Shown here piece by piece: positions 1-64,000 of a stretch of DNA of 64,000 nt. The DNA lies in assembly GCA_963422265.1 (NCBI GenBank), contig OY729416.1:256001-320000 (forward strand), read 5' to 3'. The DNA is from Thermodesulfobacteriota bacterium. Lineage in GTDB: Bacteria > Desulfobacterota_D > UBA1144 > Nemesobacterales > UBA2774. The translations under genes were made by a program, and so were the position numbers. The notes below the pieces were generated by a model that was not told where the DNA came from, made no database searches, and saw only the letters and a list, made by a program, of their open reading frames with translations. Each line of letters opens with the position of its first letter. The first letter of the stretch is position 1.

Positions 1-219
1 GGCCAGAAGTGTAATCGTCGGTTGCACAATTGCCATTTCCTTATACTGCGTAGCCTTCCAGCATTTACTCACCATGGGGACGTGCATATTTTTTTCCGGT
101 TTAAGTTGCGCGCTGGCAGCTACAATTATGGGTTCCCGGCTTCCTTCCAATTCAGCTAGCTACCGTCCGCGGTGAGTATATAGTGTATTATATCTGGCGT
201 GGCGATTTAACACATATCT

Positions 220-432
220 TTAAGAGAGAAGTTTCGTGTCATTTTTAAGAGCGTTAGATAATGTTCCACCTAGTGGTGGAGATAGCGTGTAGCGGGGTTT
301 TGTCCTCACGCCCAATGCCTCTAGTTGCTTTGCCAGTTCTTTATACTGAGCAACAACTAATTTGGAAACATTCTGATTGCGCTCCAGTAATTTTTCCTGA
401 AACAAGTCTGTTTTTCGGGTTTTATCGGGCAT
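220..432 (-). CDS. small hypothetical protein (70 aa)
   Basis: ATG-started ORF with natural-looking helical composition; no family recognised. Confidence 0.45.
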   Translation of the reverse strand: MPDKTRKTDLFQEKLLERNQNVSKLVVAQYKELAKQLEALGVRTKPRYTLSPPLGGTLSNALKNDTKLLS

Positions 433-873
433 AATTAAAGGAGGTATTCATTTGTATGAATGAAAGAGTGTAATTTCTCTCGGAGCAAGTAGTCACTCAA
501 ATAAGAACTGTATAAGTTCGAAACTAGTTTACAATGTACATACTTTAGTGCGGATAGGCAATGCCGGATGATATAAGTCGCAGCCTCCTCGCATATCTCA
601 GATACAACTCGGCGGTGGATCAATAACTACTAAAAAGCCTTGAACTTGGAAAGCTTAAGACTTTCTGCTTTCTGTGCCACCATTTCTGCCTCTAGGCGGG
701 AAACTATCCAGATTACTCCACGAGATGCCTTGTCAAGCACGGCATGACAGAAATGTTCATTACCGCCCCCTTGATTTTAGTGTGACTTATATTTACACTA
801 GCAATTTATGATTTTTTGGAATTTTATCTAATGAAAATACTAGATGTTAAGAACGGAAGGAGTAGAGATAGAA

Positions 874-2058
<1,185 letters not shown>

Positions 2059-2266
2059 TGCAAGATCGCCCATTTGGATTATCTGCTGGAGAATACGGCA
2101 TCATGGGTGGGCACAGTATAGAGCCAGCTGCGGTAATGTAATGGGTTAAGAGGTCACCCGAGCGCTCCTTGCCGTCGATGCCATATACGCCTGATCGAAT
2201 GCTGTAGTTGACAGTTATGCCGAGGTTATTGGATGGTTACAATAAACTTATGAACGTCTGACTAGA

Positions 2267-3403
2267 TTGCCTATCATGACGATTAGATTGCTTTGTATTC
2301 TGCCGATCGGTACGGATGCCAGGATTGCCAAGCGTATTGACATGTTGCGCCGGACGGGCTTTGAGGTCGAGGCTTCAGGTTTCGAACGCAAGCACTATCT
2401 CGGCCGCCGGCCGGAGTGTTCTTTCGAATCGTTGGGCAACCTTTCAAATGGGCGTTACGGCGTCCGAATGAGAAAGTTGTTGTCGGTAATTCCTAAAGTT
2501 CGGGCTGCGATGCAGCGCAATGACGTCGTCTATGCGTTCAATGTTGACATGGCATTTCTGGCTCTGATCTCGGGAACCGGATTGAGGGTGCCGGTCATTG
2601 TGGAGGTAGCAGATATAAGAGAGATTCAACTCTCTAGCCGTCCGATCGGCCGCGTGGTTCGGTGGGTTGACAAACTGACGACGCGCGCCTGTCGGCTTCT
2701 GGTGCTGTCAACCGATGGCTATTCCCATTACTACCGTAATCGGCTGGGAGTGCGCACGCCGATGGTAATCGTTGAAAACAAGATAGATAGATCGTTTGCT
2801 GCTAGTGTTCGCGCCAGGGGCGCGCATTTCCTGAGTGGCCGTCCGCTGTTGGACCGTCCGATGCGCATCGGTTGGTTCGGCTATCTGAGAGATGAATGGT
2901 CGCTGAGAGTTGTCGAGTCATTGATGCGGTCGACCGATCGGTTCCAAGTTGTTTTCGCGGGCTCGCAATCGGAACCTTTGCGGAAACTCATGGAGACACT
3001 GGGAGAAATGCCCAACAGCGAGGTTTTGGGGCCATTTGACCATCCGACAGATTTACCGATGCTTTACGAGCGCATCGATATGAGCCTGATCTGCTACCCG
3101 CCGGATGCGCCTCACGGCTGGTCTCAATCAAACAGATACTATGATGCTTGCTTGTTTCAGAAGCCAGTCATCGTCCGGGCTGGTTGTGGTGATGCCGATC
3201 GGGTGTCTCTGCACGACATTGGACTAGTTATCACTTCGTCCGAGTTTGAAGATGCGGAGGAGGAGATTCGCGGCATCTCGGCTGCGAAGTGGGAGCGCTG
3301 GCGGGCCAATATGGCGGCTTTGCCGCCCGAGGATTACACGATGAGGAATGAGGATGTCGTCCTGCGGGATGCAATCAAAGACATCGTGAGGGGATCGGCG
3401 TGA
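2267..3403 (+). CDS. GT-B fold glycosyltransferase (ExoL-like)
   Basis: RIAKRIDML start, EVADIRE, RIGWFGYLR, SNRYYDA..FQKPVI motifs; stop overlaps next start (GTGA). Confidence 0.75.
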   Translation: MPIMTIRLLCILPIGTDARIAKRIDMLRRTGFEVEASGFERKHYLGRRPECSFESLGNLSNGRYGVRMRKLLSVIPKVRAAMQRNDVVYAFNVDMAFLALISGTGLRVPVIVEVADIREIQLSSRPIGRVVRWVDKLTTRACRLLVLSTDGYSHYYRNRLGVRTPMVIVENKIDRSFAASVRARGAHFLSGRPLLDRPMRIGWFGYLRDEWSLRVVESLMRSTDRFQVVFAGSQSEPLRKLMETLGEMPNSEVLGPFDHPTDLPMLYERIDMSLICYPPDAPHGWSQSNRYYDACLFQKPVIVRAGCGDADRVSLHDIGLVITSSEFEDAEEEIRGISAAKWERWRANMAALPPEDYTMRNEDVVLRDAIKDIVRGSA

Positions 3404-6400
3404 ATTGGACTGGTGTTGCGAACATCGTCCACCGGCTTGCTGGACATCGTTACGCCGGCCGAGTTCGACATGCGTTAGTTGATGGTGCATCCGGACTCGG
3501 CGCGGTCGCCCGGCGCCTGTCGTTTCCCGGCGACAGTTTCATTCTGCTGGCTTTGCTGCTAGCGGCGAATTTCCTGCGCATCTACGTTCCCAGCATGGTT
3601 GCCGACGGGCTCTTCGGCGTGACGGTGCTGTTCCTCGCTCTCTCGCTGTTTCGGGGGCGGTTGCACGACGGCGCAAAGACGCCCCTCCTCTGCTTCGCGG
3701 CCTTGCTGGTGGTCTACGGCGTCGGCCTTGTCTTCTATTTCAGCGCACAGGGCGCGAGCAATTTTGCCGCGATTCTGTTCGCCGGCGTCATCTATGCGTT
3801 CTGCTACCAGAATGCCCCAACGCTGATTCGAGCAAAGTACGCCATTCCCCTCTTTCTGGTAGCGGCTCTGGCACTGTTTCCGCTGTACCTGCTACCGGCC
3901 GGACTCAACGCAAATAGCTTTAGCAGCATCTTCGGATACTTGTTGCTGACCGTCGGGCTTATCCTGATAGCCCGCTCTGAGTGCCGAAGAAAACGGCATT
4001 TATGGGCACACGTCTTGTTCTTGCTGGTTATGGCGATTGGCATCATTTTCGGAACCCGGATACTTGTACTTCTCGCGCTATTGGCTTACCCGCTGTACTG
4101 GAGCGGGTACTTTTTCCTGCGAAACCGATTGGGTGCCGGCGCGTGGGTGGTGACCGCGGGATTGCTGATCTGCTTTCCGATCGTGTTTTTGGGAACGCCT
4201 CACTTCAGTGAAGTCATAATGACACTCGAGAGCTTCAGTCGAAAGTATACGGGGAGCGGCATACAAACTGGACGTGAGACATTTTGGCGGCACTCGCTGG
4301 CCGCCATCTCTGAGTCCCCTTGGCTTGGCAGAGGTCCCGGCACAGGTCCCGGCACAGGTGTTTCAGGTCTGACGAACGGTGACTCGTCTTCCTCTGCGCG
4401 CCGACTGGACCTTCCTCCTTCCTGTTTGGACGCGTCGAACCAAGGCTTGATAGCCGACTGCGAGATTCTGCTCGGCGTGCGAAACACCCTGACCGGCGAT
4501 TCCGAACTTCACTACACATGGGTCCCGTCCCGCTCTCTGGATTCCTGGCAGGGCGTGACGGTAGGCGGCGCACCCGCTCGTGTGGTCGCGGTGAATTTGC
4601 CGAAGCAGGGATTGCGCGGCGCCGTTCCGCCCGAACTGGGGGGGCTGGATAAGCTAGAGTTTCTGAGGCTCAGCAAGAACTTCCTGACTGGACCCATTCC
4701 GCCGGAGTTGGGGCGGCTGGGCAACCTGCGGGTGCTGGCACTCGACGACAATGCGTTAAGCGGCCCTATTCCACCGGGGCTCGGGGCGCTCGAAAACCTC
4801 GAGGAACTGCGGCTGCGCGGCAACAGGCTGAGTGGCGAGGTGCCGCCGGAGCTGGAGGCGCTGGCCAACCTGTCGCTGCTACACCTCGCCGGCAACGACT
4901 TCACCGGCACCGTGCCGCCGGGGCTACGCGATGCGGCGGACCATGATCTCGACCGGGACCTGCTCTGCCTATCGGAGTCAGGTATAAAAGAGGGGCTGCT
5001 TGCTGACTGTGAGATTCTACTGGTAGCGCGGGACATACTGGCCGGCGACGCTGTTCTCAACTGGAAGCGCTCTAGACCCATCTCCATATGGCAAGGCGTA
5101 GCTATAGACGATACGGTGGAGGGATCGCGTGAGGGATTGCGTGTAGTTGCGCTGGACTTGACGGGGGTTGGACTGAGCGGAAGTATTCCATCCCAATTTG
5201 GCGAACTGGATCAACTTATCTCGATGCGTCTCGACGACAACAGGCTCACTGGCTCCATCCCGCTGGCATTGGGAAAGCTAATGTATCTGAAAGAGTTGCG
5301 CTTGGCAAACAATAAGTTGAGCGGCACGATCCCATCAGAGTTGGGATTGCTGTTCAGCCTGTCGGTTCTGCGTCTTGCCGGAAATGAGTTCGTGGGTGGT
5401 TTGCCATCGACGCTCGATCATGTTGTCAATCATGATCTCGGCATGGGACTATTCTGCATTCCCTCACCTCAAATCAGCTATGGCATGCTCAAGGATTGCA
5501 CGACTTTGTTGGAAGTGCGTGACGTTCTGGCGGGGGACGCCGACAACGATATGGTGCCTGATGTTGCTCTCGATTGGAAGCGCTCCAGACCCATCTCCAA
5601 GTGGCGGGGTGTGAAGTTAGGCGGTGCACCAGTGCGCGTGGTTGAGTTGAATTTGCAGAAGGCGAAGTTGGGCGGCATTATTCCACCGGAGTTGGGGCGG
5701 CTGGACCGGTTGGAAGTGCTGAGGCTCTTAGATAATCACCTGACCGGCCCGGTCCCGCCTGAGCTCGGGCGGCTGACCAATCTACGGATACTGGTGCTCG
5801 CCTACAACGCATTGACTGGTTCCGTCCCGGCCGAATTGGGTAAGCTTGAAAACCTAGAGGAGCTATGGCTGGCTGGTAACCGTCTCAGCGGCGTGGTGCC
5901 GCTGCAATTAGCGGCACTTAATAATTTATCTCTGCTGCGCCTTGCCGGCAACGAATTTTCCGGTGTCCTGCCGCGAAGGTTTTACGACGTGTTAAGCCAC
6001 GACATTGACTGGGAGGTACTCTGCATGCCATCACCGCATATTGGCGAAGGGTTACTTGCCGACTGCGAGACCCTGTTAGCGGCGCGGGATGATCTGGCGG
6101 GGGACGCTGTTTTAGACTGGAAGCGCTCCAGACCTATCTCCGCGTGGCAGGGCGTGGCTATAGATGATACAGTGGGTGGCGCACGGGTGGTCGCTCTGGA
6201 CTTGATGGGGGTTGGGCTGAGCGGGCGTATTCCATCCCAGCTCGGCAAACTGAAACAGCTTATTTCGATGCGTCTTGCTGACAACCGCTTGACTGGTTCC
6301 ATCCCGAAGTCACTTGGGTCTCTCAAGAACCTTGAGGAACTGTGGCTGCGCGGTAACCGGCTAAGTGATTCGGTGCCGTCTCAACTAACGAGGTTGAACA

Positions 6401-9400
6401 AACTGTCCGTGCTGCGTCTGGCTGGTAATAAATTCGCGGGCGACCTGCCGCCGGGGATGCGCGACGTGGCGAGCCATGATCTCGACCGGGAACTGCACTG
6501 TCCGGCCGCTCCTCGCAGCAACACCGGACTGGTCAATGATTGCGTCGTATTGTTGGAATTGCGAGACAGGCTGGCTGGGGACGCCACGCTCAACTGGAGC
6601 GCTGCGGTTCCCATAGATTTCTGGCAAGGCGTGACGGTGGTAGGGACGCCGGCCCGGGTGACGGAGCTAGACTTAGCAGGGACGGGTCTCAGCGGCATCG
6701 TCCCGCTGGAACTCTCGGAGCTTGACAGTCTGGAAGCGCTGAGGCTAAGCCAGAATGCCCTAACTGGACCCATTCCACCTGAGTTGGGGCAACTTACCAA
6801 CTTGCGCGAACTTCTACTTGGCGACAATGTCCTGAGCGGTGACATTCCGCCGGAACTGGGAGACCTGGAACAGCTACGATTGCTGCATCTGTACCAGAAC
6901 CGTCTCAGCGGTTCCATCCCACCTGAGCTGGGCGAGCTGCGCAATCTGCGCGGACTGAGTTTGGCTCTCAATCGTCTGACCGGGGCGATTCCAGCGGAGT
7001 TGGGCAGATTGAAGAACCTCCGATGGTTGAATCTCTGGCGCAACCGTCTATCCGGCCACATTCCATCGGTGCTAAAAAGGCTAGAGCAACTGGAGTTTGT
7101 CAGACTCTCGCACAATGAATTTGTTGGTGTGGTGCTAGAAGACTTTGGGAATGACGGTGCAGAACTGAAGCCTGCCACACCTGATCTGATACGCCCCGGT
7201 ACCAGCCCCGAACTGCTTGCTGATCGTGCCGTGCTGTTGGCGGTGCGCGATGTTCTTGCTGGTGATGGTGATGTGTCCTTGAACTGGAACGACTCGACCC
7301 CCATGGAGTATTGGGAGGGTGTCGTGCTGGGTGGTGCACCGGCGCGGGTGACAGCGCTGAATTTGCCGGAGAGGAGGCTGAGCGGTCACATTCCCCCGGA
7401 GTTGGGGAAACTAGACCGACTTGTGTCCCTCCGCCTCCATCGCAACCGCCTAACTGGGACTATTCCTCCCGAGCTAGGGAGGCTGTCCGAGTTGCGTGAG
7501 CTGGCGCTCGGCTCCAACACACTGAACGGCGAAATCCCCAAGCAGTTGGGAGACCTTGAGCAGTTGACCATGCTGCACCTGCGCCGGAATCAACTCTCCG
7601 GACAGATTCCAATGGATCTCGCTCGACTGATGGAGCTGCGAACCTTGTTGCTAGACTTCAATATCTTGAGTGGTAAGGTGCCGTCTGAACTCGCAAAACT
7701 CCCTAATTTGGAGGAACTGCGGCTTGCCGGTAATCAGGTGGATATCCCACCGGAGCTGGCGTCCATCGCCCCGTTGCTTCGAGGCGACATTGAGCCTGCA
7801 TCCTCGGACTCAGATGGTGTTCCCGTTGCCAATGAGACTGCGCGTCGCGCGGGTATGGATCTGTTCTGTCCGAACGCGGCAGCGAAGGGTGATGGCTTGG
7901 CTAGCGATTGCGCCGCACTGCTGGCCGCAAGGGATGCTCTGGCCGGGGAGCGTACATTGAACTGGAATCGCGCGCTGCCCATCGGCGCATGGCAGGGTGT
8001 CTCTGTCGGCGGACAGCCGCCGCGTGTGTTCGCGGTGAACCTGTCGCGAGTTGGGTTGTCCGGATACATTCCGTCGGAGCTGGGACAGTTGGAGAAACTT
8101 ATATGGTTGGATCTTAATGAGAATGCCTTGACCGGTGCAATTCCGCCAGAACTGGGGATGCTGTCCAGATTGCGCAGACTATCCTTTGCAGGCAACAAAC
8201 TGAGCGGTTCCATCCCGTCAGAATTGGGCAATCTGTCGACTCTGGAAGAGCTGCGGTTATCTGGTAATCGACTGACTGGACCTATCCCGGCGGAACTTGG
8301 GGCGCTGGGTGGCCTTTCAATGATGCAACTTGGCGGAAACGAATTCTCCGGTTGCCTCCCGTCGGAGCTGCGAGGTATGGCCGACCGCGAACTGGAGCTC
8401 GATCTACTCTGCGATTCTTCGATGGAGAGTGAACGGAGATTGCGCGAAGATGCCATTGCCCTTATGGAGCTGCGGGATATCCTAGCCGGTGGCGCTAGTC
8501 TGAACTGGAGCTATGAAAATCCCATCTCTTCCTGGGAGGGCGTTACCGTAGGACCGGTAAGCCCCGCTGGTCGAGAAGCGCAGGATAAAGGCGTGATGCA
8601 GGAAACCGAGCGTGTGATCGGGTTAGACTTGTCGGGGATGGATCTCGATGGCCGTCTGCCACCGGCGCTCGGACGCCTGGAAAAACTCATCTGGCTACGC
8701 CTCAACGACAACCGCCTGACCGGGCAGATTCCGCCGGAGCTAGGGCAGCTTGCCGACTTGCGTGAGCTCGGGCTTGAGTCTAATGCCCTGACTGGTTCCG
8801 TCCCGCCGGAGCTCGGACAGCTCGCGCATCTCTCGGAGTTGTGGCTCGGCGGCAATGGCTTGACCGGACCCATTCCGCCGGAGCTGACGTCGCTCGCTGC
8901 GCTGAGGGTTCTGCAGCTCGGCGGCAACGAATTGTCCGGCTGCATTCCGCAGTTCGGCAGTAGCGATGTGATGCGCTCGCTCTGGGCCTTGCTTGAGCTT
9001 CCATCTTGCGGGAGCGAAGCGACAGACAAGAGATTCTTCACCCTCGGCGAAGCCATCAGGAGCCTGAACAAGGCCGTGGATCCCTCGACTCCCGGCGGAA
9101 TCCCCCGATCTGCCCATAATCTGTTCTTGCAGGTGGGTCTGCAAACGGGGATTTTTGGTCTCAGCGCCCTCGGCCTTCTTTGCACGTCCCTGATTTTCAA
9201 CCTGCGAGCGCGAAGCGGAAGAAGGGTCACGCCGGTGCAGTGTTTTGCCGCAACCTGTACCACTGTTATCCTCATCCACAATACGTTTGAGGTCTTCCTG
9301 CTGCAAAACGCATTCACCGTGGGATGCGTCGCATGGATACTGATCGGCCTCGGCGCGGGGGTGGTCAATCACATCGGGCGTGTCCCCGAAAACCCGCTTG

Positions 9401-9459
9401 ATGCCGGCCCGCGAAACCATGAGCGATATACTATAACAACGAAAGTCCACGTGCCATGA
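3400..9459 (+). CDS. O-antigen ligase/polymerase (Wzy_C/WaaL-like) membrane protein with large LRR insertion
   Basis: multiple N-terminal TM helices, TGRETFW..SPWLGRGPG motif, ~1500 aa of LxxLxxLxLxxNxLxGxIPxxLG repeats, then SAHNLFLQVGLQTGIFG motif and further TM helices. Confidence 0.85.
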   Translation: MNWTGVANIVHRLAGHRYAGRVRHALVDGASGLGAVARRLSFPGDSFILLALLLAANFLRIYVPSMVADGLFGVTVLFLALSLFRGRLHDGAKTPLLCFAALLVVYGVGLVFYFSAQGASNFAAILFAGVIYAFCYQNAPTLIRAKYAIPLFLVAALALFPLYLLPAGLNANSFSSIFGYLLLTVGLILIARSECRRKRHLWAHVLFLLVMAIGIIFGTRILVLLALLAYPLYWSGYFFLRNRLGAGAWVVTAGLLICFPIVFLGTPHFSEVIMTLESFSRKYTGSGIQTGRETFWRHSLAAISESPWLGRGPGTGPGTGVSGLTNGDSSSSARRLDLPPSCLDASNQGLIADCEILLGVRNTLTGDSELHYTWVPSRSLDSWQGVTVGGAPARVVAVNLPKQGLRGAVPPELGGLDKLEFLRLSKNFLTGPIPPELGRLGNLRVLALDDNALSGPIPPGLGALENLEELRLRGNRLSGEVPPELEALANLSLLHLAGNDFTGTVPPGLRDAADHDLDRDLLCLSESGIKEGLLADCEILLVARDILAGDAVLNWKRSRPISIWQGVAIDDTVEGSREGLRVVALDLTGVGLSGSIPSQFGELDQLISMRLDDNRLTGSIPLALGKLMYLKELRLANNKLSGTIPSELGLLFSLSVLRLAGNEFVGGLPSTLDHVVNHDLGMGLFCIPSPQISYGMLKDCTTLLEVRDVLAGDADNDMVPDVALDWKRSRPISKWRGVKLGGAPVRVVELNLQKAKLGGIIPPELGRLDRLEVLRLLDNHLTGPVPPELGRLTNLRILVLAYNALTGSVPAELGKLENLEELWLAGNRLSGVVPLQLAALNNLSLLRLAGNEFSGVLPRRFYDVLSHDIDWEVLCMPSPHIGEGLLADCETLLAARDDLAGDAVLDWKRSRPISAWQGVAIDDTVGGARVVALDLMGVGLSGRIPSQLGKLKQLISMRLADNRLTGSIPKSLGSLKNLEELWLRGNRLSDSVPSQLTRLNKLSVLRLAGNKFAGDLPPGMRDVASHDLDRELHCPAAPRSNTGLVNDCVVLLELRDRLAGDATLNWSAAVPIDFWQGVTVVGTPARVTELDLAGTGLSGIVPLELSELDSLEALRLSQNALTGPIPPELGQLTNLRELLLGDNVLSGDIPPELGDLEQLRLLHLYQNRLSGSIPPELGELRNLRGLSLALNRLTGAIPAELGRLKNLRWLNLWRNRLSGHIPSVLKRLEQLEFVRLSHNEFVGVVLEDFGNDGAELKPATPDLIRPGTSPELLADRAVLLAVRDVLAGDGDVSLNWNDSTPMEYWEGVVLGGAPARVTALNLPERRLSGHIPPELGKLDRLVSLRLHRNRLTGTIPPELGRLSELRELALGSNTLNGEIPKQLGDLEQLTMLHLRRNQLSGQIPMDLARLMELRTLLLDFNILSGKVPSELAKLPNLEELRLAGNQVDIPPELASIAPLLRGDIEPASSDSDGVPVANETARRAGMDLFCPNAAAKGDGLASDCAALLAARDALAGERTLNWNRALPIGAWQGVSVGGQPPRVFAVNLSRVGLSGYIPSELGQLEKLIWLDLNENALTGAIPPELGMLSRLRRLSFAGNKLSGSIPSELGNLSTLEELRLSGNRLTGPIPAELGALGGLSMMQLGGNEFSGCLPSELRGMADRELELDLLCDSSMESERRLREDAIALMELRDILAGGASLNWSYENPISSWEGVTVGPVSPAGREAQDKGVMQETERVIGLDLSGMDLDGRLPPALGRLEKLIWLRLNDNRLTGQIPPELGQLADLRELGLESNALTGSVPPELGQLAHLSELWLGGNGLTGPIPPELTSLAALRVLQLGGNELSGCIPQFGSSDVMRSLWALLELPSCGSEATDKRFFTLGEAIRSLNKAVDPSTPGGIPRSAHNLFLQVGLQTGIFGLSALGLLCTSLIFNLRARSGRRVTPVQCFAATCTTVILIHNTFEVFLLQNAFTVGCVAWILIGLGAGVVNHIGRVPENPLDAGPRNHERYTITTKVHVP
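4450..9000 (+). repeat. eight capped LRR modules (24-aa plant-RLK-type LRRs)
   Basis: cap motif DxxxLLxxRDxLAG..LNW..WxGV begins at ~4456, 5005, 5494, 6061, 6538, 7222, 7906 and 8449, each followed by several LRRs. Confidence 0.9.
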
Positions 9460-10622
9460 AATTACACGATTTCGTCGAATATCTGTGTTGTCCCGTGACC
9501 GGAAGTGCACTCTATCTCACCCCCTCTTCCCCGATGGAGCGAGAACAACTTGTCCCGATACCGCGTAAAGGTCAGAATGCGCAGCCATTCGGAGTAAGTG
9601 AACAGGTGCTGACTCTCAAGCACGATCCATCCATCCATTATCCGGTGGTGGACGGGATTCCTGTCCTGCTCGGACCCGAAAGACTTGTGCCCACCGACAG
9701 CCCGCTGTCCCGGTGCCCGGTTGTAGATCTTCATGACCCGATGTATAGAGAAGCCTATGAAGAGAGTGAGGTCTACAACGCAGTCGTCAAAGCGAAAATG
9801 CTCGAACTTGCGCACGATTGCACGGATGACGTGGACTACATGGAAGGGCTAGCAGGACAAAAGGATATCGCTTCTGTTGCTCTGAGCTTTCCCGAACCCG
9901 CCGATATCTGGCTCGAAGTCGGATACGAGCCGGGAGGTCTGTTCGAGGCGTACCGATATCTGGCACCGGTCGACGGCAAGACGGTTATGCAAGTCGGAGG
10001 TACGGGCGCGCACGCGGTCAAGCTGCTGCTGGCAGGCGCGAGGAGCGGGTTCCTGTTAACGCCGATGCTGGATGAGGCGCGATATGCAATGCGCCTGGCG
10101 GAGGTTTTTGGCGTCCGCGACCGGTTCGCCTCCGTTGTCGGAGTCGGTGAGCAGATTCCGTTCAGAGGCGACTTATTCAATTTGGTCTGTTCTTTCAGTT
10201 GTCTCCATCATATGCGCCTTGAACATGTGGCGGGTGAATTGCACCGGGTGCTCAAAGAAGGTGGGAAGTTCGCGAGCGTCGATCCATGGAAGACGCTCCT
10301 GCACACCATCGGCACGGCGGCGCTCGGCAAGCAGGATTCATCGGTATATTGTCGGCCCATCACGGCAAAACGGATGGCGGAGATGAGAGAATGGTTCCCG
10401 GATATAACTGTCGGCCGGCACGGACCGTTGCTTCGGTATCTGTGTCTGGGATTGGAAAAGTTGAGCGGAGGTAGATTTTTTCCACGGAGCAACAGAAAAT
10501 ACCAGAAGATGCTGATGCGCATTATGCGCGCCGACGATGCCCTGGGTCGGTTCATCGGCTTGAAAGGCGGCATTATTGTCATGATGGGCACAAAATCAGC
10601 GCTGTCACCGAATCACTCCTGA
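9456..10622 (+). CDS. class I SAM-dependent methyltransferase with Trm112-like N-terminus
   Basis: LCCPVTG..YPVVDGIPVLL N-terminus; QVGGTG, GEQIPF..FNLV, LHH, RVLKEGG motifs; ATGA overlap with upstream gene. Confidence 0.8.
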   Translation: MKLHDFVEYLCCPVTGSALYLTPSSPMEREQLVPIPRKGQNAQPFGVSEQVLTLKHDPSIHYPVVDGIPVLLGPERLVPTDSPLSRCPVVDLHDPMYREAYEESEVYNAVVKAKMLELAHDCTDDVDYMEGLAGQKDIASVALSFPEPADIWLEVGYEPGGLFEAYRYLAPVDGKTVMQVGGTGAHAVKLLLAGARSGFLLTPMLDEARYAMRLAEVFGVRDRFASVVGVGEQIPFRGDLFNLVCSFSCLHHMRLEHVAGELHRVLKEGGKFASVDPWKTLLHTIGTAALGKQDSSVYCRPITAKRMAEMREWFPDITVGRHGPLLRYLCLGLEKLSGGRFFPRSNRKYQKMLMRIMRADDALGRFIGLKGGIIVMMGTKSALSPNHS

Positions 10623-10833
10623 TCCGGAACACTAATGCTCCGAGTCTCTGAAAATATGGTAGAAAACGAAAGCAGGAAGCCAGGGATGGGTGGTCCCTTA
10701 TAGCTACATATTTGGGATGTATCTGTGGATTCTTTTGAATTAGACCTGTGGAGCAGTTCATATTGTTCTCTTTGACTTTAATTAACTTGTGTTTTAAACT
10801 ACCCTAATACTATGAGCCGTAGTGTGAAGCACC

Positions 10834-11208
10834 ATGAAGTTTGTTGATTACTTCTACTTGGTTCTGATGCCTCTTCTATTGTCCGCCGGGCAGGTTCTGT
10901 TCAAGAGTACATCTGGTGTCTTAGATGCTCATTCGTCATACCGATTTTTCGTCTCGCTGCTTGGCAGTCCACATTTCTGGGCTGCCCTGTGTGTTTATGG
11001 AGCGGCTACGTTGCTGTGGGTGTTTATCTTGTCCCGCGTGCCTCTGAGCAGGGCAATGCCTTTCGTTGCCCTGACTTTTATTATCGTTCCTATTATCAGT
11101 GCAGTGTTTTTCGGCGAACGGTTGAACCTCATGTATTGGTTCGGCGTCTTCGTGATCGTGGTCGGCGTGTATATTACGGTCGCCGCGCAAGGCAAGGTTA
11201 CTGTATAG
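10834..11208 (+). CDS. small EamA/SMR-type membrane protein (ArnE/ArnF-like flippase subunit)
   Basis: 4 TM, GQVLFK, LSRVPLSRAMPF, FFGERL motifs. Confidence 0.8.
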   Translation: MKFVDYFYLVLMPLLLSAGQVLFKSTSGVLDAHSSYRFFVSLLGSPHFWAALCVYGAATLLWVFILSRVPLSRAMPFVALTFIIVPIISAVFFGERLNLMYWFGVFVIVVGVYITVAAQGKVTV

Positions 11209-11384
11209 GAGGCTTTAGTAATAATAGAGACTAATAGTGTAAGATGTTTCAATATAGATCGGTTCACGGAGTTGTTGGCGCTACGGGGCAAGCTTTCTCT
11301 TCTGCGCCTTGCCAGCAACAACTTCTCTAACAACATGGCGCCGAGAGCCAGGTTGCCTATGTTGTTCCGCATGAGCTGCGGCGT

Positions 11385-12839
11385 GTGCAAAGCACTATTT
11401 GGGCGCGAAGTTCTGGAGCCGGTGGCTTGAGCGCAAAGATTAACCCCACTGGGGCAGGCTCCGCTCCACCGAACCAGCGCTCCAGCGTAACTTCACCCGA
11501 AGCACGATTACTCGGCAACAAGTCCGAACCTGCGGCTCGCGAGGTCGCCCTGGTGTTTGGGACCCGCGTCGGCGTTTACACAATAGCACTTCTCAGTCAG
11601 AGCTTACTTGCCTACCTTCTCTTGCCTGCCGGTCGCGGCGAATATGCAGTATGCGTTGCATTCGCTAGTATGCTCGGAGTGGTCTTCGCAGTCAGCACTG
11701 CTAATGGCGCCCAGTATTTCGCAGTGGCTGGACGGATCAGCCTGTCGAAATGTTTGTGTGGGGCGTTCGGCGTCTGCCTTGTCGGAAGCATCGTTGCGAC
11801 GGCCGTGGCGCTGCCACTAATCCATAGCGATGTGACTTTCTTTCAGAAGGCGGAGACTGGCTCGTTCCAGCTTGCGTTGTTGCTGGTGCCACTCATCTGC
11901 GTTTCTTATGCCGCCGAGCTCCAGATCGCCGGGCTTAGACGCTTCGCTCTGCTGGCGCGATTTCTGTTGCTTCAGTCCTTCACTTTGGTGGTGGGAGTCG
12001 TGGTGTTAGTCTGGGTATTCGACCAGGGGGTGAATGGTGCTATTCTCGCTCTGATTGCAAGCTACATCGTCAAGCTGGCGTGCTGTGTCTGGGATCTATG
12101 CAGAGCCTGCGGACTGAAGTTTGAGATGCCATCCGTTTCCGAGCTTCGCCACGTTGTTGGATACGGTATCCGGTATCACATCGCTCAGGTCGGAAACGAA
12201 ATCGAACCACGCATCGGAGTGTTTGTACTGGGCTTGTTGGCTGGCCGGGTGGACATCGGGCTGTTCGCCGCCGCTAGCACAATCATGCTTCGCTTGGGAT
12301 TCCTGCCCAGTTCGGTCGCGCCGGTGTTGTTTCCGCGCGTGGCAAAGGACCCGGCTAAGTCAATGGAGGCGCTCGGGTATTCCCTGCGTCTGGTTTGCCT
12401 GCCCACCGCAATGGTGGTTGTGGTATTTCTGGCTATTAGTGAGCCCGTGATCCGCATACTACTCTCCGAGGCATTCGTCCCTGTGGTTCCGTTGCTGTGG
12501 ATAATGTCGCCGGGCATTGTCGCCTATGCTGCGTCTAACATATTCATAGCCTATTTCACCGGTAACGACCGGCCGGGCGTTTGCTCCTCAGCTTTGTGGC
12601 TGAGCTTAGTCGTCAATGTAGCGACCTGTTTTGCGCTGTATCCAACCCTAGGCATCCGCAGCATTGCCTGGGCGATGACCATCGGGTTGATTGCTCGGTT
12701 CGTGTTTGTCGCCATAGTGTTCCACCGCGCCACCGGCTTGTCCCTCTGCTCTCTCTGGCTGCCCCGCCGTGGCGACCTAGTTTATCTTAAGAACTCTCTC
12801 TTTGTCGCCGTCTCTGGTATAAGATGGCTGAAGAAGTGA
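11385..12839 (+). CDS. Wzx-like oligosaccharide flippase (start uncertain)
   Basis: many hydrophobic segments; LLLPAGRGEY, DIGLFAAA, LFPRVA motifs; polysaccharide-locus context. Confidence 0.85.
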   Translation: MQSTIWARSSGAGGLSAKINPTGAGSAPPNQRSSVTSPEARLLGNKSEPAAREVALVFGTRVGVYTIALLSQSLLAYLLLPAGRGEYAVCVAFASMLGVVFAVSTANGAQYFAVAGRISLSKCLCGAFGVCLVGSIVATAVALPLIHSDVTFFQKAETGSFQLALLLVPLICVSYAAELQIAGLRRFALLARFLLLQSFTLVVGVVVLVWVFDQGVNGAILALIASYIVKLACCVWDLCRACGLKFEMPSVSELRHVVGYGIRYHIAQVGNEIEPRIGVFVLGLLAGRVDIGLFAAASTIMLRLGFLPSSVAPVLFPRVAKDPAKSMEALGYSLRLVCLPTAMVVVVFLAISEPVIRILLSEAFVPVVPLLWIMSPGIVAYAASNIFIAYFTGNDRPGVCSSALWLSLVVNVATCFALYPTLGIRSIAWAMTIGLIARFVFVAIVFHRATGLSLCSLWLPRRGDLVYLKNSLFVAVSGIRWLKK

Positions 12840-13014
12840 TACCGTAGTGATTATATAGACAATCATGGTTGGGGGTATATTAAGACAATTGTTTCTTGTT
12901 TCTCCACGATGTTTAATACACTCTGCGACAGTTCCCACAGGAATGATAGCATCTGTGATTCTGGTTCTAATAAGTCTATTACCTTTTTAAGCAGTTATGT
13001 GACTGAACTCTCGC

Positions 13015-13232
13015 GTCATTCCCACATTGATCGGGAATCTAGCATCTTAGGTGTATGGGACGAGAAGTTCCTTCTGCCACTCTGACCTATATTCTGAGTG
13101 GATGCGAGGGAGGGATAAAGCAGGGAGATCACACCCCCTGTCATTCCGAGTGGAGCGGAGTGGCATCCCAAGCTTGCCGAGGTGAGGATAGTGGGAGTGA
13201 GTTGCGTTCTGAGTTTGAGAGGGAATGACGGC
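13015..13232. repeat. REP-like palindromic repeat cluster
   Basis: CGTCATTCCC..GGGAATC and GTCATTCCGAG..GGAATGAC motifs, also seen at 27793-28140; lies between convergent genes. Confidence 0.55.
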
Positions 13233-13282
13233 GGCGGGAACTTCGTTTTAAGTTTTAGGGCTGAATCTCGCGTCTCTCGCAG

Positions 13283-14212
13283 CTAGAATTCCGAAGCTAC
13301 CTCTTTGGCAAAGAGCCTAAGCGTATCGTGATTCATGGGGTCGGAGAAGAAAATCGTGTATTTTCTAATGCCCTTCTTTTCATTCTCTAGTATCTTCTCT
13401 ATGCATTGATCAGGGGTGCCGACAATCCCAAAGCTTGCTATATCTCCAAAGAATCCATAGCGTCTTTGTCCCTTTTCCAACTTTGTTTTCAGTTCAGCTC
13501 CATCCCTTGCGATTACGCATACAGTCTGCTGCGATGTGGCAACATCGTTAATATCTCTGCCCACTTCGCTACAGTGATTTTCAAGAACCTTGAGTTTGTG
13601 GTCATATTCCTGCGCATGATTGGCAGGGCAGTTCCACCCATCCGCAAGCTCGGCTACTAGCCTTAGTAAATGTTTCTCTCCCGCTCCCCCGATTGTGATA
13701 GGCGGATGTGGTTTCTGAATCGGCTTTGGATTACAGTATGCTTCCTTAATTTTGTAATGCTTGCCTTCAAAACTGGGTTTCTCCTCCGTCCACATTGCCC
13801 TTATGATTTTTACAGTTTCAGCGAGTTGATCTATCCTCGTCGGCGTGTTGGGGAATTCATATCCGTAGGCGGCGTATTCTGGCTCAAACCATCCCGCTCC
13901 TATTGCGAACTCTAGCCTTCCCCCACTTATCACGTCAAGGGTTGCCCCCATCTTAGCGAGCAAGGGAGGGGGTCTGAAGGAATTGCAAAGAACCATAGAG
14001 CCGATTCTTACGTTTGACGTCACCGTTGATAGAGCCGACATCAGCGTCCATGCTTCATAAATGTCCAGATCAATCCCACCCATGCCGAGTATATGGTCGT
14101 AGAACCATATGGAATGGTAACCAAGCTCATCACATAACCCTGCGGTTTTTTTTATATCTTCAAAATCGATTTTCTGCTGACGGAGCATTACCCCAAATTC
14201 AATTCTGCTCAT
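13283..14212 (-). CDS. LLM-class (luciferase-like, probably F420-dependent) oxidoreductase
   Basis: WFYDH, EAWTLMSAL, RPPPLLAKMGATLDVISGGRLEFAIGAGW, PKPIQKPHPPITIGGAGE motifs. Confidence 0.9.
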   Translation of the reverse strand: MSRIEFGVMLRQQKIDFEDIKKTAGLCDELGYHSIWFYDHILGMGGIDLDIYEAWTLMSALSTVTSNVRIGSMVLCNSFRPPPLLAKMGATLDVISGGRLEFAIGAGWFEPEYAAYGYEFPNTPTRIDQLAETVKIIRAMWTEEKPSFEGKHYKIKEAYCNPKPIQKPHPPITIGGAGEKHLLRLVAELADGWNCPANHAQEYDHKLKVLENHCSEVGRDINDVATSQQTVCVIARDGAELKTKLEKGQRRYGFFGDIASFGIVGTPDQCIEKILENEKKGIRKYTIFFSDPMNHDTLRLFAKEVASEF

Positions 14213-14253
14213 TTTTCTCCTTCCCTTTCTTCTTAACCACCTCTTTTCGGCAA

Positions 14254-15078
14254 CTAAGCACTATCCGTGTCTTTCCCAGATATAATGAGATGATTAGATG
14301 CTTTCCCTTCCTCAACCAACCTTAAATAAGTATCAAAGTATTCAATATGATAATGAGTATTCTCTTCACCTTGCTCCTTGGCGATCTCGTCTGAATGCTC
14401 TTTATAGGCGTCTCCCCATCTTTTAACCTGGACCCGAAAGTCGGCTACGTATTCTGTTATCTCTTCAATCTTAAAGCCTGCGGACTCAAGCATCTTTTTA
14501 TAGCTCCCAAGCGAATCATAGTATTGAGGGATAAGATATCCCCTTGCCATTCTGTGTTTTATCTCGTCGTTATTAGGCATCTCAAATGTCCCGCTAAGAA
14601 ACACCCACCGTCCCGAGGGTTTCAGCGTCCTATAGACCTCTTTGAAGAGTCCGATTTTATCCTTGAACACGTTCATTACGTTGAGGCTTATGGCAAGATC
14701 GAACGTATCATTCTCAAAAGGCATGTTCATAGCGTCGCCTAGATAGAATTCCACTCTCTCTTGCATATTGGATTTATTGGCAAGCTTCTTTGACACCTCT
14801 ACTCCTACCTCGTTAATCTCTATACCGCTAATCATGCATCCGGACCTACTCGCTATGTATATGGCTGGTCCGCCTGCCCCGCTTCCTACGTCAAGCACGT
14901 GAGTGCCCTCTTTGATGCCGAGTCTGGGGATCAGCTCATCAAGGTATCGTGGCGTAATAAACGACTGCTGCCCTATATCTTCGTCCTTACCCCAGATTGA
15001 TTCTCTTATGAGTCTATTAGCTGGGCTGTCGAGCTGGTGAAGCTCTGAATAATCCACTCCTATCTGTTTTTCACTCAT
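14254..15078 (-). CDS. class I SAM-dependent methyltransferase (sarcosine/dimethylglycine N-methyltransferase-like)
   Basis: VLDVGSGAGG, GDAMNMPFENDTFD, RTLKPSG motifs; substrate is a guess. Confidence 0.8.
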   Translation of the reverse strand: MSEKQIGVDYSELHQLDSPANRLIRESIWGKDEDIGQQSFITPRYLDELIPRLGIKEGTHVLDVGSGAGGPAIYIASRSGCMISGIEINEVGVEVSKKLANKSNMQERVEFYLGDAMNMPFENDTFDLAISLNVMNVFKDKIGLFKEVYRTLKPSGRWVFLSGTFEMPNNDEIKHRMARGYLIPQYYDSLGSYKKMLESAGFKIEEITEYVADFRVQVKRWGDAYKEHSDEIAKEQGEENTHYHIEYFDTYLRLVEEGKASNHLIISGKDTDSA

Positions 15079-15289
15079 ATATTGTTAACTCCATTATGGT
15101 TTTCTAAACGTCACCTTATTCTACCGTAGAAATATGGCGTCCTGCAATGGGTTTGTCCGTTTTATCTCTCCTTAATGGGAGTATAGTCCTATGGGAAGAG
15201 CTATATTAGCTTTATTTATTGAATTCTACTTAGGTCTATGTCTCATCTTTTCCAGTTGGTGTTGCGGTTTTTGTTGAGAGTTTGCTCCA

Positions 15290-15455
15290 AGCCCCTCGGG
15301 AGAGGGAATGGGTGAGGGCTTCTCTTCACGTATTACCTCCCCCCCTTGGACACAGGGTCAGGGCACTTCCTTATCTTCTCCCCCTTTAGAGACAGGGACT
15401 AGGGCGCTTCCTTATCTTCTCCCCCTTTAGAGAAGGGGGATACAGGGGGATTTGA
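15290..15455. repeat. REP-like GC-rich palindrome cluster (three ~41-bp tandem units plus a CCCTCGGGAGAGGG unit)
   Basis: CTCCCCCTTTAGA..AGGG..CTTCCTTATCTT units; same family at 16181-16441 and 27900-27950. Confidence 0.75.
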
Positions 15456-15927
15456 TAGGGCATCGGGGAACGAACCCCTTCCTTATTATAGTTTGAAAGA
15501 TGGTTTGGCACGATTGGAAAGGGGCGATAGCTCCTGTCTGAGTTGGCTCTTCAGGGTGGTATCCTGAGCGGTCAGCGAGCTGGTTGCACTGTCCCGAGCG
15601 GTTGGTGAACCTGCCGAACCATGTAGAAGCGGGTGAGCTTGTCCAATCCATCTGAACTGTTCAGCTCCCCAGCTCCCCTGAAAACCTTACAAACTTATAC
15701 CTTTTAGCGATTTTCTGGATATTGGAAAGATGGTTTGGCACGGAGTTAAGCCTTTTAAAAACAGAAAACATAATTATTACAGGCTCTTCTTTATCATTTT
15801 CGCCCAATACAAACAAAATCCCCACCAACCACAAAGATTCCCCCGACCACCCATCAGGGCGACCATCCTTCGACAGGCTTAGGACATCGCTTACCAACTA
15901 GAGGCACCCCTACAACCACATCCGTCC

Positions 15928-16098
15928 TCACTTCGTTTTTCTGAATCCTCTACTCATCCCCCCAAGCATTGCCTCTATTCTTGCCTGCCCCTCCTGCAGC
16001 CCAGACAATCTGGCATCCATAGCCTTTGTCAGTCTTAATCTCCCTAACGTCTTCTCTATATGATCTATCTTCACTCTCAATACGTCTTGCTCAGTCAT
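15928..16098 (-). CDS. small hypothetical protein, 56 aa (MTEQDVLRVKIDHIEKTL...), coiled-coil-like
   Basis: hand-translated; AAGGAGG RBS shortly before ATG; below the ORF-track cutoff. Confidence 0.5.
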   Translation of the reverse strand: MTEQDVLRVKIDHIEKTLGRLRLTKAMDARLSGLQEGQARIEAMLGGMSRGFRKTK

Positions 16099-16180
16099 CC
16101 CCCACCTCCTTTATACCTCATCGTTACCCTGAATTTTCTGTCAAGCTTTTTAAAAAAACTTTATACCTCATTATACCCCA

Positions 16181-16441
16181 ATCATAGCCCATCATTCAAT
16201 CCTAAAAATCCTAGTTCAGACCTCCTTTCCCTCTGAGAGAGGAATACAAGGTGAGGCGCTTCCTTACATACTCCCCCTTTAGAAAAGGGGGATTTAGGGG
16301 GATTTGATCTTTATCCTTCCAATCACAGCTCATCATTCAATCATTCAAATCACAGTTCAGACATCCTTCCTCCCCCTGGGAGAGGGTCAGGGTGAGGGCG
16401 CTTCCTTATCTTCTCCCCCTTTGGAAAAGGGGGATACAGGG
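16181..16441. repeat. two tandem ~141-bp composite REP-like units, second truncated next to the CRISPR array
   Basis: 16181-16321 and 16322-16441 share ATCATTCAATC..AGTTCAGAC..GAGAGG..GGTGAGG..CTCCCCCTTT..AAAAGGGGGAT. Confidence 0.75.
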
Positions 16442-16565
16442 AAGCTGTGCTACCCTCTTGATCTCTTCAGTTGTGGATAGCGGGCAGGCTTCAGTCAGTT
16501 ACAATTATTCGGCGGGTCATACACGAGTTCTATCTCGGGATCATGACACACAGAAGGAGGTTCGT

Positions 16566-16724
16566 ATGGCAATAATATTTGCAATAATAGTAACCGTGTT
16601 ATTGATATTCGCATGTATCAGCATCATTCACCTATCTATAGCGTTACTTAATCACGTTATATGTACAGGTACTGATAGGTTATTTAGCAATCGCCGTAGA
16701 GGACGGCAAGGATGGAAACCATAA
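16566..16724 (+). CDS. 52-aa single-TM protein with basic tail, encoded inside the CRISPR array
   Basis: AAGGAGG RBS 5 nt before ATG; MAIIFAIIVTVLLIFACISIIHLSIALLNHVICTGTDRLFSNRRRGRQGWKP. Confidence 0.65.
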   Translation: MAIIFAIIVTVLLIFACISIIHLSIALLNHVICTGTDRLFSNRRRGRQGWKP

Positions 16725-16739
16725 ACTAAGGAGGTTCCA

Positions 16740-16883
16740 ATGAAAGAATATACACTGCAAGAATTTTTAGATGTCTCCATGACAAGACGAGATGGTGACA
16801 TACTCTTCACCTCGGCGACGGGCGAGGATATCCGTATCAGGTTGTGGATAGCGGGCAGGCTTCAGTCAGTTACAATATCATAA
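16740..16883 (+). CDS. 5' fragment of a second captured gene (33 codons) reading through repeat 2 (47 aa total)
   Basis: AAGGAGGTTCCAATG; MKEYTLQEFLDVSMTRRDGDILFTSATGEDIRI then repeat-encoded RLWIAGRLQSVTIS*. Confidence 0.5.
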   Translation: MKEYTLQEFLDVSMTRRDGDILFTSATGEDIRIRLWIAGRLQSVTIS

Positions 16884-17140
16884 TATGTTGCCGTCCCCCC
16901 CCGCGTGTTGTGGATAGCGGGCAGGCTTCAGTCAGTTACAATATATTCCAATTACGGTTTTGCAACGGGTCGGTTGTGGATAGCGGGCAGGCTTCAGTCA
17001 GTTACAATCAAGTCCCTGACGGGCCAATAGAGCCAAGCGTTGTGGATAGCGGGCAGGCTTCAGTCAGTTACAATCAAGTCCCTGACGGGCCAATAGAGCC
17101 AAGTGTTGTGGATAGCGGGCAGGCTTCAGTCAGTTACAAT

Positions 17141-17190
17141 TGCTTGCTCTCGACTGCCTTGCTGGTAAGGGTTTTAAGCCCCTCAACAAA
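17141..17190. promoter_or_regulatory. short cas2-proximal leader-like region
   Basis: 50-bp segment between the last repeat and the cas2 stop; this is the acquisition end in Neisseria-type II-C loci. Confidence 0.45.
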
Positions 17191-17535
17191 TTAAAAAAGA
17201 GAGATTTGTTGAGGGGCTCCTTCCAATTTCTTCCGTTTTTTTCCATAGAAAACCTGCATTCGTCCAAACTGTTTATCCGTGATAGTAATAATTCTGACCT
17301 CTCCTCTGGGTGGCAATTCATCTCTGACACGCCCCGAGTGGACATAAGCGTTTTCTTCACTTGCGCAATGTCTGGCATATACTGAAAATTGTAACATTAT
17401 AAAACCGTCTTGTATTAGCGACTTTCTGAATTTTCCATAAGAACGCCGATCCTGTTTGGTATCAGTAGGCAGGTCAAACATTACTAATATCCACACTGTT
17501 CTATATCCTCCGAAAGCCACTGTTCTATACCTCAA
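17191..17535 (-). CDS. cas2: CRISPR-associated endonuclease Cas2 (true start may be GTG at 17520 or 17496)
   Basis: WILVMFDLPT, FRKSLIQDGFIMLQFSVYAR, ITDKQF motifs. Confidence 0.97.
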   Translation of the reverse strand: MRYRTVAFGGYRTVWILVMFDLPTDTKQDRRSYGKFRKSLIQDGFIMLQFSVYARHCASEENAYVHSGRVRDELPPRGEVRIITITDKQFGRMQVFYGKKRKKLEGAPQQISLF

Positions 17536-18433
17536 GTCTCATCTGTTTATTATCAAGAAGTTGTGGGATCATCAGGGAATCCACGCCATCGGAGAAGGCT
17601 TTTTTCAAACTAGAAGCCGTATGCTGGGTTGCGACCATAAGGGGCAGTTTTCTGGTTTCAAGCAGAACGTCTTCTGATAAGATAGAAAGTAGAGGCATTT
17701 TTGTTCTCTTGTTTAGCTCGGACTTTCCGGCTTCTACCAATTCATAGACTCGTCTGTCAACAAGGGGGCGCAATGGCTCCATAACGTCATCGGCAAGACA
17801 CATAGGATTGTATTGGTTGTGGTGATGGATTCCGAGGGCAGGATGAAGTCCAGTTCCGCATAAAGCCCGCGCTACCGATGCTCTTACTATGCTATATCCA
17901 TAGTTGAGTAGGGAGTTTATTCCTTCCTCTTTATAATTCCTGGTAAAACTTTTGCCAAACAGCGTTATCCAATATACTCTCGCCGCCTGTGATTCTATAT
18001 TTTCAGTATCTCCACTATTAACCCTTTTTTTCATTGGGGGCAGGGAAGTTGGGTCTTTATTAAAGAAAAGCAGGGTTCGGATTTGAGATTCTATTTTAGC
18101 GACAATTATTTTCTGCCAAAGCCTTTTCTTCAAGGGTTTTTTAACTCCTGTTTGTATATTAAGCACTCTACTGTGAACTGAGTTGCCCGAAAGGGGTAGC
18201 AGGACCGAAACCGGAAGATGTTTGTTGTCGCAGAATACTACTATGCAATTGTTGTGCTGACACGAGGCGATAAGGCTTTGGGAAATGGTAATGAAGGGGT
18301 TGGCAAGTATAAGAATTCCCATATCTTCTACGGGAACGCTTTCGTCTTTTTCACCCTCCCTTTTCACAATCATTTGACGGTTTTTCAAGTGAAGATACGC
18401 CGGATTGCTTACTTCAATGATTCGCTTGATCAT
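17525..18433 (-). CDS. cas1: type II CRISPR-associated endonuclease Cas1
   Basis: VPVEDMG, SGDTENIESQAARVYW, NSLLNYGYSIVR, GIHHHNQYNPMCLADDVMEPLRP motifs. Confidence 0.98.
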   Translation of the reverse strand: MIKRIIEVSNPAYLHLKNRQMIVKREGEKDESVPVEDMGILILANPFITISQSLIASCQHNNCIVVFCDNKHLPVSVLLPLSGNSVHSRVLNIQTGVKKPLKKRLWQKIIVAKIESQIRTLLFFNKDPTSLPPMKKRVNSGDTENIESQAARVYWITLFGKSFTRNYKEEGINSLLNYGYSIVRASVARALCGTGLHPALGIHHHNQYNPMCLADDVMEPLRPLVDRRVYELVEAGKSELNKRTKMPLLSILSEDVLLETRKLPLMVATQHTASSLKKAFSDGVDSLMIPQLLDNKQMRLEV

Positions 18434-21400
18434 TGTTTGCTAGTCGGTGGTGTCCTGAGTTTGCCGAAGGGAGGATGGGAGTGAGACGACGTCCGAGAGC
18501 GTTTATAGTCTCTTTTTTGATTTTGAAGTCGGTCATCAGTTTAGAAGGTGCGACTGCTAATTCCAATTCTTTCTTTTCATTAAGAGGAAGTTTGTTGAAT
18601 TCTTTGTCAGATGTTGAGTCTGTATGTATTCGTAATGGCAGTTTTATACAATTGTTCTTTGAATCCCTATCAATCTTTCTAACCTTATAGAACTTTCTTT
18701 CGCCATTTTCTCTGATACTCACTGTGTCTCCCACACATAAGCTCATAACAAACTCCCAATCTTCCCCGTGATTGGTCTTCACAATCGGTTCTTTCAGAAT
18801 CCTTGCTCTTTCTGTAGCTTCCATAGTAGTTACAACAGTCCCTTTGTATTTTCCATTATTTCGGTTTTTCAAAATTTCCACATGATGGTTGTTTCCATAG
18901 GTAAAAACGCCAATGGTTTTCTCATCCTCATTTTTTTTGTAAAAGTGAAGATTTTCATTGGTCTTGTCAGATTGCCAAACCCGAGCGCGTCTGACAACAT
19001 CCCCCGTTTTTGGATGCTTGAAAGATTCTTCTTTCAATCTCTTTTGAGCGGTTTCTAGTCCACCATTCATATTGACATGTTGTTCAAAGCCTTCCTTGAT
19101 TACAGGACACACTATGTTTTTAAGGTCCTTGTCCGACATAGCAGTTAGATTTTTACGCACAACAATCCCTTTTCTGCCATTCTCTTCTCTTATTCCATAA
19201 GCTGTATCTTTGTGGAAAGCCCCAGTCAGCTTTCTATTCGTAGAATGAGATACAATCATTCGATTTGCTGCTTCGGTCAGGCTATCTCTCAGATTATTCA
19301 GAATAGAAGGCACTTCCATTCCATGTTCGGGAGAGACGTTGTCGTCATTCGCATACGATGCCAAGCGAACTATTTTCTGGTAGAGGCTGCGGTTTGTGAG
19401 GGCTATGACGGTTGCGTCAATAGCATGGTGGCGATGGTCGGCGCGGTTCTTTTCCCCGGTTTCTCCGAGGATGTTGTTCAGTCCCCATTGGTGACGAAGC
19501 CAGCTTGTGGCGCCCCCTTTTGTAAAAGAAACGTCACAGCCAAGCGTCTTCATGTATTTACCCGTTTCTCTTGCTATGTAGCGTGTGTCGCTTAACTGAT
19601 TGTTGATGAAATCATCTATATTATCCATTTCTTTTGTCATTACCCGTTTGCGTTTTGGATCCGGATAATCTTTTATGGTGTTTTCAATGATCTCCCATTG
19701 TTCGGTATTGCCAAAAGCCTCCCAAGGGCTTTTGTTGCCTTTCTTCTGATTTTCTTGAGCAAAACATACGACTTTATTCATATAAGAGTTGTCAAGGCTT
19801 CTGCTATACGGCAGTATGTGGTCTATCTCAACGTCTGCCGACCAAAGGTCAGTCAGAGAGATTGTTTCTCCGCTGTAGGAACATTGCTGCTTGCTTTCTG
19901 TCCAGAGCCTGTATTTCAGCTTGTCTTGATGGCTTATGTGTGTCCTCAATTGTAGATGGGGGTTCGCATTACGAATTTCATTGTATTTTTCTTCTGCTTC
20001 CTCATTCGCCTTCGTGTTAGCCTCCTGAATTTTTTTATTTCTTTGATACCTTTTGGTATTCATTTCCAAATCACGAGCCATTTCTATGCGTATTGATGCT
20101 GGCTTTCCATACTCTTTGATTATTGCATTTACAACACGACGGACCTCATAAAGCGCCTTTGTAACAATGGGGTTTGGTATAAATGGTATTTCTCCAAGAG
20201 TGTCGTCATTTCCGTCTGGTTGCTTGATAATCTCTTTATAGCCGGCTGCTTGAACAGCGCCCAATTCTTCTTTCCTGTCGCTTTCCCTGCTGTAAATTCT
20301 GCCTTCTTTAAGGTGGGGAAGAATGTTGTTTATTGCCTTTAATGAGAGATTGCCATATCCCTCTTCCAATTCCAGTACCGCAAGTTTTACGGCTTTTTCC
20401 AAATCAAACTTCCAGTAGTTTTGAAGCCGTTTTTTCAGTCCCTTCTTGGATTCGTAGGAAATCAAGTCTTCAACAAGTTGTTTCTGTATCTTCTCATCCC
20501 ACGAGTCCCACACATCCCCGATAATTTCCCTGACTTCATAGGCTGTTCGGTTTCCCTGAATTCCCTTTCTGTTTTTTCCTTCAACCTTTTCCAGATTGAA
20601 TTTCGTTTTTTTATTCAGATTGAGAAGGTCTTTCTTTTTGAGAGCCGTCCATGTTAGATTTCTTGTTTTTTCGAGTGTTTCAGCTATAAGGCTTTTCTGT
20701 TCTAATGTGGGTTTTGCATCTACTTCTCCAGTTTCAAGGTCATACCAACTCAAATTATTTATATCCTGCCAGTAGCGGAATTGTTGAGACTCGAGTCGTC
20801 CATGCTCTATTCTTCTTTTGTTCGGTTCTAGCGAGCAGTTACCTATCGTTTTCTTATCCCATCTTACGGGTCGTTGAAAAAATATGATTTCTTCAATTGT
20901 TTCTTTTACTTCTTTTGTATAGAGCTCGGGGTTTAGTGCAGACTGTTTTTGAAAGATTATTTCGAGCTCCTCCTGATACATTTTTCTATCAGTTCTTCGG
21001 TCGTGATGTTCCCCCCTGTTACGCGTGCGATCTTGGTTTTTGAGATATTCTCCCAAAGTCCTCATTCCGCTTTCTTTTATTTCTCCGCAAAGTTTTTTAA
21101 TATCCTTTTTGAAAGCGCCTTCATCTTTATCAGATTTTGTTGTTTCATCTTCAATCTTAAGAATCTCCTGCGATTCCGGGTCCTCGCGCAGATCTCCAAA
21201 TCCTGTTTTGCGATTACTGAGGAATCCCCTCCGCGTTCCTAAATGCAGGACTGCACGTCCGAATTCGTGAGGATTAAGCTCCTTATCTAGCGCTTTTGCT
21301 CTTAGTTCGTAAGGGTCTCCGAGTTTGTTGAGTTCAACTTCAGGGTTGGGGTTGTTCTTCAGGGTTTCTGGTAAAAATCCCTTGCTTATAAGATAGTTTC

Positions 21401-21638
21401 TCAATCGCGCCTTGCGTCTGTGGCGGCGTTCTATAACTCGCCTTGAAAGGCGCGCTCTCCTGCGATCCTGATTTTTAGGTTTAGGAGTTTTATCTTCAAC
21501 AGAACGGATAAAGATACGGCTTCCACAACCAATAAATCTTATGGGTTCTCCGTTGTTTTCCTCAACTATACTCCAGCCAATAGAGTTCGTTCCTACATCA
21601 AGACCCAGAGCGTATTCAGAGAGTTTTGGTTTTTTCAT
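18414..21638 (-). CDS. cas9: type II-C Cas9 (1074 aa)
   Basis: RuvC-I LGLDVGTNSIGW, Arg-rich bridge helix, IEMARD, HNH EIDHILPYSRSLDNSYMNKV, RuvC-III HHAIDA; no csn2 or cas4 in the locus. Confidence 0.98.
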   Translation of the reverse strand: MKKPKLSEYALGLDVGTNSIGWSIVEENNGEPIRFIGCGSRIFIRSVEDKTPKPKNQDRRRARLSRRVIERRHRRKARLRNYLISKGFLPETLKNNPNPEVELNKLGDPYELRAKALDKELNPHEFGRAVLHLGTRRGFLSNRKTGFGDLREDPESQEILKIEDETTKSDKDEGAFKKDIKKLCGEIKESGMRTLGEYLKNQDRTRNRGEHHDRRTDRKMYQEELEIIFQKQSALNPELYTKEVKETIEEIIFFQRPVRWDKKTIGNCSLEPNKRRIEHGRLESQQFRYWQDINNLSWYDLETGEVDAKPTLEQKSLIAETLEKTRNLTWTALKKKDLLNLNKKTKFNLEKVEGKNRKGIQGNRTAYEVREIIGDVWDSWDEKIQKQLVEDLISYESKKGLKKRLQNYWKFDLEKAVKLAVLELEEGYGNLSLKAINNILPHLKEGRIYSRESDRKEELGAVQAAGYKEIIKQPDGNDDTLGEIPFIPNPIVTKALYEVRRVVNAIIKEYGKPASIRIEMARDLEMNTKRYQRNKKIQEANTKANEEAEEKYNEIRNANPHLQLRTHISHQDKLKYRLWTESKQQCSYSGETISLTDLWSADVEIDHILPYSRSLDNSYMNKVVCFAQENQKKGNKSPWEAFGNTEQWEIIENTIKDYPDPKRKRVMTKEMDNIDDFINNQLSDTRYIARETGKYMKTLGCDVSFTKGGATSWLRHQWGLNNILGETGEKNRADHRHHAIDATVIALTNRSLYQKIVRLASYANDDNVSPEHGMEVPSILNNLRDSLTEAANRMIVSHSTNRKLTGAFHKDTAYGIREENGRKGIVVRKNLTAMSDKDLKNIVCPVIKEGFEQHVNMNGGLETAQKRLKEESFKHPKTGDVVRRARVWQSDKTNENLHFYKKNEDEKTIGVFTYGNNHHVEILKNRNNGKYKGTVVTTMEATERARILKEPIVKTNHGEDWEFVMSLCVGDTVSIRENGERKFYKVRKIDRDSKNNCIKLPLRIHTDSTSDKEFNKLPLNEKKELELAVAPSKLMTDFKIKKETINALGRRLTPILPSANSGHHRLANNDQANH

Positions 21639-21666
21639 TTATTATCCCCTTTGTTAGTGCAAACTC

Positions 21667-21695
21667 TTGACGCCTTCTAGTTCTTTCTGTACCAT
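21667..21695 (+). promoter_or_regulatory. putative sigma70 promoter for tracrRNA
   Basis: TTGACG-N17-TACCAT just upstream of the anti-repeat. Confidence 0.6.
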
Positions 21696-21706
21696 CTATA
21701 CTAGTG

Positions 21707-21735
21707 ATTGTAACTGACTGAAGCCTGCCAAACAA
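21707..21735 (-). promoter_or_regulatory. putative cas9 promoter embedded in the tracrRNA anti-repeat
   Basis: minus strand reads TTGTTT-N17-TACAAT about 70 bp upstream of the cas9 ATG. Confidence 0.45.
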
Positions 21736-21799
21736 TTTCTGTTTTGCTATTCATAACAAGAAGCAAATGTTTCGCAGGATAGCCTTTCAAGGTAAACCT

Positions 21800-21829
21800 A
21801 AGCGCCTCCCAGCGGGGCGCTTTTTTTTT
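21800..21829 (+). terminator. Rho-independent terminator of tracrRNA
   Basis: AAGCGCCTCCC-AGC-GGGGCGC stem-loop followed by T9. Confidence 0.85.
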
Positions 21830-21974
21830 ATAATGTGGTGGTTTTGCCCTTTGAAAATGGTGAGGTGGCGCTATTTAGCTAGAAACGGTGAGAGGGGGGG
21901 TGTAGACAGGGTAGGGATGTATAAAGGTAGCCGTCATCCTTTTCCTATGGAATAAGTACCCGTAGCAAACCAGG

Positions 21975-23237
21975 TCAACTTTTATACTTAACAGCCGACT
22001 TACAAATTTCCTCAATATCAACCTCTTCTTCAGAGCTTTTTCTCATATCTCGGACGGTTAGCTTGCCACGACTGAGTTCGTCTTCTCCTATAATAAAAGC
22101 GTATTTAGCCCCTGATTTATCTGCTCGCCTAAGCTGGCTTTTGAGGCTTTTAGCGCCATAATCCATTTCTGTATGAACCCCAATTCGCCTAAGTTCGTAT
22201 GCCAATGAGAAGGATTTCTTCAGCGCTTCTTTGCCTAAGTGCGCGATGAATAAGTCAACCTCTTTTTCAAATCCGCTGGGGGCGGTGAGCTTATGAAGGA
22301 GAATTATTCTATCAATACCCATAGCGAAGCCGACGGCTGGGGTCTTCGGTCCACCAAGCTCCTTTACAAGTCCGTCGTATCTTCCACCTGCGGCTACTGC
22401 GTTTTGCGCGCCTAGTCTATCCGTTGTGATCTCAAAAACCGTTCTATTGTAATAATCAAGACCCCTTACTATTCTGGGGTTAATAGTGAATTGAACGCCT
22501 ACCACGTTTAAGTTCTCCTTAACTGCTTCAAAGTGGTTTTTACATTCATCGCAAAGATTCTCTAGCATTGAAGGGGAATTCCTAGCCATTGCCTCGCAAC
22601 TGGGGTTTTTGCAGTCAAGTATTCTTAATGGGTTCGTCTTGAGCCTTCTTTGGCAGTCTTCGCATAAATCCCCTTTCAGTGGCGTGAAGTATTCTATTAT
22701 CTTCTCTTTATGGCGGGGTTTGCAATTCTCATCTCCTAAAGAATTCAACTCAAGCGTAACGTATTGAGAGAGCCCTGTCGCTTCAAAAAAGCTCATTAGC
22801 ATTGTGATTATCTCGGCGTCAGCGGTGGGATAGATTGATCCGAAAAGCTCAGCACCTATCTGATAGAATCCACGATACCGTCCCTTCTGGGGGCGTTCGT
22901 GCCTGAACATCATGCCTGAGTAGTAGAGCTTGGTTATGGACGACTTGGCGTGCATAGAGTGCTCTACGTAAGCTCTTACTACTCCAGCGGTGCCTTCTGG
23001 GCGGAGGGTTATGGATGAATTGTCCCTGTCTGTAAAAGTGTACATCTCCTTTTCCACGACGTCGGTTGAGGTGCCTAGGCTTCGGACGAAAACTTCAGTA
23101 AACTCAACTATGGGAATCCTTATTTCAGAAAATCCGTAAGGTTCAAATGTAGCCTTTGCCTTTTCCTCTACATAGCACCATCTAGTGGTATCCTCAGGCA
23201 GTATGTCGTTGAACCCTCTGATTGATTTTGCTTTCAT
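21975..23237 (-). CDS. hisS: histidine--tRNA ligase
   Basis: VEKEMYTF, LRPEGTAG, FRHERPQKGRYR, VRGLDYY, GGRYDGL motifs. Confidence 0.98.
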   Translation of the reverse strand: MKAKSIRGFNDILPEDTTRWCYVEEKAKATFEPYGFSEIRIPIVEFTEVFVRSLGTSTDVVEKEMYTFTDRDNSSITLRPEGTAGVVRAYVEHSMHAKSSITKLYYSGMMFRHERPQKGRYRGFYQIGAELFGSIYPTADAEIITMLMSFFEATGLSQYVTLELNSLGDENCKPRHKEKIIEYFTPLKGDLCEDCQRRLKTNPLRILDCKNPSCEAMARNSPSMLENLCDECKNHFEAVKENLNVVGVQFTINPRIVRGLDYYNRTVFEITTDRLGAQNAVAAGGRYDGLVKELGGPKTPAVGFAMGIDRIILLHKLTAPSGFEKEVDLFIAHLGKEALKKSFSLAYELRRIGVHTEMDYGAKSLKSQLRRADKSGAKYAFIIGEDELSRGKLTVRDMRKSSEEEVDIEEICKSAVKYKS

Positions 23238-23439
23238 AAAGTTTGCTCGCTTATCGTAAATTCAATATGTTTGCTTGTGGAAGGCTGGAGTCTTGAAAAC
23301 TCCACATGGATAAACACTTATCATATCTTACAATATAGCCGATTTCTATTCTACGGGAGAGTTTAGAGTGTGTGGTCGCCGCTCTATAAGGTTGCTTTGC
23401 CGTCGCGGAGTCTTTACTTTAGCATAATCCACGTGTATT

Positions 23440-25011
23440 TTGTCTCACCTTAAATTCCTCCTGATTTTACTTAGCGCTTCTATTATGAAAAGAGAAATAA
23501 TCAAGAGAGTTTTAACTCTGAGCCTAGTTCTATTGCTCCTGACGGCTTTCACTAAGCAGTCATTTGGTGATGACAAACTGGAGTTTCAGGATGTACCCAT
23601 ACAAATTGATGGAGATGGTATTCATAGTCGAAATGGGCAGACGTTTCTTGATGATGACAATAGCCGGAGATGGAACGGTGCCCCTGGTCTAGGAGTGAAG
23701 GAGTTTGCTAGAGATACCGGAATAGCCTACGCCTCGGTATGGACGGCGAGGTGGTTCTACGTGAGAAACAAGAACAGTAGAATGTTTGATACCTCTCTTT
23801 CCGACTGGTGGAATAATATCTCACAGTTGCCAGAGGAGGATGACGGCGATGAGTTTTTCACAAACTTCATAGTTCATCCAGTTGTAGGTTCTCAATACTA
23901 CCTTTACTACCGTGCTATGGGTCATAGTTTTTGGGCATCGGCATTAGGGTCGTTCATTCAGAGCACGCTATTTGAATATACAGTTGAGGGTCTTGTGGAG
24001 ACCCCGTCTCTTCCTGACCTGGTCATTACCCCTCTTTTAGGGGTTCCACTAGGTTTCGGATTAGAAGAGACGTCTGACTTTCTTATAGAAACCGATTTTG
24101 TTCCTGCCAAAGTCCTCGCGCACGTGCTAAACCCTATGAGAAATTTAATCCATGACAGGCAGATAGGGGTTTATAACCCTTTTACAAAACAATTTATGTC
24201 CGTAGGGGGTCCCCTTACCTTTAACGCGAGTAGCGACGAATCTATAAAGCTCGCTTATCCGTTTTTTATTGAGTCTCCACTTCCTATTGGGAGGTTTATG
24301 ACGAGTATTGAATTTGTAAGTTTAGAGAAAAATCTGGGTGGCGAGTTTATCTTCTACTCTGCGAGGGTTGACATTCCATCAAGAAATGATATCTGGGAAG
24401 TTTACGTGCAGATTGCTCAGTCGGGCGTTAACGAGGTGGTCGTAAATGGAACCGATGTGAGTGATGGATTTGAGTTTGCCAATCTGTTAGTCGGCGGAAA
24501 ACACCTGCTTTTCAGGTCTAGTAATTCTGCACTTTCTGCTGGACTCGATTTGCACCTCCCTACATCGTATAAAGATAATGTTAAGAGGCTTAGAACTTTG
24601 TTGCTTTATAGAAAACATTTTCCTATGAACCTTCAGAGAGCCTGGACGGTTACGCCTTATCTAACGGGCGCATACTGGCAAGGAGTTTTTAGCATTCAGG
24701 CAATGGCTGGAACCGATTGGGTATTGAACGCTGGCAGGCTAGAGGGGAACAGCGTTGAGTTCATGCTGAACTACGCTGCATCCTTGGGGGCAAATATACC
24801 GACAACAATCTCCCCTGTCCTATTTGCGGAATTTAATGGTTACTCACTATTAACGGCTGATAATTATGAGAAGACGGACTTATTTGCGTCAACGGGAGTC
24901 AGGTTTGGTAGAAAGTTTAGTCCAGGTTTTGCAATGCAGTTCCCTCTCAGCGGTAGTGGTAAAGACGTGGCTAAATTGAGTTTCTTAATTGATTTTCAGG
25001 TTAGGCTTTAA
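23440..25011 (+). CDS. DUF3943-containing, probably outer-membrane protein (start likely ATG 23485)
   Basis: signal peptide; DGDEFFTNFIVHPVVGSQYY..FEYTVE..PSLPDLVITP motif; beta-strand-rich C-terminal half. Confidence 0.7.
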   Translation: MSHLKFLLILLSASIMKREIIKRVLTLSLVLLLLTAFTKQSFGDDKLEFQDVPIQIDGDGIHSRNGQTFLDDDNSRRWNGAPGLGVKEFARDTGIAYASVWTARWFYVRNKNSRMFDTSLSDWWNNISQLPEEDDGDEFFTNFIVHPVVGSQYYLYYRAMGHSFWASALGSFIQSTLFEYTVEGLVETPSLPDLVITPLLGVPLGFGLEETSDFLIETDFVPAKVLAHVLNPMRNLIHDRQIGVYNPFTKQFMSVGGPLTFNASSDESIKLAYPFFIESPLPIGRFMTSIEFVSLEKNLGGEFIFYSARVDIPSRNDIWEVYVQIAQSGVNEVVVNGTDVSDGFEFANLLVGGKHLLFRSSNSALSAGLDLHLPTSYKDNVKRLRTLLLYRKHFPMNLQRAWTVTPYLTGAYWQGVFSIQAMAGTDWVLNAGRLEGNSVEFMLNYAASLGANIPTTISPVLFAEFNGYSLLTADNYEKTDLFASTGVRFGRKFSPGFAMQFPLSGSGKDVAKLSFLIDFQVRL

Positions 25012-25037
25012 GCTTCTCGCGTTTTAATATGACAAAA

Positions 25038-25337
25038 TCACTTCTTCAAGCCTTTCTTGAGATTCTTCTCAAATTCGTCAATGGGTATTGCAGCGAGGGT
25101 TGTCAGATGAACAGTTCCCCTGGCGCCTAGCTCGGTGGATACCTTTGTAATAGTTTCATTATCTGGGGCTTCCACTATGTTTATGAAGTCGTAGGGTCCA
25201 AGAACGGCGTATTGGGTTATTACCTTTACTCCCATTTTCTCCATTTCTTTGTTGACTTCAACAATCCTCTCGGGTCTCATCTTAACCGTTTTTCTTCCTT
25301 CATCCGTTAGCACGCTCATCATTATATAAATTCCCAT
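25038..25337 (-). CDS. GYD-domain protein
   Basis: LTDEGRKT, YAVLGPYDFINIVEAPD, TTLAA motifs. Confidence 0.85.
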   Translation of the reverse strand: MGIYIMMSVLTDEGRKTVKMRPERIVEVNKEMEKMGVKVITQYAVLGPYDFINIVEAPDNETITKVSTELGARGTVHLTTLAAIPIDEFEKNLKKGLKK

Positions 25338-25411
25338 GAGGTTCCTCCCGGTGTTTTAATAGAGAAGGTATAGTTTTTTGAATTAAGCATACTTTTATAG
25401 TCCCGACTTGC

Positions 25412-25711
25412 TCATTTAGTCTGAAGGGTAGCGTATTCTTCCACGTCGGCAGCGTATTTATCCTTTTCCCTCTGGCATCTGGATTCATCTCCTGAGTTGT
25501 CTGTTAAGCAATTATCTAGTTCTCTTCTTGATTTCTGAACTGCCTGTCTCGCCTCGTTAAGGGATAGCTTTTTTCTTGATACCCCTATAGGATTTTCGAT
25601 TCCAACGTCCTTTCCACTTTCAATGAATTCTTTTCCCGTTCTGCTTATTGTGCTGCACCCTACAACGGGATAAGCCATCAGCAGAGTGGCTAGGATTAAT
25701 AGACACCGCAT
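25412..25711 (-). CDS. hypothetical lipoprotein
   Basis: AGGAGG RBS before ATG 25711; signal peptide with VVGC lipobox-like motif. Confidence 0.65.
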   Translation of the reverse strand: MRCLLILATLLMAYPVVGCSTISRTGKEFIESGKDVGIENPIGVSRKKLSLNEARQAVQKSRRELDNCLTDNSGDESRCQREKDKYAADVEEYATLQTK

Positions 25712-25947
25712 TAGATACACCCTCCTAGTTAATTTAGGCATGTTACCCATGGGTTAAGAAATAACGATAATTATCATACCTAAACGATTGGAAAGCTAAA
25801 CACAAAAAGAGGGATTGACTCTACAACTTTTTATAAATTTCTTGACTAGAAAACGACGGTTGCTTATAGTTGGAACTGAGAGTCAAGTATTATTATAATA
25901 TTTATTTAGGTATAGGACAATTTGGGTTTTCCTAAGGAGATTAGAGA

Positions 25948-26154
25948 ATGCCTGACTATTCAATATATCTACCAGAGAAAATAAATGATCGTCTTGCGGC
26001 AATTGCTGACCAAGAACAGATCAGTAAATCGGATGCGCTAGCGAGGGCTTTCGCATTGCTTGACATTGTATATGAGGCAAAACGAGGAGGCCACGTCATT
26101 GTCAAAATTGTAAACGATAATGATGATGTAATTTCACGTATAACTGATATATAA
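25948..26154 (+). CDS. ribbon-helix-helix (CopG-like) DNA-binding protein
   Basis: YSIYLPEKINDRLAAIA..ISKSDALARAF pattern; AAGGAG RBS. Confidence 0.75.
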   Translation: MPDYSIYLPEKINDRLAAIADQEQISKSDALARAFALLDIVYEAKRGGHVIVKIVNDNDDVISRITDI

Positions 26155-26473
26155 TGAAGCAGATAACAGAATCTGATAAACGTATCCGTGATTATTATAG
26201 CGATATTGACGAATCAATTGCCCTAGATAATGAAGCTAAAAGACAAAAACAAAGTTTACGCAAGGACTGGACTACGCAAGTTGGGCAAAATGGGTAGTTA
26301 CCTTGTGGCTGATATTTATAGCGGTATATCTTGTAGTTATCACTGCATTGAAATTCTGTTATTCCGATAAAACAGTTGTTTCTGACAAGGTTTTAATGAC
26401 GCTTTTAGCAACGACCACCGTCAATGTCATTGCACTGACCTTGGTTATTATAAAAGGACTTTTTAAGTCATAG
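26154..26473 (+). pseudogene. 2-TM membrane protein frameshifted by a 5-bp duplication
   Basis: TAATG overlap with the RHH gene; removing one GGACT of GGACTGGACT (26264-26273) gives an uninterrupted 104-aa ORF ..LRKDYASWAKWVVTLWLIF..LLATTTVNVIAL..GLFKS. Confidence 0.7.
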
Positions 26474-26952
26474 ACTAAAGCTTTTCATATTGCAATACGT
26501 CAACACCGCTAAACAACTTCTCCCCTTAAACCCCGATTAAACCAAATTTAACGACGCCATATTCATCATTCAAGAGAACCTAAATTACAACGACAAATTT
26601 CTCCCCATTCCTCAGTCTGGCTAGGGACATGCTTTCCACGTTAAAGAAAAGTGATAAAATGTATAGAAAAGTAAGGAGAAATGACAGAAAAGTGCCGAAA
26701 ACGTGCTGGAAAAGTGATAGAAAAGAGATGGCAAATGAAAGAGAATGGCTAGTTTTAGCAGTTTTCAACGTAACGCACTGTTAGTAGTGTCTCCCAATAT
26801 TAGGAGGGCACCTCGCTTCATCTCACTGACGTAATAAGCAGATTTCAAGTAGCTAGCTCAATCTTTGGAACTAGTCAGGATAGGCCTTAAAGCCGGGGAG
26901 GAGACGCTTTCCCCTCCCAGTTCTACTTTGTTTTTCTCGTATCTTAAAGGGC

Positions 26953-27387
26953 TTAGTTTACCTTAAAAAGGTCTAGGTAATCACCGAAAAGACCAAAAGT
27001 TTTTTCAACGTTCCCATGGGTGACTGTATGAGCGTCTTTGGTCAATTTTTCAGATATGCTCCGCGTAGATTTGATTTGCTCTTTTTGGATGTCGATATAT
27101 TTATTGAATTGACCCGCTACTTTTTTTGTGTTTCCATTTGCGAGTGGAATGTCTTTATAGAACTCGCTTACATTAGTTACACACTCCTTTTCGAGGTCAA
27201 ACATCTTATCTACTTGTGTATTAAAGACCTTCATCCCCTGTTCTAAAATAGAGAAAGAAAAGTCCACGCCATTTAAGTAATTTTCTTTAATTACACCTGA
27301 AAATTTCTTTGCAGGCTCTGTATATTCTTGATGTTCCTTACCTTTGGATGTGCTTTTTACCGCTGGGGTCGTTGTTGCTGCAGACAT
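26953..27387 (-). CDS. hypothetical helical protein (weakly phasin-like)
   Basis: GGAGG RBS before ATG 27387; amphipathic helical composition; TTGACA upstream. Confidence 0.6.
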   Translation of the reverse strand: MSAATTTPAVKSTSKGKEHQEYTEPAKKFSGVIKENYLNGVDFSFSILEQGMKVFNTQVDKMFDLEKECVTNVSEFYKDIPLANGNTKKVAGQFNKYIDIQKEQIKSTRSISEKLTKDAHTVTHGNVEKTFGLFGDYLDLFKVN

Positions 27388-27699
27388 TTTAATTTCCTCC
27401 TGTCTAATTTTTTCTTGCTCATAATATAAACTTCTTTGAGGTATTGTCAAGGGTTTTTGTTCGCATCTGCACAATTCAATTGTATAATAATTTAAGTAAG
27501 TTATGAGATTTTATCAATTTTTCTAAATGCGTATGCTGATTAAAGGGATATCGGCTATAGAAATCCTTGATAAACATTCCGACTATATATTCACTCAACC
27601 GTAACTAGAAGATTAGAATCTGAAACAAGTTTAGAATGATGTAAGAGCTCAAATAGATATGAGACTGTGTGTGGTAGATGTCCTGCTGAGTGGTCAGTG

Positions 27700-28280
27700 A
27701 GTTATCCTGAGTTTGCTGAAGCGAGCGCAACCGACAAATCCCATCCTTTTCCTCTCTCCCTCTAGGAGAGGGTTGGGGTGAGGGTGCTTTTCCGTCATTC
27801 TCGCCTCCGCCTGTCCCCGCAGTCTTTTGAGCGGGGAACTGGGAATCCAGGAATGGTTCGGCAGGCTCACCAACCAGGGGGACGGGGAACGTGAACTCCT
27901 TCCTCACATAATCCCCCTTTAGAGAAAAGGGGGATACAGGGGGATTTGTTCCTTATCCTTTTAATCATGGCTCATCATTTAATCCCAAGAATCACAGTTC
28001 AGACATCTCTCCCCATCTAGATTCCTGCTTTCGCAGGAATGACAACTGCCACGCATCACTCCATCTTTTCTCCCTCTCCCTCTGGGAAAGAGCAGGGGTG
28101 AGGGTATTTTCGTCATTCCCGCCTCCGAGCGGGAATCCAGGAAGAGGGTTGGGGACATGCGTGGTTACCCTTGCCTTTGTCTTAGGGGGACTACCCTTCA
28201 AAAGGTTCAGGGCGTCGCTAGGGCTGTCCCTACAGGTAAAAAGAAAATCCATACTAACCCTCCTTTAGGAAAGGAGAGAA
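27700..28280. repeat. large mosaic of REP-like palindromic repeats
   Basis: contains CCCTCT..GGAGAGGG..GGGGTGAGGG (x2), GTCATTC..GCGGGAATCCAG (x2), CCCCTTT..AAAGGGGGATACAGGGGGATTT and ATCATT..CACAGTTCAGAC units shared with the 13.0, 15.3 and 16.2 kb clusters. Confidence 0.75.
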
Positions 28281-28373
28281 AAAGCTAAAAAAGGTCGGAG
28301 AGTAGAAGAAGGGGGATCCTACTCCACGTTTCCATAAGTATGTCGGCAAATGACCCTCCAATCTAGCCAATTA

Positions 28374-29804
28374 TTAGCTTTTTATTCCGGGCTCGGTCAT
28401 TGACCATGGGTCAAGGAGTTCATTTAATTTTGAAGCGGGTAGGACGTTTTTCTCAAGAGCGACTTCTCTTACGGTCTTTCCCGTAGCATAGGCTTCCTTG
28501 GCGATCTTCGCCGCGTTGTCGTAACCGATAACTGGGGCGAGGCTCGTGCACATAGCTAGGCTTTTCTCAATCATTTCCTCACAGCGCTTTTTATCCGCTT
28601 TTATCCCTTTTATACATTTGTCCGCGAATACGTCAGAAGCCCTTGCTAGAAGCCCAATTGACTGGAGGAGGTTATGACCTTTGACGGGCATCATTACGTT
28701 CAGCTCAAAGTTTCCGAATTGTCCGCCAATTGTAATAGTAAGATCGTTTCCCATGACTTGCGCCGCCACTTGGCACACAGCTTCTGGAATAACGGGATTT
28801 ACTTTGCCGGGCATAATAGATGATCCGGGCTGAACGGGGGGTATGTGTATTTCTCCTATACCGCAGCGCGGGCCACTGCCGAGCCATCTTATATCGTTAG
28901 CTATTTTCATTAGGCTCACGGCAAGAGTTTTAAGAGCACCGCTCGCTTCAACTACTGCGTCCTTGGATCCTTGCGCTTCAAAGTGATTGTCTGCTTCTCT
29001 GAGTTTAGCCCTTGTCATCTTACTCAATCGTCTGGCTACTAGCTTTGCAAATCTCGGATGGGTGTTTATACCAGTTCCCACTGCGGTTCCGCCGATAGCA
29101 AGCTCGCATAGCTCTTCTTTTACGCGCTGCACCCTTCCTGCTCCGTGATCAATCATGCTTGCGTAACCACCAAATTCCTGACCTAGCCTTATAGGCGTCG
29201 CGTCTTGCAAGTGAGTGCGTCCAATTTTTACTATTTTATCGAACTGGCGCGCTTTTGAGGCAAGGGCTTTTTGCAATTTCTTAAGCGATGGTATTAGGTG
29301 CTTATCTATTGCTAGGATGGCTGATACGTGTATGGCAGTTGGATAAACGTCGTTACTTGATTGTCCCATGTTGACGTGGTCATTCGGGTGCACGCTAGAT
29401 TTATCACCTCTTTTAGCTCCAAGTATTTCGTTAGCCCTGTTTGCAATTACTTCATTCGTATTCATGTTTGTCGACGTGCCTGAGCCCGTCTGAAATACGT
29501 CAAGAACAAAGTGACCGTCAAGGTTTCCATCTACTACCTCCTGAGAGGCTTTTACAATTGCCTTGCCGAGTTTTTCGTTCAGTAGTCCGAGTTCCATATT
29601 AGACTCAGCCGCTGACTGTTTAATCATTCCCAAAGCCTTCACTAAGAGGCTATGCTTACGGATTCCACTTATAGGAAAATTTTCTATCGCCCTGGCCGTT
29701 TGGGCTCCATAGTAAGCGTCAGCAGGGACAGTCATTTCCCCCATTGAATCGCTTTCAACTCTAAAATCTTTGCCGTCCATAATTGTGTTACACCTCGCTT
29801 GCAA
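28374..29804 (-). CDS. fumC: class II fumarate hydratase (start likely ATG 29780)
   Basis: RVESDSMG, FQTGSGTSTNMN, GRTHLQDATP, GSSIMPGKVNP motifs. Confidence 0.95.
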   Translation of the reverse strand: MQARCNTIMDGKDFRVESDSMGEMTVPADAYYGAQTARAIENFPISGIRKHSLLVKALGMIKQSAAESNMELGLLNEKLGKAIVKASQEVVDGNLDGHFVLDVFQTGSGTSTNMNTNEVIANRANEILGAKRGDKSSVHPNDHVNMGQSSNDVYPTAIHVSAILAIDKHLIPSLKKLQKALASKARQFDKIVKIGRTHLQDATPIRLGQEFGGYASMIDHGAGRVQRVKEELCELAIGGTAVGTGINTHPRFAKLVARRLSKMTRAKLREADNHFEAQGSKDAVVEASGALKTLAVSLMKIANDIRWLGSGPRCGIGEIHIPPVQPGSSIMPGKVNPVIPEAVCQVAAQVMGNDLTITIGGQFGNFELNVMMPVKGHNLLQSIGLLARASDVFADKCIKGIKADKKRCEEMIEKSLAMCTSLAPVIGYDNAAKIAKEAYATGKTVREVALEKNVLPASKLNELLDPWSMTEPGIKS

Positions 29805-29927
29805 TTGAATTTAGAAGTTTTAATTATGCCACAGGGAAGATTTTTTTCTATTTTGTGCTAATATATAATAGCTGTCCAAGAGTATTGGTTTCTCCAGACC
29901 TTAAAGTCTTATAAGAGGATCATTTTA

Positions 29928-30152
29928 ATGGTTGTTGGCGCTGCGGCAGGGACCTTCCCGTTCGGGTGGATAAGGGGTTTTAGGGAGGACAATTGGCAAA
30001 TTATCTGGGATCCTAGCAGTAAAGCAGTTTTTGCAAAAGCTGCTGTCTCAAAAGAGGTTGTTCCATTGGGCGAGTGCTCGACTTGGCAAGAGGCAAAGGT
30101 TTTTGCCGATTCTGCCATAGATGATATTAACGTATTAATAAAAGCTATTTAA
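29928..30152 (+). CDS. small hypothetical protein
   Basis: AAGAGGA RBS-like site, ATG start, fills the intergenic gap. Confidence 0.55.
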   Translation: MVVGAAAGTFPFGWIRGFREDNWQIIWDPSSKAVFAKAAVSKEVVPLGECSTWQEAKVFADSAIDDINVLIKAI

Positions 30153-30258
30153 TCTCCTTGTTGTAGCTTTGAAATCTGTCGCGGCTTGCCTTTGAGTCTT
30201 ATGCTTCTCTTTGTAGTTCAATTGTAAAATTTCTATATCAAGTTAGCTTTATCTGCTC

Positions 30259-31191
30259 GTGATGCCTAACCTGAGTCAGGATGTAACTATGAGTTACATG
30301 GAGCAGGAATTAGTATCTATTTCGTTCGGGAAAAGCAAGATAGACGGGCTTTATTATAATAGCACTGTTGGATGTGGTGAAGCGCCCAAGAGTAGAACTA
30401 TCGTAATTCACGTCCATGGATTTTTGGGCAATTTTCTTGACGGTAGCCAACGTTTTCTTCCCCCTATTCTTGCAGGAAGCGGTTACTCTTCACTCGCGGT
30501 TAATACGCGTATGGCCAACTTCGGTCTCTTTTTTGGATACGGCATCTTGAACGATACGATTCCCCAAATGGACCGCGTGATGGAATACGCTTATGAGCTA
30601 GGATACGAGAATATAGTATTATCAGGCTACAGTCTCGGCTCGAGCATCGTCTTGAGGTACGCTTCTTTGAGAAATGATCTGAGAAAAAATTCGCGCTTAA
30701 AAGGGGTGGTAACTTTAGCCTCCCCCTACTCTATGCCTGATTCCATACGCAGAAGATGGGACTATTTTCAGAGTGAGCCTAGCTATGAAGAGGTTTATGA
30801 AGAAGCTAAGGAGATCATAAAACCCGGCAAAGAGGGGACTGGGCAGGATCGGACGGTTCTCATACACAAAGCGCGGGGCAATTCTTATCGCCCTGAGCAT
30901 ACGGAGATATATACGTATAGGACGTGGTGGCACCTTGCTGGTCCAGAGGCAAAGTATGCGATGGGTTATAAGAAGATCGGCAAGATAAATGTTCCTATTC
31001 TTCTGATTCAGGGTTGGCATGACGAAGTAGTTAAACCCGAAGAAGCGCATGGTTTGGCACAGATTGCAATCAAAGCAGGCAACCAAGACGTCTCGGCAAT
31101 TTACGTTAACGCTGGGCACGCCTTTAAGGGAAAAGAGGAAGAGCTTGGGGATATCATTGCAGGGTGGCTCGATAGAAGGTTCAAGGGCTAA
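30259..31191 (+). CDS. alpha/beta hydrolase
   Basis: HVHG oxyanion motif, GYSLG nucleophile, QGWHDEVV, AGH. Confidence 0.85.
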   Translation: MMPNLSQDVTMSYMEQELVSISFGKSKIDGLYYNSTVGCGEAPKSRTIVIHVHGFLGNFLDGSQRFLPPILAGSGYSSLAVNTRMANFGLFFGYGILNDTIPQMDRVMEYAYELGYENIVLSGYSLGSSIVLRYASLRNDLRKNSRLKGVVTLASPYSMPDSIRRRWDYFQSEPSYEEVYEEAKEIIKPGKEGTGQDRTVLIHKARGNSYRPEHTEIYTYRTWWHLAGPEAKYAMGYKKIGKINVPILLIQGWHDEVVKPEEAHGLAQIAIKAGNQDVSAIYVNAGHAFKGKEEELGDIIAGWLDRRFKG

Positions 31192-31199
31192 AGACGTAA

Positions 31200-32090
31200 A
31201 TGGTTTCCAGACAGAGAAGACTTTTAACGTTTCCCGCAGAGGATGGATTCTCTATAAACGGTCTGCTGGTTTGCGGAGAATTTGAGAAGGCAAGAGATTT
31301 ATACGACGCTCCAATAGTGCTTCTTATACATGGAGTGCTTGGGCACTTTCTTGCAAGGGGAACCCCCAGGCTGCTGCCCAACGCGCTTGTAGAGAGGGGT
31401 TTCAACTCGCTATCAATAAATACAAGAATGGCGTTTACGGGTCAGATTTTCGGTGGTGGCATACTAGACGAAGCGGTAATGGACGTAGATGCGGCGGTTA
31501 AAGAGCTGATTAAAGAGGGATTTAATAAAATCATAATTCTGGGTTGGAGCCTGGGTGCCAATCTCTCGATTTATTACTCCGTTGATAGGATTCACCCTAA
31601 CGTCAAGGGCTTTATACTAGAAGGGTGCTCATATTCCCTTCCTGAATCAAATAGGAAGAGACTTGAAAAATGGGACAGCATTCCCTCTTACGATCATGTT
31701 TACGATGTAGCGAAAAAAGTTCTTCATCCCGATCCTCGCGATCCTAAGAATGATAGAATATTCATAGTCTATAGGGCTTGGGGACCTACATTTGAGCCTT
31801 CTGACGCTGAGCTCTTTACTTATAGGACTTGGTGGTTTATGAGGGGTCCCGAAGCTCATAACGCTAAGACGAACGAAATTATTAAAGGGGTGAAAGCACC
31901 TGTTCTCTTTATACACGGCGAGGAAGATTACATTGTTGGTGCTGAAGAGCCTAGGGGACTAATCTCAATCTTAAATGAGTCGGGGAATGATAACGTGGAT
32001 ATTAGATTCATACCAGAGGCAAGACACGACTGTATGGAAAATCCGGACTTTACAGTGGATGTTCTGGTTGATTGGCTTTCCCAGTTTTAA
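31200..32090 (+). CDS. alpha/beta hydrolase, paralog of upstream gene
   Basis: LIHG, GWSLG, HGEEDYIV, ARH; shares NTRMA and TYRTWW motifs with its neighbour. Confidence 0.85.
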   Translation: MVSRQRRLLTFPAEDGFSINGLLVCGEFEKARDLYDAPIVLLIHGVLGHFLARGTPRLLPNALVERGFNSLSINTRMAFTGQIFGGGILDEAVMDVDAAVKELIKEGFNKIIILGWSLGANLSIYYSVDRIHPNVKGFILEGCSYSLPESNRKRLEKWDSIPSYDHVYDVAKKVLHPDPRDPKNDRIFIVYRAWGPTFEPSDAELFTYRTWWFMRGPEAHNAKTNEIIKGVKAPVLFIHGEEDYIVGAEEPRGLISILNESGNDNVDIRFIPEARHDCMENPDFTVDVLVDWLSQF

Positions 32091-32175
32091 CATTATTTTT
32101 GATTTCGCTTGCCAACGCTTCTAAACCCTATTATAAAATTACCTTTGATTAAATACTTGCCCGCCGAGGAATTGA

Positions 32176-33465
32176 ATGCCTGAGCTCAAGATAATTCGTA
32201 ATTATTCTGGAGTAGCCGATTCGCACACTATTGACTCATATATGTCCAGAGGGGGCTATATGGCTCTTCCTAAGGTGCTTAAGAATGACCCCGAAGAGGT
32301 GATTGAAGAAATAAGAAAGTCAGAGCTAAGGGGGCGGGGTGGGGCGGGTTTTCCTACTGGGATGAAGTGGGGATTTATACAGCGAGACTCGAAGAAACCC
32401 ATATACCTTTGCTGCAATGCGGATGAAAGCGAGCCGGGAAGTTTTAAGGATAGAGAGATAATTGAGCAGGATCCACATCAGTTATTAGAGGGAATTATTA
32501 TTGCCTGCTATGCTATAAACTCACGTAAATCTTATATATACATCAGGGGAGAGATGCCTTATGGAGCGTCTATTATTGAGAATGCTATCAGCGAGGCTTA
32601 TAACAAAGGTTATCTAGGCAATAATATACTCAACTCGGGGTTCAACCTGGACGTGTCTTTATTCAGAGGCGCAGGGGCATATATATGCGGAGAAGAGACC
32701 GGTCTTCTAGAATCTATAGAGGGTAAAAACGGAGAACCTAGACCTAAACCCCCATTCCCCGCGCAGATCGGACTTTTCGGATGTCCGACGATTGTTAATA
32801 ACGTGGAAACTCTTGCCTGCGTTCCTCATGTTATGAATAGGGGGGCGGATTGGTTTTTGGGTATAGGCATGCCTAAGAATACCGGGACTAAAATATACGG
32901 CTTGTGCGGGAACGTTCGCAAGCCTGGGCTTTACGAGCTACCTTTAGGAATATCTCTTCGTCGGTTAATTGATGAGTACGGAGAGGGCGTGCCAAACGGC
33001 AGGAAGATCAAAGCGATCTCTCCTGGCGGTTCTTCAGCACCTCTTCTGACTGCCGAGGAGATTGGTATAAGGATGGATTTTGATTCTCTATCAAAAGTAG
33101 GTTCAATGCTCGGAACGGCGGGAGTAACCGTGATGGACGATACTGCCTGCATGGTAAGGGTCGCTCAGAATCTGGCGCACTTTTATAGAGACGAGTCTTG
33201 CGGTCAGTGCGTTCAGTGTAGAGAGGGAACGTGGTGGCTTGAAAAGATGCTTACGATGATTGAGCAGGGAAAGGGTAGGATGGAGTATATAGATACTTTG
33301 CTTGATGCCTGCTCTCAAATGAGGGGAACGACTATATGCGCCCTTGCAGATGGTTGCGCTATGCCAGTTGAGTCTATTGTGAAAAAATTCCGGGGTGAGT
33401 TTGAAGATCACGTAAAGCTTGGCAAATGTCCTTTTGAAAGGGCTTCTATGGGTAGCTGGTCTTGA
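32176..33465 (+). CDS. nuoF: NADH-quinone oxidoreductase subunit F
   Basis: LRGRGGAGFPTG, NADESEPG, GAGAYICGEETGL, ESCGQCVQCREG, TICALA motifs. Confidence 0.95.
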   Translation: MPELKIIRNYSGVADSHTIDSYMSRGGYMALPKVLKNDPEEVIEEIRKSELRGRGGAGFPTGMKWGFIQRDSKKPIYLCCNADESEPGSFKDREIIEQDPHQLLEGIIIACYAINSRKSYIYIRGEMPYGASIIENAISEAYNKGYLGNNILNSGFNLDVSLFRGAGAYICGEETGLLESIEGKNGEPRPKPPFPAQIGLFGCPTIVNNVETLACVPHVMNRGADWFLGIGMPKNTGTKIYGLCGNVRKPGLYELPLGISLRRLIDEYGEGVPNGRKIKAISPGGSSAPLLTAEEIGIRMDFDSLSKVGSMLGTAGVTVMDDTACMVRVAQNLAHFYRDESCGQCVQCREGTWWLEKMLTMIEQGKGRMEYIDTLLDACSQMRGTTICALADGCAMPVESIVKKFRGEFEDHVKLGKCPFERASMGSWS

Positions 33466-33519
33466 GTGAACTATTTGTCAATTTTGAGTTGTTAAATACT
33501 AACAACTGGAAACTATAAG

Positions 33520-33747
33520 CTATTGAGATTTTCCGTTTTTCCCAGAGCTAGCACTTGGGGGTTCGGCATCCTTATCCTGAATAGACGTTTGGTCATCCTG
33601 GGGTTCATCGTCTTTAAGGGATTTTCTAAAGCCTTTTATCCCCTTTCCTAATGACGAACCTATGTCTCCTAGTCTGCTAGGCCCAAAAATCAAAAGTAGG
33701 ATCACCAGTACAATTATAAGTTCCCAAATTCCGAAGCCGCCTATCAT
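33520..33747 (-). CDS. tatA: twin-arginine translocase subunit TatA
   Basis: [37 protein letters not shown]; start taken at ATG 33747. Confidence 0.95.
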
Positions 33748-33872
33748 TGTGAATACAACCTCATAATGATGTATATTAACGATATGCTTAGTTAAAGTCA
33801 ACTAGCCATATAGGATTCAATTGTGCAAGCTATGATATTACTTGTATAATGTTGTTAGGATGGAAGTGACTT

Positions 33873-34274
33873 ATGAGTCAAGATAGCTCTAATAGATCTG
33901 GGGAACGCGGAGTTGGAAAGCAAAGAGACATTTCGGACGTGGCGAGACAAGCGGGTCTGCTTATTCCCGTGTACGTTACTTCAACGGTGTGGGACAATTG
34001 GGTAACGCCTGACAGAAAGAGTATTGAGGATGGGGAAAATGAGGGAACGAGGGTAAGAAGCGTATTAGATAAACTCCTATACTATATCAGGGTACACCGC
34101 CAAACCAGCAGGTCAAACCTAATTTATTTTCCTGTCCCGCTAACAAAAGACGGGAAGTCAGAGAACGTGCAGTTGTTGTCCCATTTAGGTCCAGTGGATC
34201 AAGGTGATGATAGACCCTGTATCACTATAATGATGCCAGAAGACTATGATTCACTGCCAACGACTGCTCACTGA
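33873..34274 (+). CDS. hypothetical protein, DUF6573-like
   Basis: DISDVARQAG..PVYVTSTVWDNWV and GPVDQGDDRPCITIMMPED motifs. Confidence 0.6.
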   Translation: MSQDSSNRSGERGVGKQRDISDVARQAGLLIPVYVTSTVWDNWVTPDRKSIEDGENEGTRVRSVLDKLLYYIRVHRQTSRSNLIYFPVPLTKDGKSENVQLLSHLGPVDQGDDRPCITIMMPEDYDSLPTTAH

Positions 34275-34347
34275 TTTACAATCCCTTCACACTATTTTTA
34301 CGAACAGGCTTAATTCCTTGCATGGGTTCTTGCTGAATTATTGAGGT

Positions 34348-34560
34348 TCAATTCATAACGGCTGCGGTAGCGAAAATGAGACTTATGAGTATAAACAATG
34401 AGATTATGATAATCATAATAATTGGGAGATCAGAATTGTATCCCTTGTGCGCATTTGGAACGCTTGATTGCGCAAAACTCTGCCTTCTTTCCATTAGCCC
34501 TTTAGGAGCAATAGTGTTTTCTTTTGTTTTTATATCTTTTTTTGTTCCTTCGTTAGGCAT
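34348..34560 (-). CDS. small membrane protein with C-terminal TM helix
   Basis: GAGGA RBS, ATG, hydrophobic C-terminus. Confidence 0.55.
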   Translation of the reverse strand: MPNEGTKKDIKTKENTIAPKGLMERRQSFAQSSVPNAHKGYNSDLPIIMIIIISLFILISLIFATAAVMN

Positions 34561-34604
34561 CTTATCCTCACTTTATCACTTCTCCATTTATGAGCGGATT
34601 CAGT

Positions 34605-35057
34605 TCATGTCAGGGGTCCGAAAGCGTATTCCTGAGCTACCTTGAGCTGATATTCGAGCTCTTTAGTTAGCCTTCTTTGCAAGTCGCTCCATGCGATCAT
34701 ACCGTGGTAATCTCCATTTTTGTCCAGTATGAAAAGGTGTGATATGTTATGCGTGTTCATTAACCCAAGACATTCTACAAAGGTAGAATCAAGTCTAACG
34801 GTGTGCATTGTGGTGGTCATTATATCTTTTACCCTTATCTCGGATGGTTTTCGCCCCAGGGCTACTACCTTGGTTGAGAAATCGGTGTGGCCTATGACAC
34901 CTACCATTTTTCCATTACTGTTTACGCCCGTAGTCCTTATTTTGAAATTCCTTAGCTTGAGTGCTGCTACATCGGCAGTATCTTCAGCATCCACGAAAAA
35001 CAATTTGTCTCTAAGTCCTATTAGATCACGCACTTTCAAGTTTTCTAGCATTGACAC
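34605..35057 (-). CDS. CBS-domain protein
   Basis: paired CBS motifs (VKDIMT, MNTHNISHL); AGGAGG RBS. Confidence 0.85.
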   Translation of the reverse strand: MSMLENLKVRDLIGLRDKLFFVDAEDTADVAALKLRNFKIRTTGVNSNGKMVGVIGHTDFSTKVVALGRKPSEIRVKDIMTTTMHTVRLDSTFVECLGLMNTHNISHLFILDKNGDYHGMIAWSDLQRRLTKELEYQLKVAQEYAFGPLT

Positions 35058-35317
35058 TACCTCCTAATCAGTGGATTTGATATACGAATAATTATATCCA
35101 TTAAACTATATTTATTTATATCTAGCCATACTTAATCACTGATCTCACGAAACATTATAACAAAAAGTCTATAATTTTGCACCCCTTTTTACAGAACTAT
35201 TTCTTGAACTCTCCTAACGCACTGCTTGAGAAACTCAAGGCGATGGCTAGATAAGCTAGTCTGGGTACTAAGCTTCACATTGATTTTAAATTTTTATTAG
35301 GTAACATTCTAATATGG

Positions 35318-35340
35318 AAAGCGGGCGCGTCCCGCTTTTT
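35318..35340 (+). promoter_or_regulatory. rimP-leader-like hairpin with T-run
   Basis: AAAGCGGG-CGCGT-CCCGCTTTTT directly upstream of rimP. Confidence 0.55.
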
Positions 35341-35379
35341 GATTTTGTAGGTCGTGTAAAAATTAGGTCGTGTAAAAAT

Positions 35380-35847
35380 ATGAGTTCTGTTGGAGATATA
35401 ATTTTTGACGTTAAGGAGCTTCTTGAGCCGCTTCTATTGGATAGAAGCCTAGAGCTTTGTGATATTGAGCTTAAAGGGCGAAATAAAAAGAAGCTCTTAA
35501 GAATATTTATAGATAAAGAAGGTGGCGTAACAATTGATGATTGTGCGGCTGTAAGTAGGGATCTTGGCACATTGCTTGATGTGCATGATATAATGCCCGA
35601 TTCTTCATATACTCTTGAGATTTCTTCTCCTGGGGTTACGAGAGCCCTTAAAAAACCTAGTGATTACGTAAGGTTCAGAGGTAAGAAAGTGAAGATAGAA
35701 ACGGACACTCTTATAAAAGATAAAGGCGTGTTTGTTGGTATTCTGGGTGGGTTTAGTGATGACGTTGTGAGTGTCGAGATTGAAGAAGTAACTTATTTAA
35801 TACCCTATGATCAAATACGAAGGGCTAATCTGGAGTTGGATTTTTAG
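35380..35847 (+). CDS. rimP: ribosome maturation factor RimP
   Basis: LRIFIDKEGGVTIDDCAAVSR, YTLEISSPG motifs; start placed at ATG 35380. Confidence 0.95.
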   Translation: MSSVGDIIFDVKELLEPLLLDRSLELCDIELKGRNKKKLLRIFIDKEGGVTIDDCAAVSRDLGTLLDVHDIMPDSSYTLEISSPGVTRALKKPSDYVRFRGKKVKIETDTLIKDKGVFVGILGGFSDDVVSVEIEEVTYLIPYDQIRRANLELDF

Positions 35848-35861
35848 AAGGAGACTGACAA

Positions 35862-37205
35862 ATGGTGCTAAGCACTGAGCTAACGCGTGTTATGGATTCT
35901 TTATGTAGGGATAAAGGCATAGATAGAGAGGAGATCGTTCTTGCGGTTGAGGATGCAGTGCTCTCTGCCGCGCAGAAACTCTTTCGTATGCGGGATAAAG
36001 ATAAGGAGCTTGAAGTGCACTTTAATGGCGAGGAAGGTGACATTGAGCTCTTTGAGTTTAAGGTAGTCGTCAGTGATATAGAGGATCCTGACGTGGAGAT
36101 AAGTATTGATGACGCTACTAGACTCGATCCCGAAGCGGAGATTGGCGATCAGATCGGCGTGAAAATCAATCCTGATTTCACGAGAATTGCGATACAAAAT
36201 GCGAAGCAAAGAATACTTCAGAGTATCAAAGAAATTGAGGGAAGGATTATCTCTGAGGAGTTTAAGAACAGAAAGGGAGAACTTATTAGCGGTATTGTTA
36301 GAAGGATTGAAAGAAGGAATATTATTGTCGATCTGGGAAAGACGGAAGCCATTCTACTCCCTGAGCATCAGGTGCCAAGGGAATATTACAAACCTAAAGA
36401 GCGTCTAAGGGCTCTACTTGTTGACATTAAGGAAACAAAACGAGGTCCCCAGCTAATACTTTCCCGTTCGGATAAGGATTTTGTGAGAAAGCTCTTTGAA
36501 TCTGAAGTTCCTGAGCTCGGAGAGCAGATCCTTCAGATTAAATCAATAGCAAGAGACCCCGGAGGTAGGACTAAAATTGCAGTTGCCTCAATAGATCAAG
36601 ATGTGGATCCTGTGGGTGCTTGCGTAGGTATGCGTGGCGTTAGAGTTCAAAACGTTATACAAGAGTTAAGGGGCGAGAAGATAGATATAATAGCTTGGTC
36701 TCCTGACCCTGCGAAGTTCGCGTGTAACGCCTTATCCCCTGCGCAGGTCAGTAAAGTGATTATAGACGATGGAAATAAATCGCTCGAAGTTATAGTAGAT
36801 GATGACCAGTTGTCATTGGCTATTGGCAGGAGGGGGCATAACGTCCGGCTTGCCTCTCAGTTGGCCGATTGGAAAATTGATATTAAAACTGAATCCCAAA
36901 TTAAACAAGAGCAGCATGATATTGTAGCTTTGTTCATGTCACTGCCCAACGTTAAAGAAGTTACGGCGAACTTGTTGTATGGAGAGGGTTTTCAAAGCTT
37001 AGAGGACGTGGCTTTTTCAGATCCAGAGACACTAATACGCGCCGGGGGTTTAAAAGATCAAGATGGAGCAGAGGAGCTACAGACAGCGGCACGACTGGCA
37101 TTAAAAGATAGATTAGACCAGATATCCGTTGAGGAGACGGAGCAGTTAAGCCTAGGGGACGAATCAGAATCAGAACCTCAGGGAGAGGGACTTTCGGGAC
37201 AGTAA
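35862..37205 (+). CDS. nusA: transcription termination/antitermination factor NusA
   Basis: S1 and KH domains, ARDPGGRTKIAV, DPVGACVGMRG, LAIGRRGHNVRLA. Confidence 0.98.
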   Translation: MVLSTELTRVMDSLCRDKGIDREEIVLAVEDAVLSAAQKLFRMRDKDKELEVHFNGEEGDIELFEFKVVVSDIEDPDVEISIDDATRLDPEAEIGDQIGVKINPDFTRIAIQNAKQRILQSIKEIEGRIISEEFKNRKGELISGIVRRIERRNIIVDLGKTEAILLPEHQVPREYYKPKERLRALLVDIKETKRGPQLILSRSDKDFVRKLFESEVPELGEQILQIKSIARDPGGRTKIAVASIDQDVDPVGACVGMRGVRVQNVIQELRGEKIDIIAWSPDPAKFACNALSPAQVSKVIIDDGNKSLEVIVDDDQLSLAIGRRGHNVRLASQLADWKIDIKTESQIKQEQHDIVALFMSLPNVKEVTANLLYGEGFQSLEDVAFSDPETLIRAGGLKDQDGAEELQTAARLALKDRLDQISVEETEQLSLGDESESEPQGEGLSGQ

Positions 37206-37267
37206 TATGACGTTGTAGTATGTTTATGGTAACATCCTTCCACAGAGTAAGTTGAGAAATAGTTAAA

Positions 37268-39964
37268 TTGGTGAATTCAAATATGGCAAACGTTAGAGTT
37301 TATGAGCTCGCTCGCAGATTATTGAACGAGTGGAAACAAGAGATAACCCAGAAAATCTTGAGAGAAACGAATAAAAGGGTATTAGAAGTTGCGAGAGGGC
37401 TTGGGATTTCTGTAAAAGGTTCTACTAGTTCTGTTTCTTTGGATGAAGCGAAAAAGATAGAGAATAGAATCAATAACTCGCATAGTGCGAAAGCCCAATC
37501 GCAGGAGCCTATAGCCGAGCAAGAAGAGAAAGTGCGAGTTTTTAAGTCTGAGAGCGGCGCCGAGGTTGTTGAAAGACGCAAGGGTGGGAGGGTGATATTA
37601 CGCAGAAAGAAAAAAGTGATAGAGGAGCCTGAGCAGGTTGATTTGGTAAAACAGAGAGTTGAACTGGAAGTGGGTTCTGAACAAGAGGAAGGAGCTTCTG
37701 TAATAGTTAGAGAGGCTACTAGCGTTGGAGAGAAAATGGAAATGTCTGGGAGTCCCGTAATTGAGGTCGAGGCTGATAATGCTCTAGTGGATGGGTCTAA
37801 GAGCAGTGACGTTATTGAGGAATCAGAACAAGGTAAGGGTTTAGAAGATGCCAGCGTAGGATCGTCTTTAGATGAGGAAAGGAATGAACGGTCTGCGAAA
37901 GAGGGTGTAGAGGATGCTGGTAAAAAGTCTAAGAAAAAAGGGAAAAAAGCTAAACCTGTAAGGGAAGAAATTATAGATGAAGACGCCCTGGAGGAGCTTA
38001 GAAAAGCCTTCAGAGCTAAATTGCCTGGTAGAAGAAGAGAGTATTTAGTTGAAGATAGACCTTCAAAGAATAGCCCTTCCGTTAGTCATGTTCGCAGCAG
38101 GGGGAGAGCTTTTAATAAAGATGTAAGAAAAGCGACTGGGGTAAGGAGATCCAATATAAAGGGTGCGGAATCCGCCGAGGTAATACCATTTCCTTCTGTT
38201 AAACCCGGGAAGAGAAACATTAGGATTGGCGAGTCAGTTCAAGTTGCTGAGCTCGCTAAGTTAATGGGAGTTAAAGCGGGAAAACTGATAAAGAGGCTAA
38301 TTTCTCTGGGTGTCAAAGCTACTATTAATCAGGCTTTGGATCCCGAGACTGCTACAATAGTGGCAGAAGATTTCGGTTATAATGTCCTAGTTGACGTCTT
38401 TAAGGAAGAGCATCATCTTTTAGAAGAAACTCGGGATTTGTCCGAACAGAATTTAACCCCTCGCCCACCAGTGGTTACTGTTATGGGGCACGTGGATCAC
38501 GGTAAGACTACTCTTCTAGATTCTATTAGACAAACGAACGTCGTTGAGGGAGAAGCTGGTGGCATAACGCAGCACATTGGGGCGTATTCCGTGGATGTGG
38601 ATGGGAGGAAGGTATCGTTTATAGATACGCCGGGTCACGAAGCTTTTACTGCTATGAGAGCACGCGGCGCCAAGGTTACGGACGTTGTAGTGCTGGTTGT
38701 AGCTGCTGATGACGGCGTAATGCCGCAGACAGTGGAAGCTGTGAACCATGCGAGGTCTGCCGACGTTCCTATCATAGTGGCTATAAATAAAATTGATAAA
38801 CCTGAAGCCGACAAGGATAAGATCCTCAGGCAGTTGTCTGAGATAGGTCTGGTTTCAGAAGAGTGGGGGGGCGATGCTTTATTTGCTGAGGTGTCAGCAA
38901 AGCGGAAGACAGGTATTAAAGAGTTATTAGATTTGATTTTACTGCAGGCGGATATTCTAGAGCTAAGGGCAGATAGTGCAATTAGGGCAAATGGTTTTGT
39001 AGTTGAGGCGGTGCTTGATAAGGGCAGGGGTCCTATAGCCACCGTATTAGTAATTGAAGGGACGCTGAATATAGGGGATTACCTCGTTGCAGGCACGACT
39101 TACGGAAAGGTGAGGGCGTTAATTAACGATAAGGGAGTTAGGGTAAATAGCTCTGGACCCTCAATGCCCGTTGAAATAATGGGTCTTTCAGGAGTTCCTG
39201 AAGCTGGAGAGAGATTTTACGTTGTTAAAGATGAGAAGTCAGCCAAAGGAGTCGTTACTTACAGAGAGATGAAACAAAGGGAGAGGGCTGCGGCTAAAGA
39301 AAAGAAACCTTCACTTGAGAATTTGTTTGATTCGCTTGAGGGGGATGAAGCGAAAGAGCTTGCACTGATAATTAAGGCGGATACTCAGGGATCCGTAGAA
39401 GCGATAGCTGAGTCGGTCAATAAGCTGAGCACGGAGAAATGTCAGGTAAAGATAATCCATACCGGGGTTGGGAGCGTGAGCGAAACGGACGTGAATCTCG
39501 CGAGCGCATCCTGCGCTGTAATTTTAGGGTTCAATATCAGACCTGATCATAAGGTCCTTGATGCCTCCGCTAGACAAGGCATCTCACTTGAACTGCATAC
39601 CATTATATATGAGGTCATAGATAGGGTAAGAAGCGCAATGGAAGGACTGCTTGATCCTATCTTAGAAGAAAAAATTACGGGTCACGCGGAAGTGAAGGAT
39701 ACTTTCAACATATCTAAAGTAGGCACCATAGCGGGATGTATGATTAGTGATGGAAAGGTAACAAGAGACAGTAAAATAAGGCTTTTGAGGGATGGCGTGA
39801 TTGTTTTTGACGGGCAGATCGATTCGCTTAGGCGTTTTAAGGATGATGTAGGGGAGGTAGTAGCGGGTTTTGAATGCGGAATTGGGATTAAAAGGTTTAA
39901 TGACATAAAGGTTGGCGACACGCTTGAATTTCACACTGTTGAAGAGTTCAAGCAGGAACTCTGA
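37268..39964 (+). CDS. infB: translation initiation factor IF-2 (start likely ATG 37283)
   Basis: VRVYELA, MGHVDHGKTTLLD, DTPGHEAF, NKID motifs. Confidence 0.98.
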   Translation: MVNSNMANVRVYELARRLLNEWKQEITQKILRETNKRVLEVARGLGISVKGSTSSVSLDEAKKIENRINNSHSAKAQSQEPIAEQEEKVRVFKSESGAEVVERRKGGRVILRRKKKVIEEPEQVDLVKQRVELEVGSEQEEGASVIVREATSVGEKMEMSGSPVIEVEADNALVDGSKSSDVIEESEQGKGLEDASVGSSLDEERNERSAKEGVEDAGKKSKKKGKKAKPVREEIIDEDALEELRKAFRAKLPGRRREYLVEDRPSKNSPSVSHVRSRGRAFNKDVRKATGVRRSNIKGAESAEVIPFPSVKPGKRNIRIGESVQVAELAKLMGVKAGKLIKRLISLGVKATINQALDPETATIVAEDFGYNVLVDVFKEEHHLLEETRDLSEQNLTPRPPVVTVMGHVDHGKTTLLDSIRQTNVVEGEAGGITQHIGAYSVDVDGRKVSFIDTPGHEAFTAMRARGAKVTDVVVLVVAADDGVMPQTVEAVNHARSADVPIIVAINKIDKPEADKDKILRQLSEIGLVSEEWGGDALFAEVSAKRKTGIKELLDLILLQADILELRADSAIRANGFVVEAVLDKGRGPIATVLVIEGTLNIGDYLVAGTTYGKVRALINDKGVRVNSSGPSMPVEIMGLSGVPEAGERFYVVKDEKSAKGVVTYREMKQRERAAAKEKKPSLENLFDSLEGDEAKELALIIKADTQGSVEAIAESVNKLSTEKCQVKIIHTGVGSVSETDVNLASASCAVILGFNIRPDHKVLDASARQGISLELHTIIYEVIDRVRSAMEGLLDPILEEKITGHAEVKDTFNISKVGTIAGCMISDGKVTRDSKIRLLRDGVIVFDGQIDSLRRFKDDVGEVVAGFECGIGIKRFNDIKVGDTLEFHTVEEFKQEL

Positions 39965-39975
39965 TAATCTGTTAA

Positions 39976-40269
39976 TTGATGATAATTGGGGTGCTTAGAG
40001 TTGATTTATATATCGATGGGGCTAGATCCTTAAAAGATAAGCGTCGGATATTAAAGGGGCTTATTCAGAGAGTAAGATCCAAGTTCAACAACGTTTCAAT
40101 ATCTGAAGTAGGGTCAAACGATCTTTGGCAGAAAGCTACTATAGGTGTTTCGGTCGTGAGTAATGAAACTCGTTTTGTAAATTCAGTTTTGGATAAGGCT
40201 ACGGACTTTATAAATTCTACGGGATTGGTTCGGATAGGAAACCGCAAGTTAGAGATAATTCATTTTTAG
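39976..40269 (+). CDS. DUF503 (YlxP) family protein
   Basis: SLKDKRR..KFNNVSISEV..DLWQ; position between infB and rbfA. Confidence 0.9.
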   Translation: MMIIGVLRVDLYIDGARSLKDKRRILKGLIQRVRSKFNNVSISEVGSNDLWQKATIGVSVVSNETRFVNSVLDKATDFINSTGLVRIGNRKLEIIHF

Positions 40270-40279
40270 GAGAGCAGAC

Positions 40280-40660
40280 TTGGTAGTTTCCTTCAAGAGG
40301 TCAGAAAGGGTCTCAGATGAAATAATGAAAGAAGTCTCCGGTATGATAGTGAGGGGTGAGATTAGAGATCCGCGCGTGTGTTCCGTATATGTTACAGGGG
40401 CTAAGGTCTCCGATAATCTTAGCGTTGCGGATTTATATTTTACTGTTATAGACGAAGGTGATGCTGATAAACATATTCCTTCATCCAAGCGGAGAGAAGA
40501 GGCGCTTAGAGGACTAGAGAGGGCAAAAGGATTCATTAAAAGCAAGCTTGCCAAGAGATTAAGAATGCGAAAGATTCCTGATTTAAGATTTGGATTTGAT
40601 TCTGCCCTTGAGGAGGCTTATAAAGTGGATGAGGCATTAAGGGGAATTAGCAGTGAATAG
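40280..40660 (+). CDS. rbfA: 30S ribosome-binding factor A
   Basis: RSERV, IRDPR, RLRMRKIPDLRF motifs. Confidence 0.95.
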   Translation: MVVSFKRSERVSDEIMKEVSGMIVRGEIRDPRVCSVYVTGAKVSDNLSVADLYFTVIDEGDADKHIPSSKRREEALRGLERAKGFIKSKLAKRLRMRKIPDLRFGFDSALEEAYKVDEALRGISSE

Positions 40661-41666
40661 CGATCTCGAAAAAATTTCCTCTCTGGTGAGGAAATCGCGC
40701 AAATTTCTTATTACTTCCCATAGAAATCCAGACGCCGATGCTATAGGCTCGATGCTTAGTTTAGGCTTGGGTCTCGAGCAAATGGGGAAAGATGTCCTGT
40801 TCTACAATAAAGATGGAGTTCCAGAGGCTCTCAGGTTTTTGCCTTGCTCTGAGCGAGTTGTTAGCTCTTTAGAAAGAATAGAAGGGGATTTCGACGTTGC
40901 CATTGCGGTTGATTCCGCTGGGCTAAACAGGGTCGGACGGGAATTTGTAGATTTTACTAGTAGAGGAAGGTGTAGATATGCGGTGATTATTGATCATCAT
41001 CAAACAAGCCATTCCTCGGTGGACGTCTGCTTGCTTGATAAAGGAGCACCCTCAACTGGGGTGATTATTTACGATATTCTACAGTACTTATCAATAAAAA
41101 TAGATGGCAGGGTTGCTACCAATCTTTATGCTACCATACTTGGCGACACGGGATCTTTTAGATATTCAAATGCGACCCATAAAGCGTTTGTCGTCGCGGC
41201 GGAGCTGGTTCGATCAGGTGCTAAACCCGATGAAATTTCTCAGGCGCTCTATGAAAACGAGCCTCTTCGTAAATTCAAGCTTCTCGGCTTTGCCTTGCCT
41301 ACGCTGGACGTCTTGGACGACTATGCAGTTGCTTACATTATCGTTGATAAAGCGATGTTTCGTAACGCAAGAGCCGGTAGGGAGGATACGGAAGGTATGG
41401 TGAACTTTCCTAGAAGTATTACGGGGGTTGAGGTTGCGGTGCTTTTCAGGCAAGAGGGGGATGATGGTAACGGGAGAGTTGACTGGAAAATAAGCCTTAG
41501 ATCTAAGGGCAATGTTGACGTATCAAGTATAGCTGAGGGCTTTGGCGGTGGTGGACATAAAAACGCCGCGGGATGTTCTATTATAGGGGATATAAAAACT
41601 GTCAAGGGTAAGGTGTTTGATTCTATAAGGCATGCACTTGACTACAATCGGGATAAGGTTTTTTGA
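40653..41666 (+). CDS. nrnA: DHH-family oligoribonuclease/PAP phosphatase (NrnA-like)
   Basis: SHRNPDADA, IDHH, DTGSF, GGGGHKNAAG motifs. Confidence 0.9.
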   Translation: MNSDLEKISSLVRKSRKFLITSHRNPDADAIGSMLSLGLGLEQMGKDVLFYNKDGVPEALRFLPCSERVVSSLERIEGDFDVAIAVDSAGLNRVGREFVDFTSRGRCRYAVIIDHHQTSHSSVDVCLLDKGAPSTGVIIYDILQYLSIKIDGRVATNLYATILGDTGSFRYSNATHKAFVVAAELVRSGAKPDEISQALYENEPLRKFKLLGFALPTLDVLDDYAVAYIIVDKAMFRNARAGREDTEGMVNFPRSITGVEVAVLFRQEGDDGNGRVDWKISLRSKGNVDVSSIAEGFGGGGHKNAAGCSIIGDIKTVKGKVFDSIRHALDYNRDKVF

Positions 41667-42580
41667 TGAACGGGGTATTAGTTCTTGACAAGCCTAAGGG
41701 CATTACTTCGCGAAGCGCTCTAAATAGGGTCAATACGCTTCTTAGGGTGAAGAGAGCAGGCCACACTGGCACGCTGGATCCCTTTGCTACGGGGGTTTTA
41801 CCGATCTGCATCAACAAGGCTACCAAGATCATACCCTTTCTAAAAAATACGTTTAAGAGATACGATGCCCTAATCAGGCTTGGAGTATTGACGGATACTC
41901 TGGATTCTACGGGTCGGCTTTTGCGGGAGCGCAAGGTAAAGCATCATATAGATAATAATACTATCTTGGGCGTTCTATCAAATTACGAGGGAGAAATTGA
42001 GCAGGTTCCCCCGATGTTTTCCGCAGTGAAAAAGCGAGGGGTTAGATTATATAAGCTCGCCAGAATGGGAATAGAAGTAATCAGACCTGCTAGGTCGGTG
42101 TTTATTAATAGGATAGAACTTCTGGGGTTTGATCCACCTTTTGTAAGAATTATGGTAGAATGCTCGCGTGGCACCTATATACGGGCGCTAGCATTGGATA
42201 TTGCGGAGGATTTAGGATGCGGCGGCCACCTATCTGAGCTTAGAAGGATTCAGAGCGACGGTTTTACGATAGACGACGCAGTAACTATGGAAGACGTAGA
42301 AAAAAGGCGTGTTGAATTAGCTGATCTTGGTGAAGTTCTTTCACATATAAAAGAGGTGAAAATCTCAGCGGAGGTTGCTTCTCGGGTTAGAGATGGCAAG
42401 CAGATAAAAAAATCAGATTTAAATTCTTTATCCCTTCCATATTTTCAATCTGGAGATAGGTTGAAAATATGTGAGAGATCGGCTTTGGTATCAATAGCCG
42501 AGGCTAAAGTAAATTCTTCGGATTTCGATGACTTGGATGAAGAAACTATTGTTTTAAGATTACTCAGGGTTATTAACTGA
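41663..42580 (+). CDS. truB: tRNA pseudouridine(55) synthase
   Basis: GHTGTLDPFATGVL, QVPPMFSAVK, CSRGTYIR motifs. Confidence 0.97.
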   Translation: MMNGVLVLDKPKGITSRSALNRVNTLLRVKRAGHTGTLDPFATGVLPICINKATKIIPFLKNTFKRYDALIRLGVLTDTLDSTGRLLRERKVKHHIDNNTILGVLSNYEGEIEQVPPMFSAVKKRGVRLYKLARMGIEVIRPARSVFINRIELLGFDPPFVRIMVECSRGTYIRALALDIAEDLGCGGHLSELRRIQSDGFTIDDAVTMEDVEKRRVELADLGEVLSHIKEVKISAEVASRVRDGKQIKKSDLNSLSLPYFQSGDRLKICERSALVSIAEAKVNSSDFDDLDEETIVLRLLRVIN

Positions 42581-42642
42581 TTAAATTGTTTAAAAGTTCC
42601 TGCCCACTAGTAGGTTGGCACAGGTAGAAAGGAGGAGATTTT

Positions 42643-42912
42643 ATGACTCTTGATAAAGAGGAAAAGGCTAAATTGATAGGGGAGTTTGCTATAAACGATA
42701 GGGATGTTGGCTCGCCTGAAGTGCAGGTCGGGATATTTTCTCGTAGGATTGAATATTTATCCGAGCATATGAAAAAAGCGCCTAAAGATTTTCATTCGCG
42801 TCGAGGGCTTGTTTCCTTAGTCGCCAAAAGGAGAAGGCTTCTTAATTATATAAAAAGGGAAAGACCGGACACGTATCCGGATCTTATTCAAAGACTAGGA
42901 CTGAGAAAATAG
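42643..42912 (+). CDS. rpsO: 30S ribosomal protein S15
   Basis: DVGSPEVQV, KDFHSRRGL, LGLRK. Confidence 0.98.
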   Translation: MTLDKEEKAKLIGEFAINDRDVGSPEVQVGIFSRRIEYLSEHMKKAPKDFHSRRGLVSLVAKRRRLLNYIKRERPDTYPDLIQRLGLRK

Positions 42913-42932
42913 GATTATAAGGAGGAGAAATT

Positions 42933-45062
42933 TTGATTAATGAAACTAAAGAGGTTGAGGCACAAATCTTTTCTAAACGCTTTGCGCTTCAGACCGGGAA
43001 GCTCGCTAAACAATCTAGTGGAGCTGTATTGGCTAGCTATGAAGACACAGTAGTATTGGCTACCGTAGTTGCCTCAGAGGAAAAGGCGGAAGGGGAAGAT
43101 TTTCTTCCGCTAACAGTAAATTATCAGGAAAAGTCCGCCGCCGCCGGAAAAATACCGGGGGGATTTTTTAAAAGGGAAGGCAGACCGAGCGAAAAAGAAG
43201 TATTAACGTCTAGGCTGATTGACAGGACCATAAGACCCTTAATCCCTAAGGATTTCACGTATCAAACCCAAATCATTGTAACGGTGTTTTCAGCCGATCC
43301 GGATCACGATACCGATGTCCTGTCAGTAACCGCTGCTTCAGCCGCGCTTATGGTTTCTGATGTTCCTTTCGATGGACCTTTGGCTGCGGTGAGGGTAGGC
43401 AGGGCAGGGGGTGAATTTATATGTAATCCTATTAAGAGTGAGCTTGAAGGGAGTGATATGAATATTATAGTCGCCGGAACGAGGGATGCTATAGTTATGG
43501 TGGAAGGCGGCGCCCAGGAGGTGAGCGAAGCTGATATGGTTGATGCTCTTATGTTCGCTCATGGGAGTATTCAGGAGTTTATTAGGCGTCAAGAAGAATT
43601 AGTTTCCGGGATGAATATTCAGAAAAGGGTTTTGATTCCACCAGAAGAGGATCAGACGCTTAACGAACAGGTAGTTTCTTTTGCTGCGGATAAACTCAAG
43701 GACACTATCGGAGTATCATCTAAAATAGAAAGAAGAGAGCAGACGCAAAGAATACGTCAAGAGACTCAAGCGTATGCCTCTTCATTATATCCTGACAGGG
43801 AAGTCGATATCTCAAAGTCGTTTGATAAATTGTTAAAAGATTTGGTCAGAGGGATGATAATAAATGATAAGAGAAGAATTGATGATAGGGGCTACACGGA
43901 TATAAGGTCTATTAGTGGGGAGGTTGGTTTCCTTCCTCGCGTTCATGGTTCTTCTATCTTTACCAGGGGAGAGACGCAGGCTGCGGTTACAGCTACGCTT
44001 GGCACTAAATTTGATGAGCAGAGAATAGACTCCCTTGAAGGAGATACTACCAAAACATTTATGCTTCATTATAATTTTCCGCCTTACTCCGTTGGAGAGG
44101 TTGGGCATAGATTAGGCCCCGGTCGAAGAGAAATAGGTCACGGGGCGCTTGCCGAGAGAGCGCTTCGGGCGGTTATTCCTCAGAAAGCGGATTTTCCATA
44201 TACGATACGCGTAGTATCAGAAGTCTTGGAATCAAATGGATCCTCATCAATGGCTACTATATGCGGTGGCTCTCTTGCGCTCTTGGATGCTGGCGTGCCT
44301 ATGTCATCACCGGTGGCTGGTATAGCTATGGGATTGATTAAGGAAGGGGATGATTTTGTAATATTGTCTGATATTCTGGGTGACGAGGATCATTTGGGTG
44401 ACATGGATTTCAAGGTAGCCGGAACGAGGGGCGGAGTAACCGCCCTTCAGATGGATATCAAAGTTGCCGGAGTTACTAAAGAGATTCTTACTAAAGCCTT
44501 GGATCAGGCTAAGGGTGCTAGAATGCATGTGCTGGATAAAATGGGTGAGATAATATCGGAACCGAGAGAAGATTTATCGCAATATGCTCCCAGAATTATG
44601 ACCGTTCAGGTTAATCAGAACAAGATAAAAGACGTAATTGGTAGTGGTGGTAAGACGATTAAGAAAATCGTCGAGCTTACAGGGGCGCAAGTTGATATTG
44701 ACGACTCTGGGGTTGTGAGCATTTCCTCTCCCGATTTGGAGGCTTGTGATAAGGCTGTGAAGCTTGTTAACGGTATAGTTGAGGAAATTGAAGTAGGAAA
44801 GATTTATCTAGGGACAGTCAAAAGGGTGCTTGATTTCGGTGCCATTGTGGAGTTGGGAAGTGGGCTGGGCGGGGGGAAAGACGGCTTGGTGCACATATCC
44901 GAGCTTGCGCCGAATAGGGTCAATAAGGTTACCGATGTGCTAAATGAAAATGACGAAGTGCTTGTTAAATGTATAAGTAAAGAGAATGATGGAAAGATCA
45001 GATTAAGTAGAAAGCGGGCATTAGATGAAAACATCGATGATTACAGGGAAAGAGCATTGTAG
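42933..45062 (+). CDS. pnp: polyribonucleotide nucleotidyltransferase
   Basis: GKIPGGFFKREG, RREIGHG, ESNGSSSM, GDMDFKVAG motifs; KH and S1 domains. Confidence 0.98.
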   Translation: MINETKEVEAQIFSKRFALQTGKLAKQSSGAVLASYEDTVVLATVVASEEKAEGEDFLPLTVNYQEKSAAAGKIPGGFFKREGRPSEKEVLTSRLIDRTIRPLIPKDFTYQTQIIVTVFSADPDHDTDVLSVTAASAALMVSDVPFDGPLAAVRVGRAGGEFICNPIKSELEGSDMNIIVAGTRDAIVMVEGGAQEVSEADMVDALMFAHGSIQEFIRRQEELVSGMNIQKRVLIPPEEDQTLNEQVVSFAADKLKDTIGVSSKIERREQTQRIRQETQAYASSLYPDREVDISKSFDKLLKDLVRGMIINDKRRIDDRGYTDIRSISGEVGFLPRVHGSSIFTRGETQAAVTATLGTKFDEQRIDSLEGDTTKTFMLHYNFPPYSVGEVGHRLGPGRREIGHGALAERALRAVIPQKADFPYTIRVVSEVLESNGSSSMATICGGSLALLDAGVPMSSPVAGIAMGLIKEGDDFVILSDILGDEDHLGDMDFKVAGTRGGVTALQMDIKVAGVTKEILTKALDQAKGARMHVLDKMGEIISEPREDLSQYAPRIMTVQVNQNKIKDVIGSGGKTIKKIVELTGAQVDIDDSGVVSISSPDLEACDKAVKLVNGIVEEIEVGKIYLGTVKRVLDFGAIVELGSGLGGGKDGLVHISELAPNRVNKVTDVLNENDEVLVKCISKENDGKIRLSRKRALDENIDDYRERAL

Positions 45063-45340
45063 AGTTTGCATATCTCTCTAGTGCGCTGCTAGATATAGTG
45101 GGGTGGGAACGTTATTATTTGTAATTAGGGAGTAGTATAATAATATTGAGCGGTGGAGTAATCATAGTGTAGTAATAAGTGTAGTAATAAATGGGGTAAA
45201 TCAAGAAGTCAGAAAGCGGTCTGATTATTCTCATGAACTCGTTTCGAAACCTTTCTTCTGTTATTTTGAGCGGGGAGTGGTGGAGTCAAGAAATCTAACT
45301 TTGATTTTACAGCTAATAATTTGTAATTGAGGAGCTAAGT

Positions 45341-46297
45341 ATGTCCCCGAGTCTCGTCGGGGAAGAGAAGCCCAAGTTAATTGTCGTTTTAGGACCTACC
45401 GCATCTGGAAAGAGCGAGATTGGCGTTCACATTGCCGAGTCTCTTGGTGCGGATGTAATAAGTGCTGACTCCCTTCAGGTCTATAAATATCTGAGTATAG
45501 GGACGGCGAAACCGACCTTGCAAGAGCAGGAAAGCGTTGCTCACCATCTTCTGGACGTGGTTGATCCCGACGAGGAATTTAACGCGGGTTTGTTCAGAAG
45601 GCTAGCTTCCTCGAAGATTGCAGAATTGCATAAAAGAGATAAAAAGGTTGTCATAATTGGAGGCACGTATCTATATATCAAGGTTTTACTTTCAGGACTT
45701 ATTGAAGTTGTTCCCTCACCCAAAAACCTCAGGGACGAGCTTAAGAAATTAAGGTCTATATTTGGAACTTCCTACTTGTATGGCAGGTTAGAGGCTATTG
45801 ATCCCGAAGCCGCCTTAAAAATTCACTTTAACGACTACGTAAGAATTGAGAGGGCACTTGAGGTCAATTATCTTACGGGGAGGAAAATATCAGAGATACA
45901 CTCCCTCCACGATTTTGGCGAGAATAGTTACGACTACGTTAAAGTGGGAATATCTATAGACCGAGGGTCTTTGATGAACAGGATTAGTCTCCGTGTAGAT
46001 AGTATGATGGAGCAGGGGTTTGTGGAAGAGGTTAAGAGGCTAAGGCGCATGGGTTATAGTCCTCAACTCAAGCCAATGAGGTCTATAGGTTATAAAGAGA
46101 TCAATAGCTACATAGACGGGGAGGTCTCCCTTGATGAAGCAGTTGAGCTTATAAAATTGAATACCAAGCGCTTAGCAAAGCGGCAGATGACCTGGCTTAG
46201 AAAAGACAATGAGATTAGGTGGTTTGATGTGCCAAGAGAGAACGATAAATTAGCGGATTTAACGACAGGTTTTTTCAGACGCGGTAATATAGGCTAA
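45341..46297 (+). CDS. miaA: tRNA dimethylallyltransferase
   Basis: GPTASGKS, SADSLQVY, IGTAKP, GGTYLY, AKRQMTW motifs. Confidence 0.97.
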   Translation: MSPSLVGEEKPKLIVVLGPTASGKSEIGVHIAESLGADVISADSLQVYKYLSIGTAKPTLQEQESVAHHLLDVVDPDEEFNAGLFRRLASSKIAELHKRDKKVVIIGGTYLYIKVLLSGLIEVVPSPKNLRDELKKLRSIFGTSYLYGRLEAIDPEAALKIHFNDYVRIERALEVNYLTGRKISEIHSLHDFGENSYDYVKVGISIDRGSLMNRISLRVDSMMEQGFVEEVKRLRRMGYSPQLKPMRSIGYKEINSYIDGEVSLDEAVELIKLNTKRLAKRQMTWLRKDNEIRWFDVPRENDKLADLTTGFFRRGNIG

Positions 46298-46299
46298 TG

Positions 46300-46833
46300 C
46301 TAATCCTCGCGTTTTTCAAGTTCTTCATCTATCTTTCTTAGATAGTCTTTATTTTCAACCGATCTTAGGGAAACATCCTTTTTAGTGGGCTGTTGAGATT
46401 TACGTAGGAATAATCCTATTCCTATGCCTCCTAATGCTATAGCAACAATGGGTAACAACCACAGTGCCCAGTTTATTCCTTTAACGGGTGGTGCTCCTAA
46501 TATGGATTCACCATAGCGATCAGTGAAGTAGGATATAATCTCCTGCTCAGATTTACCCTCCCTAAGTTGTTTTTTAATTATATCTCTCATATCGTTAGCC
46601 AAGTTTGAATTGGACTCAGCAACGCTCTGCCCCTGACAAACCGGGCACATAAGCTGATGAGAGATCTGTTTAACCTGATCGTCTATACCATTTTGCTGAC
46701 TCCTAACTATGTCTCTGCCCCCGAGCGGGGAAGGGCTTTGCGTTATTGATAGTGAGGAGTGTGGCAAGAAAATAAAAAAGAGTACGAGTATTACAGGTTT
46801 TCCAAAGCCGTATATTAGGGAGGGGCTTATCAT
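46300..46833 (-). CDS. ccmH: cytochrome c biogenesis protein CcmH/CcmL
   Basis: LMCPVCQGQSVAESNS, YFTDRYGESIL, LWLLP motifs. Confidence 0.9.
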   Translation of the reverse strand: MISPSLIYGFGKPVILVLFFIFLPHSSLSITQSPSPLGGRDIVRSQQNGIDDQVKQISHQLMCPVCQGQSVAESNSNLANDMRDIIKKQLREGKSEQEIISYFTDRYGESILGAPPVKGINWALWLLPIVAIALGGIGIGLFLRKSQQPTKKDVSLRSVENKDYLRKIDEELEKRED

Positions 46834-46852
46834 CCGTCTTAATGTCCTATCT

Positions 46853-47422
46853 TTATGAACTGTTTTTTGAACTAATCGCCCTTAGGAGATAATAATCTAT
46901 TATTTCTTCCGTAAGCTGGCCAGTGAATTTACCCGTTATAAGACCGGATGAATCTATGAAATAGGTTTCGGGGATTCCACCTAACCCATAATTAACCTGA
47001 ATTTCTTTTTCGGGATCAAAGCCGTGCTCGTAGCTTCCTCCGTATTTGTCGAGATAAGATAGAGCGCTAGAGTCGTCATCCCAGACGTTGACACCGATAA
47101 ATACCACGTCTTTGTCTTTGTATTTTTTCCATGATCTTTCAAGTGCTGGCGCCTCTTGCCTACAAGGCTTGCACCATGATGCCCAGAAGTTTAGGATCAC
47201 GGTCTTTCCCTTAAGCTCTGATAGGGAAACGTTCTCTCCGCTCTCAGCCAGTGAACCTCCAGAACTGTAAAGCGTTAGCGTAAAATCGGGCGCTTCTTTG
47301 CCTGTCAGTGGGGAAGTCTTTATAATAACCCTGTCGCCGAATATTGCGTAACCTAATATACTTAGGAATAGCAATATAATCGTAAGCGCCGCAAGTTTGG
47401 ATACTGTCTTGAATACGTTCAT
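46853..47422 (-). CDS. TlpA/CcmG-type thiol-disulfide oxidoreductase
   Basis: N-terminal TM anchor, APDFTL, LNFWASWCKPCRQEAP, GIPETYFID. Confidence 0.9.
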   Translation of the reverse strand: MNVFKTVSKLAALTIILLFLSILGYAIFGDRVIIKTSPLTGKEAPDFTLTLYSSGGSLAESGENVSLSELKGKTVILNFWASWCKPCRQEAPALERSWKKYKDKDVVFIGVNVWDDDSSALSYLDKYGGSYEHGFDPEKEIQVNYGLGGIPETYFIDSSGLITGKFTGQLTEEIIDYYLLRAISSKNSS

Positions 47423-47845
47423 ATCGTCCCGCTAGTATTGTTTTCAGTAGAACATTATAACTAAGGCTGATGCTATTTTCATGTCAGCAAGTGAGGAATT
47501 ATAGCCAAAGGCTACTCTTACAGAAAGGGTTATTCTCGTAAAATTTAAAATAGAGGCATATAGAGGACTGTAACACAATATAGCACCGTTTTTCTTACTT
47601 TGAGGATATTTTCAGTGAAAACGCGTTACTCTTAAACAACTGCTTGTGTAAGAAGTAGGATTTTCCTTTGGTTAAGATGACAAAAGAGGAATCTAGTTTT
47701 TTGTTCTTTTATACATATTTGATTTTTATGGGAGATGTGTTGAATTTAGGGTGGAAGGATGGGGTATGATTTGCTCACTTTAGTGTGGTAAAACGATGAA
47801 AATGATAATGATATGGTGGTGGACCCTTAATGAATGTCAGTCCTT

Positions 47846-47874
47846 TTGACAAAGGCTTAGGAAGTTATTAAAGT
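47846..47874 (+). promoter_or_regulatory. putative sigma70 promoter upstream of the giant adhesin
   Basis: TTGACA-N17-TAAAGT. Confidence 0.45.
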
Positions 47875-47884
47875 AAAAGGTATT

Positions 47885-50800
47885 ATGATTATAAAAGTTA
47901 CCCCCCCCCCCCCCCCCCCCCCGAAATTCCTGTCCGGCAGGACAACGCCTTGATACCTCGTCAACACCTGCGGCGCCTCGCCGCCACCCTCGGCCTGATC
48001 TTCTTTATCATCTGTGTCCTGCCGGGCACTGCACAGGCCGCCAAAGGCTTCACATTTTCCAAACACACGCTGACTCTGGCAGAACCTGGAGGACTCGGAG
48101 GACTGTCGAGCACAGACACCTACACCGTGAAACTGAGGGAACAACCGAGCGGGAACGTGACCGTAGCAATTAGGAGCGCAGATAGTACTCTAGTTACTGT
48201 GTCACTGGCCTCCATGACCTTTACCACCAGCAACTGGGACCAACCGCAGGAGGTAACCGTCACCGGTGTGGATGACCAAATAGATTATGGCGATCAACAG
48301 TCCATTGTCATCCTGCATAGTCCGTCCGGTAGTGGCTACAGTTCCCAGCAGAACACTACTATAGCAGTGCGATATAACGACAACGACACCGCCGGTATCA
48401 CCATCACCGAGACCGGTGGCAGCACCGTCACCACCGAAGCCGGCGGCACCGACACCTTCACGGTCGTGCTGGACACCGAGCCGTTAGAGGATGTCAGCAT
48501 CGCCGTATCCAGTTCCGACCCCAGTGAAGGTACGGTTGACAAGAGCAGCTTACGTATTCACCTTCGACAACTGGAATACCCCGCAGACCGTCACCGTCAC
48601 CGGTCAGGATGACAACCTGGCCGACGGGGATCAATCCTATAACATCGTACTGGACAAGGTCGTCAGTTTAGATCCTCCCTACGGCGGCGATACCCCAGCG
48701 AACGCCATAGACCCACCGGACGTGTCGGTGACCAACACCGATGATGACCCCGGCGTCACCTTATCCAAGAGAAGTGTCACCGTCACCGAAGCCAGTGGCC
48801 GGGCGCACCACCACCTACACCGTAGTGCTCAACACCCGGCCGAGTAGTAGCGTCACCGTCACCCCCACCAGCAGCGATACCAGCGTGGCCAGAGTCTCCC
48901 CGGGACCCCTGACGTTTACTTCATCCGACTGGAATACCCCACAGAGGGTCACCGTCACCGGTATCGATGACAGCACCGTTGCGGATAGAAGCACCACCAT
49001 CACCCATGCAGCCTCTGGCGGCGGCTACAACGCAGTGAGCATCGCCGACGTGTCGGTAAAGCTGACCGATGACGACACCAGCTTCACATTTTCCACATCC
49101 AGTCTGTCTCTGGCAGAAACTGCTGGACTCGGAGGACTGTCGAACACAGGCAGCTACACCGTGAAACTGAATGGAGCACCAAATGCGGACGTGACCGTAA
49201 CAGTCCGTAATAATTTCCCTGATGAAATCACCGTCTCCCCGGCCTCCCTGACCTTTACCACCAGCGACTGGAATACCGCCGCAAGGGTCACCGTCACCGT
49301 CTTGGATAACCAGGTCGATAATGGCGATCAACGTACCATTCTTGTCTGGCATTTGCCGTCCGGTGGTGGCTACGGTTCTCAGCAGAACACTAATATAACA
49401 GTGCTATATAACGACAACGACACCGCCGGCGTCACCGTCACCGAGACCGGTGGCAGCACTGCCACCACCGAAGCCGGCGGCACCGACACCTTCACGGTCG
49501 TGCTGAACACCAAGCCGTTAGAGGGTGTCAGAATCGCCGTATCCAGTTCCGACATCAGTGAAGGTACGGTTGACAAGAGCAGCCTGGTCTTCACCGATTC
49601 CAACTGGGATACGGTACAGACCGTCACCGTCACCGGTCAGGATGACAGCCTGGTTGACGGGGATCGAGCCTATAACATCGTACTGGCCAAGGTCGTCAGC
49701 ACTGATACCAACTACCACGGCATTGACCCAGCGGACGTATCGGTGACCAACACCGATGATGACGCCGGCGTCACCGTTATCCAAGATGCAGTGTCACCGT
49801 CACCGAAGCCAGTGGCAACAGTAATACCACCACCTACACTGTCGTACTGGACGCCCAACCCTCGGGCGAAGTCACCGTCACCCTCACCAGCGGCGATACC
49901 AGCGTGGCCAGAGTCTCCCCGGCCTCCCTGACCTTTACCACCAGCGACTGGAATACCGCACAGCAAGTCACCGTCACCGGTATCGATGACAGCACCGTTG
50001 CGGATAGAAGCACCACCATCACCCATGCAGCCTCTGGCGGCAGCTACAACGCAGTGGTCATTCCCAGTGTCGTGTCACCCTGACCGATGACGACACCAGC
50101 TTCACATTTTCCACATCCAGTCTGTCTCTGGCAGAAGGTGGACTCGGAGGACGGCCGAACACAGGCAGCTACACCGTGAAACTGAATGGAGCACCAAATG
50201 CGGACGTGACCGTAACAGTCCGTAATAATTTCCCTGATGAAATCACCGTCTCCCCGGCCTCCCTGACCTTTACCACCAGCGACTGGAATACCCCGCAGAG
50301 GGTCACCGTCACCGTCTTGGATAACCAGGTCGATAATGGCGATCAACGTACCATTCTTGTCTGGCATTTGCCGACCGGTGGTGGCTACGGTTCTCAGCAG
50401 AACACTAATATAACAGTGCAATATAACGACAACGACACCGCCGGCGTCACCGTCACCGAGACCGGTGACAGCACTGCCACCACCGAAGCCGGCGGCACCG
50501 ACACCTTCACGGTCGTGCTGAACACCGAGCCGTTAGAGGGTGTCAGAATCGCCGTATCCAGTTCCGACATCAGTGAAGGTACGGTTGACAAGAGCAGCCT
50601 GACCTTCACCGCAGCCAACTGGGATACGGTACAGACCGTCACCGTCACCGGTCAGGATGACAGCCTGGTTGACGGGGATCGAGCCTATAACATCGTACTG
50701 GCCAAGGTCGTCAGCACTGATACCAACTACCACGGCATTGACCCAGCGGACGTATCGGTGACCAACACCGATGATGACGCCGGCGTTACGTTATCCAAGA

Positions 50801-53800
50801 GCAGTGTCACCGTCACCGAAGCCAGTGGCAACAGTAATACCAACACCTACACTGTAGTACTGGACGCCCAACCCTCGGGCACCGTCACCGTCACCCTCAC
50901 CAGCGGCGATACCAGCGTGGCCAGAGTCTCCCCGGCCTCCCTGACCTTTACCACCAGCGACTGGAATACCGCACAGCAAGTCACCGTCACTGGGGTGGAC
51001 GACAGCACCGATGAGGACCGCAGCACCACCATCACCCATACAATCAGTGGTGGGGGATACGGCTCAGTGAGCATAGCCGACGTCGCCGTCACCCTGACCG
51101 ATGACGATACCGCCCGCGTCACGCCGCCGAGCAAGCCCACCGGACTCGAGGCAGTGGGGGGCGACAGTCAGGTGACGTTGACCTGGAATAATCCGAATAA
51201 CGCCGCCATCACCGGGTATCAGATCAGGCAGCGGAGTTATGTCAACGGGGCATGGACTAAATTTCCTAAATTTTCTAACATAATACCGGGCAGTGATGCC
51301 AGCACCACTAGCCACGTGGTGAGTGGTCTGACCAACGGCGTGAGGTATAGTTTCCAAATCCGTGAGATGGTGGGCAAAAAGGGAGGGAAACCGTCTGAGG
51401 CCAAAGCGACACCGGCGGCCCCGCCACCGCCGAAACCGAGCAAGCCCACCGGCCTCAGGACAGTAGCAGGGAACAATCAGGCGACGTTGATCTGGAATAA
51501 TCCGAATAACGCCGCCATCACCAAGTATCAGTATAAGCAGTGGAATTCATCGTCTACCGAGAGCGGCGCGAAGTGGGCTGACATACCGGGCAGTGATGCG
51601 AACACCACCAGCTACGTGGTGAGTGGTCTGACCAACACCTCTGTTATCTATAGATTCCGCATCCGTGCGGTGGCAGGCCCCTCTGTCGGGCTTCAGTCCA
51701 GCTCTGCCGGTGCGATCATTGCGGTACCGCCTGCTGCGCCTGTCGTGACGGCGACGCCGGGCGACGCTCAGGTGAGGTTAAGTTGGTCGGGGAGCATAGG
51801 CTATTATATCACCAGGTATCAGATCAAGCAGTGGACGGGCAGTAGCGAGCCGGCCAATGGCTGGAAGGACATTCCCGGGAGTCGATCGAGCACCACCAGC
51901 CACGTGGTTAGGGGTCTGACCAGCGGCGTGAGTTACAGTTTCCGCATCCGTGCGGTGGCAACATGTAGTTTTAATTCTGGGAGATTCATAGCTTCTGATT
52001 GCAGCGTTGCGGGGACGCCGTCCACTCCCGTCAGTCCGACGCTTGTGCCGGGCAAGCCTGTCGTGGCGCCAATGCCGGGCGACGCTCAGGTGACGTTGAG
52101 TTGGAGTAATCCGAATGATGTTGCCATCACCAAGTATCAGATCAAGCAGTGGACTGGCAGTAGCGAGAGTGGGAGCTGGACTGACATATCGGGGAGTGGA
52201 TCGAGCACCACCAGCCATGTGGTGAGTGGCCTGACCAGCGGCGTGAGGTATAGTTTCCGTATTCGTGCGGTGGCAGGTACCAATGTTGCAGGGACGCCGT
52301 CCGATCCCGTCAGGGCAGTACTCCTGGACAAGCCTGTCGTCAGTGCCAGTGCGGGCGACACTCTGGTGACGTTGAGTTGGAGTGATCCGAATGACGATTC
52401 CATCACCAGGTATCAGATCAAGCAGTGGACTGGCAGTAGCGAGAGAGGGCGTTGGACTGACATATCGGGGAGTGGATCGAGCACCACCAGCCTCGTGGTG
52501 GGGCGCCTGACCAACGGCGTGAGGTATAGTTTCCGTATCCGTGCAATGGTGGGTCTTTTCCCGGGGGTGGAGTCAGCTTCCGTCAGTTCGACGCCTGTGC
52601 CGGGCAAGCCTGCCGTGACGGCGACGCCGGGCACCGCTCAGGTGACGTTAAGCTGGAGTAATCCGAATGATGCTTCCATCGCCAGGTATCAGATCAAGCA
52701 GTGGACTGGCAGTAGCGAGAGTGGGAGTTGGACTGACATATCGGGGAGTGGGGAGGACACCACCAGCCACGTGGTGAGGGGTCTGACCAACGGCGTTGAG
52801 TATAGTTTCCGTATCCGTGCGGTGACAGGTACCAACGCTTCAGGGACGCCGTCCGATCCCGTCAGTGAGACGCCAGCGGTACAGCCGGACAAGCCTGCTG
52901 TTACAGCGGCGCCGGCGGGCGACAGTCTGGTGAGGTTGAGTTGGAGTAATCCGAATGACGCTTCCATCACCGGGTATCAGATCAAGCGGTGGACTGGCAG
53001 TAGCGAGAGTGGGAGTTGGACTGACATATCGGGGAGTGGGAAGGACACGATCACATACACGGTACCGGGTCTGACCAACGGCGTTGAGTATAGTTTCCGT
53101 ATCCGTGCGATGGCAGGTCGTGTTCCAGGGATGGAGTCGGATGTCGCCAGCGCGACGCCTGTGGCAGACAAGCCTATCGTTACGGCGACGCCGGGCAACG
53201 CTCTGGTGACGTTAAGCTGGAGTAATCCGAATGACGCTTCTATCACCGGGTATCAGATCAAGCAGTGGACTGGCAGTAGCGAGAGTGGGAGTTGGACTGA
53301 CATATCGGGGAGTGGGGAGGACACCATCAGCCACGTGGTGAGTGGTCTGACCAACGGCGCCAGGTATGGTTTCCGTATCCGTGCGATGGTAGGCGCTGTT
53401 ACAAGGACGCCGTCCGATCCCGTCAGTGCGACGCCTGTGTCGCCGCCTGTCGGACTCACGGCGACGCCGGGAGACTCTCAGGTGACGTTGACCTGGAATA
53501 ATCCGAACAATCCCACCATCACCGGGTATCAGCTCAAAAAGTATCGTTTCACGATTGAGACCGGTTTTAACGAGGGTTCTTGGACTGACATACCAGGGAG
53601 TGGAAAGGACACCACCAGCTACGTGGTAACGAGTCTGACCAACGGCGCCAGGTATGGTTTCGAGATTCGTGCGGTGGTAGGCAGTGTTACAGGAGAGGAG
53701 TCCGAGTTCGTGCCCGTCACCCTGAGCAGCATCTTCACCATTACCGGGACGGTGACCCAGGGAGAGACACTGACCGCGGATACCAGCACGATCTCCGACC

Positions 53801-56800
53801 CCGACGGCCCGAAGAGTCTGACGTTCACCTACCAATGGAAGCGCGGCGGGACTGCCATAGGCGGTGCCACCGGCCGCACCTACGTTCTGACGCAGGCCGA
53901 CGTCGGGAAGGCTATCACCGTCATCGTGAGCTGGACCAATGCTCGTGGGACATTAAAGTCTCTCACCTCGACTGCGACTGCGAACGTGGCGAACGTGAAT
54001 GAATCACCAACCGGGGCCGTTACCATCACCGGCACCGCCACCAGGGGACAGACGTTGACTGCGGATACCAGCACGATCGTCGACCCGGACGGCCCTGCCC
54101 GTCTGACGTTCACCTATCAATGGAATCGCGGCGGGACTGCCATAGGCGGTGCCACCGGCCGCACCTACGTTCTGACGCCGGCCGACGTCGGGAAGGCCAT
54201 CAGCGTCACCGTGAGCTGGACCGATGCTGGCAGCACCGCGGAGTCATTCATCTCTGCTGCTACCACGAGTGTAACAAACACCAACCAATCACCGACCGGG
54301 GCCGTCGCCATCACCGGCACCGCCACCCAGAAGCAGACACTGACCGCGGTTACCAGCACGATCGTCGACCCGGACGGCCCCAGCAGTCTAACGTTCAGCT
54401 ACCAGTGGAACCGCGATGGGTCTGCCATCAGCAGTGCCACCGGCAGCACCTACGTGCTGACGCAAGCCGACGTCGGGGCCAAGATCACCGTCACCGTGAG
54501 CTGGACCGATGCTGGCAGCACCGCGGAGTCGTTCAACTCTGCTGCGACGGCGAAGGTGGCGAACGTGAATGACCTGCCGACCGGGGCCGTCACCATCACC
54601 GGCACCGTCACCCAGAAGCAGACGTTGACCGCGGTGACCAGCACGATCTCCGACCCGGACGGCCCGAGTAATTTGGTTTTTAGCTATCAATGGAAGCGAG
54701 ATGGGAATAACATCAGCAGCGCCACCGGCCGCACCTACGTTCTGACGCAGGCTGACGTCGGGAAGGCCATCATCGTCACCGTGAGCTGGACCGATGCTTA
54801 TGGGGCATCAGAGTCTCTCACCTCTGCTGCGACAGCGAAGGTGGTGAACGTGAACGACCGGCCGACCGGGGCCGTCACCATCACCGGCACCCCCATCCAG
54901 GGACAGATACTGACCGCGGACACCTCCGGCATTTCCGACCCGGACGTCCCTGACACTGACAGTCTGACCTTTACCTACCAGTGGACGCGTGGCCCGGATA
55001 CTGTCAGCCGCACCAGCACTTACACCCTGACGCAGGCTGACGTCGGGGAGATCATCACCGTAGTCGTGGCTTATCAAGATGGTGGGCGTAGGCAGCTTTT
55101 CCTTGCTAGAACTCCAAAGGTAGCGAACCTAAACGACGCACCGACCGGGGCCGTTACCATCACCGGCACCCCCACCCAGGGAGAGACACTGACCGCGGTG
55201 ACCAGCACGATCTCCGACCCGGATGGCCCGAGTGATTTGGTGTTCAGCTACCAGTGGAAGCGCGATAGGATTGCCATCAGCAGCGCCACCGGCAGCACCT
55301 ACACCCTGACGCAAGCCGACGTCGGGAAGGCCATCAGCGTCATTGTGAGCTGGACCGATGCTGGCAGCACCGCGGAGACCCTCACCTCTGTTGCTACCGC
55401 GAGTGTAACCAACATAAACGACTCACCGACCGGCAGCGTCACCATCACCGGCACCGTGACCCAGGGCCAGACACTGACCGCAGACACCTCCGGCATCTCC
55501 GACCCCGACGGCCCCGCCAGTCTGACCTTCAGCTACCAATGGAAACGCGATGGGTCTGACATCAGCAGTGCCACCAGTAGAACCTACATTCTGACGCAAG
55601 CCGACGTCGGGAAGGCCATCAGCGTCACCGTCAGCTGGACCGATGCCGGCAGCATCGTGGAGACCCTCACCTCTGCTGCGACAGCGAACGTAGCGAACCT
55701 AAACGACTCGCCGACCGGTAGCGTCACCATCAGCGGCACGGTGACCCAGGGCCAGACCCTGACCGCAGTGACCAGCACGATCGTCGACCCGGACGGCCCG
55801 GCCAGTCTGACCTTCAGCTACCAATGGAAACGCGATAGCACTGACATCAGCAGTGCCACCAGTAGAACCTACATTCTGACGCAAGCCGACGTCGGGAAGG
55901 CCATCACCGTCATCGTGAGTTGGACCGATGCCGGCAGCATCGTGGAGACCCTTACCTCGACTGCGACAGCGAAGGTGGCGAACATGAATGACCCGCCGAC
56001 CGGGGCTGTCACCATCAGCGGCACCGTGACCCAGGGCCAGACCCTGACCGCGGTGACCAGCACGATCGTCGACCCCGACGGCCCCAGCAGTCTAACCTTC
56101 ACCTACCAATGGAACCGTGGCGGGAATCCCATCAGCAGCGCCACCGGCAGCACCTACACCCTGACACAAGCCGACGTCGGTAAGGCCATCAGCGTCATTG
56201 TGAGCTGGACCGATGCTGGCAGCACCGCGGAGACCCTCACCTCGGCGGCGACAGCGAACGTAACCAACGCGAACGATCCGCCGACCGGGGCTGTCACCAT
56301 CAGCGGCACCGTGACCCAGGGCCAGACACTGACCGCAGACACCTCCGGCATCTCCGACCCCGACGGCCCCAGCAATCTGACGTTCACCTACCAATGGAAG
56401 CGCGATGGGTCTGACATCAGCAGTGCCACCAGTAGAACCTACATTCTGACGCAAGCCGACGTCGGGAAGGCTATCACCGTCATCGTGAGTTGGACCGATG
56501 CCGGCAGCATCGTGGAGACCCTCACCTCTGCTGCGACAGCGAACGTAGCGAACCTAAACGACTCGCCGACCGGTAGCGTCACCATCAGCGGCACGGTGAC
56601 CCAGGGCCAGACCCTGACCGCAGTGACCAGCACGATCGTCGACCCGGACGGCCCGGCCAGTCTGACCTTCAGCTACCAATGGAAACGCGATAGCACTGAC
56701 ATCAGCAGTGCCACCAGTAGAACCTACATTCTGACGCAAGCCGACGTCGGGAAGGCTATCACCGTCATCGTGAGTTGGACCGATGCCGGCAGCATCGTGG

Positions 56801-59800
56801 AGACCCTTACCTCGACTGCGACAGCGAAGGTGGCGAACATGAATGACCCGCCGACCGGGGCTGTCACCATCAGCGGCACCGTGACCCAGGGCCAGACCCT
56901 GACCGCGGTGACCAGCACGATCGTCGACCCCGACGGCCCCAGCAGTCTAACCTTCACCTACCAATGGAACCGTGGCGGGAATCCCATCAGCAGCGCCACC
57001 GGCAGCACCTACACCCTGACACAAGCCGACGTCGGTAAGGCCATCAGCGTCACCGTGAGTTGGACCGATGCCGGCAGCATCGTGGAGACCCTCACCTCGG
57101 CGGCGACAGCGAACGTAACCAACGCGAACGATCCGCCGACCGGGGCGGTCACCATCACCGGCACCGTGACCCAGGGCCAGACACTGACCGCGGATACCAG
57201 CACGATAGTTGACCCGGACGGCCCGGCCAGTCTGACCTTCAGCTACCAATGGAAACGCGATAGCACTGACATCAGCAGTGCCACCAGTAGAACCTACATT
57301 CTGACGCAAGCCGACGTCGGGAAGGCTATCACCGTCATCGTGAGTTGGACCGATGCCGGCAGCATCGTGGAGACCCTCACCTCTGCTGCGACAGCGAACG
57401 TAGCGAACCTAAACGACTCGCCGACCGGTAGCGTCACCATCAGCGGCACGGTGACCCAGGGCCAGACCCTGACCGCAGTGACCAGCACGATCGTCGACCC
57501 GGACGGCCCGGCCAGTCTGACCTTCAGCTACCAATGGAAACGCGATAGCACTGACATCAGCAGTGCCACCAGTAGAACCTACATTCTGACGCAAGCCGAC
57601 GTCGGGAAGGCTATCACCGTCATCGTGAGTTGGACCGATGCCGGCAGCATCGTGGAGACCCTTACCTCGACTGCGACAGCGAAGGTGGCGAACATGAATG
57701 ACCCGCCGACCGGGGCTGTCACCATCAGCGGCACCGTGACCCAGGGCCAGACCCTGACCGCGGTGACCAGCACGATCGTCGACCCCGACGGCCCCAGCAG
57801 TCTAACCTTCACCTACCAATGGAACCGTGGCGGGAATCCCATCAGCAGCGCCACCGGCAGCACCTACACCCTGACACAAGCCGACGTCGGTAAGGCCATC
57901 AGCGTCACCGTGAGTTGGACCGATGCCGGCAGCATCGTGGAGACCCTCACCTCGGCGGCGACAGCGAACGTAACCAACGCGAACGATCCGCCGACCGGGG
58001 CGGTCACCATCACCGGCACCGTGACCCAGGGCCAGACACTGACCGCGGATACCAGCACGATAGTTGACCCGGACGGCCCGGCCAGTCTGACCTTCAGCTA
58101 CCAATGGAAACGCGATAGCACTGACATCAGCAGTGCCACCAGTAGAACCTACATTCTGACGCAAGCCGACGTCGGGAAGGCTATCACCGTCATCGTGAGT
58201 TGGACCGATGCCGGCAGCATCGTGGAGACCCTTACCTCGACTGCGACAGCGAAGGTGGCGAACATGAATGACCCGCCGACCGGGGCTGTCACCATCAGCG
58301 GCACCGTGACCCAGGGCCAGACCCTGACCGCAGACACCTCCGGCATCTCCGACCCCGACGGCCCCAGCAATCTGACGTTCACCTACCAATGGAACCGTGG
58401 CGGGAATCCCATCAGCAGCGCCACCGGCAGCACCTACACCCTGACACAAGCCGACGTCGGTAAGGCCATCAGCGTCACCGTGAGTTGGACCGATGCCGGC
58501 AGCATCGTGGAGACCCTCACCTCGGCGGCGACAGCGAACGTAACCAACGCGAACGATCCGCCGACCGGGGCGGTCACCATCACCGGCACCGTGACCCAGG
58601 GCCAGACACTGACCGCGGATACCAGCACGATAGTTGACCCGGACGGCCCGGCCAGTCTGACCTTCAGCTACCAATGGAAACGCGATAGCACTGACATCAG
58701 CAGTGCCACCAGTAGAACCTACATTCTGACGCAAGCCGACGTCGGGGCGGCCATCAGCGTCGCCGTCAGCTGGACCGATGCCGGCAGCATCGTGGAGACC
58801 CTCACCTCTGATGCGACAGCGAACGTAGCGAACCTAAACGACTCGCCGACCGGTAGCGTCACCATCAGCGGCACGGTGACCCAGGGCCAGACCCTGACCG
58901 CAGTGACCAGCACGATCGTCGACCCGGACGGCCCGGCCAGTCTGACCTTCAGCTACCAATGGAAACGCGATAGCACTGACATCAGCAGTGCCACCAGTAG
59001 AACCTACATTCTGACGCAAGCCGACGTCGGGGCGGCCATCAGCGTCGCCGTCAGCTGGACCGATGCCGGCAGCATCGTGGAGACCCTTACCTCGACTGCG
59101 ACAGCGAAGGTGGCGAACATGAATGACCCGCCGACCGGGGCTGTCACCATCAGCGGCACCGTGACCCAGGGCCAGACCCTGACCGCGGTGACCAGCACGA
59201 TCGTCGACCCCGACGGCCCCAGCAGTCTAACCTTCACCTACCAATGGAACCGTGGCGGGAATCCCATCAGCAGCGCCACCGGCAGCACCTACACCCTGAC
59301 ACAAGCCGACGTCGGTAAGGCCATCAGCGTCACCGTGAGTTGGACCGATGCCGGCAGCATCGTGGAGACCCTCACCTCGGCGGCGACAGCGAACGTAACC
59401 AACGCGAACGATCCGCCGACCGGGGCGGTCACCATCACCGGCACCGTGACCCAGGGCCAGACACTGACCGCAGACACCTCCGGCATCTCCGACCCCGACG
59501 GCCCCAGCAATCTGACGTTCACCTACCAATGGAAGCGCGATGGGTCTGACATCAGCAGTGCCACCAGTAGAACCTACGTTCTGACGCAGGCCGACGTCGG
59601 GAAGGCCATCAGCGTCATTGTGAGCTGGACCGATGCTGGCAGCACCGCGGAGACCCTCACCTCTGCTGCGACAGCGAACGTAACCAACGCGAACGATCCG
59701 CCGACCGGGGCTGTCACCATCACCGGCACCGTGACCCAGGGCCAGACACTGACCGCGGATACCAGCACGATAGTTGACCCCGACGGCCCCGCCAATCTGA

Positions 59801-62800
59801 CGTTCACCTACCAATGGAAGCGCGATGGGTCTGACATCAGCAGTGCCACCAGTAGAACCTACGTTCTGACGCAGGCCGACGTCGGGAAGGCCATCAGCGT
59901 CATTGTGAGCTGGACCGATGCTGGCAGCACCGTGGAGACCCTCACCTCTGCTGCGACAGCGAACGTAACCAACGCGAACGATCCGCCGACCGGCAGCGTC
60001 ACCATCAGCGGCACCGTGACCCAGGGCCAGACCCTGACCGCGGATACCAGCACGATAGTTGACCCCGACGGCCCCGCCAGTCTGACGTTCACCTACCAAT
60101 GGAAGCGCGATGGGTCTGACATCAGCAGTGCCACCAGTAGAACCTACATTCTGACGCAAGCCGACGTCGGGAAGGCTATCACCGTCATCGTGAGCTGGAC
60201 CGATGCCGGCAGCATCGTGGAGACCCTTACCTCGGCGGCGACAGCGAAGGTGGTGAACGTGAACGACCCGCCGACCGGCAGCGTCACCATCACCGGCACC
60301 GTGACCCAGGGCCAGACACTGACCGCGGATACCAGCACGATAGTTGACCCCGACGGCCCCGCCAGTCTGACGTTCACCTACCAATGGAAGCGCGATGGGT
60401 CTGACATCAGCAGTGCCACCAGTAGAACCTACGTTCTGACGCAGGCCGACGTCGGGAAGGCCATCAGCGTCATTGTGAGCTGGACCGATGCTGGCAGCAC
60501 CGTGGAGACCCTCACCTCTGCTGCGACAGCGAACGTAACCAACGCGAACGATCCGCCGACCGGCAGCGTCACCATCAGCGGCACCGTGACCCAGGGCCAG
60601 ACCCTGACCGCGGATACCAGCACGATAGTTGACCCCGACGGCCCCGCCAATCTGACGTTCACCTACCAATGGAAGCGCGATGGGTCTGACATCAGCAGTG
60701 CCACCAGTAGAACCTACGTTCTGACGCAGGCCGACGTCGGGAAGGCCATCAGCGTCATTGTGAGCTGGACCGATGCTGGCAGCACCGTGGAGACCCTCAC
60801 CTCTGCTGCGACAGCGAACGTAACCAACGCGAACGATCCGCCGACCGGCAGCGTCACCATCAGCGGCACCGTGACCCAGGGCCAGACCCTGACCGCGGAT
60901 ACCAGCACGATAGTTGACCCCGACGGCCCCGCCAGTCTGACGACCTACCAATGGAAGCGCGATGGGTCTGACATCAGCTGCCACCAGTAGAACCTACATT
61001 CTGACGCAAGCCGACGTCGGGAAGGCTATCACCGTCATCGTGAGCCGCATCGTGGAGACCCTTACCTCGGCGGCGACCGAAGGTGGTGAACGGAACGACC
61101 CGCGACCGGCAGCGTCACCATCACCGGGTGACCCAGGGCCAGACACTGACGGATACCAGCACGATAGTTGACCCCGACGGCCCCGCCAGTCTGACGTTCA
61201 CCTACCAATGGAAGCGCGATGGGTCTGACATCAGCAGTGCCACCAGTAGAACCTACGTTCTGACGCAGGCCGACGTCGGGAAGGCCATCAGCGTCATTGT
61301 GAGCTGGACCGATGCTGGCAGCACCGCGGAGACCCTCACCTCTGCTGCGACAGCGAACGTAACCAACGCGAACGATCCGCCGACCGGGGCTGTCACCATC
61401 ACCGGCACCGTGACCCAGCAATCTGACGTTCAGCTACCAATGGAAGCGCGATGGGTCTGACATCAGCAGTGCCACCAGTAGAACCTACGTTCTGACGCAG
61501 GCCGACGTCGGGAAGGCCATCAGCGTCATTGTGAGCTGGACCGATGACCGCGGAGACCCTCACCTCTGATGCGACAGCGAACGTAACCAACGCGATCCGC
61601 CGACCGGGGCGGTCACCATCACCGGCACCGTGACCCAGGGCCAGACACTGACACCTCCGGCATCTCCGACCCCGACGGCCCCAGCAATCTGACGTTCAGC
61701 TACCAATGGAAGCGCGATGGGTCTGACATCAGCAGTGCCACCAGTAGAACCTACGTTCTGACGCAGGCCGACGTCGGGAAGGCCATCACCGTCACCGTCA
61801 GCTGGACCGACAGCGGCGGTACCGCGGAGACCCTCACCTCTGCGGCTACTTCGGTCGCCGGCGTCACGTTATCCACGAGAGCGGTCACCGTCACCGAAGC
61901 CAGTGGCAGCAGTAATACCAACACCTACACCGTAGTGCTCGACACCCAACCCTCGGGCAACGTCACCGTCACGCCCACCAGCGGCGATAGCGACGTGGCG
62001 ACCGTATCCCCGGTCTCCCTGACGTTTACCACGAGCAACTGGAGTACGGCACAGATCGTCACCGTCACCGGTGTGGACGACAGCAGCGATGGTGATAGAA
62101 GTACCACCATCACCCATGCAGCCTCTGGTGGTGGCTACGACTCAGTGGTCATTGCCAGCGTCAGTGTAACGCTGACCGATGACGACACCGCCGGTGTCAC
62201 CGTGTCCGAGAGCGGTGTCACGGTAACCGAAGCCAGTGGCAGCAGTAATACCAACACCTACACCGTAGTACTCAACACCCGGCCGAGTGGCAACGTCACC
62301 GTCACGCCGACCAGCGGCGATACCAATGTGGCGACCGTATCTGGGGCCCTGACCTTTACCACCAGCAACTGGAGTACGGCACAGTCCATCACCGTCACCG
62401 GTGTGGACGACAGCAGCGATGGTGATAGAAGCACCACCATCACCCATGCAGCCTCTGGCGGCGGCTACAACGCAGTGGTCATCTCCGACGTAGCGGTAAC
62501 GCTGACCGATGACGACACCGCCGGTGTCACCGTGTCCGAGAGCAGCGTCACGGTAACCGAAGCCAGTGGCAGCAGTAATACCAACACCTACACCGTAAAA
62601 CTTAACACCCGGCCGAGTGGCACCGTCACCGTCACGCCCACCAGCGGCGATAGCGACGTGGCGACCGTATCCCCGGTCTCCCTGACGTTTACCACGAGCA
62701 ACTGGGGTACGGCACAGTCCATCACCGTCACCGGTGTGGACGACAGCAGCGATGGGGATAGAAGCACCACCATCACCCATGCAGCCTCTGGCGGCGGCTA

Positions 62801-64000
62801 CAACGCAGTGGTCATCTCCGACGTAGCGGTAACGCTGACCGATGACGATAACAACTCGCCGACGGGTTCGGTAACCATTACTGGGGCGGCGACGCAGGGG
62901 CAGAGGCTTACGGCAGATACCAGCACGATCGTTGATCCAGACGGTCCGAGTAATCTGACGTTCAGCTATCAATGGAAGCGGGGCGGGACTGACATCAGCG
63001 GGGCGACCAGTAGCACCTACGTTCTAACACAGGCGGACGTCGGTTCTATGATCACAGTAGTAGTGAGTTGGACGGACAGCGGTAGTACAGTGGAATCTCT
63101 GACCTCTGCTGCTACAGCAAGTGTAGCGAACTTAAACGACTTGCCGACTGGTGCAGTAACCATTACGGGGACGGTGACGCAGGGGCAGACACTGACCGCG
63201 GATACCGGCACGATTGTTGACCCAGACGGTCCGAGTAATCTGACGTTCAGCTATCAATGGAAGCGGGGTGGGACTGATATCAACGGGGCGACCAGTAGCA
63301 CCTACGTTCTGACACAGGCGGACGTAGGTTCTGTGATCACAGTAGTAGTGAGTTGGACGGACGCTGGTGGGGCATCGGAATCCCTCACCTCTGCTGCTAC
63401 AGCAAGTGTGGCAAACACCAACAACTTGCCGACTGGTGCAGTAACCATTACTGGGACGGTGACGCAGGGGCAGACGCTTACGGCGGATACCGGCACGATC
63501 GTTGATCCAGACGGTCCGAGTAGTCTGACGTTCAGCTATCAGTGGAAGCGAGGTGGGACTGATATCAGCGGGGCGACCAGTAGCACCTACGTTCTGACAC
63601 AGGCGGACGTCGGTTCTGTGATCACAGTAGTAGTGAGTTGGACGGACAGCGGTAGTACAGTGGAGACTCTTACCTCTGCTGCTACAGCAAGTGTAGCGAA
63701 CGTAAACGACTTGCCGACTGGTGCGGTAACCATCACCGGGACGGCGACCCAGGGCCAGACACTGACCGCGGATACCAGCACGATTGTTGACCCAGACGGT
63801 CCGAGTAATCTGACGTTCAGCTATCAGTGGAAGCGAGGTGGGACTGACATCAGCGGGGCGACCAGTAGCACCTACGTTCTGACACAGGCGGACGTCGGTT
63901 CTGTGATCACAGTAGTAGTGAGTTGGACGGACAGCGGTAGTACAGTGGAGACTCTTACCTCTGCTGCTACAGCAAGTGTAGCGAACGTAAACGACTCGCC
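47885..64000 (+). CDS. giant repetitive surface protein/adhesin (Calx-beta/cadherin-like, 9x FN3, >30 Ig-like 95-aa repeats); broken by frameshifts, 3' end outside window
   Basis: signal peptide (..LIFFIICVLPGTAQA) in ORF 47950; ORFs 48491, 48741, 50176-60990 and an open frame ~61650-64000 continue the same repeat families; frame breaks at ~48553, ~48800, ~49780, ~50070-50140 and 60977-61650. Confidence 0.8.
47901..47922 (+). repeat. poly-C(22) tract at the 5' end of the adhesin gene
   Basis: 22 consecutive C counted, 16 bp after ATG 47885. Confidence 0.95.
48050..51115 (+). repeat. three copies of a ~1.02-kb unit, each with three Calx-beta/cadherin-like domains
   Basis: TTCACATTTTCC-headed units at ~48049, ~49083 and ~50101; TFTTSxWNTxQxVTVTGxDD motif; copies 2 and 3 are nearly identical. 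Confidence 0.85.
51121..53730 (+). repeat. nine fibronectin type III repeats
   Basis: KP..ATPGDxQVTLSW..ITxYQ..WTDI.GS..VxGLTNGxxYSFRIRA repeated 9 times. Confidence 0.9.
53735..61855 (+). repeat. ~29 tandem 285-bp (95-aa) Ig-like repeats
   Basis: PTGAVTITGTVTQGQTLTADTS..DPDGP..YQWKR..YxLTQADVGKAI.V.VSWTD; 285-bp spacing also visible in the antisense ORF track. Confidence 0.92.
62850..64000 (+). repeat. second block of 285-bp repeats (4 or more), truncated by the window edge
   Basis: same peptide unit at 285-bp spacing, following three more Calx-like units (~61860-62850). Confidence 0.9.

What the first reader, a model, noticed from the sequence alone, without database searches (positions are those of the whole stretch)
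16506..16840. 335-bp gene-carrying 'giant spacer' between two perfect CRISPR repeats
Seen: repeats 1 and 2 are perfect 36-mers but 335 bp apart, while all other spacers are 30 bp. The insert has no degenerate repeats and no evident IS ends, and 335 does not fit 30+66n. It holds a complete 52-aa ORF and the first 33 codons of a second ORF, both preceded by AAGGAGGTTC, like tightly packed phage genes. Known: Cas1-Cas2 integration duplicates the repeat on both sides of an insert and normally fixes its length. Inference: a long foreign fragment was integrated as a spacer, so the array has captured a gene.
Basis: partly seen in the sequence, partly recalled or inferred. Interest (0 to 1): 0.88.

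Follow-up and report, generated by a model that had tools for sequence, protein, structure and literature searches.

The report
Gene-bearing oversized spacer in CRISPR array
The oldest unit of an otherwise normal Cas9-type CRISPR array holds about 334 bases of orphan, phage-like DNA with a small membrane-peptide gene instead of a 30-base spacer; the feature is real, but how it got there is unresolved.

Summary
Observation confirmed. Six perfect 36-nt repeats lie at 16470-17140. The first two are separated by 335 bp (334 bp in all four read-derived contig sets); the other four spacers are 30 nt.

The locus is a complete type II-C system: cas9, cas1, cas2, and a predicted tracrRNA at about 21703-21832. 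The conserved leader lies on the cas2 side, so the big unit sits at the old trailer end. It is present at single-copy depth in four samples of two studies, while leader-side spacers vary.

The insert is single copy and has no decayed repeats, terminal inverted repeats or transposase. I found no relative in any searched collection. It carries two ORFs behind AAGGAGGT ribosome sites, which are rare in the host.

Best reading (0.4): a foreign fragment was integrated over-length by Cas1-Cas2, probably as the array's first unit. It would then be transcribed from the repeat-embedded promoter and give a crRNA from its last roughly 24 nt.

Main rival (0.25): a 297-bp piece inserted into an ordinary 31-nt spacer. 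A 6-bp direct repeat fits this (chance about 2%).

Spacers of 100 nt or more are already in print, mostly transposon-like. This scan also noted kilobase spacers in CPR bacteria on other DNA (unchecked notes). Interest is moderate.

The parts
16470..16505 (+). CRISPR repeat 1, the trailer-end terminal repeat; perfect 36-mer ending in TACAAT, a likely -10 box
   Evidence: promoter role inferred from the Neisseria II-C precedent (PMC12477760, passages read)
16506..16840 (+). oversized 'spacer' (335 bp in the window, 334 bp in four read-derived contig sets)
16566..16724 (+). ORF1, 52 aa: N-terminal hydrophobic stretch of about 28 residues, then a basic tail (+6/-1); AAGGAGGT lies 5 nt before the ATG
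   Evidence: no relative found
16740..16840 (+). ORF2 start: 33 codons inside the insert behind a second AAGGAGGT, then the frame runs into repeat 2
16509..16514 (+). left copy of the 6-bp direct repeat TCGGCG (possible target-site duplication)
16812..16817 (+). right copy of the 6-bp direct repeat TCGGCG
16841..17140 (+). repeats 2-6 with four 30-nt spacers; spacers 3 and 4 differ by one base
17141..17190 (+). conserved leader between the last repeat and cas2 (the acquisition end)
   Evidence: (81% mean column identity in 8 genomes) against (33% for the other flank)
17191..17535 (-). cas2
   Evidence: PF09827, E 5.8e-18
17525..18433 (-). cas1
   Evidence: PF01867, E 5.1e-31
18414..21638 (-). 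cas9, 1074 aa, with HNH and RuvC domains
   Evidence: PADLOC Cas9, E 1.5e-113
21703..21832 (+). predicted tracrRNA: promoter-like site 21667-21695; anti-repeat in two blocks around a 16-nt bulge; terminator 21800-21822 plus a T run
   Evidence: cofold with the repeat -83.9 kcal/mol, all 36 repeat bases paired

Best explanation
A fragment of foreign DNA, of the kind found in tightly packed phage or plasmid genomes, sits as the oldest unit of a working type II-C CRISPR array.

Most likely the Cas1-Cas2 integrase joined an untrimmed, over-length prespacer of about 334 bp to the two ends of a repeat. This may have been the first acquisition into a lone founder repeat. Gap repair then duplicated the repeat, as for a normal spacer.

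In II-C arrays every repeat carries its own promoter. Repeat 1 should therefore transcribe the whole insert, giving an mRNA-like pre-crRNA that carries the ribosome site and ORF1 (a 52-aa membrane peptide). tracrRNA pairing at repeat 2 would still yield a Cas9 guide from the last roughly 24 nt.

Shown: the anatomy, the copy number, the trailer-end position, and the unit's presence in four samples.

Inferred: foreign origin, integration by Cas1-Cas2, transcription, and guide function.
For: 1. The insert is bounded exactly by two full repeats, which is the footprint of integrase-type insertion.
2. It holds no decayed repeat and its length does not fit lost repeats.
3. It is not a transposon: single copy in the genome, no terminal inverted repeats, no transposase, and no DNA match in the 60 relatives searched.
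4. It looks foreign. Both of its ORFs use AAGGAGGT before the ATG, whereas AAGGAGG precedes only 30 of 1033 long host ORFs in a rough survey. ORF2 is cut by the repeat.
5. cas9, cas1, cas2 and a tracrRNA are intact.
6. The unit is at the trailer end. The cas2-side flank is conserved in 8 genomes (81% against 33%). G037 has its degenerate repeat at the far end. In Neisseria II-C the leader adjoins the last-transcribed repeat.
7. The unit is at full single-copy depth in 4 of 4 runs, while leader-side spacers are partly or wholly missing in 3 of them.
8. All six repeats share a C at position 20, where the relatives and the genome's lone repeat have T. This fits growth of the array from one founder repeat.
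9. In vitro, Streptococcus pyogenes Cas1-Cas2 mostly makes one-ended insertions, which the authors propose repair can complete (PMC8390005, passages read). That gives a route around the length ruler.
Against: - No protospacer or source element was found. The insert ORFs gave 0 confirmed relatives in viral, genome or metagenome contigs. Blastn of the insert against phage and plasmid records gave no match. The end of the insert gave 0 matches in viral contigs.
- Insert GC (41.8%) is ordinary for the host (44.1%).
- The ruler of this system family is tight: 158 spacers of relatives are all 28-33 nt, and the other four spacers here are 30 nt.
- In the same in-vitro work, longer prespacer mimics were inhibited at the second junction.
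- A 6-bp direct repeat near both ends fits insertion into a 31-nt spacer better than chance (about 2%).
- Published spacers of 100 nt or more are mostly transposon-like (PMC4524480, passages read).
- No RNA data exist for transcription.
Confidence: 0.4

Rival explanations
1. A normal 31-nt trailer spacer was later split by insertion of a 297-bp piece of DNA (16515-16811). The mechanism leaves a 6-bp duplication: a small non-autonomous element, or DNA captured at a staggered break. Cas1-Cas2 played no part in the oversize.
For: In the 334-bp version supported by all four read sets, TCGGCG at 16509-16514 and 16812-16817 brackets 297 bp. The remaining 9 + 22 nt add up to 31 nt. A duplication of 6 bp or more compatible with a 29-31-nt spacer arose in 2.0% of 20000 random 334-bp genome segments. 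Spacers of 31 nt make up 8 of 129 in relatives. Published long 'spacers' are mostly insertions.
Against: The check was post hoc. In the window's 335-bp version the sum is 32 nt (1 of 129 spacers in relatives). The 297-bp piece has no terminal inverted repeats, is single copy and is absent from the relatives searched, unlike a MITE or IS. No contig in 4 runs shows the uninterrupted spacer, though contigs drop rare variants.
Confidence: 0.25
2. The segment was swapped in by homologous recombination between two array repeats and two copies of the same repeat carried on a mobile element, for example a plasmid or phage mini-array or solitary repeat units.
For: This would also give exact repeat borders. 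Lone repeats of this family exist outside arrays: one in G000 at C1:882423-882458, one in G053 and one in G075. In the 334-bp version ORF2 ends at a stop just inside the repeat, so it could be a whole small gene that natively abuts a repeat.
Against: The repeat core found 0 matches in viral contigs. No element carrying the insert was found. The idea also only moves the question of origin to the donor.
Confidence: 0.15
3. Whatever its origin, the unit is kept because it does something. ORF1 would be driven by the repeat promoter as a small membrane toxin, or as an exclusion or addiction peptide, tied to the CRISPR locus in the manner of CRISPR-repressed toxin modules.
For: The unit is present at full depth in 4 of 4 runs from two studies while other spacers vary. 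ORF1 is intact, with a strong ribosome site, about 55 nt downstream of a likely promoter. Its shape, one hydrophobic helix plus a basic tail, resembles small membrane toxins; that resemblance is recalled, not tested.
Against: Trailer-end units are conserved among strains anyway. The one variant seen, C to T at 16672 in run X5, changes Thr36 to Ile by my reading of the codon. ORF1 has no relatives at all: 0 at E of 0.001 or better among 1.84 billion representatives. None of the eight relatives' array loci read carries such a unit, nor do the rows. The last 30 nt of the insert have no second site in the genome at up to 6 mismatches, so there is no self-repression target.
Confidence: 0.1
4. Assembly artefact, or a run of decayed repeat-spacer units.
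For: The assembly carries small errors: one base at 16840, and frameshifts reported elsewhere by earlier scan notes.
Against: One contig spans repeat, insert and repeat in 4 of 4 independent read sets at single-copy depth. There is no residual repeat similarity and the length does not fit. Two ORFs with ribosome sites lie inside.
Confidence: 0.03

Closest known systems
Neisseria meningitidis type II-C CRISPR-Cas9 locus (PMC12477760; passages read)
   Same: cas9-cas1-cas2 followed by the array. The 36-nt repeat starts GTTGT and ends TACAAT (the Neisseria repeat sequence itself is recalled). crRNAs come from repeat-embedded promoters. The leader lies at the transcription-downstream end, where new spacers enter. 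No csn2 or cas4.
   Different: Here the trailer-most unit is about 334 bp and carries ORFs. The tracrRNA is predicted only, and no RNA or acquisition data exist.
Long 'spacers' of 100 nt or more in E. coli, P. aeruginosa and S. thermophilus arrays (Kupczok et al. 2015, PMC4524480; passages read)
   Same: Over-length sequence between CRISPR repeats in natural arrays: 14 such spacers across the paper's data-set columns.
   Different: The majority of those resemble transposons. This one has no transposase, no inverted ends and no second copy. The paper's supplementary table S4 was not readable here, so I cannot say what its non-transposon cases are.
One-ended Cas1-Cas2 integration completed by repair (S. 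pyogenes, in vitro; PMC8390005; passages read)
   Same: Offers a route by which a DNA end could be joined at one repeat border and the event finished without the length ruler.
   Different: That work used 26-nt protospacers and short mimics. No long insert was reported in the passages read, and longer mimics were inhibited at the second junction.
Arrays with kilobase-long spacers next to cas1-cas2 in CPR bacteria
   Same: Perfect repeats bracket foreign DNA cut through genes.
   Different: There all units are long and the trait is shared by relatives. Here it is one unit among 30-nt spacers in a canonical Cas9 system, and 158 spacers of relatives are normal.

Membership tests
Type II-C CRISPR-Cas locus | Cas9 with HNH and RuvC domains | tested here: met
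Type II-C CRISPR-Cas locus | cas1 and cas2 present; no csn2 or cas4 in the operon | tested here: met
   cas9, cas1 and cas2 overlap or abut. The histidyl-tRNA synthetase gene lies beyond the tracrRNA and the array follows cas2. No further ORF of 80 aa or more lies between them.
Type II-C CRISPR-Cas locus | tracrRNA with an anti-repeat | tested here: met
   Sequence and fold only; expression not tested.
Type II-C CRISPR-Cas locus | Repeat-embedded promoter and a leader at the downstream end | tested here: inconclusive
   The repeats of the 13 other genomes end in TACAAT, TAAAAT, TAAACT or TAAATT, all keeping TAnnnT. The conserved flank is on the cas2 side. No RNA run holds the locus.
Genuine CRISPR spacer (integrated by Cas1-Cas2) | Bracketed by full repeats on both sides | tested here: met
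Genuine CRISPR spacer (integrated by Cas1-Cas2) | Length set by the system's ruler (28-33 nt in this family) | tested here: not met
   334/335 bp, against 158 spacers of 28-33 nt
Genuine CRISPR spacer (integrated by Cas1-Cas2) | Matching protospacer with a PAM in a mobile element | tested here: inconclusive
   No match in any collection searched. The ordinary spacers tried also found none in viral contigs.
IS, transposon or MITE insertion in an array | Transposase gene or terminal inverted repeats | tested here: not met
IS, transposon or MITE insertion in an array | More than one copy in the genome or in relatives | tested here: not met
IS, transposon or MITE insertion in an array | Target-site duplication | tested here: inconclusive
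   6-bp TCGGCG fits a 31-nt spacer; chance about 2%
Decayed repeat-spacer units | Residual repeat similarity and a length of 30+66n | tested here: not met
CRISPR-repressed toxin-antitoxin (CreTA-like; features recalled, not read here) | A crRNA-like guide with a partial match to the toxin's own promoter | tested here: not met
   The last 30 nt of the insert have no other site in the genome at up to 6 mismatches. Shorter seed matches were not examined.

The most novel reading that the evidence does not exclude
A canonical Cas9-type (II-C) adaptation machine can, rarely, integrate a prespacer more than ten times over-length in vivo. Perhaps this happens when it fills a lone founder repeat. Because II-C repeats are promoters, the array then both stores and expresses a captured foreign gene, while still making a guide from the fragment's end.
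Probability: 0.3. Interest if true: 0.7.

Novelty: new variant of a known kind. Interest (0 to 1): 0.45.

Why it matters
If the fragment was integrated by Cas1-Cas2, the length ruler of a Cas9-type system is not absolute in nature, and CRISPR arrays could occasionally act as gene-capture sites. In II-C systems a captured gene would come with a ready promoter.

It would also be a natural counterpart to the arrays with kilobase spacers that this scan noted in CPR bacteria.

If it is an insertion into a spacer, it is one more case of array damage, of modest interest. The two readings can be told apart once the source element is found.

Tried and rejected
**Searches for a source of the insert (all negative)**
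- Blastn of the insert against phage and plasmid records: no match.
- ORF1 against viral, genome and metagenome contigs: pattern hits but no confirmed relative.
- ORF1 by word search of 5.8 billion proteins: none.
- ORF1 by phmmer against 1.84 billion representatives: 0 at E of 0.001 or better.
- ORF1 in Pfam, PHROGs and PADLOC: none.
- ORF1 in the ESM Atlas: best score 0.82, below the level that means anything.
- ORF2 in PHROGs and PADLOC (33 aa) and Pfam (47 aa): none.
- ORF2 as the 47-aa frame, searching longer proteins: none.
- ORF2 as degenerate DNA patterns in viral, genome and metagenome contigs: 0.
- The end of the insert and two ordinary spacers as exact patterns in viral contigs: 0.
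- The repeat core in viral contigs: 0.
- Earlier scan findings by sequence: nothing.

**Other negative results**
- Rfam on 14000-24000: only two sub-threshold chance hits.
- No RNA holder is listed among the public runs, so expression could not be examined.
- No contig in the four runs laid shows the insert continuing past either border into non-repeat DNA, among the loose ends shown (91 more were not shown).
- First and last bases of the 129 relatives' spacers show no bias that could test the insert's ends.

**Literature searches**
- 'Unusually long spacer' gave nothing relevant.
- Among the 20 papers listed for 'oversized spacer', 'giant spacer' and related terms, neither of those two phrases occurred.
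- I found no paper describing a gene-bearing, non-transposon spacer, but these searches are narrow and subscription journals are not covered.

**Rejected readings**: decayed repeats, IS/MITE, misassembly (see the rival explanations).

Full report
**What is there**

The window holds six copies of a 36-nt repeat, without a single mismatch, at 16470, 16841, 16907, 16973, 17039 and 17105 on the + strand. The first two are 371 bases apart start to start, which leaves 335 bp between them (16506-16840). The other four intervals are 30 nt.

Directly beyond the last repeat, on the minus strand, lie three genes:
- cas2 (17191-17535);
- cas1 (17525-18433);
- a 1074-aa Cas9 with HNH and RuvC domains (18414-21638).

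No csn2 or cas4 is present. This is a type II-C layout.

Upstream of cas9, on the + strand, there is a promoter-like site (21667-21695). It is followed by a sequence that is the exact complement of the 3' 23 nt of the repeat, then a 16-nt bulge, then 12 nt that pair with the 5' 12 nt of the repeat, and finally a strong terminator (21800-21822 plus a run of T). Cofolded with the repeat, all 36 repeat bases pair (-83.9 kcal/mol). I take this as the tracrRNA. It fixes the crRNA strand as +, so the array is read from 16470 towards cas2.

**Is the assembly right?**

Five public runs from two studies hold the stretch. I laid four of them, from four samples.

- In each, one contig of 369-400 nt runs from repeat 1 through the whole insert into repeat 2 (16467 or 16492 to 16861 or 16867).
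- Its depth is like that of the neighbouring cas2 region: 11.1 against 15.8, 31.9 against 27.4, 339.9 against 289.1, and 32.9 against 19.9.
- Other contigs join the unique left flank to repeat 1.
- All four lack one base at 16840, so the insert is most likely 334 bp and the window has a one-base error there. Earlier notes of this scan also report frameshifts in this assembly (not checked by me).

The unit is real. The order of units along the array rests on the window's own assembly, because the repeat is longer than the overlap at which these contigs break.

**Which end of the array is it?**

Thirteen other genomes of the same order carry this repeat family, out of 100 searched. None of the 32 in the same family does. 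Four lines of evidence place the giant unit at the trailer end:

1. In seven relatives plus this genome, the 80 nt between the last repeat and cas2 align without gaps at 81% mean column identity. The 80 nt before the first repeat are unrelated (33%).
2. G037 has its one degenerate repeat at the cas-distal end.
3. In Neisseria meningitidis II-C, crRNAs start at the 6th nt of each spacer from repeat-embedded promoters, and the leader, where new spacers enter, adjoins the last repeat in transcription order (PMC12477760; passages read).
4. In three of the four runs laid, the leader-side spacers of the window are missing or at a fraction of the depth, while the giant unit is at full depth.

So the giant unit is the oldest unit of the array, not a fresh acquisition.

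All six repeats share a C at position 20, where the relatives and a lone repeat elsewhere in this genome have T. This fits an array rebuilt from a single founder repeat.

**What is in the insert?**

- No residue of a repeat: the best local score is 7, against a mean of 8.4 for 500 shuffles.
- No terminal inverted repeats.
- No second copy in the 1.78-Mb genome.
- No DNA match in the 60 relatives searched.
- GC is 41.8% against 44.1% for the genome, which is unremarkable.

It carries two ORFs:
- ORF1 (16566-16724) encodes 52 aa: a hydrophobic stretch of about 28 residues and a basic tail.
- ORF2 starts 15 nt after ORF1's stop and is cut by repeat 2 after 33 codons. In the 334-bp version it stops 3 codons into the repeat.

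Both follow AAGGAGGTTC. In the host, AAGGAGG precedes only 30 of 1033 long ORFs by a rough first-ATG survey, and AAGGAGGT followed by ATG occurs 33 times in the whole genome, two of them here.

A third frame is open for 22 codons from the left border and stops overlapping ORF1's start. That length is not significant on its own.

I found no relative of ORF1 or ORF2, and no DNA match, in any collection. 'Foreign' therefore rests on context and translation signals, not on a match.

**How unusual is the size?**

In eight relatives' loci, 129 spacers are 28-33 nt, and 100 of them are exactly 30. Twenty-nine more, read from the coordinates, are 29-30 nt.

This scan has also noted arrays made wholly of kilobase spacers in CPR bacteria, on other DNA (unchecked notes).

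**How did it get there?**

Exact repeat borders, with no spare bases and no decayed repeats, are what integrase-type insertion gives. So my first choice (0.4) is an over-length prespacer joined by Cas1-Cas2, possibly as the first event at a lone repeat.

One published route round the ruler exists. S. pyogenes Cas1-Cas2 in vitro mostly makes one-ended insertions, which the authors propose repair can finish. However, longer mimics were inhibited at the second junction (PMC8390005; passages read).

The main rival (0.25) comes from a 6-bp direct repeat. TCGGCG occurs at 16509-16514 and 16812-16817. In the 334-bp version, the 9 nt before the first copy's end and the 22 nt after the second copy add up to a 31-nt spacer split by 297 bp. 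Such a fit arose in 2.0% of 20000 random genome segments. The check was post hoc, 31-nt spacers are only 8 of 129 in relatives, and the 297 bp do not look like a mobile element. I therefore treat it as a live alternative, not the leading one.

The remaining readings:
- Recombination with a repeat-bearing mobile element (0.15) would also give exact borders, but nothing supports a donor.
- A retained function for ORF1 (0.1, not exclusive of the others) is possible but unsupported.
- Artefact or decayed units is about 0.03.

**How it would work now (inferred)**

Repeat 1 ends in TACAAT, and the family's variants keep TAnnnT. Transcription should therefore start a few bases into the insert and run through ORF1's ribosome site, about 45 nt downstream.

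tracrRNA pairing at repeat 2 would let Cas9 load the 3' end of this long RNA, so the last roughly 24 nt could still act as a guide. That guide has no second site in the genome at up to 6 mismatches.

None of this could be tested: no RNA run holds the locus.

**Verdict**

It is a new variant of a known kind, namely long 'spacers' in arrays. It is of moderate interest and would become high if an over-length integration by a Cas9-type adaptation module were shown.

Noticed in passing
G000:C1:882423-882458 (-), = L007 1501-1536: A lone copy of the CRISPR repeat (2 mismatches) lies 600 kb from the array. It sits between a DsbA-like gene and a PLP-dependent decarboxylase (LysA-like) gene, 44 nt before the latter's ATG, with its TACAAT end facing that gene. 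It could serve as that gene's promoter, or be a relic of an older array. It keeps T at repeat position 20, as the relatives do. G053 and G075 also have lone repeats.
   Followed up: partly
window 15100-16442: About 1.3 kb without long ORFs is filled with copies of a 140-bp G/C-stretch-rich repeat element (for example 16178-16256 against 16319-16397). At least a dozen further copies lie elsewhere in the genome, at 79-92% identity, and short cores occur in related genera. In the four runs its depth is 100-fold above single copy.
   Followed up: partly
window 17009-17038 and 17075-17104: Spacers 3 and 4 are identical but for their last base (C/T). This is either a duplicated repeat-spacer unit with a later change, or two acquisitions from variant targets. 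Both are absent from the three runs of the second study.
   Followed up: no
window 16943-16992, runs X2 and X5: Sequence matching the second 30-nt spacer (16943-16972) is at about host depth in two runs where the array stretch just before it (repeat 3, 16907-16942) is nearly absent. In X2 one contig carries it behind non-repeat DNA (tables 2 and 7). This may be the targeted element itself, living alongside strains that lack the spacer. I could not fetch it.
   Followed up: no
window 21730-21745: The predicted tracrRNA anti-repeat is interrupted by a 16-nt insertion that folds as a small hairpin between the two pairing blocks. This is an unusual duplex geometry for a Cas9 guide pair.
   Followed up: partly
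window 16840 and 17140: Read-derived contigs lack one base at 16840 in 4 of 4 runs and at 17140 in 1 of 4. These are small errors or strain differences in the assembly at repeat borders.
   Followed up: yes
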